Source: an uncultured Candidatus Saccharibacteria bacterium (GTDB lineage: Bacteria; Patescibacteriota; Saccharimonadia; Saccharimonadales; Saccharimonadaceae). From it: DNA of 64,000 nucleotides. The stretch covers positions 75,911 to 139,910 of the forward strand of contig CALDNO010000002.1 of NCBI GenBank assembly GCA_937915225.1. Reading direction: 5' to 3'. Below are positions 1-64,000 of the stretch, one piece after another (within the stretch, counting starts at the first letter, position 1; each line of letters begins with the position of its first letter). A program made the translations under genes and the position numbers. Below the pieces are notes generated by a model that worked only from the letters and a program-made list of their open reading frames with translations, searched no databases and had not been told where the DNA came from.

Positions 1-1128
1 GAGCGTCCTGCCATTGGTGTGATGGGTCGTAAATCAGTTCACGAACCTCTGATGACTGGCATTATGTCGATTGACGCGATGTTCCCGATCGGTCGTGGTC
101 AGCGTGAGCTTATCATTGGCGACCGTCAAACTGGTAAGACAGCAATTGCTATCGATACGATGATTAACCAGGCTCGTCAAAAAACTGGCGTGGTAAACGT
201 TTATGTGGCGATTGGTCAGAAATTATCGAAGATCGCTCGATTGGTAGACCGATTGAAAGAAGAAGGCGTGATGGATCAGACGATTATCGTCGCAACCAGC
301 CCGTCCGACGCGGCCTCCCTGCTTTACTTGGCGCCTTACGCTGGTACGGCTATGGGTGAATATTTCCGCGATAACGGCGGTCACGCATTGATGATTTATG
401 ACGATTTGACCAAGCACGCGGTGGCTTATCGACAGATGTCGCTATTGTTGCGTCGTCCACCAGGACGCGAAGCCTACCCAGGCGACGTCTTCTATTTGCA
501 CTCACGATTATTGGAGCGCTCGGCTAAATTGTCAGATGAACTTGGCGCGGGAAGCTTGACGGCTCTACCAATCATCGAAACGCAGGCTGGCGACATTTCT
601 GCTTACATTCCGACCAACGTGATTTCTATTACCGACGGTCAGATTTTCCTGGAAACCGACTTGTTCTATCAAGGCATTCGCCCAGCCATCTCAGCCGGTC
701 TATCGGTTTCTCGCGTTGGTGGCGCAGCTCAGACGAAAGCCGTTAAATCTGTTGGCGGAAACTTGAAGCTTGGTCTTTCTCAGTTCCGCGAATTGGCATC
801 ATTTGCTCAATTCGGCTCAGATCTTGACGACGCGACAAAAGCTCAAATTGACCGCGGTCAGCGACTCACTGAACTTCTGAAGCAGCCACAATATCAACCA
901 ATGAGCGTTTGGGAGCAATTTGTCAGCATTCACGCGGTAACTGGCGGTATGTTTGACGATGTTCCAGTTTCTAAGATTAAAGACGCGCAGTCTGCCCTAT
1001 TGACTTATCTATGGAAAAATTCTAAAGATGCTATGCGTGAGCTAAACAAGGGCGACAAACCTTCGGATGAGCAATTGAAATTGATTGACGAAGCTACGAA
1101 AGAAATAGCGAAAGGATTTGAGGAGTAA
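1..1128 (+). CDS. atpA: F1F0 ATP synthase alpha subunit (5' part outside window)
   Basis: GDRQTGKT Walker A and [21 protein letters not shown] motifs; frame open from window edge. Confidence 0.98.
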
Positions 1129-1131
1129 TTC

Positions 1132-3461
<2,330 letters not shown>

Positions 3462-3463
3462 TC

Positions 3464-3889
3464 ATGAAATTGTCATTAGTCACACTTGTCGGTACGAAGG
3501 TTGACGAAGAAGTTTATTCGGTGTCAATTCCGACTACTGACGGCGAAATTTCCGTTTTCCCAAGCCATGAGCCGCTAGTGACGATTGCGCGGGACGGCGT
3601 AATTACCGTGCGTCGACATAAAGAAGATTCTGATAATCAGTTGGAATATTTCGCAATCTCTGGTGGCGTGGTAAAAATTGACTATTCGTCGGTGCAGATT
3701 CTGGTTGATGAAGCTGATCACGGCGATGACATCATCGAGGCGGAAACTCAGAAGGCTCTGGAGCGTGCTATCAAGGCGCGTGATGAGGCTGGCGATCAAG
3801 TTGAGCGCGAGAAAGCCAAGCAGCTTATCGACCGTCATATGGTGCGATTGAAGGTGGCTGATCTTCATAGACGTAAGCGACGACGCTAG
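3464..3889 (+). CDS. atpC: ATP synthase epsilon subunit
   Basis: IPTTDGEISVFPSHEP, AISGG; operon position. Confidence 0.95.
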   Translation: MKLSLVTLVGTKVDEEVYSVSIPTTDGEISVFPSHEPLVTIARDGVITVRRHKEDSDNQLEYFAISGGVVKIDYSSVQILVDEADHGDDIIEAETQKALERAIKARDEAGDQVEREKAKQLIDRHMVRLKVADLHRRKRRR

Positions 3890-3892
3890 GGC

Positions 3893-4739
3893 CTATCGGG
3901 GCGTAATAAGTGTGACATCTAGCATGTCGCGTAGGGCGTGAACTGCCATCTTCACTTCTAGGCGTTTACTAGCTGAGAAGATGTCGGGTATGTTCTTCTC
4001 GTATGTTTTTAAGAAGTACTCGTCAAATTGCTGAGGGCTTACGTGAGAAAACCTAGTACCAAACCCAGAGAGCGATTCTATATATAACGCAATGTCCTCG
4101 AATGTGTCGTCTGGGCTATTAAATCTTCGCATTTCCGTTAGATCAACAATGCGAACTCTATTATTGATATCTCTCGCGGTGTTTTTTACTTGAAAGTCTC
4201 CATGCGCTAAGCCCAAGTCGTTTAAGGTTGCTAAAGTCAAGGCTGCTGTGGTCAGAGCTTCTGATATTTCTGACTCAGTAGGTTTGTGCGCCTCATTTAA
4301 GATAGTATTATCGTAAGTAACAACTCCTGATTCAAATTCGGTAATAACACTATAATTACCCCCCCCATCTAGTAAATCCTAGAACCCGAAACGTTAATGG
4401 TCTTCCTTCTTCTCTGCTATTAAGATACTTTATTGTATTATATTCGCGAATAGCGCGACTTAATGAGTCGGCTGCCTTTATTGCTACTGGTTGAATTATT
4501 TTTGGAGAACTATCTGTTTGCCCCGATATTGTCATGTCTCCGAACTGGACTTGATAAACACTATCTTCCCTGCCTTCTGCATATTTTGGTACCTTATCCA
4601 CTCGGACATCGAGGGGAGTTTGATCTGGTTTTGAAACATCCGATAAGAGTATTATACCTTCCGGACTATTTTTCAGGTTAGATGTTGTAACATTTGAAGG
4701 GTGAATATAAGATAGTTTACTTTCTAGATATTCAGACAT
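3893..4739 (-). pseudogene. Protein-kinase-like phosphotransferase split by a frameshift in a G8 tract
   Basis: ORFs 4356-4739 and 3893-4240 join into one 281-aa frame if G8 (4359-4366) is G7; VAIK, HGDFQVKN and IVD motifs in kinase order. Confidence 0.75.
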
Positions 4740-4838
4740 ACCTATATTATATCATAATAACTATACTTTTTCAATCAATTTGCGTATAGTACTAAGACTC
4801 TAATTAATACTAATCTAAATAGCGACGTCTTCCGTCGT

Positions 4839-5294
4839 CTATTCTCTGTCTTCAGCGATACCAAAAGTAACAGCCACGAATAGAGACAGAACCACTACAA
4901 ACCCTGAGATAATGGCGATAGTTTTTGATGTTTCAAATGAAATAGCGTTATTTGTATACACGGATAATGTTGAAAAGGTCTCCATGTCGCTAAAATCAGG
5001 CATTGCAAGGCCGCAGATAAATAATGAGATTGACATGACGATAAAGGAAACACGTACTATTGTGGTGAGATGGTCTTTTGATGCATGGCGTTTTTTCATT
5101 TGTCGGGAGATGATTGCAAGACAGATACAGCTAACGATAAGCGCCCACGGGCCAAGTAGTGCTAGTACCCAACCGCCGATGCCAGTAATGAATCCGCGTG
5201 CGAGCGAGAACCAGATAGCACTTACCCATAATGCTATGACGATCCATGTGTCTATGGCCTGTTGTTTTTGTAGTTTTTGTTTTTTTGTTGTCAT
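4839..5294 (-). CDS. Hypothetical membrane protein (about 4 TM segments)
   Basis: Hydrophobic segments; ATG 5294 lies just after the dus stop. Confidence 0.7.
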   Translation of the reverse strand: MTTKKQKLQKQQAIDTWIVIALWVSAIWFSLARGFITGIGGWVLALLGPWALIVSCICLAIISRQMKKRHASKDHLTTIVRVSFIVMSISLFICGLAMPDFSDMETFSTLSVYTNNAISFETSKTIAIISGFVVVLSLFVAVTFGIAEDRE

Positions 5295-5295
5295 G

Positions 5296-6267
5296 TCAAT
5301 AAGTATAATGTGGATGATCGTTGCGTGCAAGTATTGATCGCACCTCGTCGGTCGTCGTGGTGTGCATCAACTTCTCCCGAAGTTCCTTTGCGCCGTCAAA
5401 ATCGCGAATATAAATCTTGAAAAAACGTTTTAGAGTTTCAAAAGGTCGCCCTAAAATCGACTGGTAAGAATCAAATAAATCCAAGTGATAATTAAGAAGC
5501 GCCAACAATTCTTCCTTATGATTATCTGCGTCAGTTTTCGATTTACGGAAGCAAAACGGATCGCTGAAAACGCCTCGCCCAATCATAATGCCATTCACGC
5601 CAGGATGTTTTCTGGCAATTTCCAGCCCATGCTCTCGGTCGCGAATGTCGCCGTTGATAGTCAGGAGCGTTTGCGGGGCAATTTCATCGCGCAGCTTAAT
5701 AATATCATCAATCAATTCATAATGCGCCGCAACTTTGCTCATCTCTTTTTTGGTGCGCAGATGAATTGTCAAGTTCACGATGTCTTGTCTAAGAATTGTC
5801 GTCAGCCACTCTCGCCACTCATCGACATAAGTATATCCCAGCCGAGTTTTTACGCTAACAGGCAATCCAGATTTTTTGGCGGCGTCAATTGCAGCTATCG
5901 CTATGTCAGGTCGGCGAATCAGAGCCGCACCACCGCTTTTAATGGCAGATTTGGCGGGACAGCCCATATTGATATCAATTCCGTTAAAACCAAGTTCCGT
6001 GCAGTGCTTCGCGAAAGCTTCCATGTCCCCTGGCTCGCCACCCCAGATTTGCGCAATGAGCGGCTGCTCATCGTCGGTTTTAATTAGTCGCCCAGCTATA
6101 GCTTTGTCGCCAGCATGCACCCAGCCGGTAGCATTTGCGAACTCGGTGAAAAATATATCTGGCGCGCCAGCCTGTTTCACGACATGACGAAACACGACGT
6201 CAGTGACGGCTTCCATTGGCGCCAATATGAAAAATGGCTGTGGTAAATCATTCCAAAACGATGTCAT
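5296..6267 (-). CDS. tRNA-dihydrouridine synthase (Dus family)
   Basis: LAPMEAVTD, IDINMGCP, VSVKTRLG, NGDI, GIMIGRG; start chosen 7 nt after a TAAAAT -10 box. Confidence 0.95.
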   Translation of the reverse strand: MTSFWNDLPQPFFILAPMEAVTDVVFRHVVKQAGAPDIFFTEFANATGWVHAGDKAIAGRLIKTDDEQPLIAQIWGGEPGDMEAFAKHCTELGFNGIDINMGCPAKSAIKSGGAALIRRPDIAIAAIDAAKKSGLPVSVKTRLGYTYVDEWREWLTTILRQDIVNLTIHLRTKKEMSKVAAHYELIDDIIKLRDEIAPQTLLTINGDIRDREHGLEIARKHPGVNGIMIGRGVFSDPFCFRKSKTDADNHKEELLALLNYHLDLFDSYQSILGRPFETLKRFFKIYIRDFDGAKELREKLMHTTTTDEVRSILARNDHPHYTY

Positions 6268-6284
6268 CTCTGTTATTTTATCAC

Positions 6285-6322
6285 AAAAAGGAGAAAACCC
6301 TATCTCGTCATCGAGATAGGGT
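6285..6322 (-). terminator. Intrinsic terminator of the 6.3-6.9 kb unit
   Basis: ACCCTATCTCG-ATGA-CGAGATAGGGT followed by TTTCTCCTTTTT on the minus strand. Confidence 0.8.
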
Positions 6323-6443
6323 GTGGGCGGGCTCAAGCGGTTCTGTTTGGAATTGTCCTCTGTGTTGAGAGGAAAACTCTACAAATGAATCTCGCGAGCC
6401 CAAAATTGGGAGGGAAGCAAAACGCCTTTGTTTTACTTCCCAG

Positions 6444-6535
6444 CGGACACAGCGGGACTCGAACCCGCAACCTCCCACTACGCCGACATCGTTGTCAACG
6501 CGGCGGGTGCTCTACTATTTAAGAGCTATGCGTCC
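6444..6535 (-). ncRNA. tRNA-like RNA with non-canonical elongated anticodon arm
   Basis: Acceptor GGACGCA/TGTGTCC, D stem GCTC/GAGC, T arm GCGGG-TTCGAGT-CCCGC; 34-nt hairpin replaces the 17-nt anticodon arm; no encoded CCA. Confidence 0.75.
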
Positions 6536-6654
6536 TGTGATTCTTTTCTGGCTGGGGAATCTGACCCAGGGACGGACGGACGTCCTTTACTGACCGCGGA
6601 GATCAGTGGTTTCGGGGTCGCGCAAACCTCTACCGCCATGCCACGGAAAAATAG

Positions 6655-6807
6655 TCAGGCGTTCTTACCTCCACACTGGAGGCACACCTGACCGCTACCA
6701 CCGCAGTTGTCGCAGCGGTAGCCGAGTGACTTCTTGCCAGTTCCCCGGCAAGATGGACACGTTTTCGTACCTGAGTAGCCCATGTTGCTACACGGTCTAC
6801 ATGACAT
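6655..6807 (-). CDS. 50-aa four-CxxC microprotein, DnaJ zinc-finger-like (not in ORF track)
   Basis: Manual translation MSCRPCSNMGYSGTKTCPSCRGTGKKSLGYRCDNCGGSGQVCLQCGGKNA; two exact CxxCxGxG repeats plus two more CxxC. Confidence 0.8.
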   Translation of the reverse strand: MSCRPCSNMGYSGTKTCPSCRGTGKKSLGYRCDNCGGSGQVCLQCGGKNA

Positions 6808-6907
6808 GAGATTTTCAACTCTTTTCTAAAAGAAAAGAGTTGACCTCCTAATTATGCTCCTAGAGAGCATAACTCGAAAAGTCAGCTCTACCAATAAAGC
6901 GTTTATT

Positions 6908-6936
6908 ATAATAACACTAATTATAAAAAAACGCAA
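6908..6936 (-). promoter_or_regulatory. sigma70-type promoter of the microprotein/tRNA-like unit
   Basis: TTGCGT-N17-TATTAT with extended -10 TG. Confidence 0.65.
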
Positions 6937-6954
6937 CAATATACCAGAATATTT

Positions 6955-9900
6955 TTATATTTCGCCCGCCAGCAGGTCTTTTTCGAATTGCAACATTCCC
7001 TTATAATCCGCCGAATAGTCAGAAATATCCGGCAGATCTAACGTGGTGATTTTCTGCCAAATAATCTCAATCAGTTGCGTAAATTCAGCCAGCTCTTCTC
7101 TGGAGAATGTGTCTTCCAAACTAAGAATATCGCCGGTCTTCATGTCTGGTTCGACAAATTGTAGTCGCCCGCCGGTGAAAGTGAAATTGCTATAATCGCG
7201 CGAATGCTCGACCAGCAGCTGATAGAACATTAATTGCTGACGATATTTATGAAGTTTGATTTTTTCGTAATCGGTCGAACCTTTCCAAGAATGCGCCGGC
7301 TTGCCAGTTTTATAATCCGTTACGAAGATGGTTTTATTTTGCTTGTCGATGTCGACGACGTCAAGTTTACCCGTTAATCTGGCGTTATCTATAATTACGC
7401 CTTGGTTTGAAAAGTCCAGTTCCGCCAAGTCCGTGTCGTGAAAATCTGAAGATTTGGCATTTAAGAACGCAGTCAAAGCCGACTTCCCTTTGTCTAAATA
7501 CAATTGAAAATCGTCCGCTGGCAAATGTTGGCTCTCGAGGGATTTTTGGAAAAATTGGAGGATTTGTTCGGTGCTTGGCAATTGATGATCGGCGCTGAAT
7601 GAGCAATGTGCTTGCTGAAGGCTGCTGTGAATCGCGGTTCCGTAAGCTGCGGCGGAATTTTTGGCGGATGGAAAATGTAGCAAATTGTTCAATAAGAAAT
7701 TCTGTGGCCCGCCGCGTGAAACGTCGAGGAAATTATTCAAATGCGTCGCAGAAAGCTTGTACGTTTCGAATGCTGGCGCCAATAAGTCCTTTAATTCTGG
7801 AACGATTGGTGAAGTTAGTCGCGTCGTCCAATCGGTTTCAGCGAGTTCAATTTGTTCAACTGGATCGTCGCTGGTTGGAATGATGGTTGGCGCGCAATTT
7901 GTTAAGAAACTGGCGATTATCGTGTCGCTGCCAGAATCGTTGGTTTGGGAATAAGTCATGGTCAATGTGGTTTTGGCGCGAGTCATCGCCACAAAGAATA
8001 ATCGAAGTCGTTCGTCGTAAGTGGCGCCCGCTGGCTGAAGTTGGAGGTTTGCGGGATATCGGATAGCTCGGCTGCGTGTGCGGACTTTTTCACCCCAAGC
8101 GCTGTCAATTGCTCCAATCACGAAAACGTGCGGAAATTCCAGGCCTTTGGATTTATGGGCGGTCATCAAATTTATGGCGCCGCTGAGTGAACTTGCGTGC
8201 GTGCGAATTTGTGTTAAGCGAGTTTTTGTTGAAATATGCAGATCAATAAACTCCAAAAAATCTTCCAGAGTTGGGTTTTTATCGGTGATTCGATCGCGAA
8301 GTTTTTGGCGCAAAGTGCGCAAACTTTCCAAAATTGTCAGATATGCTTCTGGGTTTTTATCTAGCTTTTCCGGCGAGAAATAGAAATTGGCGAGAGAATT
8401 GACTTGAAGATCGCCGCTTTCATCGTTAGTTAAGCCTAATAAATTGTCCAATTGCTCTTCCAGTGGCAAATTCGGCACGTCCTTAGCGCGCTCCAAAAGC
8501 CACTCCGCAAATTCCTTAAATACGCTATTCGCCAGCATACTTTCCAGCCACAATTGCCGATTTTTATAAGCTTGAAGACTCAACTTCCAGATGTCCAGCG
8601 CAGAAAATCCAAACGCTGGATGAGCCGTAATTTCCGGTAGTAGACTATTGGCAACGTCCAAATTATTCTGGCTAATCGCCACGACAGTTCGCGCCAATTT
8701 GTCCAGAATCTGAATTATATCTTGCTCCAAAATGTCGTCGTGACGTTCGTAATTGACAAAAAGATTTTCCTTATAAAGATGCGGAAGAATTTCAATGAGT
8801 TCCTTATGGTGGCGCGCAATAATCGTAATGTTTTCTGGCTTTTCGCCGTTTTTTATTAGCTCGGCAATTTGTTTGGCAATTCCCGCTCGCTCTTCGCTAA
8901 CAGATGAGAATTCTTGGATTTCGACTTTTGAACCTTCGCTATTTGCGTGTGCGGTCAATTGTTTTGATAGCCCGTCAATTGTGTTTTCCAATCGATCCGC
9001 GCCTTGAATGATGACGTCCCGCGCTGACGATAAAATGTTCTCGGCGGAACGATAATTGTCGGTCAAAACGATGATTTTTGGGTCGTGATAATGTTGGCGG
9101 AAGCGCTGGATGTTGCCCACGTCTGCGCCTTGGAAGCTGAAGATTGCTTGGTCGTCATCTCCAACTGCCATGATGTTTGGATTGTCGTCGTTCTCGCTGG
9201 TCAAATTGAACAATAATCGTAATTGCGCCAAGTTTGTGTCCTGGAACTCGTCGACCATGATGAATTGGAATTGCTCTTGGAGGTTTGCGCGCAGTTCTGG
9301 GTGAGATTCGCAGGCTTGAATAACGGATAAAATCATGTCGTCGTAATCAAATAACGAGCGCTCGGACAGAATATTTACGTACTTTTCGTAAATGTCGATT
9401 GCGGCGGATAATTTTTCTGCGGCGGTAAAATCTTTCAGGACAAATTTGCCCTTGGCATTTTTTTCGCACCATTTATTTTTCCAAGCAGTCAGTGGCTTGG
9501 TTGAGTTTTCGTCAATTGCTTCCTGGGCGGCGTGCGCAATACTTAACACTAAAACGTTGGCGTATGGTGTGATTGAGGCTGGCAATTTTGAGTTTTTCTC
9601 GTCAGGATTTTTGGCGGCTAAATTGGCAATTTTCTCAGCTATCGGCGCAAACATTTCAATTGTCTTTTTCGATATTTTGGCGGAAAATACTTGCTGAATG
9701 TCTGGCGCAATTTCGGCGATTGTGCTTTGATTGTCATCAATAATTGCCCGTAATTCCGACGGCGTTAAACCACTTTGCTTGAACTCGGAAATAATGCGAA
9801 TGAGGTCTTTAATATAAACAAATTCCCCGTTGTTTTTCGCGCTTAATGGATTTCGCCAATCAAGTTCTTCGAGTATTCCAGAGATAATTTGATATTGCGT

Positions 9901-10251
9901 CAATTCGTCAACTGGCTGAGCGTCGGCGCCACGGAAAAAATACTCGCGATGTTGATTGATGATTTCTGTGCCGAAGCTGTGAAATGTGTGAATCGCAATT
10001 TTATACGCGTCCTCACCGATAATCTGGCGAAGTCGTTGGCGCATATTTGTGGCGCCGCTTTCGGTAAACGTTAGACATAAAATACTGTTCGGCAAAGTGT
10101 CGGTCTGTTTCAGGATTTGGGCAGTGCGCATACTCAGAAGCTCGGTTTTCCCTGTTCCTGGCCCAGCAATTACCAAAAGCGATCCGTGAATGTAGTCGAC
10201 CGCTTGTCGTTGATTATCGTTTAATTTAGCGTAACGAGTATTGAAATCCAT
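6955..10251 (-). CDS. UvrD/PcrA-like SF1 helicase with C-terminal PD-(D/E)XK nuclease domain
   Basis: AGPGTGKT, VDEFQD, VGDDDQAIFSFQGA, NYRS, TAHKSKGLEF, VAMTRAK; C-terminal GKLD..TDYKTG..QLMFY. Confidence 0.92.
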   Translation of the reverse strand: MDFNTRYAKLNDNQRQAVDYIHGSLLVIAGPGTGKTELLSMRTAQILKQTDTLPNSILCLTFTESGATNMRQRLRQIIGEDAYKIAIHTFHSFGTEIINQHREYFFRGADAQPVDELTQYQIISGILEELDWRNPLSAKNNGEFVYIKDLIRIISEFKQSGLTPSELRAIIDDNQSTIAEIAPDIQQVFSAKISKKTIEMFAPIAEKIANLAAKNPDEKNSKLPASITPYANVLVLSIAHAAQEAIDENSTKPLTAWKNKWCEKNAKGKFVLKDFTAAEKLSAAIDIYEKYVNILSERSLFDYDDMILSVIQACESHPELRANLQEQFQFIMVDEFQDTNLAQLRLLFNLTSENDDNPNIMAVGDDDQAIFSFQGADVGNIQRFRQHYHDPKIIVLTDNYRSAENILSSARDVIIQGADRLENTIDGLSKQLTAHANSEGSKVEIQEFSSVSEERAGIAKQIAELIKNGEKPENITIIARHHKELIEILPHLYKENLFVNYERHDDILEQDIIQILDKLARTVVAISQNNLDVANSLLPEITAHPAFGFSALDIWKLSLQAYKNRQLWLESMLANSVFKEFAEWLLERAKDVPNLPLEEQLDNLLGLTNDESGDLQVNSLANFYFSPEKLDKNPEAYLTILESLRTLRQKLRDRITDKNPTLEDFLEFIDLHISTKTRLTQIRTHASSLSGAINLMTAHKSKGLEFPHVFVIGAIDSAWGEKVRTRSRAIRYPANLQLQPAGATYDERLRLFFVAMTRAKTTLTMTYSQTNDSGSDTIIASFLTNCAPTIIPTSDDPVEQIELAETDWTTRLTSPIVPELKDLLAPAFETYKLSATHLNNFLDVSRGGPQNFLLNNLLHFPSAKNSAAAYGTAIHSSLQQAHCSFSADHQLPSTEQILQFFQKSLESQHLPADDFQLYLDKGKSALTAFLNAKSSDFHDTDLAELDFSNQGVIIDNARLTGKLDVVDIDKQNKTIFVTDYKTGKPAHSWKGSTDYEKIKLHKYRQQLMFYQLLVEHSRDYSNFTFTGGRLQFVEPDMKTGDILSLEDTFSREELAEFTQLIEIIWQKITTLDLPDISDYSADYKGMLQFEKDLLAGEI

Positions 10252-10496
10252 AGTTTTATTCTACCATGTTGGCAGCCTTCAGAACGCGATATCAAAATTG
10301 CTATTTACAGAATTAGTCTAAGGTTATAGATTCAGTATTAAGAGGGTGAATGAAAAACATCCAGAAGACGCGTTTAAGGGTAAAAGCCACTTGGATATTT
10401 CCCGTCAATCAGTCGAATCGGTCAGACAGTTTGGCTATTAGATTTCACATCTTTGCCATCTCGCGCACTTCATAAAAGAATGGTAAAATATTATCT

Positions 10497-10985
10497 ATGA
10501 ATAAGGCGACGTACGACGAGCTGGCGCTGGAGCGAATTGCTAAGGAAAAATTTGGTTTTCCAATTGATGTTCAATCAATAATTTTGTGGCACGCTGACGT
10601 TAGTCGCACGGCTAAAGCGTCGGTGTTTTTGACGAATAAAAAGCAGCTAATGCTATATTTGGAGGCGACTTCGCCGTTGATCTTATCTGATGTTAAAAAG
10701 ATAATTTCGCGAATGGGTATGCGTGCGGAATTATTTCTTCCGCCAAAAGGTCAGCCGCGATATTTTGAAGATATCGGCAAGCGCAAATTCCGCGAAGTTT
10801 TTCCCGGAAGAAAGCACGTTACGGATGAAGATTTGCATTTTTATAAAACTTTGGCGCCGTATAATCCTGCCTTGGTTTTGATTTCTGAAGTGAAGAATGG
10901 CGAGATATATCAATTCGATTCTGACGCGTACGGAAATTGGCGAGTTGGTGCAAGGTTTAGCTATAGAAGGATTCGGACAAGCTAA
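10497..10985 (+). CDS. Hypothetical protein
   Basis: 162-aa ORF, -10 box just upstream, stop overlaps the next start (TAATG). Confidence 0.75.
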   Translation: MNKATYDELALERIAKEKFGFPIDVQSIILWHADVSRTAKASVFLTNKKQLMLYLEATSPLILSDVKKIISRMGMRAELFLPPKGQPRYFEDIGKRKFREVFPGRKHVTDEDLHFYKTLAPYNPALVLISEVKNGEIYQFDSDAYGNWRVGARFSYRRIRTS

Positions 10986-13318
10986 TGCGCGACTATTTGG
11001 ACATTATCAAGCGGAATCTGCTCTCACCTATTGTCGTGGTGATTTTTCTGTTGGCTGGCGCGCTGGTTTATGTTCGCGAATATCGTGACGCGTGGTTTAT
11101 CTCAGTGGTGATTGTCGTGAATTCGACGATTGGCATTATTCAGGAGTTAAGGGCTAAGCGAGTTTTACGTCAATTGGAGCTAATGAGCGCGCCGAAAGCT
11201 CGATTGTTAAGGAATGGAAATGTTGTCGAGGTTGGTTATGATGAGCTTAAGATTGGCGATGAGATTCTTATTCAGGCTGGCGATGAACTACCTGCGGACG
11301 CGAAAGTTATCGAGTCAAAAGGCTTGGAGCTGAATGAAAGTATGCTGACTGGTGAGTCTGCGTCGATTGAGAAAAAGGACGGCGATGTCGTGTTGGCGGC
11401 GACGACGGTTTTGGCTGGCGAGGGCACGGCGCGAGTAATTGCGATTGGCGACGACACGAAAGCTGGCGCGATTAGCCAAGTCCTGAAGCGTTACAAACCA
11501 GAACTCACGCCCTTGCAATTAGCGATTTGGCGCGCAATTTATTTCTTGACTTACGGCGCAATTGTCCTGTCGCTACTTATTGCTATCGTCTATTATTTCT
11601 CTGGCGATAACGTCGTCGTCATCTTAAAAACCATCACTTCGGCAGCGGTTACAGTCGTGCCAGAGGGTCTGTTGTTGGCGAGTTCGCTGCTTTTGGCGTT
11701 CGGCTCACTGCGATTAGCTCAGGCGAAAGTCTTGCCACAAAAATTGTCAGCAATTGAAGCCATGGCTCTTCTGAATTTGCTGGCTGTAGATAAAACAGGC
11801 ACCTTGACCAGCGATGAAGTTACGTTGGAGCAGGTCGCGGCTTTCGGTGATGAAAATGACTATTCAGACTCTGACGTCGCCAGCTTTGCGGCGTTAATTG
11901 CTCATGAAACCAGCGGCGGAAATATCACTGGTCGTGCAATCTTGTCGGAAGCTACATCGCCAAAAAATACGAAAGTTCTGGAAGTGATGGCGTTTTCGTC
12001 GGCGCGTAAAATGGCTGGCGTGAGGGCGAATATTGACGGTGAAATTCGGACGTTGATGATGGGCGCGCCAGAGTTTGTGTCGAAGTTGGCGCCAGTAGAT
12101 AAGGAAACTCAGAAGAAGTTGAATGATTGGGCTGACAATGGTTTGCGCGTGTTGATGTTGGCTGAATTTTCGGACGATAAAACCAAATTGAAAGACTTGA
12201 AAAATGGTTCTGGAACGGCAATTGGTGCGGTTGTTCTGCGCAATTCCCTGCGTCATGGCGTTGTTGAAACGGTGGATTTTTTGCAGCGCCAAGGCGTAAC
12301 TATTCGCGTAATCTCTGGTGATAATCCGCGCACAGTTCAATACATCGCCAAAGAAGCTGGAATTAAACATCCAGAAAAGGCGATTTTAGGTGAAGATTTG
12401 GCGGTGCTTAGCGAAGATGAATTTAATAAAGCGGCCGACACTTACACGATTTTTGCCAGAGTTTTGCCAGACCAAAAAGAGCGCTTGATCAATCGATTTC
12501 AGCAATCTGGCAAGTTTACTGGCATGGTCGGCGACGGCGTGAACGACGCTCTGGCTCTGAAAAAGGCTGACCTCGGTGTGGCGATGTACGCTGGCGCTCC
12601 GGCATCTCGTCGAGTTTCCGACATTATATTGCTCAACAATTCGTTCACTTCCCTTCCGATGGGGATGAAATTGGGCAATCAAATAATGCAAGCAATCGAA
12701 GTCATCGCTGTCCTGTTTTTCCATAAAATTATTTACGGCGTGACGCTTCTTCTTGCGACGATTCTCATCAATATGAATTATCCGTATTCGCCGCGCCATA
12801 TTACGTTTATGAATATTTTTCTGGTGACGATGCCGACTCTTATGTGGACGCTATTTCCGCCCGTTCCGAAGCATCGAATAAATCCGAAGAGATTTTGGCA
12901 TGATACTTTGCTGGCTGTTACGCCGATTGCTTTAATTACTGGCTTGACTGTCGCGTTCACCTATTGGATTACCTCTGTTATGTTCCCTGGTCACGCCGCG
13001 GAAGTCGCAACGATGACCGTACTTACCGCGACTTTGTTTGGCGTATATTTGGTGTTCTTGGTGGGAATTATGCTGGACGTAGCTATCGATAAATCCGCCA
13101 AACGTGCCCGGCTATTATACTTGTTGTCAGTGGTTGTTGTGGCGGCTGGAAGCTTTGGTTTTGGGTTCCTGCGCGACTTTTTCGATTTCACCGTGCTAAA
13201 TTTGTTCATAATGTGGCCAGCAGTTGTTGTAATTGCCATAGCGATGATAGCCCAGTGGTGGCTAGCCCGCCGTGCTGGTAAAAAAATAACTACTAATGAA
13301 CGCCAGAAAAAAGTATAA
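10985..13318 (+). CDS. P-type cation-transporting ATPase
   Basis: TGES, PEGL, DKTGT, SGDN, GDGVND motifs and multiple TM segments. Confidence 0.95.
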   Translation: MRDYLDIIKRNLLSPIVVVIFLLAGALVYVREYRDAWFISVVIVVNSTIGIIQELRAKRVLRQLELMSAPKARLLRNGNVVEVGYDELKIGDEILIQAGDELPADAKVIESKGLELNESMLTGESASIEKKDGDVVLAATTVLAGEGTARVIAIGDDTKAGAISQVLKRYKPELTPLQLAIWRAIYFLTYGAIVLSLLIAIVYYFSGDNVVVILKTITSAAVTVVPEGLLLASSLLLAFGSLRLAQAKVLPQKLSAIEAMALLNLLAVDKTGTLTSDEVTLEQVAAFGDENDYSDSDVASFAALIAHETSGGNITGRAILSEATSPKNTKVLEVMAFSSARKMAGVRANIDGEIRTLMMGAPEFVSKLAPVDKETQKKLNDWADNGLRVLMLAEFSDDKTKLKDLKNGSGTAIGAVVLRNSLRHGVVETVDFLQRQGVTIRVISGDNPRTVQYIAKEAGIKHPEKAILGEDLAVLSEDEFNKAADTYTIFARVLPDQKERLINRFQQSGKFTGMVGDGVNDALALKKADLGVAMYAGAPASRRVSDIILLNNSFTSLPMGMKLGNQIMQAIEVIAVLFFHKIIYGVTLLLATILINMNYPYSPRHITFMNIFLVTMPTLMWTLFPPVPKHRINPKRFWHDTLLAVTPIALITGLTVAFTYWITSVMFPGHAAEVATMTVLTATLFGVYLVFLVGIMLDVAIDKSAKRARLLYLLSVVVVAAGSFGFGFLRDFFDFTVLNLFIMWPAVVVIAIAMIAQWWLARRAGKKITTNERQKKV
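13209..13255 (+). repeat. 47-bp direct repeat, copy 1 (3' end of ATPase gene)
   Basis: Matches 14395-14441 at 44 of 47 nt. Confidence 0.9.
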
Positions 13319-13383
13319 CCGCCATAAAAAACACCGGCAGGCAAATATCGTATGCCTGCCGGATCATTCTTGGTAGTCTTGGT

Positions 13384-14304
13384 TTATCTAGCTTCTTTTG
13401 AAAGCGGCTCTATATTCGACAGCTCGCGAATTCTTTTATTATACCAATCATTCAGCTCGGCGCAATGCTCCCAATTGTATCGACCTAGCCTATTACAGAT
13501 ATTTTTAACAAATTCTTCATCTTCATAAAGAGTGACATCCATCTGGTTAAGAGATTCCTCTGCGACGTCGGCTATGGCTACATTCTTGTTTTCATTAAGG
13601 CGTGCTTGCATAAGTTTTGCCCACAGTACGGCATAACAGGTCTGCATTAAAAACTTAGCTTCGCTTGCCGAGTCAAACGGATCCTCCTCTGGTTGATTTT
13701 GTTTGTCGCCGTAGACGTTATCTGTATATGTTTTGTTTCCTTTAAAAGTAAGTTCTACATCCCATACTTCATCTTTCAGTCTTCGGTAGGTTTTTTCCGT
13801 GTTAATGATAGCGTCTGCTTGCTGAATTTCTTCATTTCCGGCGAGGCGCTTTGCCTTGTCTTCCGCCGCTTCAGCTTCAAGGATTTCTTTTGGTATGTTG
13901 TCTAGGGTGTCTGTTACTAGCGGATAACTTCCAATAACCCCACCAATAATGTTGTCAGTGACAGTTATCTCTTGATTGTAGTGTCCGCGCATAGCTCGCG
14001 CCCAAGCTGCCTCTAGTTTCTTTGGGTCAGAATCTTTATACACGAGCACATAGACACCACCAAAATCTAATAATGCCTGATTTTCCTCTGGAGTTTCTGG
14101 GCTGGTTGGAATGGCGTTTTGTGTCAGCACTATTGCATCGCGGAAGAATACTCTATTTCCAAGGAGATCGTTTCCGTCAACTGCTGGAACTTTTTCAAGT
14201 GGGCTGTGATGAGTGAAATCATCATAGTTTTCTAAGCTTTCCCAGCCAGTTACTTTTTGTTCGTCTGGCACTCCTTGTTCTAGTGACTTGTCCATTTCTG
14301 TCAT
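13384..14304 (-). CDS. Hypothetical acidic protein inserted between the repeats
   Basis: 306-aa ORF with AGGAG SD; hairpin at about 13334-13362 downstream. Confidence 0.75.
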   Translation of the reverse strand: MTEMDKSLEQGVPDEQKVTGWESLENYDDFTHHSPLEKVPAVDGNDLLGNRVFFRDAIVLTQNAIPTSPETPEENQALLDFGGVYVLVYKDSDPKKLEAAWARAMRGHYNQEITVTDNIIGGVIGSYPLVTDTLDNIPKEILEAEAAEDKAKRLAGNEEIQQADAIINTEKTYRRLKDEVWDVELTFKGNKTYTDNVYGDKQNQPEEDPFDSASEAKFLMQTCYAVLWAKLMQARLNENKNVAIADVAEESLNQMDVTLYEDEEFVKNICNRLGRYNWEHCAELNDWYNKRIRELSNIEPLSKEAR

Positions 14305-14394
14305 GATATATAAAACTCCTCTTTTATGATGGTATTGGCATTATATCAGCAGCACGATTCAGTGTCAAGCTTACTGATGTTCCGTATTAAGCGT

Positions 14395-14483
14395 TAATGT
14401 GGCCAGCAGTTGGTGTAATTGCCATAGTGATGTTAGCCCAGCTACTCATTGTTCGCTGGGCTGGTCGGCGAATTGTTCGGTAG
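14395..14483 (+). repeat. Direct repeat copy 2, continuing as an orphan alternative ATPase C-terminus
   Basis: Reads MWPAVGVIAIVMLAQLLIVRWAGRRIVR* versus MWPAVVVIAIAMIAQWWLARRAGKKI in the ATPase. Confidence 0.85.
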
Positions 14484-14491
14484 GAATTTGT

Positions 14492-14875
14492 CTATCTATT
14501 CAGTAATTTGCCAAAAACGAAATATCCTATAGTCCAGAAAATGCAACCGCATAGTAAAAATATTCCGAATACTTTCAAATAGTCTGCGAACGAGCTTAAC
14601 TCGTACCAGCCGCTTATTAATAAACAAGGGAAAATTGTTAATATCATGACGATAAAATGTATGGCAGATTGTTTAAGTAGTGACCATTTTTCGATGTCGT
14701 ATATTACAGATGCGGCTGCGACTATGGATATTATGACGCCAGTTAAGAATGTTCCTTTGATTTGTGACTGGTCAATTTTTTGATATTCCATCATAAGAGC
14801 TAATGCCGACATTATGACAAAAGGAATAATTCCTCTAAACGTAGCTTGCTTTAATATTCTAGTCTTCATGGCCAT
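14492..14875 (-). CDS. Small membrane protein, DUF3021-like
   Basis: Four hydrophobic segments; ASVIYDIEKWSLLKQSAIHF pattern. Confidence 0.65.
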   Translation of the reverse strand: MAMKTRILKQATFRGIIPFVIMSALALMMEYQKIDQSQIKGTFLTGVIISIVAAASVIYDIEKWSLLKQSAIHFIVMILTIFPCLLISGWYELSSFADYLKVFGIFLLCGCIFWTIGYFVFGKLLNR

Positions 14876-14878
14876 AGA

Positions 14879-16192
14879 TTACGCTTTCTTATCCAAAACC
14901 ACAAGGTGCTCAATGTGCGGCGTCCTCGGGAAGAAGTTGTAGCCTTGATGATGCACGATTTCGTATTTTTCCTGAAGCAGGCTGACGTCTCGCGCTTGCG
15001 TGACAGGATTACAACTCAGATAAATAATCCTAGGCGGCTCAGTTTCCAGCAGTCGATTAGTAACATCCGCGTGAAGCCCAGCGCGCGGCGGATCGACGAT
15101 GACAATTTGCTCGCCCGTTATATATTCCAGAGATTTTTCGCTTGGCGCCAAAATCGCCTTGGCGTTCGGTCGATTCAATTTGGTGATATTCCTCTGCATT
15201 TCCGCGACGGCATGTTCGTTAATTTCCACCAGCGTCACGTCATCGCCCCCAATTGTCAAGCCGATTGTCCCAACGCCAGAGTAAAGGTCGAGCGTCGGCA
15301 TTTTTTCATTGCAATTAATCCACGCTTTCATATCGCTTAAGGCTTTTTCGTAAACGGGAATGTTGACTTGGAAAAATCCTTCGCAAGCGTAGTTGAAGGC
15401 GACGCCTAAAATCGTGTCGCTCAGTGTCGTGTCGCCGAATTTGTTCAAGCGTTCGGTGATTCTGCTGGCTGGGCTTTTGGGGTCGGAATAAATTATTTCG
15501 CCGCCCGCGGCTGATAGCAATTTGGCTTCATCGTCGGAAATCAGGTTTTCTATCTTATCTTTTACGTACAATTGCCAGACGGCGTTTCCCTGTTGATCTG
15601 AGCGAATCAAGAGCGTTTTTAATTGGCGCGCGACAATCGGTTTTTCTCGTAAAAGGTCGCGGATTTCAATTGCCAATTTATTTATGCTCGGGTGTGCCAA
15701 GCTGGTTCCGTCAACGATGACTTTTCCTTTGCCGCCACGCTTGAAAAACGCCAAGTCCAGAGTTTCTTTTGTGCTATTTTCTGTTGTGTCGCCAAACCAA
15801 CTGAACTCAACTTTGTTGCGATAATTAAATTCTACGCCGTCAGAAAATATCTCGATTTTTTCAGGCAATGTGATGTTGTGAAGTAAAAAAGCTTCTTCGA
15901 TTAGCGATGCTTTGTGTGACTGCTCGCTGGACATCGGCATTATTTGCCAAGGACTGGTGCTTAAATAGCTATTTTCGTCCCGCGGCGTAATTCGTTCTGG
16001 ACTTTTCTCGATAATTTCTGTCACTACCCCTTCGACGAAGTGTGATTTTTTCTTTGTCACGCGAATCGTTACAAGTTCTTTCGGTAGCCCTCCCCAGACG
16101 AACGCTTTGCGACCGTCGTCAAGTGTTCCGATAGCTTGCCCGCCGCCAACGATTTTTTTAAATCTTAAAGTTTCAAAAATTTGTTTTCTCAT
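14879..16192 (-). CDS. RNA (uracil-5)-methyltransferase, RlmD/TrmA family
   Basis: YRNKVEF, FFQVN, DLYSGVGTIG, VDPPRAG, YLSCNP, FFPRTPHIE. Confidence 0.92.
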   Translation of the reverse strand: MRKQIFETLRFKKIVGGGQAIGTLDDGRKAFVWGGLPKELVTIRVTKKKSHFVEGVVTEIIEKSPERITPRDENSYLSTSPWQIMPMSSEQSHKASLIEEAFLLHNITLPEKIEIFSDGVEFNYRNKVEFSWFGDTTENSTKETLDLAFFKRGGKGKVIVDGTSLAHPSINKLAIEIRDLLREKPIVARQLKTLLIRSDQQGNAVWQLYVKDKIENLISDDEAKLLSAAGGEIIYSDPKSPASRITERLNKFGDTTLSDTILGVAFNYACEGFFQVNIPVYEKALSDMKAWINCNEKMPTLDLYSGVGTIGLTIGGDDVTLVEINEHAVAEMQRNITKLNRPNAKAILAPSEKSLEYITGEQIVIVDPPRAGLHADVTNRLLETEPPRIIYLSCNPVTQARDVSLLQEKYEIVHHQGYNFFPRTPHIEHLVVLDKKA

Positions 16193-16265
16193 TAGGTTAT
16201 ATTATATCAGGATGTGTGGATTTTTTCTGGCTGGCGTGCTATAATCGTCATTGTCCTGGCAATAG

Positions 16266-16340
16266 TGGGACGTCGCCAAGTGGTAAGGCACTGGGTTTTG
16301 GTCCCAGCATTCGCAGGTTCGAATCCTGCCGTCCCAGCCA
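16266..16340 (+). tRNA. tRNA-Gln(TTG)
   Basis: Cloverleaf, anticodon arm CTGGG-TTTTGGT-CCCAG, GTTCGAATC, 3' CCA. Confidence 0.97.
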
Positions 16341-16342
16341 TA

Positions 16343-16385
16343 AGAGCCTTTTGACAAGTTTACGAGCTTATCAAAGGGCTTTTTT
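16343..16385 (+). terminator. Terminator after tRNA-Gln
   Basis: AGAGCCTTTTGACAAG...CTTATCAAAGGGCT followed by a T run. Confidence 0.7.
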
Positions 16386-16594
16386 AGGTTGAAATCAGCT
16401 TTTTTGCTGTCTAATTAGAGGTTGAACTAACAAGGCAATAAGAGTCGTCTAACTGCCTAGTTTAATTATTTTCCCTGATGTTGGACATTTGCTAGTTCTT
16501 CGTCATAACATTAGTCATTTTTCGTTATATTCCGGCGGAGTAATTATCCTATAATTTTTATTACTTACTCGCTGGCGGAAAAAGTGATGCGCAA

Positions 16595-17491
16595 TTATTT
16601 ACTGATTATCTTTAAGATGGCTTCAAGATTATCATCACCGCCAGCACCCTCTTTTCGGGTAATAAATCCGCTTTCTGGTTCTGAAAATGCAATAGTTGCT
16701 CCGACTGTGATAATTTTATCTTTTTCTTCTTGATTATCTATTGTCTTATAAACGGCATGTAAAGCTTTTAGAACATTTCGACGATGAATCGATGATTGCT
16801 CTAGATGTTTTTCTGCGAAGTAGTTTTTTCTGATAAATAGTGGAATTTGAATATAAGCCATAATGATAGAGCCTTTTATGACAAGTGCTAAAGTATTCAA
16901 CATACCTATATTTTTTATGTCGTCGGCTAACCAATCTTTAATGATAGGAAAATTAGAGACTTGAACAAACAGAAGCAGTGCAACAATCACAATCAGCCCT
17001 ACAACAGATACAATCAAATATTTAAGCCAGTTTGCTGAATTTTCTTGATGCTTCATTGCTTGCTTATCAAAATCTTTAGCATAAGCTTCTAGTATTTCAG
17101 CACCAGATAGAATACTTGCAATCTTGTTAATACTGGCTATTCTTTCTTCGCTTTCTTTAAGCTTGTCTTCAAACTCTCTAACTTTTTGCGAAAATATACT
17201 AATATTTCGTTTTCTATCTGCTCTATATGCTATATAGCCGGCGTTGACTAAATTCAATGCGTCGTTATAGGGCCGTGTACTAGGTATATAGTCTGCTAGT
17301 CTATTATATTCGTAGCCTCTTAAGTTACTTTGTAAATTATCAAGTCTATTTAAGGCTTCTGTGTTTGATAAAGTTTGAATAAATTCTTCATCACCTAGAG
17401 CGTCTGCGATATCGTTATAATACTGCTTCATCAAATCGGTAGGTTGGTCTTTTGCGTATTTTCTGATTTTATATACTAGCTCACTAAACAT
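16595..17491 (-). CDS. Hypothetical coiled-coil and membrane protein, AT-rich, next to tRNA-Gln
   Basis: 298-aa ORF, two TM segments, TATAAT 6 nt before ATG. Confidence 0.75.
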   Translation of the reverse strand: MFSELVYKIRKYAKDQPTDLMKQYYNDIADALGDEEFIQTLSNTEALNRLDNLQSNLRGYEYNRLADYIPSTRPYNDALNLVNAGYIAYRADRKRNISIFSQKVREFEDKLKESEERIASINKIASILSGAEILEAYAKDFDKQAMKHQENSANWLKYLIVSVVGLIVIVALLLFVQVSNFPIIKDWLADDIKNIGMLNTLALVIKGSIIMAYIQIPLFIRKNYFAEKHLEQSSIHRRNVLKALHAVYKTIDNQEEKDKIITVGATIAFSEPESGFITRKEGAGGDDNLEAILKIISK

Positions 17492-17677
17492 ACTGAAATT
17501 ATATCAAAAATCCTATTATTATGAAATTATAGTTACCATAAATCAAATTATTTATATTGGTATTTTGTTGGGCAAAGTTAGCAATTTGATAGTGATTTTT
17601 TGTGTCAACGAAAATTCAGCTAACTTGTGCGTTTACACCCCCTATAGTAATACTTGCTATTGCAGTATAATGAAACC

Positions 17678-18343
17678 ATGAGCAAACTCCACCTCCACAT
17701 CGCTAATGCCAACCAAACTTTCACCGATGCCGAAATTGCCATGTTTAAAAACGCAGTGCAACAAGCCGAAGCTTTTGTTTCGAGTGAGTTCGCGCAATTT
17801 GATTACGAAGTTGATGTAATTATCACCACACCATCGCCTATGCTGCCAACCATCGCCGAGGATGGCATTGCTGGCAAGACACTTCATTCGCGCTTGATTA
17901 TGATTTCTGCTGATAAAAACCAGCACAAAATCAATGAGGGTTTTATTTTCGAAACGATTTGCCACGAAATGTCGCATTCGCTGCGTTGGGAAAAGTTGCC
18001 TGAATATGCCGAAACTATGTTTGACAGTATGATTCTGGAGGGCTTGGCGGTTGTGCTAGAAGAAGAAGCGATGGCTGACTCTGGACGACGAGACCAACAA
18101 TTTTTCTTGAGAGAAGTGCAGAAAACTTCTCAAGCTGAAATTGATAAGATGATTGCTACACTGAAAGACAGCCTTGAAAACAAAGTTTATGACTATAACA
18201 AAATATTTTTCACCGGCGACGATGTTTTGCCACGCTGGGCGGGGTATAAGCTTGGGTATTACTTTGTGAAACAACACCTACATCAAACTAGTCAGACTAT
18301 TGCGCAGGCGACTCTGGCAAGTTACAAGGATTTTATCCTATAA
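17678..18343 (+). CDS. Putative Zn-dependent protease, DUF2268-like
   Basis: HEMSH (HExxH), EGLA, GYKLGY. Confidence 0.8.
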   Translation: MSKLHLHIANANQTFTDAEIAMFKNAVQQAEAFVSSEFAQFDYEVDVIITTPSPMLPTIAEDGIAGKTLHSRLIMISADKNQHKINEGFIFETICHEMSHSLRWEKLPEYAETMFDSMILEGLAVVLEEEAMADSGRRDQQFFLREVQKTSQAEIDKMIATLKDSLENKVYDYNKIFFTGDDVLPRWAGYKLGYYFVKQHLHQTSQTIAQATLASYKDFIL

Positions 18344-18401
18344 ATTGGAGAGTCCCCGTCGCGATATGCGTAACAACGGGGACGAGACGTAGTTTTAAAC
18401 T

Positions 18402-18587
18402 ATGTTTTTTGTGATTGCACTATCCGATGGTATTTTCTCCGAGTTTTCTCTGGTATTTTTACCTTACCTGCCGTTAATCCTTTATGGCGTGATCCTAATT
18501 TTCTCAACGTTTCGTCGATTGATAAATTATAGAAAAGCATATGCTTATTTTATGAAAAAAAAGTCCCCACTCGTTAGTGAGGACTAA
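18402..18587 (+). CDS. Possible small membrane protein or gene remnant
   Basis: 61-aa hydrophobic ORF between two hairpins; no clear SD. Confidence 0.3.
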   Translation: MFFVIALSDGIFSEFSLVFLPYLPLILYGVILIFSTFRRLINYRKAYAYFMKKKSPLVSED

Positions 18588-18610
18588 ACTGTCGTGGTGG
18601 ACAATTGAGG

Positions 18611-19069
18611 TTAACTAATGTTGACGACTTGTAGCTGCTTGGTCGCCAAGCCATTTTTCCAGGAAACAGTTTCGGATTTCTTGTGGTTCAGTAGACTTTT
18701 TCCTAGCGGACTATCCACGGAAATTCGCCCGTCCAGAGGGTTTGCTTCCAGGCTATGAACCAGCGTATAGCGGAAAATTTTTCCCTGTTGATCCACTAAA
18801 TCCACGACTGAGCCGATAGCAATTTTCAATCGATCACGTTTCCTTGGCAGCGGTTTGGCGTGGCGCAAAATATCCTTCTTCATAAAGATTTTTGATTGGA
18901 TATTTTCCAGTTGCGTAATTACATCGTTGCGGTGTAATTTGTCATCACGCGATTTGGCGCGTCCAATTTCTTTCAATTCCAACGTGAGCGCTTTCTCTGA
19001 AATCTCTAGTCCAGAAATTTCCTTCTGTAGTTCCTTAAATCCTTTTTTACTTAAAAATGTTGTACTCAT
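18611..19069 (-). CDS. GreA/GreB-family transcription factor, atypical
   Basis: IAIGSVV, EANPLDGRISVDSPLGKSLL C-domain; lacks the GDLSENAEY acidic tip. Confidence 0.8.
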   Translation of the reverse strand: MSTTFLSKKGFKELQKEISGLEISEKALTLELKEIGRAKSRDDKLHRNDVITQLENIQSKIFMKKDILRHAKPLPRKRDRLKIAIGSVVDLVDQQGKIFRYTLVHSLEANPLDGRISVDSPLGKSLLNHKKSETVSWKNGLATKQLQVVNIS

Positions 19070-19146
19070 ACTTCCCCCTTCGGATCGGCAATTTTGCCAA
19101 TCAACAATCCTATTACAACATCTAATTCTGAAAAATAGCTGAAAAT

Positions 19147-20097
19147 TTACAGAATCGGCAAGGAAATTGTGAAAATGGTTGAGTTTTTCGAGGTGTTAAC
19201 AGAGATTTGTCCGCCGAGCGCTTTTGTCAATTGTTCCGCTAACGGCAATCCTAATCCGTAGCCTTTCGTCTGTTGGTTGCCGCGGAAAAATCGCTCAAAG
19301 ACGTGTGGCAGAGTTTGTTGCGAAATTGTGCCGTCGTTGATGAAGTTGACTGTGATGTTTTGTTTCGATGGGATAATGCGAATTTTTACCACAGAATTTT
19401 TCGGGCTATGTTTCAATGAATTGTCGAGTAAAATCGCGCATAATTCTCGCGTCGCAGTGTGATGAAGCGGAATATTTATGTGTTCTGGGCAATTCATTTT
19501 AACTCGCGCTTCGGCTTTTCGTTCGCGGATGAGTTCGGATATCAATTCCGTCAAATTAAAGCTTTTATCTTCCAGTGCCAACTTATTTTCTGTCCGTGAT
19601 AATTCCAGAAGCATCGCTGTAAGCTCAGTCAACTTATTTATTTCCTCCAAATTGCTTTCCAGAGTTTCTGTAAGTTCTGCCTTATTCGCCTTCTGATTTT
19701 TTAGCGCAAATTCAGTCTCTGCTTTCATAATTGCCAAAGGTGTTCGGAGCTGATGACTGGCATTGGCAACAAATCGCGATTGGGCTTTGTGAGCGGTTTC
19801 TATCGGTCGCAAAGTAATTTTCGCCAATAAATATGAACACCAACCGCCAGCGAGCAGAACGATAAGATTTATATAGCCCAAACTAATCAAAAGATTTCGA
19901 GTTGAATTATCTATTCTTTCCGACAAATTGATTGCAGGAAAATCGCCCTTCCTTTGAACGATAATTTTATGAATTTGCGCATCAACTTCCGAGCGCGCCA
20001 CCTGAAAAATAATGCTACTAAACAGCAAACTGACGATCATCAAAATCATCAAATACCAGCCCGCCAACTTAATTGTTGCTGAAGTAAAAATTTTCAT
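19147..20097 (-). CDS. Sensor histidine kinase
   Basis: Two TM segments, ASHQLRTPL H-box, LLDNSLKH, GYGLGL. Confidence 0.93.
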   Translation of the reverse strand: MKIFTSATIKLAGWYLMILMIVSLLFSSIIFQVARSEVDAQIHKIIVQRKGDFPAINLSERIDNSTRNLLISLGYINLIVLLAGGWCSYLLAKITLRPIETAHKAQSRFVANASHQLRTPLAIMKAETEFALKNQKANKAELTETLESNLEEINKLTELTAMLLELSRTENKLALEDKSFNLTELISELIRERKAEARVKMNCPEHINIPLHHTATRELCAILLDNSLKHSPKNSVVKIRIIPSKQNITVNFINDGTISQQTLPHVFERFFRGNQQTKGYGLGLPLAEQLTKALGGQISVNTSKNSTIFTISLPIL

Positions 20098-20762
20098 GAT
20101 TCAATCCTATAGCCGAAGCCGCGCACGGTTTTTATCAATTGTTTTTTGAACGGTTTGTCGATTTTTTGGCGTAGATTTTTTATGTACACCTCGACATTAT
20201 TCGGCAAAATATCAGCGTCAAAATCCCAAACGTGATCAATCAGCGTTTCCTTACTGAGAATCTGATTCGGATGTTGCATCAAATATTCCAGCAGCGCATA
20301 TTCTTTGTTTGTGAGGTCAATATTCTTTCCGGCTCGCGTCACGGTTTGCTGCTGCTTGTCAATTTTCAAATCGTCAATTTGCAGAACGTCTGGCTGACTA
20401 ATCGGTGGACGACGAAGTAAAGCTCGCACTCGCGCCAACAATTCGTCAATTGCAAAAGGCTTAGTCAAATAATCATCGGCTCCCACGTCCAGCCCGAGCG
20501 TTTTATCTTCGGTCGTGCTCAGCGCTGTCAGAAATAGAATTGGCATATTTTTCCCGTTCTCGCGCAATTTTTTAACAATCTCCGTGCCCTCTAATCCCGG
20601 CAACATTCGATCAACAATCAACAAATCATACGGCTGACTGTCCGCCAAATTAAAGCCTTCTTCCCCGTCATACGCCGCATCGACCGCGTATTTTTCGCGT
20701 TTCAAAGATTCGGTTATGACCCTTGCAATTTTTCGTTCGTCCTCAATAACTAGCAGTCGCAT
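20094..20762 (-). CDS. OmpR/PhoB-family response regulator
   Basis: IED, DRMLPG, GADDYLTKPF, TVRGFGY. Confidence 0.95.
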   Translation of the reverse strand: MRLLVIEDERKIARVITESLKREKYAVDAAYDGEEGFNLADSQPYDLLIVDRMLPGLEGTEIVKKLRENGKNMPILFLTALSTTEDKTLGLDVGADDYLTKPFAIDELLARVRALLRRPPISQPDVLQIDDLKIDKQQQTVTRAGKNIDLTNKEYALLEYLMQHPNQILSKETLIDHVWDFDADILPNNVEVYIKNLRQKIDKPFKKQLIKTVRGFGYRIES

Positions 20763-20825
20763 GTCTATATTATATCTTTTTTCCTGCGCTAAGTGCTATA
20801 ATTTTATTTGAAGAAAAGGAGGCGT

Positions 20826-21575
20826 ATGCCAGATAATAAAAAAATGGTTGAGATTCGTCATTTTAAGATGAGTTTCGGTGATAAAACTGTTATTAAAGAT
20901 CTGAGTTTCGATGTTTTTCGCGGCGAAGTTTTTGGTTTTTTGGGAAGTAATGGCTCGGGAAAAACTACGACGTTGCGCGCACTGCTTGGGCTATATCAGC
21001 CGACCGCGGGTGATTTATTGATAAACGGCAAGCCGTATTCAGTGGAGAGTCAGATTCGCCTCGGATATCTTCCTGAGGAACGCGGTTTGTATAAAAAAGA
21101 AAAAGTTTTAGACGTGATGCTCTACTTTGGTCAACTAAAAGGTTTGAGCCGCAAAGAAGCTAAGGATTTTTCTATGAAGTTTTTGGAGCGAGTCAATTTG
21201 GCGGATAAGGCTAACATGCAACTTGATAAATTATCTGGCGGACAGCAGCAGAAGATTCAGCTTGGCGTAACGATTATGGGTGATCCCGAACTGCTGATTA
21301 TGGACGAGCCGGCCAAAGGCTTTGATCCGGTAAATCGCCGTTTGTTGATGAATATAATTGAGGAGCAGCGAAAAGCTGGCGCGACAATTATTTATGTTAC
21401 GCACCAGATGGAAGAAGTTGAAAGATTGTGCGATCGCTTGATTTTATTGAAGGACGGTCAAGCTGCGGCATACGGCACATTGGAAGAAGTAAAAAGTCAA
21501 TTTGGCGGCGCTTCAATGGACGACATTTTTGTCCAAGTTTACGGCGGCGAAGCGAAGGAGTTGAGTGATGAGTAA
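20826..21575 (+). CDS. ABC transporter ATP-binding protein
   Basis: GSNGSGKT, LSGGQ, LIMDEP; AGGAGG SD before ATG 20826. Confidence 0.95.
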   Translation: MPDNKKMVEIRHFKMSFGDKTVIKDLSFDVFRGEVFGFLGSNGSGKTTTLRALLGLYQPTAGDLLINGKPYSVESQIRLGYLPEERGLYKKEKVLDVMLYFGQLKGLSRKEAKDFSMKFLERVNLADKANMQLDKLSGGQQQKIQLGVTIMGDPELLIMDEPAKGFDPVNRRLLMNIIEEQRKAGATIIYVTHQMEEVERLCDRLILLKDGQAAAYGTLEEVKSQFGGASMDDIFVQVYGGEAKELSDE

Positions 21576-22800
21576 AATGCATAATTTAGGGACAGTTTTC
21601 AAATTCGAGACGCTTAGAACACTGAAGAAGCCGACGTTTTGGTTGACGGCTTTAGGGTTTCCTTTGTTGATTGGCGTGCTGTATGGCATTATGTTTTGGT
21701 CGCAAAGCACGACTATTGAAGCGTCAAAAAATCTGGAAAAGCAAGAATTTTCGCTGGAAGTCACGGACGATTCGAAGTTGGTGAAGCCAGAATTACTGGC
21801 GGCAATTAAAGCCAAAACTGCCAAATCGAAAGAATCTGGAATTGACGACGTAAAAAATAATAAGGTTGACGCGTATGTTTATTTTCCAAAGGATTTGAGT
21901 AAGCAAAAGGTCGAAGTTTACGGTAAAGATGTTGGGTTATTCCAAAACGGAAAATACGGCGCGGTGGCACAGAGCTTATTGAGTCAATCAGTAGCAAGCG
22001 ATGTTAATCCAGCACAAGTTGCAATTTTACGTGACAAAGTCCAATTGTCATCAACCACATATCTGGACGGAAAAGAGCACGGCGGCATCAATGAGATGAT
22101 CGTGCCTGGAATGTTTTTGGCTATTTTGTTCATTCTCATCAGTATTTTTGGCAATCAAATGCTCATTAGCACTACCGAGGAAAAAGAAAATCGCACAGTG
22201 GAAATGCTGCTTACGACCGTTAAAACTGACACTTTAATTACGGGTAAAATTCTGTCTTTGATGGTGTTGGCCTTGATTCAGATTTTGGTGATTGTTTTGC
22301 CAGTTTTGGCGGGCTATTTGGCGTTTGGGTCGAAGCTGCAATTGCCTAATCTGGACTTGAGCACGCTCGTGTTTGATCCTGTGAGAATTGGTCTGGCAAT
22401 CATAATTTTCTCCGCCAGCTTCACTTTATTTACGGGAATGTTGGTGACTTTGGGTGCGATGATGCCGACTGCCAAAGAGGCCAGCCAGTGGTTCGGAATT
22501 GTGATTATGCTATTCATTGGTCCATTTTACGGAATCACGGCGTTCGTTTCCTTCCCTGATTATTTCTTCGTTAAGTTCTTGTCGCTATTTCCATTCACCG
22601 CGCCGATTCCATTGTTGTTACGAAACGCAATAGGCAATTTGCCGATTTGGGAAGCTTTGCTCGGCACGGCAATTTTGGTCGCTACAGCGGTGTTTGTTAT
22701 GTGGCTATCGGTGCGCGTTTTCCGCTACGGCGCAATGTCTTATGATAGTAAATTATCTCTGTCGGCGTTGCGAACACGCCGAAAAGCTGGTAAAGTTTAA
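21568..22800 (+). CDS. ABC-2 type permease (NatB-like)
   Basis: EEKENRTVEMLL, GKIL, six TM segments; follows the ATPase. Confidence 0.9.
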   Translation: MSKMHNLGTVFKFETLRTLKKPTFWLTALGFPLLIGVLYGIMFWSQSTTIEASKNLEKQEFSLEVTDDSKLVKPELLAAIKAKTAKSKESGIDDVKNNKVDAYVYFPKDLSKQKVEVYGKDVGLFQNGKYGAVAQSLLSQSVASDVNPAQVAILRDKVQLSSTTYLDGKEHGGINEMIVPGMFLAILFILISIFGNQMLISTTEEKENRTVEMLLTTVKTDTLITGKILSLMVLALIQILVIVLPVLAGYLAFGSKLQLPNLDLSTLVFDPVRIGLAIIIFSASFTLFTGMLVTLGAMMPTAKEASQWFGIVIMLFIGPFYGITAFVSFPDYFFVKFLSLFPFTAPIPLLLRNAIGNLPIWEALLGTAILVATAVFVMWLSVRVFRYGAMSYDSKLSLSALRTRRKAGKV

Positions 22801-22802
22801 TT

Positions 22803-23936
22803 ATGAAAGTACGTATAGAGATAGACACGAAAACATTTGTGCGATTTTGGCTGGTCGTGATGGGCTTTGGTCTGGCTGGTTTGGCAATTTATTCCGCAAA
22901 GGACGCGCTGGTTTTACTGGGAATTTCCCTGTTCTTGGCGTTGGCGTTGAATCGTCCGGTTGCGGCAATTGCTAAAAAACTTCCTGGGAAAAGTCGATTG
23001 GGCGGCACGGCGCTAGCATACACAACGCTGGTTTTGCTTTTGGGCTGTGTGATTTGGTTTGTGATTCCGCCAATTGTCCAACAATCCGCCAAATTCGTCG
23101 AAAGCATTCCGAGCATAATTGATCAAGCCAGCTCACAGTGGCGTGGCGTCAATGATTTTATTGATAAGAATAATTTGCGCCCGCAGGTCGATTCGATGAT
23201 GGAAAACATCAAGCAACAGTCTTCGTCTTGGGCAACGAGCGTCGGTACAAATCTATTGTCCAGCGTTGGCTCTTTGGCGTCGTTCTTAGGCTCGCTATTC
23301 TTGGTGCTGGTGCTGTCATTCCTGATGCTCCTCGAGGGCCCAACTTGGGTGAAGCGTTTGTGGGGATTATACAACGACGAAGAAAAAATGGAGCGCCATA
23401 AGAAGCTGGTTGGCCGAATGTACAACGTGGTCACAGGTTATGTTTCTGGGCAATTGACTGTTTCTGGAATCGATGCGATATTGTCAGGTTTCGTGGTGTT
23501 TGTGCTGAGTTTGACATTCCCTGTCATAAATTCCAATTTGGCAATGCTCACCGTTATGGCGACGTTTGTGTTGACGCTAATTCCGATGTTTGGCGCAACG
23601 ATTGCTGGCGCATTGATATCACTGCTGCTATTCTTCAATAATATGACAGCGGGCGTTATTTATGCGATTTATTTCGTGATTTACCAACAGATTGAGAATA
23701 ACTTTGTCTCTCCTTCTATCCAATCAAAGAAGGTTGAGCTGTCGGCTCTGACTGTCTTGGTTGCGGTGACAATTGGTTTATATGTCGGCGGTCTATTGGG
23801 CGGTTTGGTTGCTATTCCAGCCGCTGGCGTCGTAAAAGTTTTGCTGGATAATTACTTGGAGCAGGCCAAGTCTGAGCGCGTTGAAAGCGAAAAGCCTCTT
23901 AATAAATTAGTTAAGAAATTGAAAAACGAGGATTAA
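22803..23936 (+). CDS. AI-2E/PerM family transporter
   Basis: LIPMFGA, QQIENNFVSP, GGLVAIP. Confidence 0.88.
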   Translation: MKVRIEIDTKTFVRFWLVVMGFGLAGLAIYSAKDALVLLGISLFLALALNRPVAAIAKKLPGKSRLGGTALAYTTLVLLLGCVIWFVIPPIVQQSAKFVESIPSIIDQASSQWRGVNDFIDKNNLRPQVDSMMENIKQQSSSWATSVGTNLLSSVGSLASFLGSLFLVLVLSFLMLLEGPTWVKRLWGLYNDEEKMERHKKLVGRMYNVVTGYVSGQLTVSGIDAILSGFVVFVLSLTFPVINSNLAMLTVMATFVLTLIPMFGATIAGALISLLLFFNNMTAGVIYAIYFVIYQQIENNFVSPSIQSKKVELSALTVLVAVTIGLYVGGLLGGLVAIPAAGVVKVLLDNYLEQAKSERVESEKPLNKLVKKLKNED

Positions 23937-23978
23937 TTAGCACGAAATAAAAATATAGCCCGTTGAATCTCTAGCGGG

Positions 23979-25412
23979 CTATTTCCATGTCCAGATGCTG
24001 CCACTTGGAGTGTCGCGAACGGCAACGCCAGCCTGAAGAAGTTCATCGCGGATTCTGTCGGATTCTTCCCAATTTTTCTCTGCGCGTGCTTGACGTCGCT
24101 GGATAATCAACCTCTTCAAATCGTCAGTAATATCGGGCGTAGACTCAGTCAAATCCAGTCCCAAAATCTCGTCAATCTCATCAATAAACTGCACTAAACT
24201 CTGTCGATGAATTTTATCAAGCGACGTATGATCCAACTTTGAAAATACTTCATCAATCAACGCCAGTGCGCCTGGAGTATCCAAATCGTCATTCAATTTC
24301 TCGACCAACGCCTGACGTCCCGCTAGCAACGAAACTGAATCGTCCTGCTCGTCCTTATCATCGTCATCTTCCAGCGTGTCATGAGTTTGATGTCTCAGAA
24401 CCGCGTAATCCCGCCAATGATTCAATCGCGCCTGCGCTGCTTCCAGAATTTCCCAGGTAAAATTGCCTTCCGTCTGATAATGCTTACTGAGAATCGCCAG
24501 CTTAAACGCCATCGGACTAAACCCTCGCGAAATAATATCTTCCAGCGTAATAATATTCCCTAGAGATTTACTCATTTTTCGGCCGTCAACTTTTATGTGA
24601 TTATTATGTAGCCAAATCTGAGAAAATTGTTTTCCGGTCAGACTCTCGCTCTGGGCAATTTCATTCGTGTGATGAACTGGAATATGATCAATCCCGCCAG
24701 CGTGAATATCAATAGAATCCCCAAGTGTTTCACGGGCAATTGTCGAGCATTCCAGATGCCAGCCAGGAAAACCGACTCCCCACGGACTGTTCCACTCCAT
24801 ATCGCGCTTGGCGTCTTTTGGCGAAAACTTCCATACGGCGAAGTCAGTAATATTGCGCTTTCCTTCAACGCTCACTCTGGCGCCAGCTTCCAGGCCCGCC
24901 ACGTCCAGCCGCGCTAATTTACCGTAATCCTTCAAAAGCGACGTGTCAAAATACATGCCGTCGCCGTCGATTTTATATAAAAATCCCTTTTCGTCCAGTC
25001 CTTTTGCGAAGTCAATCTGCTGCTGAATATAATCCGTCGCCCGTACCAAGTAATCTGGTTTTATCAATTTCAGTACGTCGTAGGCCTCGTGATTGGCTAT
25101 GGAAATATATCTTTCCGCCACGTCCCAAGCAGTCTTCCCCTCACGGCGCGCACCTTTTTCCATTTTGTCCTCGCCGTTATCGTCATCACTTGTCAAATGT
25201 CCAACATCAGTGATGTTTTGCGTTCGAATAACGGGAATATCTTGCCAGCGTAGTAGTCGCACCAACACGTCCCAGTAAATATAGCCGACCCAGTTGCCAA
25301 TGTGCGGTTGCGAATAAACTGTTAGACCACAGGTGTAAAATTTGACCGTTTCTCCATCAAGCGGCTTCAGTTCATCTTTTCGTCTAGTGAGCGTATTGTA
25401 GAGTTTTATCAT
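23979..25412 (-). CDS. cysS: Cysteine-tRNA ligase
   Basis: LYNTLTR, HIGN, PGWHLEC, HHTNE, KMSKS; true start 25412 after a TACAAT box. Confidence 0.97.
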   Translation of the reverse strand: MIKLYNTLTRRKDELKPLDGETVKFYTCGLTVYSQPHIGNWVGYIYWDVLVRLLRWQDIPVIRTQNITDVGHLTSDDDNGEDKMEKGARREGKTAWDVAERYISIANHEAYDVLKLIKPDYLVRATDYIQQQIDFAKGLDEKGFLYKIDGDGMYFDTSLLKDYGKLARLDVAGLEAGARVSVEGKRNITDFAVWKFSPKDAKRDMEWNSPWGVGFPGWHLECSTIARETLGDSIDIHAGGIDHIPVHHTNEIAQSESLTGKQFSQIWLHNNHIKVDGRKMSKSLGNIITLEDIISRGFSPMAFKLAILSKHYQTEGNFTWEILEAAQARLNHWRDYAVLRHQTHDTLEDDDDKDEQDDSVSLLAGRQALVEKLNDDLDTPGALALIDEVFSKLDHTSLDKIHRQSLVQFIDEIDEILGLDLTESTPDITDDLKRLIIQRRQARAEKNWEESDRIRDELLQAGVAVRDTPSGSIWTWK

Positions 25413-25455
25413 TAATTCTATTGTACGGCACTCTGGTTGGTTTTTCAAAATTGAC

Positions 25456-25493
25456 ATAAAAAACAGCCCCAGTTGGGACTTAATAATTTCCAA
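25456..25493 (-). repeat. Conserved 3' element and terminator, cassette B
   Basis: 37 of 38 nt identical to 26302-26339; AGTCCC-AACT-GGGGCT then GTTTTTT. Confidence 0.9.
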
Positions 25494-25561
25494 GAAATAG
25501 CGCAAGCAGCCTTTATAAAAAAGAACAACTTGTCGCTATTGTGCGTGCTAGTAGATAGCCC

Positions 25562-26083
25562 TCAGTTGGCGTTTTTTGCCATCCTTAGGAGGTTGTCTGT
25601 GAGTAGCATCTCATGGTTGATGCTATCAAGCGCATAGCACGATATAGGATTAGTGTACACAACGAGACGAAGAGGGACTATGCTAAAGCGGCGTGCCTCT
25701 TCCGCTAGCTTAATCTCAGCGTTGGCAATGAGCGGAGGAAGGTCCACATTGAGGGCTTCACCTAACCTATCTGCTGCTGCAAACAAGCTACTCGGGGAAG
25801 CCCACTTCTGTAACTCTGGACAGTGCCGATAGGCTGCAATAGTGAACACGCATATCTCGATGCGGTTCAATATTTCTAGCAGGCCATCTAATCCGGCCTG
25901 CCCGTAGGCGTCCCTAAAATCTTCGACTAACTTCTCCCGGTCACGACAAATGGCCTCAAATAGCTTCCAATCGAGTTTACTCACTTGGACCGTAACAGGC
26001 CTAAGGACCGGATCCTCGAGTGGGCTGTCGAAAATCAGGATCTCTCCACTGCACTTACACGTTTGAGAATCGATGAGTTTCAT
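25562..26083 (-). CDS. Orphan protein, cassette B
   Basis: 173-aa ORF with GAAAGGGAG SD; no recognisable motif. Confidence 0.75.
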   Translation of the reverse strand: MKLIDSQTCKCSGEILIFDSPLEDPVLRPVTVQVSKLDWKLFEAICRDREKLVEDFRDAYGQAGLDGLLEILNRIEICVFTIAAYRHCPELQKWASPSSLFAAADRLGEALNVDLPPLIANAEIKLAEEARRFSIVPLRLVVYTNPISCYALDSINHEMLLTDNLLRMAKNAN

Positions 26084-26136
26084 CGTTCTCCCTTTCTTCT
26101 CATCCCCACGTGAATGTGGTTAAGCGTTGTTCTTTT

Positions 26137-26297
26137 CAACACAGGATGAGATTCCATTCCTCTTTATATTTTCTCCTCAAAAAAGGAATAAAACCTCATC
26201 CCGTGCTAGGCTGCTTGTCAAGGTGCGCTTTTGGACAAGGATTTACTCGTCAACAAAAGCTGTATTCATTTATATCACACTTGCGTAAAAAAGTCAA
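26137..26297 (-). promoter_or_regulatory. Promoter and structured leader, cassette B
   Basis: TTGACT-N17-TATAAA (26269-26297), 5' hairpin 26227-26260, GCACCTTGACAAGCAG 26211-26226, 29-bp hairpin 26137-26208. Confidence 0.85.
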
Positions 26298-26301
26298 TAG
26301 A

Positions 26302-26339
26302 ATAAAAAACAGCCCCAGTTGGGACTTGATAATTTCCAA
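26302..26339 (-). repeat. Conserved 3' element and terminator, cassette A
   Basis: 37 of 38 nt identical to 25456-25493. Confidence 0.9.
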
Positions 26340-26474
26340 TGAATAGTGACAAGCAGATGCGCGCTAAGACGCATCAGAAAATTGTATCTTAGACTCATCA
26401 CTATTCAGCAGTTGCTCCTGATAACTTACTGCTATAAAGCAGAAAGAAATCAGGAGGTCAGAGTTACCTCAGGA

Positions 26475-27152
26475 CTAAAGCAAGAGGCAATGCTTCCCAG
26501 GTACTACTTCGGGTAGCAATAGGCTGTTGCTGCTACCCTTTACCGATACGAGTCCTGCGTACTCGTCGCCAACGAACTTCTGCATTCGAATTTCCCCACG
26601 GTGAGGATAAGATTCTACTTTGCGGAAGTAGACGTCTTCCTTTCCAGGGATGTGAAAGTTGAATTCGCGGAGGTAAAGTGCGTTACCTACGGTCAGGCTA
26701 GCGCCTTTTCGGAATACGTAGAAGTTGCCTACGTCACCGTCCACCATGAGGAAAAAACATGATTCGTCAGTCGTGGCGATAATGGTGCCGTTTACAGTGT
26801 GAGTGACGGTAAAGAAATCGCCGTACTTTAGTTGTACGTGACCTAGGGAACCGTAGCGGAAACGGTATCCGCAAATGTTCCCATTGCCGTCGAACATTGG
26901 CAGTAGTCCAGGATCGCCCTGCTTGTTACCGAAAATGAAATCTACGGTGACACCGTAGTCGTCGGACAACTCGTAGCCGTAGAAGTGCTTCCGTTGTGGC
27001 TGGTACTCCCTGTTGCTCGGGAACATGACGTTAACGCTCTTGTCTTCGCCGGAGTAGAAGGAAAATCCACCCATGTGGAAGGCGACCTTTCGCTGTGATG
27101 GTACGGTGTACAAGACAACAGGACGCTTGGCGTTGTTTGCGATAGAGGCCAT
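26475..27152 (-). CDS. Orphan protein rich in Gly and aromatic residues, cassette A
   Basis: 225-aa ORF with GAAAGGAG SD; no recognisable motif. Confidence 0.78.
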   Translation of the reverse strand: MASIANNAKRPVVLYTVPSQRKVAFHMGGFSFYSGEDKSVNVMFPSNREYQPQRKHFYGYELSDDYGVTVDFIFGNKQGDPGLLPMFDGNGNICGYRFRYGSLGHVQLKYGDFFTVTHTVNGTIIATTDESCFFLMVDGDVGNFYVFRKGASLTVGNALYLREFNFHIPGKEDVYFRKVESYPHRGEIRMQKFVGDEYAGLVSVKGSSNSLLLPEVVPGKHCLLL

Positions 27153-27232
27153 TTCTGGCTCTCCTTTCTCTTTCTCGCGGCGAACGGTTCGCCATCTTTG
27201 CTTTTTGGCAAATAATCATGCGTGCATATGAT

Positions 27233-27420
27233 CAAGCATGAAACGAGATTTCAATTGTCAATTATATATTCTATCAACAACTAAAACCCCGCTTCATGCT
27301 TAAGTTTCGTCTTAATCTTCTTACATCTGCTTGTCAAGGTGCGCTTTCGGATAAGGAGTAAATCTCAACTCATCAACAAAAGCTAATGTTATTTATATCA
27401 CACTTATATTAAAAAGTCAA
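27233..27420 (-). promoter_or_regulatory. Promoter and structured leader, cassette A
   Basis: TTGACT-N17-TATAAA (27392-27420), 5' hairpin 27343-27383, GCACCTTGACAAGCAG 27327-27342, 30-bp hairpin 27233-27302. Confidence 0.85.
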
Positions 27421-27509
27421 TGGATTTTGTCAAAAATGTGGTATAATATTTTTCTCAACTCTGTTACAGACGTAAAGACTGATATATACCAACAATGTTA
27501 CAATAACTT

Positions 27510-28496
27510 TTAACCCTGCCCTACTTCTTGCAAAGCTTGATCTGTTGCTGTAACTAATTCTCTTACTATTTCGTCGTAATTGTCATACACGCGGAATCCT
27601 GCCGCGTACGGATGGCCGCCGCCGCCAAAATATCCAGCTACGGTATCGGCAATTGGTAAATTACCTCGTAGGCGCGCAGTCAATTTGCCGTCAGGGTAAG
27701 TTTTAATAACACAACTAAGCGCCACGCCTTCAACCAGTCTCAGCTCGTCGCCAATTAACGCGCCGGGATTATAAGCGTCGCTGTAGGTTTGGATTTCCTC
27801 AAATGGCACATGCACTAGCGCCAATTGTCCGTCTAATAAATATTCGATTCGCTCGATCAATTTTCCCTTGTACGTCAAAATTTCTGGCGATTTTTTCATA
27901 AATTCGCGTCGTCGTTCTTCAATTTCTGCGTTGGAAGCGCCCAGTTCTGTAAGTTCTCCCGCCGTATGGAAAGTCTGAGCCGTGGTGTTTTGCGTAGTAA
28001 GCCCCAGGCTATCGCTCATAATAGCTATCAATAAATCTTCGGCCGCCTGAGGATTTATCTTCCAGTCGGAATACTTGAACAGTTTATATAGCAATTCTCC
28101 GGTCGCCACGACGGTTTCTGATAGCATAATATGGTCAAAGCTAAGTGTCGATTCGGCTGTGTGATGATCGATAACCAGAGTTGGGTGCGTTTCTAAGAAA
28201 TGTCGCGCTCCAGGAGTTTCCAATACCTTACTGAGAAGCACGTCCGCGCTTGTATCGACAATTATCGCGGCGTCAGCTTGAAACGGAAAGTCGTTCTGCA
28301 CTCGATCCCAACCGCGAATGTAATGAAGATATTTCGGTATATCTACTGGACAATATAAAGTAACAGTCTTCCCTAAGTCGCTTAAGACTTCTTCTAGCGC
28401 CAAGCTTGAACCCAGGCTGTCGCCGTCGGGATTTTCGGCTTGAATAATAACTATATTGTTTGCGGATTGAATAAATTGTTTAGCTGTATCTAGCAT
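27510..28496 (-). CDS. DHH-family phosphoesterase (NrnA-like)
   Basis: NPDGDSLGS, IDHH, GGGGHPYAAG. Confidence 0.92.
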   Translation of the reverse strand: MLDTAKQFIQSANNIVIIQAENPDGDSLGSSLALEEVLSDLGKTVTLYCPVDIPKYLHYIRGWDRVQNDFPFQADAAIIVDTSADVLLSKVLETPGARHFLETHPTLVIDHHTAESTLSFDHIMLSETVVATGELLYKLFKYSDWKINPQAAEDLLIAIMSDSLGLTTQNTTAQTFHTAGELTELGASNAEIEERRREFMKKSPEILTYKGKLIERIEYLLDGQLALVHVPFEEIQTYSDAYNPGALIGDELRLVEGVALSCVIKTYPDGKLTARLRGNLPIADTVAGYFGGGGHPYAAGFRVYDNYDEIVRELVTATDQALQEVGQG

Positions 28497-28703
28497 ATTA
28501 TTTATTATAACAAATGATTTTTACTCTAATATAATATATATTGTTTTTAATTACATAAGTGGTATAATATGTGATGGACTATTAAAAATACTGCGCAATC
28601 GAAAAAACATAAACATTTTTATAAATTATTATTGACAAAATATAAAGATTGTGCTAGTATGAGGACATAAAGCCTGAAGATAGGGCTGGAAAGAGGAGTT
28701 TTT

Positions 28704-29885
28704 ATGAACAAATTTAAGAAAATCGGCATCGCTATCTCTCTGGGATTCGCTATGCTCGGTGGAATCTGGTTGGCATCACCTTCACAGGCTGCCGGCTGTA
28801 ACAAATTTAACGTTGTATACTGTGGTACACATTCTATGTCAGAATTACAAACAGCATACAGCCGTACAGAAATTAAAGAACTATATAAAGAATGGTACAT
28901 TACCAGCACTATGATCCAAGGTGGATCAAACATGCGTGAGGGTGTAGTTGACGCAAACGGTAACATTACTGTTGACGGTCGTGTCGTGGCTACAAACTCT
29001 ATAACTGTACAGTCTAAGGCTGGTACTCGTCAGCCTCAGCCACAACGTAGCTACAAGACTTCAAACGGATATACTTACTACCAATATCCAACTGGTCAAA
29101 GCTTCGTTGACGGCCCTAAGAGCTACAGTATGTATGCATGGTTTGACAACGACGGTAAATTCATCACTGGTGTGATTAAAGACTGTGGTAACCCAGTTTG
29201 GGGTACTCCAACAACACCTCCTGCAAAACCTGCATTAACATGTGACGCATTGCAAGTTCTAAAAATTGAAGACAACACCTACAAGTTTGTTGTAAACGCA
29301 ACCGCTAAGAACGGTGCAAGCATCACCAGCTACACATACAACTTTGGTGACGGTACAACTAAGACTATTAACTCATCTACAATTGAGCACACTTACACAA
29401 AGTACGGCAGCTTCAAGGTTACTGTAATCGTAAATGGTAAAGAAAATGGCGAAGTCAAGAAACAAAGTCCAAACTGTGAAAAGACTATCGTAATTGAACC
29501 TGAAACAAAACTTCAAGTTTGTGACCTTAAGACTAAGAAATATGTAGAGATTAAGAAGTCAGAATTTGATAAAAGTAAGTACTCAACAAATCCAAATGAC
29601 TGTAAAGAAGCACCTGCTAAGATCACAATCTGTGTAATCGATAAAAAAGAGCTTCGTGAAATCAAGAAGGAAGAATACAACGAGTCAAAGCACACAACTG
29701 ACTTGAGTAAGTGTAAGGAAGTTCCTACTACACCTACTACCCCTACACCAAACACTCCTTCAACACCAACACCTAGCCCAGAATTGCCAAAGACTGGTGC
29801 AAGTGACGCGATTATGTCAGCACTAGGCCTAGGTGGACTAACTACAGCTACTATCGCTTACATCGCTAGCCGCCGCCAAATGTAA
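28704..29885 (+). CDS. Surface protein with signal peptide, PKD domain, Cys-flanked repeats and LPxTG-type anchor
   Basis: N-terminal signal; YNFGDG..HTY..G.F.V PKD pattern; Pro/Thr linker; LPKTG plus hydrophobic segment plus SRRQM tail. Confidence 0.85.
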   Translation: MNKFKKIGIAISLGFAMLGGIWLASPSQAAGCNKFNVVYCGTHSMSELQTAYSRTEIKELYKEWYITSTMIQGGSNMREGVVDANGNITVDGRVVATNSITVQSKAGTRQPQPQRSYKTSNGYTYYQYPTGQSFVDGPKSYSMYAWFDNDGKFITGVIKDCGNPVWGTPTTPPAKPALTCDALQVLKIEDNTYKFVVNATAKNGASITSYTYNFGDGTTKTINSSTIEHTYTKYGSFKVTVIVNGKENGEVKKQSPNCEKTIVIEPETKLQVCDLKTKKYVEIKKSEFDKSKYSTNPNDCKEAPAKITICVIDKKELREIKKEEYNESKHTTDLSKCKEVPTTPTTPTPNTPSTPTPSPELPKTGASDAIMSALGLGGLTTATIAYIASRRQM

Positions 29886-29902
29886 TAGGTCAAGCTAGCA
29901 AC

Positions 29903-29933
29903 GAAATACCCGCCGAGATGGCGGGTATTTTTT
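29903..29933. terminator. Bidirectional terminator
   Basis: AAATACCCGCC-GAGAT-GGCGGGTATTT between convergent genes. Confidence 0.85.
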
Positions 29934-29955
29934 ATTGTCGATGAAGCTGTTGAAT

Positions 29956-30573
29956 CTATAACTGTTTTCGACCTTCTAGTGCGTGAGTCAGTGTAATTTG
30001 GTCTGCGTACTCGAGGTCAACGCCGACTGGAATACCTCTAGCTAAGCGTGTGATAGTCGTATTCAATCCAGCTTCCTGGATGTAGCGCTGTAAGAATAGC
30101 GCGGTCGACTCGCCCTCAACTGAAGCGTTCGTAGCGATGATAATCTCCTGAACGTCGTCGGTTTTTATGCGCTCAATTAGTTCTGGGATATGCAATTGCT
30201 CTGGTCCAATATTATCAATTGGTGAGATAACGCCACCCAGCACGTGATATGTTCCTGTAAATTGCCCTGTTCTTTCTATAGCGACAATGTCCAGCGGTTC
30301 CTCGACTACACAGACGAGCTTTTTATTTCTATTTGCGTCCGCATATAAAGGCGATACATCGTCATCTGAGTCGATGAGCGCAAACGTCTTCGGACAAGTC
30401 TTTACATGGTCATGTAGGCGATCTAACGAATGCGCCAACTGTTTGGCGGATTTGGGGTTGCGGCGTAAAACCGCGTAGGCATATCTTTCAGCCGTACGCG
30501 GTCCAACTCCGGGTAAATTACCAAAATCATCAATTAAGGCCGTCAACGCCTTTGGTAAAATATCGATAGACAT
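29956..30573 (-). CDS. recR: Recombination mediator RecR
   Basis: LPGVGPRTAER, YHVLGG, EGESTA, RLARGIPVG. Confidence 0.95.
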   Translation of the reverse strand: MSIDILPKALTALIDDFGNLPGVGPRTAERYAYAVLRRNPKSAKQLAHSLDRLHDHVKTCPKTFALIDSDDDVSPLYADANRNKKLVCVVEEPLDIVAIERTGQFTGTYHVLGGVISPIDNIGPEQLHIPELIERIKTDDVQEIIIATNASVEGESTALFLQRYIQEAGLNTTITRLARGIPVGVDLEYADQITLTHALEGRKQL

Positions 30574-30577
30574 AATC

Positions 30578-30868
30578 TTAGAATGGTAAATTGCCCAAGC
30601 CGCCCATCAATGGCTTCATAGTTTCAGCAGCGACTTCCTGAGCCTTTGTCATGCCGTCGCGAACTGCGATTTCGATCCAGTGCTCCAACTCTTCGATATT
30701 CTCCAAGTCGACCATTTCTGGGTCAATCTTTACAGACTTAATTTTTAATTCACCAGTAATTTGTACAATTACCGCGCCATCGCCAGCTTCAACTTCGATG
30801 ATTTCTTTGCCTAATTGTTTCTGTGCTTTGCGTAATTGTTGCAGCATTTTTACCTGATCAAACGCCAT
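30578..30868 (-). CDS. YbaB/EbfC nucleoid-associated protein
   Basis: AGDGAVIVQITG..IDP pattern; adjacent to recR. Confidence 0.9.
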   Translation of the reverse strand: MAFDQVKMLQQLRKAQKQLGKEIIEVEAGDGAVIVQITGELKIKSVKIDPEMVDLENIEELEHWIEIAVRDGMTKAQEVAAETMKPLMGGLGNLPF

Positions 30869-30900
30869 ATTCCTCCTTATTTAACACTTACAATTATACC

Positions 30901-32361
30901 TTATTTCCTGTCGGATGTGTAGATATAGAATCGGTCGCCGTCTTTATGATCGTTCACCAAAATGGACGATACGTGGCCTTGATAGCTCTTAGGAACTTGT
31001 GATTTTGCGGAGTGGCTAACATATAGTGTCTGTCCTATGTTTGCTGGCGCTGTTGTAATAATCGATATTCGGGGGTAATTATGCTTTTTAAGAGCTTCGT
31101 AAATTGGTAACTCTTCCTTGCTGACTAATAACGAGAATGAATCCGTCGGAGCGGTATTTTTGCGAAGTAAAGACAAGTCCTTATTAAAGCGAGAAGCTGC
31201 CTCTGGGAAATAACGGTAGCTGTCAATATAGCGGAAGCTGCCGCCCACCACCATAACGATAATTAGCATTGATATAAGAACCAGTCCTGTGCCGCGAGCG
31301 TATGGATTGCGCGGGAAAAGTCCGTACCACATATTCATCAGGGACTCCAATCCGACCGCCAAGAGAATGAATAGCGGGATGATGATTATTGGGGTGAGGC
31401 TTGGCTGAAAGATGAGTAGTGCCAATGCTAAGATTAGCCACGACCAAATCATAAACGAGCGGGCGCTGGAGATTTTTTGGAAGCTGCGGAATAGTCCTAG
31501 CCCTATTAACACCATTGCGTTGATGTCCATAATTGGTGTGATTTGGTTCCCTACGACTGATGGGAAAATGCGGATGTATGTGTAATATAAAGTCCTGAGG
31601 TTTGCAACGATGTCAAAACTTAGGCTGTTGATGCCGATGAGGTTGTAAAATAGCGCGTGGGATTTATAGCAAAGAAAACCAATCGCACAGCCAATCGTGA
31701 ATAAAATAGCGGACGGCACAATCCAAGATTTACGATGTTTTCGGGAGATGAGGAAATAGCGTGGGTGTGGATGCAGGAGGGCTATGATCAGAAGTCCCAG
31801 ATTGATATACCAAAAATACGGAGTGAAGAGGCTGAGCGCCGTGGTGATGGCTAAGCTGATTCGCCAAATGGAAGCGTTCTGGGCTTTCTGGAGAATTAAT
31901 GTAGAAAAAAGTAAAGTTAGCGCGGTGTAAAAGATGTATAAAATGCCAACAGTTGCGCTTTGTCCGATGAATAAGAATTGTCCAGTTGTTGCCATGATTA
32001 ATAGCGACAGAATTGTCGTGGACGGCTTAAACCAGCGTTTTAAGAGGAAGAAAATAGCGACGGAGCTGGCGATTGAAAGGATTACGGCGGGCGCTTTAAT
32101 TGTTAATAAACTGACGCCAAATAGCTTGAAGAATAGCAATTGAAGAAGGTGAAATGGCAAATTTGTGACGGCGATTCCTTCGACGCTAAAATTCAAGTGA
32201 TTTGTCGTATTGACCATGTCGATTTCTGCTTGCGACAAACCCCCTGGCACGTGTAACGCAGAAATTATAATAGCCCCTACATACAACAGCGCCAGCAACG
32301 TATAGCCGAAAACGTAGCGCCATCGGTAAAGGAATATATCGGTAACTTTTTGCTTTTTCAT
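30901..32361 (-). CDS. Multi-pass membrane protein, possibly GT-C (ArnT/PMT-like) glycosyltransferase
   Basis: About 11-12 TM segments; PFHLL..FG.S....KAP..I pattern resembles GT-C N-terminal region. Confidence 0.55.
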   Translation of the reverse strand: MKKQKVTDIFLYRWRYVFGYTLLALLYVGAIIISALHVPGGLSQAEIDMVNTTNHLNFSVEGIAVTNLPFHLLQLLFFKLFGVSLLTIKAPAVILSIASSVAIFFLLKRWFKPSTTILSLLIMATTGQFLFIGQSATVGILYIFYTALTLLFSTLILQKAQNASIWRISLAITTALSLFTPYFWYINLGLLIIALLHPHPRYFLISRKHRKSWIVPSAILFTIGCAIGFLCYKSHALFYNLIGINSLSFDIVANLRTLYYTYIRIFPSVVGNQITPIMDINAMVLIGLGLFRSFQKISSARSFMIWSWLILALALLIFQPSLTPIIIIPLFILLAVGLESLMNMWYGLFPRNPYARGTGLVLISMLIIVMVVGGSFRYIDSYRYFPEAASRFNKDLSLLRKNTAPTDSFSLLVSKEELPIYEALKKHNYPRISIITTAPANIGQTLYVSHSAKSQVPKSYQGHVSSILVNDHKDGDRFYIYTSDRK

Positions 32362-32382
32362 TGGTATGATTATAACACAATT

Positions 32383-33735
32383 CTATTCATGCTTGCGATC
32401 CAGACTCATAAAGCGTAGGCGCTCTGGGTGGAAGTATAATTGAACTTTACCGACTGGACCGTTACGGTGCTTAGCGATGATGAGGTCTGTAATATTCTGA
32501 ACTTCTGGGTTATCAGGCTCGTAATATCCGGGGCGATAAATAAAACTCACGATGTCGGCATCCTGCTCAATGGAACCAGATTCACGCAGGTCGGCTAGTT
32601 GCGGAATTGGCGGCGTACGAGATTCGACAGAACGGCTCAACTGGCTCAGGGCAATTAGTGGCACATTCAATTCGCGAGCAATAAGCTTCAGCCCGCGTGA
32701 AATTTCCGAAACTTCCTGAACGCGGTTCCCGTTGTGGTTTCCGTTGGCCTGCATAAGCTGCAAATAGTCGACGATGATTAATCCTAATGGATTCTCATGA
32801 GCAATTCGACGCGCTTTAGTCCGCATTTCCAAAACCGACAGTCCTGGTGTGTCATCAATGTAAATTGGCGCCTCAGCCATTTCTCCCATAGCCTCAGACA
32901 GCTTTGCAAAATCTTCATCGCTCAGATTTCCGGTGCGAATATTCCAGCTATCAACTCCCGACGCATCCGCCAGCATACGGTCGACCAGCTGCTCCTTGCT
33001 CATCTCTAGGCTGAAGAATAGGACGGGATTTTTCTCAATCGTCGCCACGTTATAAGCCAGATTCGTCACTAGTGTCGTTTTACCCATAGCTGGGCGCGCC
33101 GCCAGAATGATCAAATCTGATTTTTGCAAGCCAGCGGTCATATTGTCTAGATCGCGATAGCCAGTACGAACTCCCCTGAGAGAACCTTTATTCTTACTGA
33201 GTTCTTCAATTCGGTCAAAGCTATCCGTCAGAATACTTTCCAGACTGACCAAATCTTGCTTGGTTGATTGGTCTGATACGCTGAAAAGTTCAGCTTCGGC
33301 CTTCTCTAATAATTCCTGCGTGGTCGTCGATTCGTCATAGCCAAGCTCGGAAATATCACCACTCGCTTTTATCAGACGCCTGCGAACCGCTGCTTGCGCA
33401 ATCATTTCCGCGTAAGCCGATGCGTGCGCTGCCGTTGGGACGTAGTTCGTTAGCTCTGTCAGATATGCCGATCCGCCAACCAATTCTAGCTCGTCCTTTC
33501 GCTTCAACTCGTCGGTTAAGGTCAGAAGGTCGACAGGCTTGTGTTTTTCAAATAGCCGCATCATTCCAGCAAAAATCAATCCGTGATTCTTGTCGTAAAA
33601 ATCGCTAGGGTGAGTAATTTCTGCGGCGTCCGCCAAAACTTCCTCGTCAATTAAAACCGCCCCAAGCAAACTCTTTTCCGCGTCCAAATTTTGTGGCGGT
33701 ATCTTCCCTTTTACTTCTTCACTTTTATCTGCCAT
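32383..33735 (-). CDS. dnaB: Replicative DNA helicase
   Basis: AARPAMGKT, FSLEM, DYLQL, LSQLSR, DLRESGSIEQDAD, AKHRNG. Confidence 0.98.
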   Translation of the reverse strand: MADKSEEVKGKIPPQNLDAEKSLLGAVLIDEEVLADAAEITHPSDFYDKNHGLIFAGMMRLFEKHKPVDLLTLTDELKRKDELELVGGSAYLTELTNYVPTAAHASAYAEMIAQAAVRRRLIKASGDISELGYDESTTTQELLEKAEAELFSVSDQSTKQDLVSLESILTDSFDRIEELSKNKGSLRGVRTGYRDLDNMTAGLQKSDLIILAARPAMGKTTLVTNLAYNVATIEKNPVLFFSLEMSKEQLVDRMLADASGVDSWNIRTGNLSDEDFAKLSEAMGEMAEAPIYIDDTPGLSVLEMRTKARRIAHENPLGLIIVDYLQLMQANGNHNGNRVQEVSEISRGLKLIARELNVPLIALSQLSRSVESRTPPIPQLADLRESGSIEQDADIVSFIYRPGYYEPDNPEVQNITDLIIAKHRNGPVGKVQLYFHPERLRFMSLDRKHE

Positions 33736-35183
33736 TAAATATCCTCCAGCTTAACTTCTTCGCCGCCACCCATTAATTCTGCAATTTCCGCCAATTTTTC
33801 GTTCTCTGGCGGTTTCTTCTCTCCAATTATATCAATTTCCAAATCCATCGCGGTTTCTTCTGAGATAATTTCTGAGATCAATGGTTTGTTTTTTGCGTCG
33901 TCCAGCTTTTTCTTATAAAACGCGGAACCTGCGTAAATTGTCAATTTTTCACCGTCAAACGACCACTGGCTTTTCTGCAATAATGACGCCAGTCCGAGGG
34001 ATTTTTCCTTCGCTCTTTCAATGACTTTTTCCCAATTTAGCTCTAGTGGCGCGTCAGTTTTCTTTGGTTTTGCGGTGGTTTTTTTTGCTGGCTCGGCTGG
34101 CTTTTCTTCTTTTTTAATCGGCTTTTCGGTCGGTTTTGCTGGCTCTGCGGGCTTAATTGGTGTTGGTTTTTCGGCGGGTTTTTGGGGTGCAGTTTGAGTT
34201 GTATTTTTCTTTGGCGCAACTGACTTTTCTGCCGGCTGAGAATTGCCATTCATGAATATCGTCAATAATTTCAAGTCTGGGTGCGGGTGTCGATCAACCT
34301 CGATCAGTTGCTGAACCAACCCAATAAGATTCGGATTTTTTCGTAACCTATTGCGAGCAATCGACAATAATTGATGTGACACGATAATTGAATTCGCGCC
34401 ACTATTTTCTAATTCCTGAAAGATGTTTAAGACTTTCTCGTTGTCGTCGGATGGATATGAATCCAACAAATTGCCGAGCATCGTCGCGTCGCTAAGCCCC
34501 AAATATTCGGTAACCATATTCGCCGTCAGTGGCTGGTCTGATGTTGCTAAAATCGACAATTGGTCAAGCGCACTAATGCCGTCACGGAATCCGCCACGGG
34601 AACGTTCAGCGATTAACCTGGCAGCATCCTCTTCAATTGCAAATCCTTCTTTTTTCGCTATATTCATTAACTGGCGCGTCATAATTTCCGTCGGAATTGG
34701 GCGGAAGAAAAATTGCTGGACACGGCTAAGAATGGTGGCTGGAAGTTTGTCGGCGTCGGTTGTAGCTAAGATAAACACCACGTGCTCTGGCGGTTCTTCC
34801 AGGGTTTTTAATAGCGCGTTAAATGCTGATTTTGACAGCATGTGGACTTCGTCGATGATATAGACTTTTTTTGGCGCAGAAACAGGCGCGACTTGAGCTT
34901 TTTCCCTTAAAGCGCGAATGTCGTCGACGCCGTTATTGCTGGCTGCGTCAATTTCAATAATATCCAAGTTTGAAGAATCGTCATCATATGGCAAGTGGTT
35001 AATCTCGTGCGCCAGAATTCGCGCTACGCTGGTTTTTCCCACGCCACGCGGTCCAGTCAACAAGTACGCATGAGCAATTTTTCCCTGCTCTAACGCTCGA
35101 CGTAAAATACTAGTCACGTGATCTTGACCTAAAACTTCATCCAAACTGCGACTGCGATATTTACGATATAGCGCCTGACTCAT
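33735..35183 (-). CDS. dnaX: DNA polymerase III gamma/tau
   Basis: ALYRKYR, GPRGVGKT, EIDAASN, IIDEVHML, LKTLEEPP. Confidence 0.97.
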   Translation of the reverse strand: MSQALYRKYRSRSLDEVLGQDHVTSILRRALEQGKIAHAYLLTGPRGVGKTSVARILAHEINHLPYDDDSSNLDIIEIDAASNNGVDDIRALREKAQVAPVSAPKKVYIIDEVHMLSKSAFNALLKTLEEPPEHVVFILATTDADKLPATILSRVQQFFFRPIPTEIMTRQLMNIAKKEGFAIEEDAARLIAERSRGGFRDGISALDQLSILATSDQPLTANMVTEYLGLSDATMLGNLLDSYPSDDNEKVLNIFQELENSGANSIIVSHQLLSIARNRLRKNPNLIGLVQQLIEVDRHPHPDLKLLTIFMNGNSQPAEKSVAPKKNTTQTAPQKPAEKPTPIKPAEPAKPTEKPIKKEEKPAEPAKKTTAKPKKTDAPLELNWEKVIERAKEKSLGLASLLQKSQWSFDGEKLTIYAGSAFYKKKLDDAKNKPLISEIISEETAMDLEIDIIGEKKPPENEKLAEIAELMGGGEEVKLEDI

Positions 35184-35225
35184 TACTTATGTATTATAGC
35201 GCAAAGTGCGGGATTAGTAAGCCTC

Positions 35226-35972
35226 TTAGTAGTCAGGAATGGGAACTTCTTCGCCGCTTTCTAAAATCATGGTCTTTCTCGGCCACAGTTCTATCGGCTC
35301 ATCAATGTACGGCAAGTCGGTCGCTTTTGCGATAGCTAGCATAACCATGTCTATCGGTGCATGTAAAGCTCGGCGGCGAGACTTATGATCTGTCAGCGGT
35401 ATAATCCCTATACGCTGCTGTATAGTCAATGGGGCCACACAGGGTAACATGGATCTGTTCGTTTTGAGGTGCATATGCGTCTAGATCGGTAGGCCATGGT
35501 TCGTAATGAATTCCTACTGGTAATAAGTTGGGTTTCACCCCCCTATGCTTGCTCCAAATAAAATCCGCGATGCGCCCGTTCGGCCTTTGGTAACTTGAGC
35601 ACTGCCTGTGTATGCGCCTTCTGGAAAGATGAGTAGTGAGCGTCCGTCAAGCAATACTTGTTTGGCCATTTTGAGTCCGACTTCTAAATATTCTTTGCCA
35701 CCGTGCACCTCGAGCGGTATAGTGTGTAGTGCATTTTCTATCACTAGTCGCCGCACTGCCGTGTACACAGAACTATTTTTATGCGCCAATCGCGAGCTGA
35801 TAACAACATCGCAGTCTTCAGGCAGGCTTGCTGGTATAGCAAAGATGTCACGCATGCAGGCACGATTTGCTACGAATACATTTGGTCCTTCTGGTATGTC
35901 GTCAAAGCCGTGAGTGGTAATGGTCATTTCCCGGCCCATGGTCTGTAAGAGCGGTTTCTTTCCCCTGTTCAT
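35226..35972 (-). pseudogene. PlsC-like acyltransferase, degraded
   Basis: VFVANRACMRD (NHx4D with H to R), IFPEG, GRTGA; continues in shifted frame (LLPVGIHY..VTLCGPIDY) after G6 at 35538-35543, second shift near 35390. Confidence 0.75.
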
Positions 35973-36577
35973 GCCTGCCTCGCTTTCAAGGTATTTTTAA
36001 CAATGCGTGCCACTAAGCGGTGACCTTTTGTTGAAAAATGAATACCATCAGATAGCGGTATGAACGGTAGCTCAATGTACTCACCAAGCGCCTCCTTACT
36101 TTGTAAGATACCTTGTCGTATAGCTTCTGATTGTTCCGTGAACTCTGGACCAGAATCTTCGCCAGTTGAAAATACTGGTGGCAAGAGGTATATGACGTCG
36201 GCGCTGTCAACTAGCTTTTGATAATTCGTCAAATCTTGGATGATAGCTCGCGCCGTCCTACCGTATTGCTGCTGTAAATCATTGGTGCCAAGGGCGATGA
36301 TGATAGTATCTACATTGCCAGCTTGCTGGAGGGCTTTCGTAAAAGCTTGCTTGCCATTCTTGTGCGGCTTTGCCTTACAGAAATCTCCTGCCACGCGGCC
36401 CGATACGCCGTCGGCGATGATATGCGCTTTGCCTCGCAGTTCCTGCTTCAGGCGGTTGACCCACCGGTCGCTGTATCGTACTCGTGATCCAACGAGATTG
36501 TCTCCCCAGACATTAGAATCGCCGTAAATAAAAATTCGCTTAATGCTGCTAGTTGTTTGATTTTGTTTCCTGATCAT
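35969..36577 (-). CDS. SGNH/GDSL hydrolase
   Basis: GDSN, GVSG, LGTND, DGIH blocks. Confidence 0.9.
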   Translation of the reverse strand: MIRKQNQTTSSIKRIFIYGDSNVWGDNLVGSRVRYSDRWVNRLKQELRGKAHIIADGVSGRVAGDFCKAKPHKNGKQAFTKALQQAGNVDTIIIALGTNDLQQQYGRTARAIIQDLTNYQKLVDSADVIYLLPPVFSTGEDSGPEFTEQSEAIRQGILQSKEALGEYIELPFIPLSDGIHFSTKGHRLVARIVKNTLKARQA

Positions 36578-36626
36578 ACTAAACTCCGTGTTTCTGCAAA
36601 TAGTGTAATACAATATGCCGGGTTGG

Positions 36627-37502
36627 TCAAAACAACGCCAGCTGCGTGCTGGGTATTTCTATGTCAATGATGCCGTCAACTTTTTGCGCCCGATAGCCAA
36701 TAAGCTTTTTGATGTTGTAAGCCAGCAGCTGACCATCGTAATCAGTGATGACAATTGAGCCGATGACGCTGCGTACATGTCCAGCCAATTGACTGTAATC
36801 CTTCATTAAAACGACATGCGACAGATCAACACCAGCGGTTTGAAAATAATCTTCGCAAGGAATTAGCTCGGATTTCGGAAACGACACGCCAATTTTCTGC
36901 TCAATTTCAAGTAATTTTTGTCGCAATTCCCTTTCGCCGGCTGCACGGTCAAAAGGTAGTTTTATCAATTCCATCTTTTTGTGAACTGGTAGAGTTTCAG
37001 CTATTCTGTCCAACTTGGAAATTTTCGCCTCGTACTGCCTGGCGATCAATGCCGAAGAAAACGTTTCTAATTTTATGGCTAATCGCGCCCCCTGTTCCAA
37101 TAATCTCCGAATTCCGCGCTCTTCTTGCGAGATTCCAACTTTTATGACGTTTGGTGCGAAGTACGCCAAGTAAACAAAGTGCGGATTTTGATTGATTTTT
37201 TCCTGCTGAGCGGAAACCGAATTGGCGTTGTAAAATGCTGGATTGAAGCCGGTTTTATCGCGGCATTTTAAGCAATTTTCATACTTTTCATCAACTGTAG
37301 CATGGTCTGGGCAGATTTGACTACAGTGATTTTCAAAGTCCACCCAACCTGTGCAGTATTTGACAGAAAAATCAAACTCAAAAGACAAATCTTGTTCGAA
37401 CAATTCATGGCGCTCAATTTTATCGCCAACTTGACATTCGACGAATGGCTTATTGTCAGCGTTAAAACTGGCGTAACTGAGCAAAAATTCGCTCGGTAGC
37501 AT
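36627..37502 (-). CDS. DUF2797-like protein
   Basis: Cys cluster, PHFVYLA, KVGIS, RLLEQGA. Confidence 0.75.
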   Translation of the reverse strand: MLPSEFLLSYASFNADNKPFVECQVGDKIERHELFEQDLSFEFDFSVKYCTGWVDFENHCSQICPDHATVDEKYENCLKCRDKTGFNPAFYNANSVSAQQEKINQNPHFVYLAYFAPNVIKVGISQEERGIRRLLEQGARLAIKLETFSSALIARQYEAKISKLDRIAETLPVHKKMELIKLPFDRAAGERELRQKLLEIEQKIGVSFPKSELIPCEDYFQTAGVDLSHVVLMKDYSQLAGHVRSVIGSIVITDYDGQLLAYNIKKLIGYRAQKVDGIIDIEIPSTQLALF

Positions 37503-37507
37503 AATAT

Positions 37508-38023
37508 TTACAATGCAGCTTCAACTGCAGCCCAAGTTGCGTCAGGATTGTCTTCAGGGATGATGATTGTAACTTGGTCGCCGACGTTAATTCGGAAGTA
37601 AGTTACACTAGCAAGCAAAATACGATATTCGCGACCAGAAGCCTCGACGTAGTAAATTCCGTCGTGCTGAACAAGCGTTCCGATGACTTGCTTTCGCGGT
37701 ACAGGGCCAATTTGCTTATAAATAAAGCTGCCGTCTTCAGCGATTGTCAATTTCATCAAGTCGCCTTCAACCAGCTTCGACTTTGAAGCGTAGTTGGCTG
37801 GGATTGGGTAATTTTTGCCGTCAGGACTGAGCATCATTTGCCCATCAAATACACCCTCGATAATCTTTCCCGCTACATTATCTGACGAAGTTTTTGGTGT
37901 AACAACTTGACCGTCGTCGCCAATAATACTAATCAATAATTCTTTTGCGGCAGCTAAATTAGTCTCCGCCTCTTGAATAAGTGTCCTCAGACGCTTAATT
38001 TGCTTTTCTGGTAATTCAGACAT
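37508..38023 (-). CDS. Hypothetical protein
   Basis: 171-aa ORF, IEGVFDGQ..YPIPANYASKSKLVEGD; function not recognised. Confidence 0.75.
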   Translation of the reverse strand: MSELPEKQIKRLRTLIQEAETNLAAAKELLISIIGDDGQVVTPKTSSDNVAGKIIEGVFDGQMMLSPDGKNYPIPANYASKSKLVEGDLMKLTIAEDGSFIYKQIGPVPRKQVIGTLVQHDGIYYVEASGREYRILLASVTYFRINVGDQVTIIIPEDNPDATWAAVEAAL

Positions 38024-38273
38024 GGTTCTCGCAATTCCTTTGTCTATTTTTTATAATACTTAACTAATATATAGCATATCCTTACATTTATATCAAGTCG
38101 TGTCATCTAATTTTCTCTGATTTTCCACAGCGCTATAAGATATGAATAAAAAAGTGTTGCAAATTTTACTCTTGAAAATGATGTGTGGTTCGTGATATTA
38201 AGATTGGCTACATAAAAATCACCGCCCAGAGCGGACGGTGATTAAACGAAACAAATTGGCGTTATATAACAAA

Positions 38274-38651
38274 TTATGAAAGTTCGACAGTAGCGCCAGC
38301 GTCTTCCAAAGTTTTCTTTGCAGCTTCAGCTTCGTCTTTAGAAACTTTTTCCTTGACTGGTGCTGGAGCGCCGTCAACGATAGCTTTTGCTTCACCTAGA
38401 CCTAGGCCAGTGATTTCCTTAACAGCCTTGATGACTGCAACCTTCTGAGAACCAGCGTCTTTCAAAGTAACTGTGAACTCAGTTTTTTCGTCAGCAGCAG
38501 CGGCGTCACCACCAGCAGCTGGACCAGCAACAGCGACAGCTGCAGCAGCTGGCTCGATGCCGTATTCTTCTTTAAGATGATTTTTCAATTCGTTAACTTC
38601 TAGAACTGTCAATTTTACAAGTTCTTCAGCCAATTTCTTAATATCAGCCAT
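38274..38651 (-). CDS. rplL: 50S ribosomal protein L7/L12
   Basis: [22 protein letters not shown]. Confidence 0.98.
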
Positions 38652-38716
38652 TGATATTCTCCTTTATTATTATATTGTTGCGATGATTGCAACGTTACTA
38701 GTGTTGATTGCTAAAC

Positions 38717-39241
38717 TTAAGCAGCAGCTTTGGCTTCGATGCCGTCCAAAAGTCCGTGCAAATTGCCGCCAAGCGCGTTGACCGTGTCGTGTACTGGTGA
38801 TAGCAATTGTGATACCACTTGAGCAACGAGCTGGTCTTTGCTTGGTAGACCTGCCAATGCTTTAACGTCAGCTTCGCTAATTGCCAAGCCTTCACCTGAG
38901 AAGCCACCTGCAAGTTGTAATGCTGGATGTGTTTTTGCAAACGTGTCCAATACCTTTGCTGGCATAACTTCATCTTCGCTACTTACGGCGTAAACCAATT
39001 GACCAACCAATAAGCTGGTGTCGGTTTCTTTGTAAGTATCGATTTCCTGAAGAGCTACGCGTACCAATCGGTTTTTAACAACCTTGATGGTAACGCCCGC
39101 TTCGCGAGCTGCCTTGCGTAGTTCTTGTAGGTCGGCAACGGTAAGGGTTTGATATCGAGCAAAAGCCGTACCCTTAGCGTCTTTTAATAGCTCTGTCAGT
39201 TCAGCAACCAAAGTTTGTTTTTTATCGCGTGAAATTGCCAT
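38717..39241 (-). CDS. rplJ: 50S ribosomal protein L10
   Basis: LRKAAR..VVKNRL, LAGLPSK; upstream of rplL. Confidence 0.96.
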   Translation of the reverse strand: MAISRDKKQTLVAELTELLKDAKGTAFARYQTLTVADLQELRKAAREAGVTIKVVKNRLVRVALQEIDTYKETDTSLLVGQLVYAVSSEDEVMPAKVLDTFAKTHPALQLAGGFSGEGLAISEADVKALAGLPSKDQLVAQVVSQLLSPVHDTVNALGGNLHGLLDGIEAKAAA

Positions 39242-39302
39242 AAAAATCCTTTCTTTGATTGAGTTAATTTGTTATGTGCCAATTTGTTAACGTGCGGTAA
39301 TG

Positions 39303-39421
39303 GAGAATCAAAAAACGTCTTTGATTCTCGCACTACCAAAGACGTCAAATAAAACTGTTAGTTTCATCCCTCGGTGGCATTTTTACACTTGTTTTACGTC
39401 AAGTCGCCACTGTCTTTGGTA
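39303..39421 (-). promoter_or_regulatory. L10 leader RNA with terminator and antiterminator
   Basis: ACCAAAGACAGTGGC...GCCACCGAGG resembles the L10-leader core; downstream GACGTCTTTGGT/ATCAAAGACGTT hairpin plus T tract. Confidence 0.75.
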
Positions 39422-39571
39422 ATGTTCCAGACTATTGTAGCAGAAATGACAACGAAAAACAAGAGTTATGGCGATTATTTTCCAGCCGATTCAATCGCTT
39501 TATTTATCGCATTTTTGCCTAGCAAAAATCCCGCCAAAATCGACGGGATTTAATTGCCTGAAATATAAAGA

Positions 39572-40579
39572 TTACAGAGAGTTCTCTACTTTAATGCCAG
39601 GGCCCATAGTTGTGGCAATTGCAACGCTCTTAACGTAAACACCCTTTAAGCTGGATGGCTTTTGGGAGTTCAAACTGGTCAAGAATGCGCGTGCGTTTTC
39701 TGACAATTTTTCAGCGCCGAATGATACCTTACCGATTGACAAGTGAACGATGGCTTGCTTATCAACGCGGTATTCAACTTTTCCGGCTTTTGCTTCAGAA
39801 ACGGCTTTAGCGACGTCAGTAGCGACAGTGCCAGACTTTGGATTTGGCATCAAACCGCGTGGACCAAGCAAACGTGCGTATTTACCAAGCTTTGGCATGT
39901 ACTGTGGAGTTGCGACCAAAATGTCGAAGTTCAATTCTTCCTTATCCAATTGGCTTAGGAATTCTTCGTCACCGATGATGTCGGCGCCAGCTTTTTTAGC
40001 GGCAGCGTGCTCTGATTCTGGTGCGAAAACAGCAACTCGAACGTCCTTACCTGTACCGTGTGGCAATGCTACGGTTGAGCGAATGTTTTGGTCGGCTTGG
40101 CGTGGGTCAACGCCTAGGCGGATGTGGATTTCAACGCTAGCATCGAACTTGACTGGGCTGGTTTCAGTAGCCAATTTCAAAGCTTCGTCTAAGCTGTACA
40201 ATTTGTTCTTTTCAACGTTTTTTGCAGCGTCTTGATATTTTTTACCGCGGCGCTCCAAGCGTGGGCGAGTAACTGGCTTTGGACCCTTCTTTACGTGAGC
40301 TTCAGCGTCGTCTGATTGTGGAGTAGTGTCGCCAGCTTCCTTGCGAGCTTCCTTCTCTGCTTTTTCAGCGGCTTCGTCAAGAGCTTTTTGGCTGCGTTTA
40401 CCAGACTTAGCGACAACAGCTTCGCGCTCAGCAACAACGTCTTTGTCTTTGTTGTCGTGAGATTTGTTTGCGTCTGTAGCTTCTGTAATTGCTGCTTCAA
40501 TTTCAGCGATTGTGTTTTTTTCGCTGACTTCTAATTTTAATTCTGCTGCTTTTTCTAGCAACTCGGCTTTCTTTGCCAT
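39572..40579 (-). CDS. rplA: 50S ribosomal protein L1 with long N-terminal extension
   Basis: [35 protein letters not shown]. Confidence 0.97.
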
Positions 40580-40709
40580 AAAAAATCCTTTCTGTGGTAC
40601 GAACGGCAATTTGTCATTTCAACAAATCAGCCTCCCAACATTGATTGATAATGTTGAAATTATACCATATTTTCAGATATTGAGGCAAATGTTTGATAAA
40701 ATAGTAATT

Positions 40710-41990
40710 ATGGATATAACAATTACAAACATACAAGCAAGGCAAATTTTAGATTCGCGTGGAAATCCGACGGTTGAGGCGGACGTGACTTTGAGTGACG
40801 GTTCGTTTGGGCGTGCGGCTGTTCCGTCTGGCGCAAGCACTGGCTCTTTCGAGGCTGTTGAGCTTCGGGACGGCGAGCTGGCGTTTGGCGGTAAAGGCGT
40901 GCTTCGTGCGGTCGAAAATGTCAATGGTGAAATTGCGCAGGATTTGAAGGGTTCTAATCCGTTTGACCAGGCTGCAATTGATGAAAAAATGAAGAGTCTG
41001 GACGGTACGCCGAATAAGGCGCGTTTGGGTGCGAATGCTATTTTGGCGGTGTCGCTGGCTGTGGCGAAAGCTGCTGCTAAGTCGCGTGGCGTGGAGTTGT
41101 ATCAATACGTCAATAGCTTGGCTGGAAATCCTGCAATGTGCCTGCCGATGCCGATGATCAACGTGATGAACGGCGGTCAGCATGCGTTGGGTGCGACTGA
41201 TTTTCAGGAATATATGATTATTCCAACTAGCGCGGCAACTTTTGCAGACGCAGTTCGAATGAGCGCGGAAGTTTTTCACGCGTTGGCAAAAATCCTGAAA
41301 GACGAAGGCTATCCTACGACGGTTGGCGATGAGGGCGGCTATGCGCCTCATGTCAGGAATGGCAATATGGAGCCTATTTTGTTGCTATCTCGCGCCATCG
41401 AGCAGGCTGGCTATAAATTAGGCGTGGACTTTGGTTTTGCGCTGGATGTTGCGGCGAGCGAGCTTTATAAGGACGGCAAATATAACTTGGCGACTGAACA
41501 CCGAATTCTGTCGGCTGATGAAATGATTCGCACGTATAAAGCTCTGTTGGAGCGCGTCCCTGTTCTCTCGATTGAGGATGGATTGAACGAAGAAGCTTGG
41601 GAAGATTGGGAGAAAATGACGGCTGATTTGGGCAATTTTGCGCAATTGGTTGGCGACGATCTTTTGGTGACGAATGTCGAGCGATTGAAGCGCGGAATTG
41701 AAGAAAAGGCTGGCAATGCGATCTTAATCAAGCCGAACCAAATTGGCACATTGACTGAGACGATTCAAGCTGTTTTGATGGCGAAGAATGCTGGCTGGAA
41801 TACAGTGATGAGTCACAGATCTGGCGAGACGGAGGACGTAACGATTTCTCACTTGGCGGTCGGTTTGGGCACGGGTCAAATTAAGACTGGCTCAATGTCG
41901 CGGTCAGAGCGAATTGCTAAGTATAACGAGCTGCTGAGAATTGCGGAAAAGCGCCCAGATTTGGAGATTGCACATCCGTTTGTGAAGTAA
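40710..41990 (+). CDS. eno: Enolase
   Basis: [38 protein letters not shown]; true start 40710. Confidence 0.98.
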
Positions 41991-42066
41991 CTCTCACAAA
42001 AAGACTTCCCCGTAATTCAGAGGAAGTCTTTTTTATTTGGCGATTTTTTTGGCGATTATTCGAGGA

Positions 42067-42624
42067 TTATCTTCTTAAAAACTCAATTTCCCCGCCCTCG
42101 TTGATTCGGACAATTTGCGACGGTTGAGCGTCGGCGACTTCTCCAGAATCGACATAAATCGGCACTAATTCGTGGAAGTATTTTATCGCTTCGGTGATGT
42201 TTTTTGCCGGTTCTTCCCCCGATGGATTTGCACTGGGCGCGACCAAAAGACCGACGGTTCGAATTAACTCTGCCAACGGAGATTCTGGCACGACTCTGAA
42301 TGCCAATGTTCCGCCATTTCTCGGAAGGTGTGGCAGAAAATTAGGACTCACTTTGGTGACAATTGTTGTTGGTCTATTTTTGGAGATTTCTTGATATTTG
42401 CGTTTGATCGACGGCGTGAGATCAGGAATGTCATCAATATCCGCAACCAAAATAATAACGGGTTCATCCAAGGGGCGCCGCTTAACTTTATATAATCTCT
42501 CGACGGCTTTTTCTGAATTGGCAGCGGCTAATATTCCGTAAATCGTATCAGTTTTAGCAACTATCAATTGCCCATTTTTAAGCACGGAGATTACACTATC
42601 ATCTAAAATATTCTTCACAATCAT
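42067..42624 (-). CDS. tsaC: Threonylcarbamoyl-AMP synthase (TsaC/Sua5)
   Basis: TDTIYG, KRRP, AFRV, APSANPSG. Confidence 0.9.
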   Translation of the reverse strand: MIVKNILDDSVISVLKNGQLIVAKTDTIYGILAAANSEKAVERLYKVKRRPLDEPVIILVADIDDIPDLTPSIKRKYQEISKNRPTTIVTKVSPNFLPHLPRNGGTLAFRVVPESPLAELIRTVGLLVAPSANPSGEEPAKNITEAIKYFHELVPIYVDSGEVADAQPSQIVRINEGGEIEFLRR

Positions 42625-42683
42625 TTATTTTACCATAAAATAACCCCGAGAAGTCCGGGGCTATTTGTTAAAAGTTCTGTAGA

Positions 42684-43109
42684 TTAGTCGACGACTTCAA
42701 CGCCCATTGAGCGTGCTGATCCGGCGATAACTTTCATTGCGCCTTCGATGTCGATTGCGTTCAATTGGTCTTTTTTCGCCTCAGCGATTTCTTGCAATTG
42801 TGCGCGAGTAATCTTACCGACCTTGTCTGAGTGTGGCTTACCGCTGCCCTTTTGGATGCCAGCTTTTTCACGAATCATATCGTCAACTGGCTGACCAAGT
42901 GAGTTCCAAGTAAATGTTCGGTCTTCGTAAACTTGAATGTGAACAATTACGTCCTTACCCATCATGTCTTTTGTAGCGTCATTGAATGGATTAATAAAGT
43001 CCATCATGTTTAGTCCCCACTGACCAAGCGTTGATCCCACTGGAGGACCTGCTGTTGCTCGACCGGCTGGAATGCGTAATTTCAAATTACCAATAATTTT
43101 CTTTGCCAT
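42684..43109 (-). CDS. rplK: 50S ribosomal protein L11
   Basis: AGRATAGPPVG, YEDRTF, GSARSMG. Confidence 0.98.
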   Translation of the reverse strand: MAKKIIGNLKLRIPAGRATAGPPVGSTLGQWGLNMMDFINPFNDATKDMMGKDVIVHIQVYEDRTFTWNSLGQPVDDMIREKAGIQKGSGKPHSDKVGKITRAQLQEIAEAKKDQLNAIDIEGAMKVIAGSARSMGVEVVD

Positions 43110-43175
43110 AGTTCTTCCTTATAGTTTGTAGTGCGTAACTCGAATATTATATCGAAAAATGCTTAAAATTGCAAG

Positions 43176-43721
43176 CTAAACTTTTTTAACCTGCAGGGCG
43201 TCCAACTCGACTGGAGTGTCGCGACCAAACATACTGACCATAACCTTCAAAGTTCCCTTAGATGCGTCAATTTCGCTCACGGCGCCATCAAAGCCCTTGA
43301 ACGGACCATCGATAATTGAAACAACTTCGCCCTCTGAGAAATCAATCTGATGCTTTGGCTCTTCAACGCCCATTCGCTTCTTAATTTTCGCAATTTCTTT
43401 TTCAGAAACTGGAGTTGGCGTAGTATCGGCGCCCACAAATCCTGTAACGCCTGGTGTGTTGCGGATGATGTACCAAGTTTCGTCGGTCAATTTCATCTCA
43501 ACCAAGACATAGCCCTGGAAGATCTTAGCTTCAACAATTTTACGCTTACCGTTGCGAATTTGAATTTGCTTCTCCTTTGGCACGATAACGTCAAAAATCT
43601 TATCGGCCATATCGACGCCGTTGATTCGCTGGCGGATTGATTCGGCAACTTTTTCTTCGTAGCCAGAATAGGTATGAATTGCATACCATTGCTTACTGTC
43701 ATCGTATCGTTTTGAACTCAT
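43176..43721 (-). CDS. nusG: Transcription factor NusG
   Basis: WYAIHTYSGYE, PGVTGFVG, IDGPF, FGRDTPVEL. Confidence 0.98.
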   Translation of the reverse strand: MSSKRYDDSKQWYAIHTYSGYEEKVAESIRQRINGVDMADKIFDVIVPKEKQIQIRNGKRKIVEAKIFQGYVLVEMKLTDETWYIIRNTPGVTGFVGADTTPTPVSEKEIAKIKKRMGVEEPKHQIDFSEGEVVSIIDGPFKGFDGAVSEIDASKGTLKVMVSMFGRDTPVELDALQVKKV

Positions 43722-43731
43722 AATCTCTCCT

Positions 43732-44061
43732 TTACTTCAAAATTTGGTTAAAGCCCCAGTTAAATGCGGCGTCAAGTAGTAAAATTAGAACGACAAACAC
43801 AAAGGTAAAGATGAGAACTGCTGCTGTCATTGCCCAAGTTGCTGAGCGGGTTGGCCAGCGAACTAGCTTCAGCTCTTCCCAAGCGCCCTTAAAATATCCA
43901 ATCAATCCACCTTTTTCGTCAGACTTTTTAGACGCTTTTGTGGTGATTTTTGTTGGTTTATTGATTTTTTTCGCTACAGCTTTTTCTTTTTTTGGCGCGT
44001 CGTCGGTAGCTTTAATGCGACGAACCGTAGTTTTGCTGCTTGCCTTGCCCTTCTGTGTCAT
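43732..44061 (-). CDS. secE: Preprotein translocase SecE
   Basis: ELKLVRWPT plus C-terminal TM; upstream of nusG. Confidence 0.93.
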   Translation of the reverse strand: MTQKGKASSKTTVRRIKATDDAPKKEKAVAKKINKPTKITTKASKKSDEKGGLIGYFKGAWEELKLVRWPTRSATWAMTAAVLIFTFVFVVLILLLDAAFNWGFNQILK

Positions 44062-44150
44062 ATTTTCTCCCAATTTAAAAAGTCTGTTTTTCACAGACTG
44101 TCAATAGTCATTGTAATTCATCCGAGTCAAAAAAACAAGTTGACCGAATA

Positions 44151-45347
44151 TTATTTGTCATTATTTTTGAACTCTTTCAGTTTGAATCCGAACGTCGATC
44201 CGTGGTTTAATCGGCTTTCTACCTCAATTTTACAGCCCAATTTCTTCGCCAACTTAGCGGAAACGTATAGACCTAATCCCGTGCCTTTCGTCTCGCGGGT
44301 TCTATAATCTTCTGCGCGGTAAAACTTATCGAAAATTTTCGCTATGTCGGCTTTGCTAATGCCAATTCCCGTATCAATAACCTTGAAGGTGATTTCGCCA
44401 GATTTATTTTTCTTGATAGATAAAGTTATGGAGCCTTTTTGTGTATATCGAATAGCGTTGGTAATGAAGTTTTGGATAATTTCCTCCAGATATAGACGAG
44501 AAACTTTAACTACACCAAGCCGCCCGCCGATATCCAAATTGAAAGCTAAACCCTTCTCGCTCGCCTGAGGTGAATATTCGGAATTTATCTGAGCAGCCAA
44601 CTCTGTTACGTCAATTATTTCCGTTTCATCGGCTACTCCTCGCTCGGCGCGCGACAGTGTGCTGAGGTCGTTGATCATTCGCGCTAAGAATAAAATTTGC
44701 TTATGAGATTCGTCAATGGCTTCGGGAATTTTGCTAGTCATTTTACGCTCGATCAGTAATTTGGCGTTACTCAGCGAACCTTCAGCAATAGCAATTGGCG
44801 TGCGTAATTCGTGACTAACTACGCTAATAAACTCATCACGCTCCTCTTCGAGGCTCTTCGTCTTCGTGATATCGCGCAAGATAAGTACATATCCGTCCGG
44901 CGTCATCTTGTCGCCGCCTTGAACTGGCGCAAGCGTAACTTCCAGACGAATATAATCGCCATCTTCGATTTTCATCAGAACATCGTCGCGCTGGCGAATT
45001 GCGGAAGATTTGGTGAGTTCCTTAAAAATGTCAATCGGCTTTTTATCTGTCGTTTCAAGGTTCAGCACCTGACTGATATGTTCGCCGTTAATTCCACTGT
45101 TCGTGTCAATCAAATTAAGCGCCGCAGAATTGTACGTATTGATAATTCCGTGTTCGTCCGTACTGAGAATCGCGTCGGTAATATTATTGATAAGCGTGAT
45201 CATTCTTTGATGTTCACTGAAGCTTTTTTTATGGTTTTTCTTACAATCAGATTTATCGCTAATTTCCGATAATATTTTATGTAAAACAATAGCTATAACA
45301 CCTAAAACAACACTCAGAGTGATCAATAAAAAAATTAGCGCCCACAT
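44151..45347 (-). CDS. PAS-domain sensor histidine kinase
   Basis: N-terminal TM, PAS (ILRDIT), SHELRTP, DTGIGI, GTGLGL. Confidence 0.93.
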   Translation of the reverse strand: MWALIFLLITLSVVLGVIAIVLHKILSEISDKSDCKKNHKKSFSEHQRMITLINNITDAILSTDEHGIINTYNSAALNLIDTNSGINGEHISQVLNLETTDKKPIDIFKELTKSSAIRQRDDVLMKIEDGDYIRLEVTLAPVQGGDKMTPDGYVLILRDITKTKSLEEERDEFISVVSHELRTPIAIAEGSLSNAKLLIERKMTSKIPEAIDESHKQILFLARMINDLSTLSRAERGVADETEIIDVTELAAQINSEYSPQASEKGLAFNLDIGGRLGVVKVSRLYLEEIIQNFITNAIRYTQKGSITLSIKKNKSGEITFKVIDTGIGISKADIAKIFDKFYRAEDYRTRETKGTGLGLYVSAKLAKKLGCKIEVESRLNHGSTFGFKLKEFKNNDK

Positions 45348-45377
45348 AGCTAAAGTATAACATAAGCATATGCGTTT

Positions 45378-46070
45378 CTATATGTATGGCGAATATTTTT
45401 TCAATTCATTTCGGTGGATTTTATAATGCGGGTCAAATTTGGCAACTTCGTCCCAGAATTTCGTCGAGTGATTCATATGCCTGGTGTGACATAATTCGTG
45501 GATAATTACGTAATCAATCAGCTCAAATGGCAAGTTCATCATTCCGATATTCAAGCTAATCGTTCCAGATGAAGAGCAGCTTCCCCAGCGACTTGATGAG
45601 TGTGTGATTTTACTCCGAGCAAAAGAAAAGCCGTGTTCTTTCGCTAAAAACGACAATCGCCTTGGTAAATATGACTTGGCTTCTTTTCTGAGAGCTGCCA
45701 GAATTTTACTGCGGATAAGTTGTTGGTTTGCGGCCGATTCGACGGATTCCGCCTCGTTGATTTCTGCCAATATCTGCGTTCCGACGATTTTCACGCTTGA
45801 AGGTTTCGTAGTCGTTTGTATCAATAAATGATGACTTTTGCCAATTTGCTGATTTTCCGTGTAAGAAAGTTTTTCTCGGTATTGAGAAACTAATTCGCGG
45901 ATTTGCTTTCGGGAAGTTTTAATCAATGCCTTTGCGGCTAGCAGCGGCGCATATGGCGGCATTGTAATTTGTATTCGTCCGTCTGGCGCAATTTTCAAAC
46001 TAACAGTCTTCGCTAAGCTACGTTTTTTAACGACAATTTCTCCGAATTCTTCGTCGGTAATAATTGTCAT
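45378..46070 (-). CDS. YgjP/DUF45-like metallopeptidase
   Basis: RWGSCS, YVIIHELCH, NHS..FW. Confidence 0.9.
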   Translation of the reverse strand: MTIITDEEFGEIVVKKRSLAKTVSLKIAPDGRIQITMPPYAPLLAAKALIKTSRKQIRELVSQYREKLSYTENQQIGKSHHLLIQTTTKPSSVKIVGTQILAEINEAESVESAANQQLIRSKILAALRKEAKSYLPRRLSFLAKEHGFSFARSKITHSSSRWGSCSSSGTISLNIGMMNLPFELIDYVIIHELCHTRHMNHSTKFWDEVAKFDPHYKIHRNELKKYSPYI

Positions 46071-46072
46071 AA

Positions 46073-46615
46073 CTAACCTATGTTAATGCGATTTCCGGCA
46101 ATTGGGCGGCGTGGAGCTTCTGGGCGACTGGCGCCGATTTGCTTAAGAACAGTGCGAGCCTGACTACTTAAGGTGTGACGGCCGCTGATCACGATGTAAG
46201 ACTCACTGCTGTGTGGCGCTGAGAATTGCTTCAATCGTCGCTCGAAAGATTCGTCATTTCCGCCGTAAGCCTTTATCCAGCGATGCTTGGCTGTGGCTGG
46301 ATCGGTTTGCACCCAAACAAATAGGACTTTATATCCATATTCCCTGGCAAGGCGATTGATACGCATACGATTCGTGCGCTGATCGGTCGATCCGTCCAAA
46401 ATAACAGTTTGCTTAGTCTTCAAAAATTCTTCCAAAAGCGACAATGTTGCGTCAGAAATGATTTTTGTATTGTCCGTAAAAACTTCAAATTGTCGAGAAC
46501 TTACCACTGGAGAATTGAAAATCTTCGCAAATTCTACAGCGAATTGTGTCTTCCCTGAACCTGGCGCACCAACCATGGCGATAATATGCGGAAGTGAAGG
46601 TGATAAAGGTTTCAT
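46073..46615 (-). CDS. P-loop kinase-like protein (AAA_33 type)
   Basis: GAPGSGKT, VILD. Confidence 0.75.
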   Translation of the reverse strand: MKPLSPSLPHIIAMVGAPGSGKTQFAVEFAKIFNSPVVSSRQFEVFTDNTKIISDATLSLLEEFLKTKQTVILDGSTDQRTNRMRINRLAREYGYKVLFVWVQTDPATAKHRWIKAYGGNDESFERRLKQFSAPHSSESYIVISGRHTLSSQARTVLKQIGASRPEAPRRPIAGNRINIG

Positions 46616-46675
46616 ATTGAGAAATTATAGCAGATTTTTGACTAATAAAAAAGATTCTCTTTCAGGCGAGAATCT

Positions 46676-46752
46676 TGGCAGGAGTGGAGGGACTCGAACC
46701 CCCGACACCTGGTTTTGGAGACCAGTGCTCTAGCCACCTGAGCTACACTCCT
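46676..46752 (-). tRNA. tRNA-Trp(CCA)
   Basis: Cloverleaf, CTGGT-CTCCAAA-ACCAG, 3' CCA. Confidence 0.97.
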
Positions 46753-46878
46753 ATAGCAACCATTTTATCACGAATTAGCTTTGTCGCAAATGTTAAAATT
46801 GTGAAAAATAAAAACTCGTGAAAAAGATCCCAAAATCTCTTGAAAAAACATAAGCGTAGTTCTACAATTAACTCAGAG

Positions 46879-48081
46879 ATGAAAATTTTAATGCTTGGGT
46901 GGGAACTTCCTCCGCACAATAGTGGCGGACTTGGTGTTGCTTGCTATCAGATGTCGAAGGCGCTTGCTTCGGAGGGCGTTGATATTGACTTTATTATCCC
47001 CTACACCGCCGAGCATCCTGGAATTGACTATATGAATATCTATTCAGCTACTCCTTTGCCGCCGAATTATCACGATTTGGGTGCGTATAATAACGGTTCA
47101 GAGGAAGACCGTGAAAATGCTGAGGATGAGTGTGGTCTTTCGCCGATGCGCGCTGTACAGAGGCGTTACGGTAAATACGTTCGAAAGTTTGTGAAAAATC
47201 ATCAACCTGACGCGATTCACGCGCATGATTGGTTGACGATGGAAGCTGGAATAATTGCCAAAGAAATGACTGGCGCGCCGCTAATTGTGCATGTTCATGC
47301 GACGGAATTTGACCGTTCTGGCGAGCAGTCAGGAAATCCTCTGGTTCACGAAATTGAGCAACAAGGCTTGTTGATGGCTGATCGGATAATCGCCGTTAGT
47401 GAAATCACGAAGGAAATAATTGTTAAGAATTATCACATTCCGCCAGAGAAAATTGAGGTGGTTTATAATGCGATTGATTTGGCTGATTTGCCGCCACACG
47501 AGTACGACGCCAGCACTTACAGATATTTGGAGGAGCTGAAAAAGGACGGCTATACGGTTGTTGGCGCGTTGACGCGATTCACGGTTCAGAAAGGTTTGAC
47601 GTATTTTGTGCGAGCTGCAGCGAAGGCGCTTGAAAAATATGAGAAGATTGTTTTTGTTTTATCTGGAAATGGCGAGCAAAGAGATGAACTTATTGAGCTG
47701 GCGGCAGATTTAGGGATTAGCGATAAGATGATTTTTACGGGATTTGTGCGCGGAAAACAGTGGCGAGATATTTACTGTTTGATTGATGTTTTTGTGATGA
47801 GTTCGGTTTCTGAGCCATTTGGTTTGACTGCCTTGGAAGCGGCGCATCATGATACGGCGTTACTTATTAGTCATCAATCTGGCGTTGGCGAGGTTCTGAA
47901 TAATATTATGCGGTTTGACTATTGGGATGTGAATAAATTGGCGGATGAAATCGTTAATATCGCTGAATCGCCCGCCTTACAGAAATCTCTGAAGAAAAAC
48001 GTTAAGAATGAATACGCGAGAATTTCTTGGCAGGACGCCGCTAGAAAATGTCTGAAACTATACAAAGGAGCGCTGGCATGA
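46879..48081 (+). CDS. Glycosyltransferase family 4 (glycogen synthase-like)
   Basis: MLGWELPP..SGGLG, IHAHDW, HVHATE, EPFGLTALEA. Confidence 0.92.
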   Translation: MKILMLGWELPPHNSGGLGVACYQMSKALASEGVDIDFIIPYTAEHPGIDYMNIYSATPLPPNYHDLGAYNNGSEEDRENAEDECGLSPMRAVQRRYGKYVRKFVKNHQPDAIHAHDWLTMEAGIIAKEMTGAPLIVHVHATEFDRSGEQSGNPLVHEIEQQGLLMADRIIAVSEITKEIIVKNYHIPPEKIEVVYNAIDLADLPPHEYDASTYRYLEELKKDGYTVVGALTRFTVQKGLTYFVRAAAKALEKYEKIVFVLSGNGEQRDELIELAADLGISDKMIFTGFVRGKQWRDIYCLIDVFVMSSVSEPFGLTALEAAHHDTALLISHQSGVGEVLNNIMRFDYWDVNKLADEIVNIAESPALQKSLKKNVKNEYARISWQDAARKCLKLYKGALA

Positions 48082-49280
48082 ATAAAAATAAAGGAATAGT
48101 TTTATATCTACACGTACATCAACCGTGGCGAATACGCGAGTATAGTATATTTGACGTGGCTTGGAAGCATAATTATTTCTCTGGCGGTCAAAATCCAGAT
48201 CAGGACAATCAAAAAATATTCCAAAAAGTTGCAGAAAAGTCGTATTTGCCGATGAATGCTTTGCTTGAAAAATTATTGAAAAAATATCCTGATTTTAAGA
48301 CCTCACTGAGTTTTAGCGGAACGTTTTTAGAGCAAGCCGAAAGGTTTAATCCTGAAGTTTTGGAGAGTTTCAAGCGCCTAGTGAAAACTGGTCAAGTGGA
48401 AATATTATCAAGTCCGTATCATCACAGTCTGGCGTTTTTTTATTCACGCAAGGAATTCGAGCGTCAAGTTGAGCTTCATCGCTGGAAGATTCGCGAGATT
48501 TTTGGTGCGGAAACGCGAGTTTTGGCCAATACGGAGTTGGCGTATAGTGACGATTTGGCAAAATGGGCTGAGCAGGATGGCTTTAAGGGTGTGTTGGCTG
48601 AAGGCTGGGATCCAATTCTGAATTGGCGCAGTCCGAATTATGTATATCGCCCGAGAGGCACGAAGAAAATTGGATTACTACTTAAGAATTATCGATTGAG
48701 CGATGATTTGGCGTTTAGGTTTAGCGATCGAAAATGGAATGAATGGCCGTTGACTGCGGACAAGTTTAATACGTGGGTGGAAGATTCTGTCCGTTACGCG
48801 CCACTGCTTAACTTATTTATGGATTATGAAACTTTCGGCGAACATCAATGGGCGGAATCTGGGATTTTTGGCTTCTTTGAGAAGTTTGTTGATAAATGGC
48901 TGAGTGCTGATGGCAATACTTTCTATACCGTTAGCGAAGCGCTAGACGTGAATACGCCTGCTGGTGAAATAAGTATGCCGTCACCTGTAACGTGGGCGGA
49001 CGCCGAGCGAGATCTGACGGCTTGGAACGGAAACAGCTTGCAGAAAGAAGCTTTGCGATATGTCTATGAGCTTGAGGATGAGGTCTTGAATAGCAAAGAC
49101 GAAGGTTTAATTAGCGATTGGCGGAAATTGCAAACTTCAGACCATTTCTATTACATGGGAACGAAGAATTTTACTGACGGCGATGTCCACGCTTATTTTA
49201 GTCCGTACAATTCGCCATACGACGCTTTTCTTTACTATATGAATACCATTCGTGATATGAAATCTCGATTGAGGAAATAG
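48078..49280 (+). CDS. Glycoside hydrolase family 57
   Basis: HVHQP, NTEL, DYETFGEHQ, LQTSDHFYYM. Confidence 0.93.
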   Translation: MNKNKGIVLYLHVHQPWRIREYSIFDVAWKHNYFSGGQNPDQDNQKIFQKVAEKSYLPMNALLEKLLKKYPDFKTSLSFSGTFLEQAERFNPEVLESFKRLVKTGQVEILSSPYHHSLAFFYSRKEFERQVELHRWKIREIFGAETRVLANTELAYSDDLAKWAEQDGFKGVLAEGWDPILNWRSPNYVYRPRGTKKIGLLLKNYRLSDDLAFRFSDRKWNEWPLTADKFNTWVEDSVRYAPLLNLFMDYETFGEHQWAESGIFGFFEKFVDKWLSADGNTFYTVSEALDVNTPAGEISMPSPVTWADAERDLTAWNGNSLQKEALRYVYELEDEVLNSKDEGLISDWRKLQTSDHFYYMGTKNFTDGDVHAYFSPYNSPYDAFLYYMNTIRDMKSRLRK

Positions 49281-49346
49281 TCAGACATTCTTGCCAAATA
49301 AAAACTCCCTCTGAATGCGAGGGAGTTTCTATATAATCCTGTTAAA

Positions 49347-49565
49347 TTAGCTTTTACGAGCCTTAACTTCGTTACGACCAAGGTTCTTCTTAGTCTCGGT
49401 GTAAGTAGCGTGTTGCTTTGCAATTGGGTCGTACTTACGTAGTGTCAATTTACCCTGACCTTTTGTGGTGCGGTTCTGGGTGTTAACAGTAGTATAGTAA
49501 GTTCGGTGGTTGCTCAAGTTACTCACCAAACCAATCAGCTTTCGTTTCGTATTCTTCTTTGCCAT
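49347..49565 (-). CDS. rpmG: 50S ribosomal protein L33 (long, Cys-free)
   Basis: YYTTVN..KLTLRKYDP..H..YTE. Confidence 0.9.
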   Translation of the reverse strand: MAKKNTKRKLIGLVSNLSNHRTYYTTVNTQNRTTKGQGKLTLRKYDPIAKQHATYTETKKNLGRNEVKARKS

Positions 49566-50004
49566 CTCTTTACTCGTTAGATTTTATAAAACGTCTTGAC
49601 TAATTATAGCATGGGTGAAGTGAAAATGCTAGTACCATATCAGATTTTACTAATTTTTATGCTTACTTCGCCAATTCAATCGCCGCTTTCTTACTTATTC
49701 CATCAGGCAGACCAATAGCTGCTTTACTCTGAAATTGAGCAGTCTCTATGCAGAACGACTGATCCGGACGCAAACCAATCATTTTGAGAACGAAACCGAG
49801 TTTATCGCTTACCAAGAAATAGGAATAGATAAGTGTTACCCTCCACTTCACTCGTCCTGTCACCCAACCGTGCGTGGGCCAAATATGAATTACAACTAGT
49901 AAATCAAAGGCGTGCGATTCAACCCTAATATCCATCCAGCCGGTGTCTCGATAATAATGCCTTGGTCTATATCATGAGATGCATAAAAATGATAAAATAT
50001 ATAC

Positions 50005-51210
50005 ATGAGAAACGATGAAATACTCATTAATCAACTCTTTGCTGGATCTTATCTAAATGAAGGCGCAAATATCGGTCACGAAGTAATTAATTTATTTAAA
50101 GACGATAATGGGCAAAACTATCTATATATTACACCAGGTGGAAAGGTTGATAGTAGTCATTCCGTTAAAAGCGTAATTTTTGTGCGTAATATTGAGGGAA
50201 AAACTACTGTAGAAGTCATTGCTAAAGCGGAAAAATTATGCCCCATTGATGTTGCGCCGAATGATGTAAAATATGCTGATACGCCAATTAGCAATGTCTT
50301 TAGTGATAACATATACCATGGCAAGTCTGATTCTAGCATATTTTTTACATACAGAACTGATAAGATTAGGCTACCTAGAAAAAATACTAGAATACTATTA
50401 ACTATCAACGATGAGTTTAAACCGAACGATGATACTATACACTTAATTAGACTTCACTCAAATAGTAAAGCCATAAGCAATCAATCTGGTAGAAAATACT
50501 ATTCCGCACAAGACGACTATAACGCATATGTCGAATTGCAAAACTTACTTAATAATGACGATTATTGGGAAGAAGACGATACTACAGAGAAATTGATTAC
50601 TGATGAATCAATGCGCGGAGCTGGTCTGACATTCCTAGAGATAATACGAAAAGAAAATGATGAATTAACATTTTCGAACTTATTGGCATATTATTTTCAA
50701 TATAATAAGGCTATATTTAGGAAATTCGTTCGCGAGATACTTGGCGTAGACGACCTTCGTCCGAGATTCGATATTATACGAGAAAGCAACAATAATATTG
50801 ACCTATGGATAGAAGATGACAACAATGTTTTTGTAATAGAAAACAAAATTAAATCTGGGATAAATGGTATAAAAGATGATGGATATTCCCAGTTAAATAA
50901 GTATCAGGAATATACAGAAAAGCGAATTTCTAATCCTGACGACGACGCATACGGGAAAATTAGCCATTATTATATTTTTACGCCAAACTACAATCATATT
51001 GATACATCAAAATACAACTTAGCAAAACCATACACAATAATCACATATAAAGATATCTATGATTTTTTCAGAAAAAATGCGGCAAATTTTCTTGAAGATA
51101 AATATTTCTCTGACTTTTTGAAAGGACTAAAAAACCATACCGTGTCAATATCTGAACTTAATTTTAGCATCATGAGAGCTAGATTCTTGGAAAAGATTAA
51201 CCGGACGTAG
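50005..51210 (+). CDS. PD-(D/E)XK nuclease-domain protein
   Basis: E..FSNLLAY, RE..NIDL, VIENKI, QLNKY; AT-rich. Confidence 0.8.
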   Translation: MRNDEILINQLFAGSYLNEGANIGHEVINLFKDDNGQNYLYITPGGKVDSSHSVKSVIFVRNIEGKTTVEVIAKAEKLCPIDVAPNDVKYADTPISNVFSDNIYHGKSDSSIFFTYRTDKIRLPRKNTRILLTINDEFKPNDDTIHLIRLHSNSKAISNQSGRKYYSAQDDYNAYVELQNLLNNDDYWEEDDTTEKLITDESMRGAGLTFLEIIRKENDELTFSNLLAYYFQYNKAIFRKFVREILGVDDLRPRFDIIRESNNNIDLWIEDDNNVFVIENKIKSGINGIKDDGYSQLNKYQEYTEKRISNPDDDAYGKISHYYIFTPNYNHIDTSKYNLAKPYTIITYKDIYDFFRKNAANFLEDKYFSDFLKGLKNHTVSISELNFSIMRARFLEKINRT

Positions 51211-51431
51211 TACAAAGCCAAAGGATGTAATATGCTGAAAGTATAAAGTCGGCCCTCCGCATAGTTCTGCTACGTGCAGTAATCGGGCTGATTTTTATAT
51301 CAAAATGGTATAATCATAAGTGTAATTATGCGCAGTATAACAAAAACTGATTTGCGGTTTTTCCTAGACTCGCCTCGACGCCTTTGGGCGATGGTCAGAA
51401 TCTGGCAAGAGTTAAGAAAGGAGTGCTTAAT

Positions 51432-53456
51432 ATGAATCTAGACAAAGAAAAGCTTACGAAGAAGATAGTGGATACCATAAAACCAGATGAAATAATTTAT
51501 GCCGAATACTCTAGTGGCGGTGCGATGGGAAATTGTGGGTCAAGCAGAATTTATGCTCTCAAAGATGATAGCTTGCATTATTACTACGCGAGTGTCTCCT
51601 CAAAAGAAAAAAGCCAAGAAGAAGCATATAGTATGGCTAGGGATTTACTGTTTGGGCTTGCTGATAAAAATATCTTAGATAAAACATATGGCGGATTTGG
51701 GAACATAGCTTTTAAAAAGAAAGATATAACTTTTGATCGTAACGATGATAAGTGCTCATTTGTTTATGATAAGTATCTAATAGAGGCGTCGGTTCCTGGT
51801 GTATACAATAACGTTGCAAGAGCTTTTGCAAAAAAGAAGATAACCGAAGAAGTAATGGATTCGTGGAATAATCCCGATAATTACTCTGCACTGTTAGTAG
51901 ATGAAAGAATGCTCCTAAATAACTACGCTGAATATTATGAAAAAGACCGGCTCGAAATAACGCTATCTAATTACATTGACGCAATTGATGAAATTCGACA
52001 CCTCAATCATTTAGACACAAACTTTGCAACATTCGAGCAAATATCAAGCGGGAGAGATGCGATTGCAAAGTATCGACTACGCTATCTATTGGAAAAACTA
52101 GGTAAGAACAATACTGAGGGTATTTTCTATAATTTTGACATCAAAAAAGCAAAATCAGGCGATTTATTCGCCAGCATAAGCAAAAAGTTAGGTGAAGATA
52201 TTTCTGAAAAATTTACAAAGTACGAAGTTATCAAAACCAATAACTCGAATACGGACGAACTTAGCGGCAATATAGAACAATTATTTAGGTATCCAGTAGT
52301 CGTAGATTTTTCGGATGAGGCTCATAAAACGATAAGTGAAGATATTGCAAAGATAAATTCTTCTGACTTGAGAGCGAGAGGATCCATAGGTTATTATCTG
52401 GCGAGTTGTCATTATACACTAGGCAAGCTTCCTCTGCAAAAAGTCTTACCAACAGCATTACAAGTACTGAGAAAAATGCCAAAAGACGACTTCAATTACA
52501 CAAACACAGACCAGACGTACTACGCGGCCTCTTGGCTTGTAGACAGAGCATGGAGTGCTATTACGGAGGGAGAAGATGATTATAGTATTCGTTTCGGAAA
52601 TATAATCTACAATAATATTTGGCCACAGATAGATGGAGTGTGGCCAATAAAGCATTATGGCGAGTATAAATTAACAGGGACATTGAGTGAGGGAGAAAAT
52701 GATGCCGGTACTTATATCTTCGAGCGGGCACTCAGCTTTATTTTAGCTCTAGATAATCTAGACGAACTGAATCCAGAACTATATAATTTCTTAAAGAAAG
52801 ATGGTTGGTCACCAAGCATTGATATACGTAGAAAAAAATTCCTCTTAAATGTAGCTAATCTTGAAGATAAGAACATTTTCAAACAGCTTCGGGAATACAT
52901 GAAAAAGGCACATCCAATGGACATAGAGGATAATCTTAATGATCTTGGATTATATTTTCCCACCACGATAAGACGTGCTGATTTTCTTATAGATGCGCTC
53001 CTGGATGAGCAGGATGAGTTATTCTCCTACACAAGAGATACTATGTGGATCAAGTTGCTTTCAACGGTCCATTATAAAGGCATTGGGAAACATATACTGC
53101 AAAGGACGGTTGATAATTTCGAGAAAATAGTAGAGCTTCTCGGAGAGAGGCGAATCGTAGATGCGTATTTTGCCGCATGCACTGGTGCAGATGAAGAAGA
53201 TGAGGTCGTTTTACTCAAAGAATTCAAAGAAAAGTTGCAAAGTATTGAGACTAAAAAAGATGAAAATTCAGAACTTATTGAGAGAAATATAAAGGTGCTG
53301 GAATCTACATTTACAGCCGCCAAAAAACATATAGAAGAAACTGCGTTCCAAAGAAAAGAGTTGAGAACCTGGCTAGACAAGGAATATCCAAATTTGATAA
53401 AGATAGAATCTTCCGAAAACGATTCTGATTTATACATAACAAGGACAACAACGTAA
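51432..53456 (+). CDS. Large hypothetical protein
   Basis: Long AT-rich ORF; AAGGAG SD before ATG 51432. Confidence 0.8.
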   Translation: MNLDKEKLTKKIVDTIKPDEIIYAEYSSGGAMGNCGSSRIYALKDDSLHYYYASVSSKEKSQEEAYSMARDLLFGLADKNILDKTYGGFGNIAFKKKDITFDRNDDKCSFVYDKYLIEASVPGVYNNVARAFAKKKITEEVMDSWNNPDNYSALLVDERMLLNNYAEYYEKDRLEITLSNYIDAIDEIRHLNHLDTNFATFEQISSGRDAIAKYRLRYLLEKLGKNNTEGIFYNFDIKKAKSGDLFASISKKLGEDISEKFTKYEVIKTNNSNTDELSGNIEQLFRYPVVVDFSDEAHKTISEDIAKINSSDLRARGSIGYYLASCHYTLGKLPLQKVLPTALQVLRKMPKDDFNYTNTDQTYYAASWLVDRAWSAITEGEDDYSIRFGNIIYNNIWPQIDGVWPIKHYGEYKLTGTLSEGENDAGTYIFERALSFILALDNLDELNPELYNFLKKDGWSPSIDIRRKKFLLNVANLEDKNIFKQLREYMKKAHPMDIEDNLNDLGLYFPTTIRRADFLIDALLDEQDELFSYTRDTMWIKLLSTVHYKGIGKHILQRTVDNFEKIVELLGERRIVDAYFAACTGADEEDEVVLLKEFKEKLQSIETKKDENSELIERNIKVLESTFTAAKKHIEETAFQRKELRTWLDKEYPNLIKIESSENDSDLYITRTTT

Positions 53457-53615
53457 TTATATTAAATATTTACTGCGATGTTGATAGCGTAATTAAAAAG
53501 TATACGTCCCAAGAAAGACATGTGAACTGGAGAAATTGGTTTAGCTCCTAATAAAAAACACCCGCTTCAAACAGTCGCAATTGACTAGTAAAACAGATGT
53601 TTCGAAATGCTATTA

Positions 53616-53691
53616 TGGAGCCACGATCGGGGCTTGAACCCGAGACCTCATCCTTACCATGGATGCGCTCTACCAACTGAGCTATCGCGGC
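53616..53691 (-). tRNA. tRNA-Thr(GGT)
   Basis: Cloverleaf, CATCC-ATGGTAA-GGATG, 3' CCA. Confidence 0.97.
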
Positions 53692-53729
53692 GTAACAGGC
53701 TTAATTTTAGCATATTAAGCCATGTTTAA

Positions 53730-54026
53730 TCAACCGGCTATGTTTTTACGAGTGGATTTCTTGGCTGGCGCGCCGGCTTCTTTTGGTAGCTTTGGCGTGA
53801 CAAATGCCTCTATTACTCCCCACGCTACGCTATTGACTAAGAACGTAACGAACAATATTCCTGAAGCTGATGCCGCCAAGTGTGCTGATGAAGCGTTAAA
53901 TAATGTCAATAATCCCGCTACAGCCAGCCCAATTATGGCTAACATAATATAAGCGTATTGTAATTTCAATCGTTGGTTTTTTTCGCTATTCCATAATGCC
54001 AGAATAGATTTTGTAAATTCAAACAT
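53730..54026 (-). CDS. Small two-TM hypothetical protein
   Basis: Two hydrophobic segments; TTGACT-N17-TATTAT promoter ending 6 nt before ATG. Confidence 0.7.
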   Translation of the reverse strand: MFEFTKSILALWNSEKNQRLKLQYAYIMLAIIGLAVAGLLTLFNASSAHLAASASGILFVTFLVNSVAWGVIEAFVTPKLPKEAGAPAKKSTRKNIAG

Positions 54027-54117
54027 ACCTATATAATAGCACATATGCTTATAAAAGTCAATATTGCTACTTTACGCTATCAAAAAGTCGCCCCAAAAGG
54101 CGACGATGATTCAAACT

Positions 54118-54202
54118 TGGTGCTGGAAGTAGGACTCGAACCTACGAAGCCTTACGGCGGGAGATTTACAGTCTCCTGTGATTGCCACTACACGATTCCA
54201 GC
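54118..54202 (-). tRNA. tRNA-Tyr(GTA)
   Basis: Cloverleaf with long variable arm, GGAGA-CTGTAAA-TCTCC, 3' CCA. Confidence 0.96.
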
Positions 54203-54208
54203 GTGATG

Positions 54209-54285
54209 TGGAGCCGCTTCTCGGGCTCGAACCGAGGACCTACGGTTTACAAAACCGTTGCTCTAGCCAACTGAGCTAAAGCGGC
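54209..54285 (-). tRNA. tRNA-Thr(TGT)
   Basis: Cloverleaf, ACGGT-TTTGTAA-ACCGT, 3' CCA. Confidence 0.97.
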
Positions 54286-54328
54286 AACTGAATTTATTTT
54301 ATCAATTTTTTTTCTCTGTGACAAGAGT

Positions 54329-55012
54329 TTACATAACTATTTTTCGCGGTTGATGTATTTTGCGCTGCTGGCGTGGGCGCGGTACGTCGGCTTTTTTTGA
54401 CGATGCCGTCGGAGTCAGCATTTTTGTAGCTTTCTTACGTAATTCTTCAGCCAGCTCAGTCTGTCCGGCGTTGTCATATGCTTCCGCTAAAATCTTCAAC
54501 GTCTGAGGAATCGGCTCTAGCTCGACAGCTTTTTCCAACGCATTGATAACTTTCTTCGTATTTCCTATCTTTTCCTGAACCTTAGCGTAGGCGATGTAGC
54601 GTGCTGCTAAATCATTTTCCATTTCTAGCGCTTGCTCGAATGCTAGCGACGCCTTTTCATAATTCTCTGTTTCATAGTAAATTAAGCCGACGTTATGAAG
54701 ACTTGAAGCGCTCGGCTCCAGACTCTGGGCAATCTCAAAACACTCGATGGCGTCTTTGTATGCGCGCTGCTTGGCGTATAAAATCCCCAAACGGTTGTAC
54801 GCCGTGGCGTTTTTCTCGTCGACTCGCAAAATTGTCAATAAAGCCTTTTCCGCTCGCAAATATTTATTCTCACGAATTGATTCCTGGGCAATTTCCCATA
54901 ACTGATCAAGTTTATTAGTAATCTTAGTTGGCAGATCGCCAGTTTCTTTGATTGACGGATGATAAAAAATCGCCCAAATCATTAAAATCAGAATGAGGAG
55001 TAATCCAAACAT
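54329..55012 (-). CDS. Membrane-anchored TPR protein
   Basis: N-terminal TM; AYNRLGILY, LHNVGLIY TPR repeats. Confidence 0.85.
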   Translation of the reverse strand: MFGLLLILILMIWAIFYHPSIKETGDLPTKITNKLDQLWEIAQESIRENKYLRAEKALLTILRVDEKNATAYNRLGILYAKQRAYKDAIECFEIAQSLEPSASSLHNVGLIYYETENYEKASLAFEQALEMENDLAARYIAYAKVQEKIGNTKKVINALEKAVELEPIPQTLKILAEAYDNAGQTELAEELRKKATKMLTPTASSKKADVPRPRQQRKIHQPRKIVM

Positions 55013-55022
55013 ATCTATACTA

Positions 55023-55832
55023 TTATATCACAAGTTGCGTCAGCGCCAGCCTGACGTTAGAGTTGGATTTTAACGCGCCCGCAACAGAGGTGGTTTTTTC
55101 AAGTTGCTCTTCAAGCGACGGATTCATTCCGTGAGATAAAGATTGAAAACGAATCATATTCACTATAATATCCGTTAGTAATATCGCTTTTTGGCGGTCA
55201 GAAAAGTATTTGGTGAGATTCTTAAACGCGTCGTATTCCTGATTCGTGGCTAAAATTTGCTTTGCGTTGGTGGCTAATTGTCGATATTCGGCGAACTTCT
55301 CTGGATTTTCCGCTAATTCTTTAATTAGCAATGGTCGCCCAGCCGCCAAAAAAAGGATTTGCTGGCTGGAAGCTGGGTCTAAATTGTACTTTTCAAGCAG
55401 TTTTTTATCTTGGGCGGATGTCGTTTTATGAAGCATCAACGTCTGACAACGAGATTTAACAGTGTCGAGCATCAACTTCGGGTTTTTCGCGACAAGGATA
55501 AAATTGGTGTTTTTATTCGGTTCTTCCAGTGCTTTCAGGAGTGCATTTTGCGACGGCTCGGTCATTAAATCGGCTTCGTCAATGATAATAACTCGACGAT
55601 TTATGGCGTAAGTTCGGAGCATAGAGATGAGCTCGCGGATTTGATCAACGGATATGGTTTGCTTTTCTGGAAGCGGTTTCAAGTGAAAAGTATCGTTATT
55701 CTTTGCTAATATTTGAGCCACGCCTAGTCCATCAAGCCCGTAATCCGCAATTACCAAAAGTGCGTGAGGCAATTGCGATGAAATCTGGCTGATTTTTTGA
55801 GAGTCTCGAGCGGATATAATCACTTCAGGCAT
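55023..55832 (-). CDS. holB: DNA polymerase III delta-prime
   Basis: ISVDQIREL, IIDEADLM, QNALLKALEEP, SRC. Confidence 0.88.
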   Translation of the reverse strand: MPEVIISARDSQKISQISSQLPHALLVIADYGLDGLGVAQILAKNNDTFHLKPLPEKQTISVDQIRELISMLRTYAINRRVIIIDEADLMTEPSQNALLKALEEPNKNTNFILVAKNPKLMLDTVKSRCQTLMLHKTTSAQDKKLLEKYNLDPASSQQILFLAAGRPLLIKELAENPEKFAEYRQLATNAKQILATNQEYDAFKNLTKYFSDRQKAILLTDIIVNMIRFQSLSHGMNPSLEEQLEKTTSVAGALKSNSNVRLALTQLVI

Positions 55833-56978
55833 CTATAAATCCTCTGGGAAGAATTTCTTGAATTCGTCAGGAATTGCGGCTTCAAAAACTTTTCTCTCAC
55901 CAGACGGCAAAATTATCTCTATTTTTTGAGCATGCAACATCATACGACAATCTGAAGACTTTCCGTAAACTCGATCGCCAAGAATCGGTGCATTCAGATG
56001 CGCCAAATGGACGCGTAATTGATGAGTTCGACCAGTGGTCGGCTTCAATTCCACAAGTGACTGAGTATCATTTTCCGCCAAAACATGGTAAGTCGTCTGA
56101 GCTGGTTTCCCGTTCGGATCTATGCGGAACGTGCTCGGCGCCGAAGGATTGCGACCAATTGGCAGATCAATTTTTGCGGCATTCAACTTTGGCTTACCAT
56201 CGGTTATCGCTACGTAAGTTTTCTTGGCGGTTCGTTCGGCAAATTGCCTCTGTAGATGCGCGGCAGATTCTGAGTTTTTGGCTATAATTAACAGCCCCGA
56301 AGTATCGCGGTCAAGCCTATGGACAATTCCCGGACGATCGGTGTCCGTCGCAAACGAAGTCTTCGGGCGAATTATTTCCGCAACCGTCGGCTCATCAGAA
56401 AGTCCACCCTTCGCGTGCGTCAATAGCCCGCTTGGCTTATTGACGACAATCACATCATCGTCCTCATATAAAATCGGCAAATCTACATCCGGCTGCTCTT
56501 TTTCTGGCAAATTAAGCGCAATCTCATCAGTTTCATCAACTTCAAATTTTGGCGTCGTCACGACTTTATTATTGACCGAAACGTATCCAGCTTTTATGTA
56601 TTTTTGCCAAAGGCTTCGAGAAATTGTCGTGTCGAATTTGGTCGATAAATAAATATCCAAGCGCACTTTGGTTGGCGAAATTCGGAACATTATGACATAT
56701 TTTCCCTGGAACGGCGTTTCGATAAATTCCGGGTCTAGCGGATTCGGCAAAATCTCGGCATTATCTGGTCTTTCTGTCCACAATTCGTCAATAGATTCTT
56801 CGTCGACAATCGAACCGTAAAGCAGCGCAAAATGCTGCTTATTCAAAATAAATTCCGCAAAAACGTGCGACTCGTCCGTTTGAATTTCCAGCCGACGCAG
56901 CGCTTTAACGGGCGTATTATCGTCCGCCAGTTTGTACAATCTAGCTATTTTCAGCACTGTCCGAGGTAATATTTTCAC
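55833..56978 (-). CDS. RluA-family pseudouridine synthase with S4 domain
   Basis: VNKPSGL, HRLDRDTSG, TGRTHQLRVH. Confidence 0.93.
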   Translation of the reverse strand: MKILPRTVLKIARLYKLADDNTPVKALRRLEIQTDESHVFAEFILNKQHFALLYGSIVDEESIDELWTERPDNAEILPNPLDPEFIETPFQGKYVIMFRISPTKVRLDIYLSTKFDTTISRSLWQKYIKAGYVSVNNKVVTTPKFEVDETDEIALNLPEKEQPDVDLPILYEDDDVIVVNKPSGLLTHAKGGLSDEPTVAEIIRPKTSFATDTDRPGIVHRLDRDTSGLLIIAKNSESAAHLQRQFAERTAKKTYVAITDGKPKLNAAKIDLPIGRNPSAPSTFRIDPNGKPAQTTYHVLAENDTQSLVELKPTTGRTHQLRVHLAHLNAPILGDRVYGKSSDCRMMLHAQKIEIILPSGERKVFEAAIPDEFKKFFPEDL

Positions 56979-56990
56979 GCGATTTGCTCC

Positions 56991-58043
56991 CTATTTTCGA
57001 AGCCCTACAGCTTTTTGAACGCGATACAAAGTTTCATTAGCGACGACATTCATGTCTTTTTCACTGGAAGCCAGCTTTTTTTCAATTGCTCGCTCATCAA
57101 CCGCCGCAAGCCGATTCTGGAAATTCTCCAAAAATTCCGCAACTTCGTCAGCTACAATTCGCTTGAAATCGCCATAACGATCCATACCGAAGTACTCGTT
57201 GGTGGTTTGCTCCAGAGTAACTTCCCTGCCAGCGTCTTGCCGAACCAGAGTCAAAATCTCCAGCAAATTAGAAATTCCCGGCTGGTTTTCCTTGTCGTAT
57301 TGAACTTTGCCAATTGAATCTGTTGTTGCACTCATTATTTTCTTATGTGCCGATTTTGGATCGTCAGAAAGGAAGATAATTCCCTTGCCGCTCTCGTCAG
57401 ATTTGCTCATTTTCTTCGCTGGATTCACGAGATCTTTAATCCTCAATCCTTGGTCTTTTCCGAAGAATTGATGTTGCTGAATTACGGGTTTTGGCACGAT
57501 AAATAGATCGCCGAACTTACGATTCATTCGCTCGGCAATATCACGAGTGAACTCCAAATGTTGGGTCTGGTCGTCGCCGACTGGCACGTAAGTCGCGCCG
57601 TAAAGTAGAATGTCGGCAGCCATCAGGACGGGATAGTTAAATAGTCCAACGGAGGCATCGCCTTTACTTCCCTTGTCCTTAAACTGTGTCATTCGACTCA
57701 TCTCGCCAAATCCAGTGAAGCAATCCAGAATCCACGCCAGTTCACTGTGCGCCGAAATACGACTTTGGCGGTAAAGATGAATGGAAGAATTGTCCAGTGG
57801 CAATCCGGCGGCGGTATAAACTCGCGCGTTGTTCAGAATGCTGTCGTATAACTTACTGTGGTCGATTGGCGTCGTAAAACTGTGAAGGTCTGGGATGAAT
57901 AGATTGATATCGTATTCGTCCGAGCGGCGTTTCGCCATGTTGATAATTGGCAAAATAGCTCCAAAGTAATTACCTATGTGGATGTTATTGTTGGCGCGCA
58001 CGCCAGTGAGAATGACGGGTTTTGATGGTTTCATTGTATTCAT
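56991..58043 (-). CDS. trpS: Tryptophan-tRNA ligase
   Basis: HIGNYFG, YPVLMAADIL, VPVGDDQ, KMSKS. Confidence 0.97.
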   Translation of the reverse strand: MNTMKPSKPVILTGVRANNNIHIGNYFGAILPIINMAKRRSDEYDINLFIPDLHSFTTPIDHSKLYDSILNNARVYTAAGLPLDNSSIHLYRQSRISAHSELAWILDCFTGFGEMSRMTQFKDKGSKGDASVGLFNYPVLMAADILLYGATYVPVGDDQTQHLEFTRDIAERMNRKFGDLFIVPKPVIQQHQFFGKDQGLRIKDLVNPAKKMSKSDESGKGIIFLSDDPKSAHKKIMSATTDSIGKVQYDKENQPGISNLLEILTLVRQDAGREVTLEQTTNEYFGMDRYGDFKRIVADEVAEFLENFQNRLAAVDERAIEKKLASSEKDMNVVANETLYRVQKAVGLRK

Positions 58044-58750
58044 TATAACATTCCTTTGGTTGTTAAGTAACGTAACAAAATGTTTATTGGGTCAATGGTG
58101 TTTGGTTTTTCGGCGAAGGCGCAGGATAATTCGGTGCAGCCTAATAATATTGGCGGACTGCTGGGGCAATTATTGATATAGTTTACTGCGTTTGCCTGTT
58201 CGGATTGGGCTGTTATTGGTATTTTATCCAGCGCTGCCTGAGATATTGTTTGCCCAGAAATTACTGCGCGAATTATCACTTCCAGCGCTTGTTCTTCGTC
58301 CTTATCTGGCGTTAATACGGTTACTCCGGCGGCTTTCAATGGCTTGTCATATAGTCCAGTGCGGATGGTCGTCGGCGACGCTAGCAGCCTAATTGTTTTA
58401 TAATGGCGGCTAACATAATCAATTGCGGCATCTACCATGGAAGTTATGCGAATATTCAGCCGCTGTTCAATATCGGGCTGCAACAAATGCGCAGTATTGC
58501 AGGCAATTATGATAGCGTCGTCCATCGACGCGTCAATATTTTTCAGCTCGTTTATGATAATTTCCAAGGCTTCGCTGCGTCGCGATTCGTTGGCGATAAA
58601 ATCAGGAACGGGCAGCGACAAATGAACTATATGTGGAAAATCCGTGCCATCCTTTGCGCCGTCTGTCAGCGCCTGCTGAATCATCCGCCGGTGTAGTTCC
58701 AAGCTTGCCTGCGGCCCCATGCCGCCGATGATAATTATTCTTTGCTTCAT
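58043..58750 (-). CDS. Aspartate/glutamate racemase family protein
   Basis: IGGMGP, ACNTAH, LGCTEL. Confidence 0.9.
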   Translation of the reverse strand: MKQRIIIIGGMGPQASLELHRRMIQQALTDGAKDGTDFPHIVHLSLPVPDFIANESRRSEALEIIINELKNIDASMDDAIIIACNTAHLLQPDIEQRLNIRITSMVDAAIDYVSRHYKTIRLLASPTTIRTGLYDKPLKAAGVTVLTPDKDEEQALEVIIRAVISGQTISQAALDKIPITAQSEQANAVNYINNCPSSPPILLGCTELSCAFAEKPNTIDPINILLRYLTTKGML

Positions 58751-58771
58751 AATTCCTCCTTTGGGTTATAT

Positions 58772-58794
58772 AAAAAAGACCGCGCGCGGCCTCT
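58772..58794 (-). terminator. Leader (attenuator) terminator upstream of racemase-trpS
   Basis: AGAGGCCG-CGCG-CGGTCTTTTTT. Confidence 0.75.
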
Positions 58795-58822
58795 AGTCAT
58801 GGTTGGCATTTTCAGAAGAAAT

Positions 58823-58900
58823 TTACGAACAATTCAACAAGCCGCGGCGAAAACGCGTGCTTTGCCAGGCGGTGCTGATGAATTGCCGTTTTATAGTCAT
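58823..58900 (-). CDS. Putative 25-aa Trp leader peptide (not in ORF track)
   Basis: MTIKRQFISTAWQSTRFRRGLLNCS; ATG 6 nt after the TATAAT of a TTGCGA-N17-TATAAT promoter (58907-58935). Confidence 0.65.
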   Translation of the reverse strand: MTIKRQFISTAWQSTRFRRGLLNCS

Positions 58901-58940
58901 GGGGTGATTATAACGCTAATTGCTAAAATTCGCAAACGTT

Positions 58941-59165
58941 CTATAAAACAGCTCGCTTGGATATGCGCCAAACCCATAAAATGATGTAAATAGATAAACC
59001 GATTGAGAATAAGAGAGACAGGACGGCCATCGGATTTGCTTTCCATAATATTGTCCATGTTGGCAGCGAAATGATAAATTCTACCATCGCCAAGAACCCG
59101 ATTTTAGTATAAATATGCAGCGATTCAGCCAGACAAACAGCGAAACCGATTACCATACCGAACAC
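58941..59165 (-). CDS. Small membrane protein or 5'-truncated remnant
   Basis: Hydrophobic; frame open upstream to a TAG near 59214 with no ATG. Confidence 0.4.
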   Translation of the reverse strand: MFGMVIGFAVCLAESLHIYTKIGFLAMVEFIISLPTWTILWKANPMAVLSLLFSIGLSIYIILWVWRISKRAVL

Positions 59166-59218
59166 AGAGGCTACGATTAGTAAAATGACATTAAGGAGCG
59201 GCGGTCTTTCTTCCTAGC

Positions 59219-59524
59219 TCAGCTTAGTTGTTGCTTTATAATCCTTAAAGATTTTTTATATGTAGACGCTATATCATTTTCTATCTTTCGTATAGCTGAT
59301 ACATCACTTTGGGATGTTGCTATGTCGTCAAAGCTGCTTGCTAAATCATCCCAGTCAATTGTTGGATAGTCAACTTTATCACAGTCAGTCAATCTCGCCA
59401 TTGCAAAGCACAATACATCAAGCGACTCGGCCGTCCCGATTTTGTCTTGTGAATCTCGGTAGAGATCAATGATTTCGCGAGCAATGATAGCCTGTTGTAT
59501 ACGGTTATTATCAGCTTTCAGCAT
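59219..59524 (-). CDS. Hypothetical protein
   Basis: 101-aa ORF overlapping the end of the upstream gene. Confidence 0.6.
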   Translation of the reverse strand: MLKADNNRIQQAIIAREIIDLYRDSQDKIGTAESLDVLCFAMARLTDCDKVDYPTIDWDDLASSFDDIATSQSDVSAIRKIENDIASTYKKSLRIIKQQLS

Positions 59525-60107
59525 CTATTAAATAATCCCTCAGCATCGCGAGCCCGTCAACTTTCTCAATTATCGTCAGATATTCCTGCCATTCTTCGTC
59601 GTTCAATTCTGCCAAACTGCGACCAGGAAAGCTCGGATGTCCATAAATATATAACAATTCCGTCCAGCCATGGAGATTATCACCGCGTGGCTCGTCAACG
59701 ATAAATCCCTCTTCGTTGGCTACGAAAATGTGGTCTTTTTCGCCGTCAAAATAGCCAACCGCAAAAGAAAAAATAGCTCGACGATCAGCCTCGCCTTTCA
59801 TCAACTTGATAATGCCGGGATAGCTAAAGCTATTCAGTAGCAATTTAACAAACGGCCCCGGAAAACCTTTCAGCGCCGGGATGAAAAAACCGCGGTCATC
59901 AACGACTAGGCGCTTGTCTGGGAAGGCTTTCTTGGCTTGAGATAATTTACTTTTTGCAATCGTCTGAATGTCAAGCCCTCGTCCTTCGTCAAAATCATAA
60001 TCAAGCTGCCTTAAATCAACACCAATCGGCTGAAGGAGCTCTTGAAGACTGGTGAATTTGCTGTGATTGGAAGTGATAAAATAAATTGGACTATTCTCTT
60101 GTTTCAT
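59511..60107 (-). CDS. Ham1/RdgB-like non-canonical NTP pyrophosphatase
   Basis: FITSNHSKF, VVDDRGFFIPALKGFPGPFVK. Confidence 0.85.
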   Translation of the reverse strand: MKQENSPIYFITSNHSKFTSLQELLQPIGVDLRQLDYDFDEGRGLDIQTIAKSKLSQAKKAFPDKRLVVDDRGFFIPALKGFPGPFVKLLLNSFSYPGIIKLMKGEADRRAIFSFAVGYFDGEKDHIFVANEEGFIVDEPRGDNLHGWTELLYIYGHPSFPGRSLAELNDEEWQEYLTIIEKVDGLAMLRDYLIDAES

Positions 60108-60113
60108 ATTGAT

Positions 60114-60170
60114 AAGTATACGCTAACTAACGTTATTTTGCAGATTTCTAATGCTCGTGTCGTGCGGAAT
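60114..60170 (-). repeat. 57-bp direct repeat, orphan copy of CYTH gene 3' end
   Basis: 52 of 57 nt identical to 60726-60782. Confidence 0.9.
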
Positions 60171-60183
60171 ATGAATGAGGAGA

Positions 60184-60705
60184 TTAGCCGCCATTTTTCC
60201 ACTGCCTGGCACGTTGCAATAACTTATCAACATAAGCTGCTTTAAGTTTTTTATACGCTGACCTGTCGTAATTTGCTTGCTTGGCATATTGATATTTTAT
60301 CTTTGAATATTGATCAGCTTCGTCATTGTGAGACCTTAGATAATCTCTAATAATTAAGAAGTTGTCGTGCGTTTCAGTATTCGCGACCGCGAGGTGAATA
60401 TGAATATCGCCCTCGCCAGTCTCTTCTTGTCGGGACGCTAGGAAGATATACCCTTGACGGGAACTTGGATTTAATGAAGGAAAATATCCAATTGCTACCA
60501 ATTTGTTCCGCAGCTCGTTCATATGTTCGCTATCTTTAGCAGAAATAAGGATATCTAGGATATTTTTACCATCCAAACCAAGTACCGCGGTACTGCCGAC
60601 ATGATGAATTTGCGAACTATCCGCAAGCACTAGCGCTAATTTATTTTTCACGCGCGTAAAGACAGCCGATATATCTTTTTTGGATCTTTTAATTTCAACC
60701 GACAT
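60184..60705 (-). CDS. GrpB-family protein
   Basis: IHHVGSTAVLGL..K.ILDI, RDYLR, Y...K. Confidence 0.88.
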   Translation of the reverse strand: MSVEIKRSKKDISAVFTRVKNKLALVLADSSQIHHVGSTAVLGLDGKNILDILISAKDSEHMNELRNKLVAIGYFPSLNPSSRQGYIFLASRQEETGEGDIHIHLAVANTETHDNFLIIRDYLRSHNDEADQYSKIKYQYAKQANYDRSAYKKLKAAYVDKLLQRARQWKNGG

Positions 60706-60734
60706 AAGGCCTCCTAAATTTAATCAAGTATACA

Positions 60735-61310
60735 CTAACTAGCGTTATTTTGCAGATTTCTAATGTTCGTGTCATACGGAATTTTCCATAATTCGCCGTC
60801 GATATTCAGGTTTTTCAGAAAATTGTACATTTGTTGTTGAATGTTTTTTACGTCGACACTGTCTTCAGTCAAAACTTCCAGCTCAATAAATAGCCCTAGC
60901 CCAACAACTTCATCGATGCAGACCGTATAGTCCTCAGTTTTCGATTCAAGGCGGACTTTATCAACCGTGACAACTTCTTGCCAGTCCAGCGCTGCGAGCA
61001 TTTGGCGCGCCACATTTCCGTCATCAACTGCAAATTCATATTCATCAGACGCTAGCTTTGTCTGTCCCTCGACCTTCAGCGTCATCAAGCTCTGCTGCAA
61101 CTCGCCAGTTTCCGGATTAAGAACATCGCGCACTCGCATAATTTTTGAGCCAGGAACAATTGGCGCGTCAACTTGCTCGGGCAATAAAAATACTGTATCA
61201 ATTTGGCGTTTGCTTGAGATGGGTGCGATGAATTGGCTTTTTAGTGTGGCGATGAGATTATCACGAGTAACATCAGACGCTAATTTGAATTTGGATTCGA
61301 TTTCAATCAT
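60735..61310 (-). CDS. CYTH-domain protein (class IV adenylate cyclase-like)
   Basis: MIEIESK, QIDT, DEVVGLGLFIELE. Confidence 0.88.
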   Translation of the reverse strand: MIEIESKFKLASDVTRDNLIATLKSQFIAPISSKRQIDTVFLLPEQVDAPIVPGSKIMRVRDVLNPETGELQQSLMTLKVEGQTKLASDEYEFAVDDGNVARQMLAALDWQEVVTVDKVRLESKTEDYTVCIDEVVGLGLFIELEVLTEDSVDVKNIQQQMYNFLKNLNIDGELWKIPYDTNIRNLQNNAS

Positions 61311-62170
61311 AAGCTTCCTCGTTTGGACTTCGCTATAAGATGACTCGTTTTTGGTGAATATTTTCCCGCCAAATACTCTTTTATAATTTCCGACAGCTTC
61401 TTCGCATATTTATCGGTTATTTCGTGCCGCTGAGTTGCCATTGACGTATGAGTGATATTGTTATGATCTTTTGCTAATTTCTTCAGATTTCTCTCGACAA
61501 TCAGCGGGTCAAGTTTACCCGACAAAATAGCAATCGGAAGAGTGAGCTTAGTAATGTCATTCATTGTCGTCTGATTGATAATCGCGGTGTTCAGGGCGAT
61601 TAAAAACGACTCGGAGGTAACCTCATCGGCCTTAAATCCAGCGTCAGGCCAAATATTGTGCCGATCAGCGAATTGCAAAAAGCGTTTCGAACTGCGCGGA
61701 TGACTATTGAAAAACTCATAAAGCGCACGCAAAATTTTCTCTGGATGATGATTTTTTTCGTCAACCCTCGGATAATATATAGGTGGACTGCACAAAATCA
61801 GTGACTTGCTTAACTTTGGATATTGCTTGGCGAGCTCTACTGCGGCCAGCGAGCCCATAGAATGACCGATGACAATATCGACGTGATTTATGAATTCCCT
61901 ACGCAAAGTGGCGACAATACTTGCGGCTTGGTCGTGGGCGTTGTAGGACTTCCAATCAGGCTTGGGCGAATTGCCAAATCCCAGCATGTCAATTGCTATA
62001 ACTCGCGTATCCTTCGGTAAATACGGCTCCAGCGGCGTCCATGTTTGCCACGAAGCTCCCAGACCGTGGATGAGTAAGATTGTCGCTTTCGGTTTTTCTG
62101 GACGAGAAAAATAATGCACGTTCAATGCATACGGAATCCGCAACCAGCGATGGATAATCTTGTCCAACAT
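61307..62170 (-). CDS. Alpha/beta hydrolase
   Basis: LIHGLG, DMLGFGNS, GHSMG. Confidence 0.9.
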   Translation of the reverse strand: MLDKIIHRWLRIPYALNVHYFSRPEKPKATILLIHGLGASWQTWTPLEPYLPKDTRVIAIDMLGFGNSPKPDWKSYNAHDQAASIVATLRREFINHVDIVIGHSMGSLAAVELAKQYPKLSKSLILCSPPIYYPRVDEKNHHPEKILRALYEFFNSHPRSSKRFLQFADRHNIWPDAGFKADEVTSESFLIALNTAIINQTTMNDITKLTLPIAILSGKLDPLIVERNLKKLAKDHNNITHTSMATQRHEITDKYAKKLSEIIKEYLAGKYSPKTSHLIAKSKRGSL

Positions 62171-62239
62171 ATTTTTAGTATACTATGAAAATACTCCGCC
62201 TGCATGTGAAACGGAGTATTTTGTGATAGCTTTTCTGTA

Positions 62240-62635
62240 CTAACGCTTAGAGAATTGTTCGCGCTTACGAGCAGAACGAAGACCGTATTTCTTGCGCTCT
62301 TTCTCGCGTGGGTCGCGCTTCAATAGCTCAGCCTTCTTCAGAACTGGACGCAGGTCAGCGTGAGCAGCTGTCAAAGCTTTTGCGATGCCAAGCTTGATAG
62401 CGTCAACTTGACCAGCTAAGCCGCCACCCTTAACTAGGATAGTAACGTCGAATTCTTTTTGCTTGCTGACAATTGCAAGTGGATCGGTTACTTCTGCTAG
62501 AAGAGTTTTGTTGCCATCCAGGTACTCAGCAGCAGGCTTGCCATTGATTGTAATGGTGCCTTTGCCAGGAAGTAGGCGAACGCTTGCTGAAGCGCTTTTG
62601 CGTCGACCTAAGCCGTAGAAATAAGTATCAGCCAT
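62240..62635 (-). CDS. rpsI: 30S ribosomal protein S9
   Basis: GRRK, GGGLAGQ, ERKKYG, QFSKR. Confidence 0.98.
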   Translation of the reverse strand: MADTYFYGLGRRKSASASVRLLPGKGTITINGKPAAEYLDGNKTLLAEVTDPLAIVSKQKEFDVTILVKGGGLAGQVDAIKLGIAKALTAAHADLRPVLKKAELLKRDPREKERKKYGLRSARKREQFSKR

Positions 62636-62636
62636 A

Positions 62637-63068
62637 TTACTTCACCTCAACTTTCTCTGGTGTTTGTGCTGTGTGAGCGTGGTCGCTGCCAGCAAAAATG
62701 CGTAGACGCTTTAGGCGCTCTGCTTGCAATTTGTTCTTTGGCAACATACCTTTAACAGCTTCTTCAATAATTCGCTCTGGGTGGCGTTCGCGCATTTCTT
62801 TGAATTGCGTTTCCTTAATTCCACCTGGGAAACCACTGTGGCGATAGTAATACTTATCAGTTTCCTTGTATCCAGTAACGACTGTTTGCGCAGCATTGAT
62901 AACAACTACGTAGTCGCCACCGTCAATATGAGGAGTGTAAGTTGGCTTGTATTTACCAGTCAAATGCTTGGCAATTTCTGTAGCCAAACGTCCAAGTGGT
63001 AATTCGCTAGCGTCAAACAATACCCAACGGCGAGAAACTTCAGATGGTTTTTGTGAATAAGTCTTCAT
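62637..63068 (-). CDS. rplM: 50S ribosomal protein L13
   Basis: LGRLAT, YTPHIDGGD, HSGFPGG, KGMLP; true start 63068. Confidence 0.98.
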   Translation of the reverse strand: MKTYSQKPSEVSRRWVLFDASELPLGRLATEIAKHLTGKYKPTYTPHIDGGDYVVVINAAQTVVTGYKETDKYYYRHSGFPGGIKETQFKEMRERHPERIIEEAVKGMLPKNKLQAERLKRLRIFAGSDHAHTAQTPEKVEVK

Positions 63069-63069
63069 C

Positions 63070-63456
63070 TTATTTTCCTTCCTTTGGCATTGGTTTAATA
63101 TCGTCAACAAACTCGATGATCGCCATTTGAGCGCCGTCGCCAACTCGCAAACGTGTTCGTTCAACGCGAACGTGTCCGCTGGTTCGACCACTTAGCTGTG
63201 GCGCGATTTCATCAACTAGTTTGTAAGCAGCGGCGCGTGTGCTTAATGCTGCAATCACCTGACGTCGGCTAGCTAGGTCACCCTTTTTAGCCTTGGTGAT
63301 GATTTTTTCAATGTGACGCTTTAGTTCCTTAGCCTTTGGCAAGGTGGTCTCGATTTTTCCGTACTCAACCAAGCTGGTAGCCAGACCTTTGAGTAGGGCT
63401 CGTCGCTGATCACGCTCGCGGCCGAACTTGCGCCCTTGATATCCGTGTCTATGCAT
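63070..63456 (-). CDS. rplQ: 50S ribosomal protein L17
   Basis: MHRH..RKFGR, IETTLPKAKE, RVGDGAQMA. Confidence 0.98.
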   Translation of the reverse strand: MHRHGYQGRKFGRERDQRRALLKGLATSLVEYGKIETTLPKAKELKRHIEKIITKAKKGDLASRRQVIAALSTRAAAYKLVDEIAPQLSGRTSGHVRVERTRLRVGDGAQMAIIEFVDDIKPMPKEGK

Positions 63457-63458
63457 AG

Positions 63459-64000
63459 TTAAAACTCCAACTCCGCCATCTTGTCACGTACTTCGTCTAG
63501 TGCCTTTGAACCGAAACCTTTCAATTCTCGCAAATCTTGCTCAGTCAAAGTTACCAAATCGCGAATAGTGCGGATTTCATTGTTAATTAGCGCGTTCGTC
63601 GTGCGGGCGCTTAAGTTTAATTCTTCAATTGGCATTGCTAGCTCTGACTCTTCGTCTTCCTTAGCTGTGCCAAGTGCTGGCGCGCCAGTTACCATCGTGT
63701 TGCCAGCCAAAGCTGTGTATTGGTTAACAAGGATCGCTGCTGCTTCTTCGAACGCCTCACGAGGTGTGATTGTGCCGTTAGTTTCAACAGTGATTGCCAA
63801 TTTGTCCAAGTTTGTCTCCTGGCCAACACGAGTTGAGTCGACTTTGTAGCGAACGCGTAGAACTGGTGAGTACATTGCATCAATAGCAATCATGTCACTG
63901 TGCAAACGCTTTTCGCTTGATTCTTCAATTGTCTGGTAACCGCAACCTGCCTCAACTACCAAATCCATAACCAAATGCTTGTTTGGGTCGTCGATTGTAG
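63459..64000 (-). CDS. rpoA: RNA polymerase alpha subunit (5' part outside window)
   Basis: DAMYSPV, IEELNLSART.N.L, GFGSKAL. Confidence 0.96.
   Translation of the reverse strand, partial: TIDDPNKHLVMDLVVEAGCGYQTIEESSEKRLHSDMIAIDAMYSPVLRVRYKVDSTRVGQETNLDKLAITVETNGTITPREAFEEAAAILVNQYTALAGNTMVTGAPALGTAKEDEESELAMPIEELNLSARTTNALINNEIRTIRDLVTLTEQDLRELKGFGSKALDEVRDKMAELEF

Follow-up and report, generated by a model that had tools for sequence, protein, structure and literature searches.

Unrelated ORFs of Saccharibacteria are enclosed in a conserved RNA wrapper resembling the rRNA boxA and leader-trailer system

Saccharibacteria in general live on Actinobacteria and are naturally competent. Hammerhead ribozymes placed next to a stem joining the RNA ends are found in retrozymes, in obelisks and in the synthetic Tornado circular-RNA system. 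The locus described here has three other described relatives. The rRNA leader-trailer unit, with the E. coli work on its boxA and on the rrnTAC from which our inferences on Nus factors derive (PMC10250234), resembles it by its promoter, leader hairpin, boxA and complementary strands around a cargo. The boxA mRNAs of the suhB type resemble it by a boxA in the 5′ UTR, ~20–180 nt from the Shine-Dalgarno sequence (SD), and Nus complexes are described in the same text as repressing translation up to 100 nt from boxA (PMC5725501). PeSLs, in which a repeated strong promoter and a terminator flank orphan genes shuffled by recombination, are similar in this respect (PMC2839356).

The window analysed is a stretch of 64,000 nucleotides from an uncultured Candidatus Saccharibacteria bacterium (GCA_937915225.1 CALDNO010000002.1:75911-139910), with coordinates counted from its first letter. 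A first-pass annotation had pointed out two abutting units on the minus strand of the nrnA-cysS interval, A (26302–27420) and B (25456–26297), carrying unrelated ORFs in one RNA scaffold, here called the wrapper. Every feature was located where it had been claimed, and the 38-nt 3′ element is, as described, 37/38 identical between the two units. The nrnA neighbour carries DHH/DHHA1 domains (Pfam). The annotated promoters TTGACT-N17-TATAAA with TG are present in both units, but their –10 lacks the final T of the consensus and a consensus scan missed both; in relatives this –10 register is occupied by TAGTAT or TAATAT. No integron integrase was observed among the ORFs at 20000–33000 (ORF list, with Pfam run on the nearest two genes upstream). 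A T-box or other known leader was discarded, no Rfam match in the window being over cut-off. The features are as follows.

27415–27420 (A) and 26292–26297 (B), minus strand: TTGACT, –35
27392–27400 (A) and 26269–26277 (B), minus strand: TG-A-TATAAA, extended –10
27392–27420, minus strand: unit A predicted sigma70-type promoter (TTGACT, 17 nt, TATAAA), presumably active, register kept in relatives
26269–26297, minus strand: unit B predicted promoter
27343–27383, minus strand: unit A 5′ hairpin with conserved 2-nt bulge, at the position of the rRNA leader hairpin
26227–26260, minus strand: unit B 5′ bulged hairpin
27327–27347 (A) and 26211–26231 (B), minus strand: identical 21-nt block
27331–27342, minus strand: unit A boxA-like element GCACCTTGACAA, similar to the 16S leader, putative NusB binding site
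26215–26226, minus strand: unit B boxA-like element
27323–27336, minus strand: unit A leader strand S5, overlapping boxA and pairing with 26347–26360 (probability 0.78–0.99)
26347–26360, minus strand: unit A trailer strand S3
26208–26220, minus strand: unit B leader strand S5, pairing with 25501–25512 (26218–26220 weaker, 0.16–0.47; others 0.87–1.0)
25501–25512, minus strand: unit B trailer strand S3
27234–27301, minus strand: unit A long hairpin H, ~29 bp, candidate RNase III site
26138–26207, minus strand: unit B long hairpin H
27161–27169, minus strand: unit A SD AGAAAGGAG, –13.5 kcal/mol with the lineage anti-SD
26088–26097, minus strand: unit B SD
26475–27152, minus strand: payload A ORF, 225 aa, all-beta model, lineage-restricted fast-evolving family
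25562–26083, minus strand: payload B ORF, 173 aa, model of three beta strands and a four-helix bundle, diversifying selection
26394–26406, minus strand: unit A decoy strand S5*, alternative local 3′ hairpin of –24.0 kcal/mol (shuffle mean –12.4)
25529–25540, minus strand: unit B decoy strand, weak, –16.5 kcal/mol, no better than shuffles (p 0.21)
26302–26339, minus strand: unit A 38-nt 3′ element, with intrinsic terminator at 26302–26326, abutting the unit B promoter
25456–25493, minus strand: unit B 38-nt 3′ element and terminator, directly before the cysS promoter region
26091–26155, minus strand: unit B RAGATH-10-like region (30 bits, E 0.0089; gathering score 41.2)

The RNA of unit B folds far better than shuffled sequences (z –9.5, 0/20). 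On folding, the GACAAGCAG of the 21-nt block forms a helix with CTGCTTG(T/C), located in each unit at its opposite end, and the extension of this helix differs in step between the two units, AGATGT/GCATCT in one unit and AGCCT/AGGCT in the other. The hairpins listed in the first-pass annotation were right, but this long-range pairing, which is the main structure, had been missed; the AATAG..CTATT 3′ hairpin is an alternative fold to it.

The 16S leader boxA of the same genus is GAACTTTAACAA; the unit A copy given above matches it at 9/12 and the variant GAACCTTGACAA at 10/12. Wrapper copies follow the pattern G-N-N-N-N-TTRACA, also given as G(C/A/T)(A/T)C(C/T/A)TTGACAA, and were compared with the rRNA leaders GAACTTTAACAA, GTCCTTTGACAA and GATCATTAACAA; the relative locus L319 has GCCCTTTAACAA, and in genome G063 the 16S leader has GTCCTTTGACAA and the wrapper copies GTACTTTGACAA. 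The gamma-proteobacterial boxA consensus is GYTCTTTAANA (PMC5725501). The wrapper element has a G at a site where this boxA has an A, which counts against the rRNA-derived reading preferred below.

The 3′ half of the wrapper boxA opens the leader-trailer helix enclosing the ORF. The order of wrapper elements (promoter, 5′ hairpin, boxA-like element, leader, ORF, trailer, terminator or hammerhead) is that of the 16S unit of the same genus, which consists of promoter, leader hairpin, GAACTTTAACAA overlapping the start of the helix, 16S, trailer and the terminator AAAGTCCC..GGGGCTTTTT (16S units found in 4/5 genomes examined). As in the wrapper, the boxA of this unit overlaps the helix and the terminator comes after the trailer, and the terminators resemble each other. 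The wrapper helix, of 11–16 bp, is shorter than that of 16S, for which the duplex reaches –35.9 kcal/mol in the genus. The window wrapper had no rRNA match in Rfam and its enclosed cargo consists of ORFs. The wrapper works like an rRNA boxA/leader-trailer system and is not an rRNA operon.

Examination of 127 boxA-like sites gave 75 complete cassettes, the rest being cut by locus ends or lacking a recognised end. Helix positions +9 to +11 were paired in 65, 58 and 60 of the 75, compared to shuffle maxima of 50, 53 and 50; they lie outside the search pattern, and the energy filter in cassette selection may favour pairing. In divergent copies both strands are changed throughout and only TTRACA is fixed (GACAGAGTAG/CTACTCTGTC, GACAGGCGTGG/CCACGCCTGTC and AACAAGTAGTGA/TCACTACTTGTT). 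Because its strands covary among relatives, which are kin and not independent samples, comparative sequence analysis demonstrates that the leader-trailer helix forms.

Two kinds of 3′ end were observed in the 75 complete cassettes, a type III hammerhead in 35 and a terminator in 40. Units A and B both end in a terminator and have no hammerhead. The hammerheads of relatives carry the CUGAnGA and GAAA core, three stems and a NUH site, with predicted cleavage ~9–10 nt after the helix. Full-length matches to RF00008 were obtained in 3/4 loci with E 7.5e-5 to 3.7e-3, below the gathering score. These putatively self-cleaving hammerheads score 30–36 bits, below the Rfam cut-off of 48.5, which none passed among the 13 related loci scanned; this counts against the rRNA-derived reading. 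A search starting from the 3′ hammerhead end retrieved 29/401 genomes (control 0). The 5′ element lay upstream in 28/30 of the hammerhead-anchored loci, with 0/30 on the other strand; one of these 28 and one of the two misses look like chance, the other miss being a variant found later.

A second copy of the leader strand, the decoy, lies in the 3′ UTR, 12–70 nt before the trailer strand. Its pairing beats mononucleotide shuffles in 62/84 cassettes (p ≤0.05) and an in-ORF control in 74/84; of the two window units, A has a strong decoy and B one that does not reach significance. In 47/52 hammerhead cassettes the best local duplex continues beyond the trailer by 4 nt or more and enters stem III. 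Since the decoy duplex extends into stem III, the decoy would provide an alternative fold masking the hammerhead, which should fold only once the long helix has formed. A twister-like reading of the 38-nt element was discarded by eye, as the loop shows free variation and the element is scored as a terminator.

RAGATH-10 (Rfam RF03147), a motif which reportedly came from a ribozyme screen, corresponds to the wrapper segment linking hairpin H to the SD. Unit B matches it with 30 bits (gathering 41.2) and unit A has no match; the cut-off is passed in 3/13 related loci (L298, L127 and L165), and all 6 RAGATH-10 matches in 151 genomes fall inside wrappers. In unit B the 3′ strand of H can pair instead with GGATGAG (26099–26105), just before the SD. 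Three-way matching changes accompany this alternative pairing in a few copies, but it is significant in only 16/48, and predicted SD access hardly differs between the folds (0.52 vs 0.48). A translation switch at the 5′ end of the wrapper is for us no more than a lead.

The wrapper is not a peculiarity of the window. A sequence model (R1, without base pairs), which did not match rRNA leaders, detected the family in other Saccharibacteria, in 31/151 Saccharimonadales genomes and 27/122 genera, with up to 7 copies per genome (G001); these counts are minimum values, drawn from related genomes that are not independent samples. Outside Saccharimonadales it gave 3 weak matches in 151 genomes of the phylum, all in coding sequence. 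A structured pattern retrieved 117 stretches in the genome collection; among the 80 listed, 76 are labelled Saccharibacteria, two ‘uncultured bacterium’, and two lie on ~1-kb contigs in other bins. The same pattern had 0 matches in viral contigs, and a phage origin of the wrapper was discarded on this basis. An exact 16-mer pattern, with 2 copies in the window for 0.40 mean chance matches (≤3 mismatches), was found in 53/401 genomes of the class and 20/29 of the nearest genus (reversed control, 13 genomes); among the 53 is G373, a genome marked unpublished and used for no other result here. The 3′ partner was present in 24/29 inspected 16-mer loci, and of the five without it, four seem to be chance matches in genes; the bare 16-mer scan gives mostly chance matches.

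The payloads, in contrast, vary. The 75 complete cassettes fall into 32 BLAST clusters, most payloads being 70–320 aa long. At the cysS-adjacent slot, a complete wrapper was present in at least 21/30 same-genus loci with 8 payload clusters, and two more were seen in part. Comparison of loci demonstrates that payloads are swapped at fixed chromosomal slots, and the first-pass view, with selection on the RNA wrapper and a variable payload, is supported by the 32 clusters, the 8 in the cysS slot and the covarying scaffold. As had been noted, payloads A and B are unrelated (BLASTP E 42; models all-beta and four-helix), and a simple tandem duplication is ruled out by BLASTP and by their unlike predicted folds. 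The reading of diverged paralogues in a scaffold occurring nowhere else thus fails on both sides, as the payloads are not paralogues and the scaffold is found elsewhere and covaries. An empty unit of 222 nt, without payload, was found at locus L288, and several wrapper units adjoin tRNA genes.

Simple pairwise counts, in which pairs are not independent and recombination is ignored, gave a median dN/dS of 0.39 for payloads (67 pairs) and 0.036 for cysS (183 pairs), i.e. ~10x faster evolution; 61/67 payload pairs were <1 and 6/67 >1, and payload B showed 1.51 against locus L137 and 0.72 against L150. Payload A belongs to 21 clusters among 1.84 billion representatives (model pLDDT 70.6), with no Pfam, PHROG, NCBIfam or fold match; the model of payload B (pLDDT 90.4) gave only generic bundle matches, best Z 9.4. 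No function for A or B was obtained from Pfam, PHROGs, NCBIfam, Foldseek or VIA. Homologue searches returned 10 and 26 unnamed relatives, respectively, and the Atlas gave no match, or matches at 0.82 or lower, a missing structure match being no proof of a new fold. Pfam on 51 payloads yielded, over cut-off, one GIN domain and one Tad4 Thoeris inhibitor (104.5 bits) with relatives in Bacillus and mycobacterial phages. PHROGs were matched by 5/42 payloads and NCBIfam by 0/29. Phage relatives are distant (34–47%). For one membrane-protein family 119/125 phage matches are actinophage records, another has a relative in Streptomyces phage Gilgamesh, and one payload family has a Mycolicibacterium relative. 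A TM-like segment is present in 23/75 payloads.

Predicted SDs of –8 kcal/mol or stronger were found in 61/75 payloads, 73/111 ribosomal-protein genes and 27/114 flanking genes; by this calculation the payload SD is as strong as that of the lineage's ribosomal-protein genes. In TM7x, whose partner is Schaalia, the hypothetical gene TM7x_01560 occupies the nrnA-cysS slot. The expression data give for recovery vs first contact log2 values of –2.3, –2.1 and –1.9 for this gene, +1.0 for nrnA and –2.5 for cysS, as ratios only (PMC10768705). In these data the slot gene is thus 4–5 fold higher at first host contact, which favours the chassis reading given below; against it, cysS moves with the slot gene. 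As judged by gene order, TM7x_01560 probably lies in a wrapper.

We favour, with moderate confidence, a reading in which the wrapper is a chassis derived from rRNA units, from which the parasite produces stable, discrete mRNAs and translates them itself into exchangeable host-interaction proteins. As part of this reading the payloads would be mostly foreign or orphan genes acting at or in the host. By analogy with E. coli, NusB-S10 would bind boxA, and the Nus complex would hold the leader at the RNA exit channel and keep ribosomes off the nascent wrapper RNA. Helix formation would cover the 3′ half of boxA and release the complex, and the 3′ end could then be made, by the terminator in the window units or by a hammerhead which would be free only if the leader, rather than the decoy, is the partner of the trailer. 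The product would be a long-lived mRNA with both ends in helices. RNase III may cut in hairpin H and remove the leader, allowing refolding into the RAGATH-10 junction and the decoy hairpin, and payloads may be exchanged by homologous recombination between wrappers. In five genomes, other than the window's own, NusB and RNase III were found in 5/5, with genes ~0.6 kb apart, and Rho was over cut-off in 0/5, so that boxA would serve folding and not protection from Rho. A reverse transcriptase (PF00078) was found in 0/5. The same result for RtcB (0/5), with no 5′ ribozyme seen, leaves Tornado-like circularisation without support. The element was found in only ~1/5 of the order, which counts against the chassis reading. 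The first-pass suggestion of a specially processed or stabilised mRNA is well supported by the wrapper anatomy; the annotation had not recognised the boxA/leader-trailer helix, the hammerhead of relatives and the RAGATH-10 fragment.

Payload composition bears on another reading, in which wrapper mRNAs would be withheld from the parasite's ribosomes, given stable ends and delivered into the actinobacterial host for translation, with anti-defence, membrane and orphan payloads swapped in an arms race; taken jointly, we regard this as rather unlikely. In its favour, payload GC3 was above that of flanking genes in 52/59 cassettes and far above that of ribosomal-protein genes of the same genome (0.93/0.53, 0.74/0.30, 0.77/0.32 and 0.80/0.42). 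Payload codons are strongly unlike those of the producer's ribosomal-protein genes, which is odd for heavily translated genes and counts against the chassis reading. Codons of environmental payloads were nearer to Actinomycetota (rms 0.128) than to flanks (0.183) or ribosomal-protein genes (0.145–0.256), with an Actinomycetota reference of 11 ORFs picked at GC3 >0.75 from chance loci, not known hosts, a choice which favours export. Such codon bias may nevertheless reflect donor origin, and oral payloads (GC3 0.55), closer to Saccharibacteria than to Actinomycetota, together with the G007 payload, less G+C-rich than its neighbours (0.57 vs 0.61–0.71), run against host-like codon use. One payload family holds a GC4 of 0.70–0.82 though 39–58% of its four-fold sites differ, whereas in two others GC4 follows lineage (0.40 vs 0.68 and 0.39 vs 0.71). 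The Tad4 domain and the actinophage-like membrane payloads suit action in the host cell and boxA can block translation in the producer, but no export machinery was found linked to wrappers. SD strength as a sign of host translation was discarded, since the producer's own highly expressed genes tend to have strong SDs as well, with equal strength in its ribosomal-protein genes.

The wrapper could also be a recombination cassette of the PeSL kind with incidental RNA structure, or a silencer of toxic foreign genes. The abutting terminator and next promoter (26288–26339) and the shuffling of payloads at fixed slots are reminiscent of the PeSLs of T4-like phages, which behave so (PMC2839356), and a boxA represses a toxin gene in Citrobacter (PMC5725501). 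We nonetheless find this reading improbable, as it leaves the covarying long-range helix, the decoy and the hammerhead unexplained, and strong SDs with purifying selection (61/67 pairs) show that proteins are made. Very improbable in our view is a selfish or replicating RNA (retrozyme-, satellite- or obelisk-like) with integrated DNA copies. The hammerhead, the silencing alternative folds, the highly paired RNA and dispersed copies would suit such a replicon, as would the empty unit and the units beside tRNA genes. The hammerhead, however, is a lone one of single polarity replaced by a terminator in 40/75 cassettes, the unit has its own promoter, and neither reverse transcriptase nor RtcB (5 genomes), viral-contig matches (0) nor a conserved replication protein in the 32 clusters was found, while the copies sit in fixed chromosomal slots.

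Many genes of Patescibacteria are orphans. The wrapper provides a sequence tag for a fast-evolving, exchangeable gene set and thus a short list of candidate host-interaction genes; the order includes cultured oral strains, and TM7x_01560 gives a direct test. If our preferred chassis reading is true, the rRNA Nus/leader-trailer machinery would work as a chassis for mRNAs in general, in cells that gave no Rho match over cut-off. The wrapper also gives a context to RAGATH-10 and to these hammerheads; judging from the decoy, a helix with a span of up to 1 kb may gate a natural ribozyme. Should the RNA enter the host, this would amount to mRNA delivery from one bacterium to another.

Compared to the rRNA unit, the wrapper carries as cargo a variable protein gene with an SD, its helix is shorter, and its decoy and hammerhead are without rRNA counterpart. 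In the suhB case, boxA represses and triggers Rho termination (PMC5725501), whereas no Rho was over cut-off in the five genomes examined here, and the wrapper, a multigene family, couples its boxA with a trailer helix and a defined 3′ end. PeSLs are phage elements for which the abstract names neither boxA nor long-range helix nor ribozyme (PMC2839356), and they are located in T4-like phages, while the wrapper lies at nrnA-cysS with 0 viral-contig matches. In contrast to retrozymes, obelisks and Tornado, the wrapper has a lone 3′ ribozyme, often absent, is encoded in DNA with a promoter, and comes with no ligase or reverse transcriptase found (5 genomes) and no shared protein; Pfam scans of payloads had no match to an Oblin-type protein. 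Wrapper units each have their own promoter and terminator, unlike the promoterless cassettes of integrons. By the features tested, the wrapper is not an integron, a retrozyme or an obelisk. The RAGATH-10 motif covers 82 nt, its closing stem competes with hairpin H, and it has no boxA, helix, decoy or payload exchange, which are features of the wrapper. PMC5737381 makes no mention of RAGATH, and no description of the whole wrapper was found in the open literature searched, although the supplements of the RAGATH paper may note some context. The boxA, the hammerhead and RAGATH-10 are known as parts; the whole is real, widespread and apparently undescribed.

Among the loci extracted from Saccharibacteria relatives (L numbers), an empty wrapper and incomplete wrapper-like arrangements were found, and they are listed here together with a payload carrying a Tad4 domain.

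L288 / L328 (G202:C1:15512-15819), empty wrapper of 222 nt with long-range helix, decoy and hammerhead
L403:1240-1500, payload 37% like L193 (GC3 0.86), with promoter and H-like hairpin
L048:1325-2760, boxA-like element between a promoter directly 5′ of it and an SD; likewise in L285
L206:1436-2371, payload whose C-terminal domain is Tad4, a type I Thoeris inhibitor domain

No ORF of at least 45 aa is present in the 222-nt wrapper, which is possibly a blank cassette or the source of a non-coding product. Around the L403 payload neither a clear boxA nor a trailer was seen, and we regard it as a divergent or reduced wrapper. No trailer strand was found in L048 or L285; the L048 ORF encodes a lipoprotein-like protein of 447 aa with a HEXXH motif, as judged by eye. 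In L206, Tad4 is fused to a domain that also occurs in the payloads L160 and L170. Two further wrappers, L163 and L207, lie on contigs of about 1 kb in bins labelled Spirochaetia and Atopobium, and these contigs are most likely Saccharibacteria DNA assigned to the wrong bins.

The surroundings of the wrappers include the following features.

G001:C14:118700-119200 (L371), wrapper with a second orphan membrane-protein gene downstream
G001:C15:47185-48790, nusB/rnc pair, on one strand
Window 28704-29885, secreted PKD-domain protein that has an LPXTG-like anchor and a linker rich in proline and threonine

In some wrappers (L045, L371), the terminator is followed by a further promoter and the second orphan membrane-protein gene, the leader of which lacks the standard boxA block. 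Several environmental wrappers (L400, L317, L173, L335) have tRNA genes nearby or immediately 5′. In the window's genus (L152-L155), the 16S gene forms a separate unit closed by a terminator, the tRNAs and 23S stand apart from it, and a second boxA-like element is present in the 23S leader. The nusB and rnc (RNase III) genes lie about 0.6 kb apart in the same arrangement in all five genomes (G001, G005, G006, G012 and G044), a proximity that fits a common role in RNA maturation.

The positional counterpart of the PKD-domain protein in TM7x, a cultured oral Saccharibacterium, is TM7x_01570. According to the supplement of PMC10768705, this gene, like TM7x_01560 in the nrnA-cysS slot, is higher at first host contact.

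What the first reader, a model, noticed from the sequence alone, without database searches (positions are those of the whole stretch)
25503..27336. Cassette-specific 5'-3' complementarity enclosing each ORF
Seen: in A, leader TGACAAGCAGATG (27324-27336) is the exact complement of trailer CATCTGCTTGTCA (26347-26359), and TTAAGACG (27308-27315) can pair with CGTCTTAG (26364-26371). In B, leader CAAGCAGCCT (26208-26217) complements trailer AGGCTGCTTG (25503-25512). The bases that differ between cassettes (ATG vs CCT) change at both ends together. Each trailer segment can instead fold into a local hairpin (26341-26406; 25496-25540), which also covaries. Known: such end pairing occurs in pre-rRNA processing stalks and in type I toxin mRNAs (hok, aapA). 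Inference: a panhandle or processing stem with two conformations; DNA-level inverted repeats are an alternative.
Basis: partly seen in the sequence, partly recalled or inferred. Interest (0 to 1): 0.85.

Follow-up and report, generated by a model that had tools for sequence, protein, structure and literature searches.

The report
Paired mRNA ends of gene cassettes
Each small, swappable gene cassette in this tiny parasitic mouth bacterium makes a messenger RNA whose two ends can base-pair, a conserved design that in sister cassettes seems to switch on a self-cutting ribozyme.

Summary
Cassette A (leader 27324-27336 / trailer 26347-26359, plus 27308-27315 / 26364-26371) and cassette B (26208-26217 / 25503-25512) carry the stated inverted repeats. 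It is not chance. In 109 related cassettes from Saccharibacteria (Nanosynbacter-like) genomes, the leader end matches its own 3' UTR better than another class's 3' UTR in 89 of 109. Helix positions 6-13 carry several compensating base-pair types.

Each cassette is a self-contained transcription unit on the minus strand:
- a shared promoter and leader hairpin, ending in the pairing segment X;
- a variable 5' UTR;
- a fast-evolving ORF;
- a 3' hairpin whose 3' arm is the partner of X;
- then either a terminator (the window's type) or a type III hammerhead ribozyme (27 of 103).

The local hairpin is rich in G·U on the sense strand, so it is an RNA structure. Folding predicts that the end-to-end helix and the local hairpin compete. 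In hammerhead cassettes, only the leader-bound state frees ribozyme stem III.

The most likely reading is an RNA switch that closes the 5' and 3' ends. No RNA data were available. The role in the window's terminator-type cassettes remains inferred. hok-like, integron, inverton and MITE readings are not supported.

The parts
27327..27424 (-). Shared promoter and leader of cassette A: -35 TTGACT 27420-27415, 17-nt spacer, -10 TATAAA 27397-27392, and a leader hairpin (P1/P2) at about 27383-27343
   Evidence: Sequence. 81% identical to the B copy over 57 nt (D2 and D8). Leader profile hit at model positions 2-89. The hairpin stems covary among classes. The promoter scan did NOT list this site, because its rule needs T at position 6 of the -10.
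27324..27336 (-). Segment X of cassette A (RNA UGACAAGCAGAUG): the 5' strand of the closing helix
   Evidence: P(paired to 26347-26360) = 0.91 in the full-length fold.
27308..27315 (-). Second 5' strand of the closing helix in A (UUAAGACG)
   Evidence: Pairs with 26364-26371 in the minimum-energy fold. Other A-type cassettes keep a second helix with different sequences.
27153..27323 (-). Cassette-family-specific 5' UTR of A, with a long G·U-rich hairpin
   Evidence: 96% identical to the copy in genome G001, up to the start codon.
26475..27152 (-). ORF A, 225 aa, an all-beta protein of unknown family
   Evidence: No Pfam or PHROGs family. Family members are 15-84% identical. AlphaFold2 mean pLDDT 55.6.
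26341..26407 (-). Local 3' hairpin of A: arm 1 at 26407-26394, arm 2 plus the outer stem at 26354-26341
   Evidence: -34.4 kcal/mol for the 3' UTR segment.
26347..26371 (-). 3' strands of the closing helix of A (CAUCUGCUUGUCA 26359-26347; CGUCUUAG 26371-26364)
26302..26340 (-). Shared trailer of A, with an intrinsic terminator (stem-loop 26326-26311 and a U run)
   Evidence: (D6).
26211..26301 (-). Shared promoter and leader of cassette B (-35 at 26297-26292, -10 at 26274-26269), directly abutting the trailer of A
26208..26217 (-). Segment X of cassette B (CAAGCAGCCU)
   Evidence: P = 0.89.
26091..26155 (-). RAGATH-10-like element in the 5' UTR of B, ending at the Shine-Dalgarno sequence
   Evidence: 30 bits, below the 41.2-bit gathering score. 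True RAGATH-10 sits at the same place in related cassettes.
25562..26083 (-). ORF B, 173 aa, unknown family
   Evidence: 44% protein identity to the G002 copy, although the leader and 5' UTR are each 98% identical.
25496..25540 (-). Local 3' hairpin of B. Arm 2 (AGGCUGCUUG) at 25512-25503 is the partner of X.
25456..25495 (-). Shared trailer of B, with a terminator (25480-25465), followed by the cysS promoter-like site (25448-25420) and cysS (23979-25412)

Best explanation
**What it is.** The paired segments are parts of one RNA.

Each cassette is an autonomous minus-strand transcription unit with these parts, in order:
- a shared promoter;
- a shared ~45-nt leader hairpin;
- segment X;
- a family-specific 5' UTR;
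- a fast-evolving ORF;
- a 3' UTR hairpin (arm 1, loop, arm 2);
- an end-forming module.

**How it likely works.** Arm 2 has two alternative partners.
- Arm 1 is a nearby, G·U-weakened copy of X. Pairing with it gives the local hairpin.
- X lies 220-1100 nt upstream and pairs almost entirely by Watson-Crick pairs. Pairing with it gives a helix that closes the whole mRNA.
- The mRNA therefore toggles between an 'ends-closed' state and a '3'-hairpin' state.

**Hammerhead-type sister cassettes.**
- The sequence just 3' of arm 2 is the 5' strand of stem III of a type III hammerhead.
- The local hairpin sequesters that strand. X binding frees it.
- The leader would therefore license self-cleavage and set the 3' end (inferred from folding).

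**The window's two cassettes.**
- Here the end module is an intrinsic terminator.
- The same switch most likely sets 3'-end structure, processing (RNase III is encoded) or stability of the message (inferred).

**Exchange between genomes.** Whole cassettes are exchanged at the DNA level, with X and arm 2 travelling together.
For: **Shown**
- The repeats exist at the stated places.
- Both lie between the conserved -10 and the terminator.
- The complementarity is kept in 103 of 109 cassettes at score >= 20.
- The compensating classes include GACAAGCAGAUG/CAUCUGCUUGUC, GACAGGCAAUCG/CGAUUGCCUGUC, GACAGACAGU/ACUGUCUGUC and GACAAGCAGCCA/UGGCUGCUUGUC.
- Own beats other-class in 89 of 109.
- In the window the extra complementary bases follow the ORF, not the trailer-leader unit between the ORFs.
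- The local hairpin counts are WC 1165, G·U 170, A·C 29, other 26 over 76 distinct helices. This is a sense-strand bias.
- The long-range helix is 94% Watson-Crick.
- No cassette is inverted or empty: 0 of 109.

**Predicted**
- P(closing helix) is 0.91 for A and 0.89 for B.
- It is >= 0.5 in 15 of 22 class representatives. The local hairpin wins in 6 of 22.
- In 16 hammerhead cassettes, mean P(stem III) is 0.64 at full length, 0.17 with X shuffled and 0.05 for the 3' UTR alone.

**Hammerhead**
- 23 distinct copies, 99% of cells paired in the three stems, core invariant.
Against: - The transcription start, the 3' ends and the pairing itself are unobserved.
- With symmetric scoring the long-range helix shows no significant strand bias (G·U 17, A·C 10; p = 0.25). 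Its RNA nature therefore rests on context.
- B's helix is only 10 bp.
- The local hairpin is predicted to win in 6 of 22 classes, and 4 of 16 hammerhead cassettes show neither the helix nor stem III.
- Folding of 0.5-1.1 kb RNAs is unreliable. It ignores ribosomes and co-transcriptional order.
- No predicted effect on Shine-Dalgarno exposure (0.41, 0.40, 0.40; n = 12).
- The role in terminator-type cassettes (76 of 103) is unknown.
- The promoter scan did not call the shared promoter.
- The hammerhead scores 28.6 bits, below Rfam's 48.5. That is a local match to model positions 7-48, and stem III lies largely outside it.
Confidence: 0.6

Rival explanations
1. DNA-level inverted repeats. X and arm 2 are recombination sites for inverting the ORF relative to its promoter (phase variation), or for excising and inserting cassettes. 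The covariation reflects the need for identical crossover cores.
For: - The repeats are near-perfect Watson-Crick with no significant G·U bias.
- Cassettes do move: the slot upstream of cysS holds four different families in 18 close genomes.
- The promoter lies outside the repeats.
Against: - 0 of 109 cassettes are inverted or empty.
- A serine recombinase is present in only 1 of 5 cassette-bearing genomes.
- No recombinase gene lies between the DHH gene and cysS.
- Between the window and G001 the similarity breaks at the ORF borders, not at the repeats.
- A third copy (arm 1) with RNA-type wobble pairs shares arm 2.
Confidence: 0.12
2. No function for the long-range pairing. X is simply a homologous copy of arm 1 (a direct repeat left by cassette genesis or gene conversion). 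Only the local hairpin is selected.
For: - X and arm 1 are alike.
- The local hairpin alone carries the strand-specific signal.
- The local hairpin wins in 6 of 22 predicted folds.
Against: - X matches arm 2 better than arm 1 does: 94% Watson-Crick against 84%, with 12% G·U in the local hairpin.
- X and arm 2 stay perfectly matched while the ORFs diverge to a median 52% nucleotide identity within a leader class.
- Compensating changes occur at 8 helix positions.
Confidence: 0.12
3. The trailer-leader unit between ORFs is a miniature transposable element (Correia-like, about 146 bp) with 10-bp terminal inverted repeats. On this reading the ORF-flanking complementarity is a side effect.
For: The unit 26211-26356 starts with CTGCTTGTCA and ends with TGACAAGCAG, and it carries a terminator and a promoter.
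Against: - The extra complementary bases pair across the ORF (CAT/ATG, AGG/CCT), not across the unit (AGG against ATG).
- Leader-only and trailer-only halves bound the array.
- No target-site duplication is seen.
Confidence: 0.03
4. hok/aapA-like control. The 5'-3' pairing locks a toxin mRNA in an untranslatable form until 3' processing.
For: A three-element design with one segment having two alternative partners, and 5'-3' pairing.
Against: - The ORFs are 173 and 225 aa, and cargo is diverse and mostly not small or hydrophobic.
- Predicted Shine-Dalgarno exposure is unchanged by the helix.
- No antisense promoter is conserved. One search shows only weak plus-strand matches.
Confidence: 0.05
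5. Circular RNA. The helix brings the ends together for ligation after ribozyme cleavage.
For: - A hammerhead lies next to arm 2 in 27 of 103 cassettes.
- Perreault 2011 raised circular products for clustered bacterial hammerheads but did not detect them (passages).
Against: - RtcB was not found in 5 of 5 genomes.
- A primary transcript has a 5' triphosphate.
- The window's cassettes have no ribozyme.
Confidence: 0.03

Closest known systems
hok/Sok-type mRNA fold-back (5' tac paired with 3' fbi; recalled from the literature, not read here)
   Same: - Long-distance 5'-3' pairing within one mRNA.
- One segment has two alternative partners.
- A local and a long-range conformation.
   Different: - The hub is at the 3' end (arm 2), not the 5' end.
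- The cargo is not a small toxin.
- No effect on ribosome-binding-site exposure is predicted.
- No antisense RNA is evident.
Pre-rRNA processing stalks cut by RNase III (recalled)
   Same: Flanking sequences pair to enclose a long RNA. RNase III is encoded (5 of 5 genomes).
   Different: - It encloses an mRNA.
- The helix is short: 13+8 bp in A, 10 bp in B.
- A competing local hairpin exists.
- Cleavage is untested.
Bacterial and prophage hammerheads that flank single variable genes (Perreault et al. 2011, PMC3088659; passages read)
   Same: Type III hammerheads sit next to single, non-constant genes. One example there lies beside an anti-restriction gene. Here one cargo is a Tad4 homolog.
   Different: - Chromosomal cassettes between housekeeping genes.
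- One hammerhead per cassette, at the 3' end.
- Its stem III strand is sequestered by a hairpin that a 5' leader segment can open. No such gating appears in the passages read.
RAGATH-10 RNA motif (Rfam RF03147)
   Same: It occupies the 5' UTR just upstream of the start codon in part of these cassettes (up to 92 bits; 20 of 41 genomes).
   Different: - It is an 82-nt local motif of unknown function.
- The window's copy is sub-threshold (30 bits).
- The Rfam model does not include the leader, X or the 3' elements.
Phage 'morons' and promoter-stem-loop cassettes of T4-type phages (recalled, not read here)
   Same: A single ORF is framed by its own promoter and terminator. Repeated regulatory flanks allow modular swapping.
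   Different: - Found in a bacterial chromosome.
- The flanks also contain a class-specific 5'-3' pairing and, in some cassettes, a ribozyme.
Integron gene cassettes with attC hairpins (recalled)
   Same: - Arrays of single-ORF cassettes.
- An imperfect hairpin at each 3' end.
- The first bases of a cassette are complementary to part of its own 3' site.
   Different: - Each cassette has its own promoter.
- The 5' copy matches the 5' arm of the hairpin, not the 3' arm.
- No core-site consensus and no integrase at the locus.

Membership tests
Type I toxin mRNA fold-back (hok, aapA) | Small (under about 60 aa) membrane-toxic ORF | tested here: not met
   ORFs of 225 and 173 aa. Cargo runs from 38 to 278 aa in at least 25 unrelated groups.
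Type I toxin mRNA fold-back (hok, aapA) | 5'-3' long-distance pairing with an alternative local fold | tested here: met
Type I toxin mRNA fold-back (hok, aapA) | The pairing controls access to the ribosome binding site | tested here: not met
   Mean unpaired probability of the SD/AUG region was 0.41 at full length, 0.40 without the 3' UTR and 0.40 with X shuffled (12 cassettes). This is a prediction only.
Type I toxin mRNA fold-back (hok, aapA) | Cis-encoded antisense RNA | not tested
   Only a generic promoter scan was run. No RNA data.
RNase III processing stalk | Flanks form a helix of about two turns | tested here: inconclusive
   A: 14 + 8 bp with an internal loop. B: 10 bp. Other classes: 11-25 pairs.
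RNase III processing stalk | RNase III present and cutting the helix | not testable with these tools
   The gene is present in 5 of 5 genomes. Cleavage is unknown.
Hammerhead ribozyme, type III (sister cassettes only) | Core CUGANGA ... GAAA, a UH cleavage site and three helices | tested here: met
   23 distinct sequences, core invariant, 99.0% of 391 cells paired.
Hammerhead ribozyme, type III (sister cassettes only) | Rfam RF00008 gathering score | tested here: not met
   28.6 bits against 48.5. The local match covers model positions 7-48 of 54.
Hammerhead ribozyme, type III (sister cassettes only) | Self-cleavage | not testable with these tools
   Needs in vitro transcription.
Hammerhead ribozyme, type III | Present in the window's cassettes | tested here: not met
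   No hit in the whole window. The core pattern gave 0 matches.
RAGATH-10 (RF03147) | Score at or above 41.2 bits | tested here: not met
   Window 26091-26155: 30 bits. Met in related cassettes (56-92 bits).
Inverton (invertible segment) | Flanking inverted repeats | tested here: met
Inverton (invertible segment) | Both orientations occur | tested here: not met
   0 of 109 assembled cassettes are inverted. Reads were not available.
Inverton (invertible segment) | Cognate invertase | tested here: inconclusive
   Resolvase family found in 1 of 5 genomes. Tyrosine recombinases were not searched.
Integron cassette / attC | Promoterless cassette; the 5' end matches the 3' arm of attC | tested here: not met
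   Each cassette has its own conserved promoter. The 5' copy resembles the 5' arm.
Integron cassette / attC | IntI integrase next to the array | not tested
   The neighbours are DHH and cysS. No genome-wide integrase search was made.
MITE / Correia-like element | Terminal inverted repeats belong to the repeat unit; target-site duplication | tested here: not met
   The extension pairs across the ORF, and there is no duplication.

The most novel reading that the evidence does not exclude
These cassettes are a plug-in expression module of Saccharibacteria. In it the 5' leader checks in with the 3' end of its own message.

- Segment X displaces a decoy arm from the 3' hairpin.
- In the ribozyme-bearing version this releases stem III of a hammerhead.
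- Only a complete transcript started at the cassette's own promoter would then cut itself to a defined 3' end.
- This would be a leader-gated bacterial hammerhead. It would give RAGATH-10-associated and hammerhead-associated genes a concrete architecture and a testable function.
- The terminator-type cassettes in the window would use the same switch to set mRNA lifetime.
Probability: 0.3. Interest if true: 0.9.

Novelty: new variant of a known kind. Interest (0 to 1): 0.78.

Why it matters
- The function of bacterial hammerheads and of the RAGATH motifs has been open since their discovery. Perreault 2011 calls the functions unproven and suggests allosteric control (passages).
- Here promoter, leader, RAGATH-10, cargo gene, decoy hairpin and hammerhead sit in one small unit. 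A simple base-pairing rule links them, and it can be tested by compensatory mutations in vitro.
- The units are also the fastest-changing, exchangeable genes of an obligate epibiont with a 0.7-0.9 Mb genome. Some cargo resembles phage accessory or anti-defence proteins. The units may therefore mark the genes used in its conflict with hosts or phages.
- In the searched library, the terms 'RAGATH-10' and 'hammerhead ribozyme' with 'Saccharibacteria' returned no paper. The three-term search returned four listings, none of which by title or abstract describes these cassettes.

Tried and rejected
- The window's own genome is not held. The nearest genome, G001, and the genus were used instead.
No test of RNA ends, inversion or circles was possible.

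**Methods replaced**
- RNAduplex all-against-all (one search timed out): own -27.0 against other -21.8 kcal/mol, but noisy. Replaced by a pairing alignment.
- The ungapped anchor method missed helices with indels. Replaced.
- Counts with G·U-favouring scores (G·U 35, A·C 4) were redone with symmetric scores (17 against 10, not significant).
- The 'helix enforced' energies printed were mis-registered by one base and are not used.

**Ideas not supported**
- Translation control: no change in predicted SD exposure.
- A second 5' UTR-to-3' loop pairing appears in B (12 bp, 26137-26126 with 25529-25518) but is not general. Only 17 of 81 cassettes beat their shuffles; mean z 1.06.
- MITE, integron, inverton and circular-RNA readings: see the rival explanations.

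**Cargo**
- No Pfam or PHROGs family for A or B.
- The AlphaFold2 model of A is too weak (pLDDT 55.6), so no fold search was made.

**Literature**
- Searches found no description of these cassettes.
- The preprint read (passages only) concerns host responses.
- The 2015 paper that named the RAGATH motifs was not in the library. What is said about that name is recalled.
Full report
**1. Observation**

The two ORFs lie on the minus strand between a DHH-family gene (27510-28496) and cysS (23979-25412).

- In A, the plus strand reads CATCTGCTTGTCA at 27324-27336 and TGACAAGCAGATG at 26347-26359.
- Also in A, 27308-27315 pairs with 26364-26371.
- In B, the plus strand reads AGGCTGCTTG at 26208-26217 and CAAGCAGCCT at 25503-25512.
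- The local hairpins (26341-26407; 25496-25540) are there too.

The surrounding repeats are a ~90-nt leader (27327-27424; 26211-26301) and a ~55-nt trailer (26302-26356; 25456-25509). Each occurs twice in the window, with none expected by chance.

**2. Anatomy**

In RNA sense, each unit reads as follows.

- TTGACT, a 17-nt spacer, then TATAAA.
- A leader hairpin whose two stems covary among copies.
- Segment X (UUGACAAGCAG plus cassette-specific bases).
- A family-specific 5' UTR, then the ORF.
- A 3' hairpin that starts a few to a few tens of nt after the stop codon.
- A terminator, AGUCCCAACUGGGGCU followed by a U run. The scan called it at both cassettes.

The scan did not call the shared promoter, because its rule requires T at the last -10 position. 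The promoter reading therefore rests on the sequence and its conservation. The trailer of A abuts the leader of B.

**3. Spread**

The window's own assembly is not held. The nearest genome, G001, is about 0.8 Mb.

- The leader-trailer DNA matched 22 of 25 genomes of the genus and 0 of 16 genomes from 16 other genera of the order.
- A pattern scan of public genomes returned mostly records titled Candidatus Saccharibacteria or Nanosynbacter. It also returned a minority of scattered other taxa, which I take for chance matches of a degenerate 21-mer.
- A profile search over all fetched loci gave 237 hits and 113 non-identical units. Of these, 109 could be analysed.

**4. The complementarity is conserved and covaries**

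A first look showed whole classes in which both sides differ from the window yet still match. Examples are GACAGGCAATCG with CGATTGCCTGTC, GACAGACAGT with ACTGTCTGTC, and GACAAGCAGCCA with TGGCTGCTTGTC.

| Pairing score of the leader to... | Mean |
|---|---|
| its own 3' UTR | 25.9 |
| a 3' UTR of another leader class | 19.4 |
| its own ORF interior | 15.0 |

- Own exceeded other-class in 89 of 109, and exceeded ORF-interior in 103 of 109.
- There are 22 distinct leader 13-mers.
- Position 6 is A-U in 50 and G-C in 11 distinct combinations.
- Position 10 is G-C in 51 and A-U in 9.
- Positions 11-13 each show four or more standard pair types.
- A-type cassettes keep a second helix with different sequences.
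- In the window the extra bases pair across each ORF, not across the trailer-leader unit. This rules out a MITE with terminal repeats.

**5. RNA or DNA?**

Evidence bearing on the question:

- With scores that treat G·U and A·C alike, the local hairpin has WC 1165, G·U 170, A·C 29 and other 26 over 76 distinct helices. It is therefore a sense-strand structure.
- The long-range helix has WC 738, G·U 17, A·C 10 and other 22 over 51 distinct helices. It is almost pure Watson-Crick and shows no significant strand bias (p = 0.25).
- The arm that X pairs with is the 3' arm of that RNA hairpin. Arm 1 is a wobble-weakened copy of X.
- No cassette is inverted or empty: 0 of 109, with a best nearby complement score of 18 against a typical 26.
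- A serine recombinase occurs in 1 of 5 genomes.

I conclude that an RNA switch is more likely. A DNA-level role for the perfect repeats is not excluded without reads.

**6. Folding**

- Full-length A and B fold with the closing helix at P = 0.91 and 0.89. The terminator hairpin stays intact.
- Over 22 class representatives the closing helix has P >= 0.5 in 15. The local hairpin holds arm 2 in 6, and neither forms in 1.
- The two states are therefore near each other in energy.
- These are equilibrium predictions for long RNAs and should be read as such.

**7. Hammerhead and RAGATH-10**

A weak Rfam hit in B's 5' UTR (RAGATH-10, 30 bits) led to a genus search.

- RAGATH-10 passes its cut-off in 20 of 41 genomes and in 0 of 14 control genomes.
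- It lies between the leader and the start codon (for example L237: leader 1008-1103, RAGATH-10 1166-1253, ATG 1260).
- In 4 of the 5 loci examined, a Hammerhead_3 match lies after the same ORF.
- The sequence is a complete type III hammerhead directly after arm 2: GUUCGCUC, stem I hairpin, CUGAUGA, stem II hairpin, GAAA, GCGAAC.
- It is present in 27 of 103 cassettes. The other 76 have terminators.
- The 23 distinct copies have an invariant core and 99% paired stems.
- The Rfam score stays below threshold because the local match leaves most of stem III outside it (model positions 7-48 of 54).
- The window has no hammerhead.

**8. Predicted gating**

In hammerhead cassettes the local hairpin extends over the 5' strand of stem III, pairing CGAAC with GUUCG. 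Sixteen cassettes were folded; the run was limited by time.

| RNA folded | Mean P(stem III) |
|---|---|
| Full-length transcript | 0.64 |
| X shuffled | 0.17 |
| 3' UTR alone | 0.05 |

- P(stem III) follows P(X:arm 2) case by case.
- In the 4 cassettes without the helix (P <= 0.11), stem III also fails (<= 0.11).
- This supports a model in which the leader licenses self-cleavage. It is an inference from secondary-structure thermodynamics.

**9. What the helix does not seem to do**

- Predicted exposure of the Shine-Dalgarno and start region is the same with the helix, without it, or before the 3' UTR exists.
- RtcB was not found in 5 of 5 genomes, so circularisation is unlikely.
- RNase III is encoded in 5 of 5 genomes.

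**10. Cassettes as exchangeable units**

- Upstream of cysS, 18 genomes (window included) have a cysS 5' part 86-95% identical to the window's. They carry family F1 in 7, A-like F2 in 5, B-like F3 in 4 and F5 in 2. One further genome, G014, had no leader call.
- Between the window and G001, the leader plus 5' UTR is 96% identical up to the ATG. The ORFs share no detectable DNA similarity.
- For B against its G002 copy, identities are leader 98%, 5' UTR 98%, ORF 72% and 3' UTR 87%; protein identity is 44%.
- Within leader classes, the ORF is the least conserved part in 148 of 180 pairs.

Cargo is mostly unknown. A and B have no family. One cassette encodes a Tad4 (anti-Thoeris) homolog, and others match a phage 'moron' membrane protein and a phage 'secreted protein' family.

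**11. Comparison and verdict**

- The design works like the hok fold-back in logic and like an rRNA stalk in topology. It fails the defining features of both families.
- It matches what Perreault et al. 2011 described for prophage hammerheads that flank single variable genes (passages). It adds a leader, a decoy hairpin and a pairing rule.
- I file it as a new variant of long-range mRNA end pairing, embedded in a cassette system that I did not find described.
The RNA reading is probable. The specific role in the window's terminator-type cassettes is unresolved.

Noticed in passing
L237:1752-1808 (G023) and 22 further distinct copies (alignment A2): A complete type III hammerhead ribozyme lies directly 3' of the trailer arm. 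It is present in 27 of 103 related cassettes and is not in the window.
   Followed up: yes
L237:1166-1253; L230, L232, L234, L236; window 26091-26155 (weak): The RAGATH-10 motif (RF03147) is the start-codon-proximal 5' UTR element of part of these cassettes. It passes the cut-off in 20 of 41 genus genomes.
   Followed up: partly
window 25413-27509 and loci L200-L229: The slot upstream of cysS is a cassette-exchange hot spot. Four unrelated cargo families occupy it in genomes with near-identical cysS.
   Followed up: partly
L024:985-1317 (-): Cassette cargo with a clear match to Pfam Tad4, a type I Thoeris inhibitor (E 2.9e-11, 44 bits against a cut-off of 25). It sits in a hammerhead-type cassette near cysS of genome G007.
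   Followed up: no
L049, L062, L066, L071, L075 and others: Cassettes of the GACAGGCAAUCG class end about 95 nt before a convergent tRNA gene. Several leaders cluster among tRNA genes.
   Followed up: no
L060, minus strand, unit ending at 1808: A chimeric cassette. The leader is of one class and the trailer of another, and the pairing is only partly rescued by G·U pairs.
   Followed up: no
window 26137-26126 with 25529-25518: A 12-bp pairing joins a purine-rich 5' UTR hairpin of B to the U-rich loop of its 3' hairpin. Similar pairings occur in some classes but not generally (17 of 81).
   Followed up: yes
window 60114-60170 and 60726-60782: A 57-nt direct repeat, 91% identical, with copies 612 nt apart. 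Its nature is unknown.
   Followed up: no
window 13209-13255 and 14395-14441: A 47-nt direct repeat, 94% identical, with copies 1186 nt apart. Probably two paralogous genes.
   Followed up: no
window 39301-39437 (-): A ribosomal protein L10 leader (RF00557, 55.5 bits). Six tRNA genes lie elsewhere in the window.
   Followed up: no
window 28704-29885 (+): A PKD-domain protein with a weak LPXTG anchor match lies next to the DHH gene.
   Followed up: no
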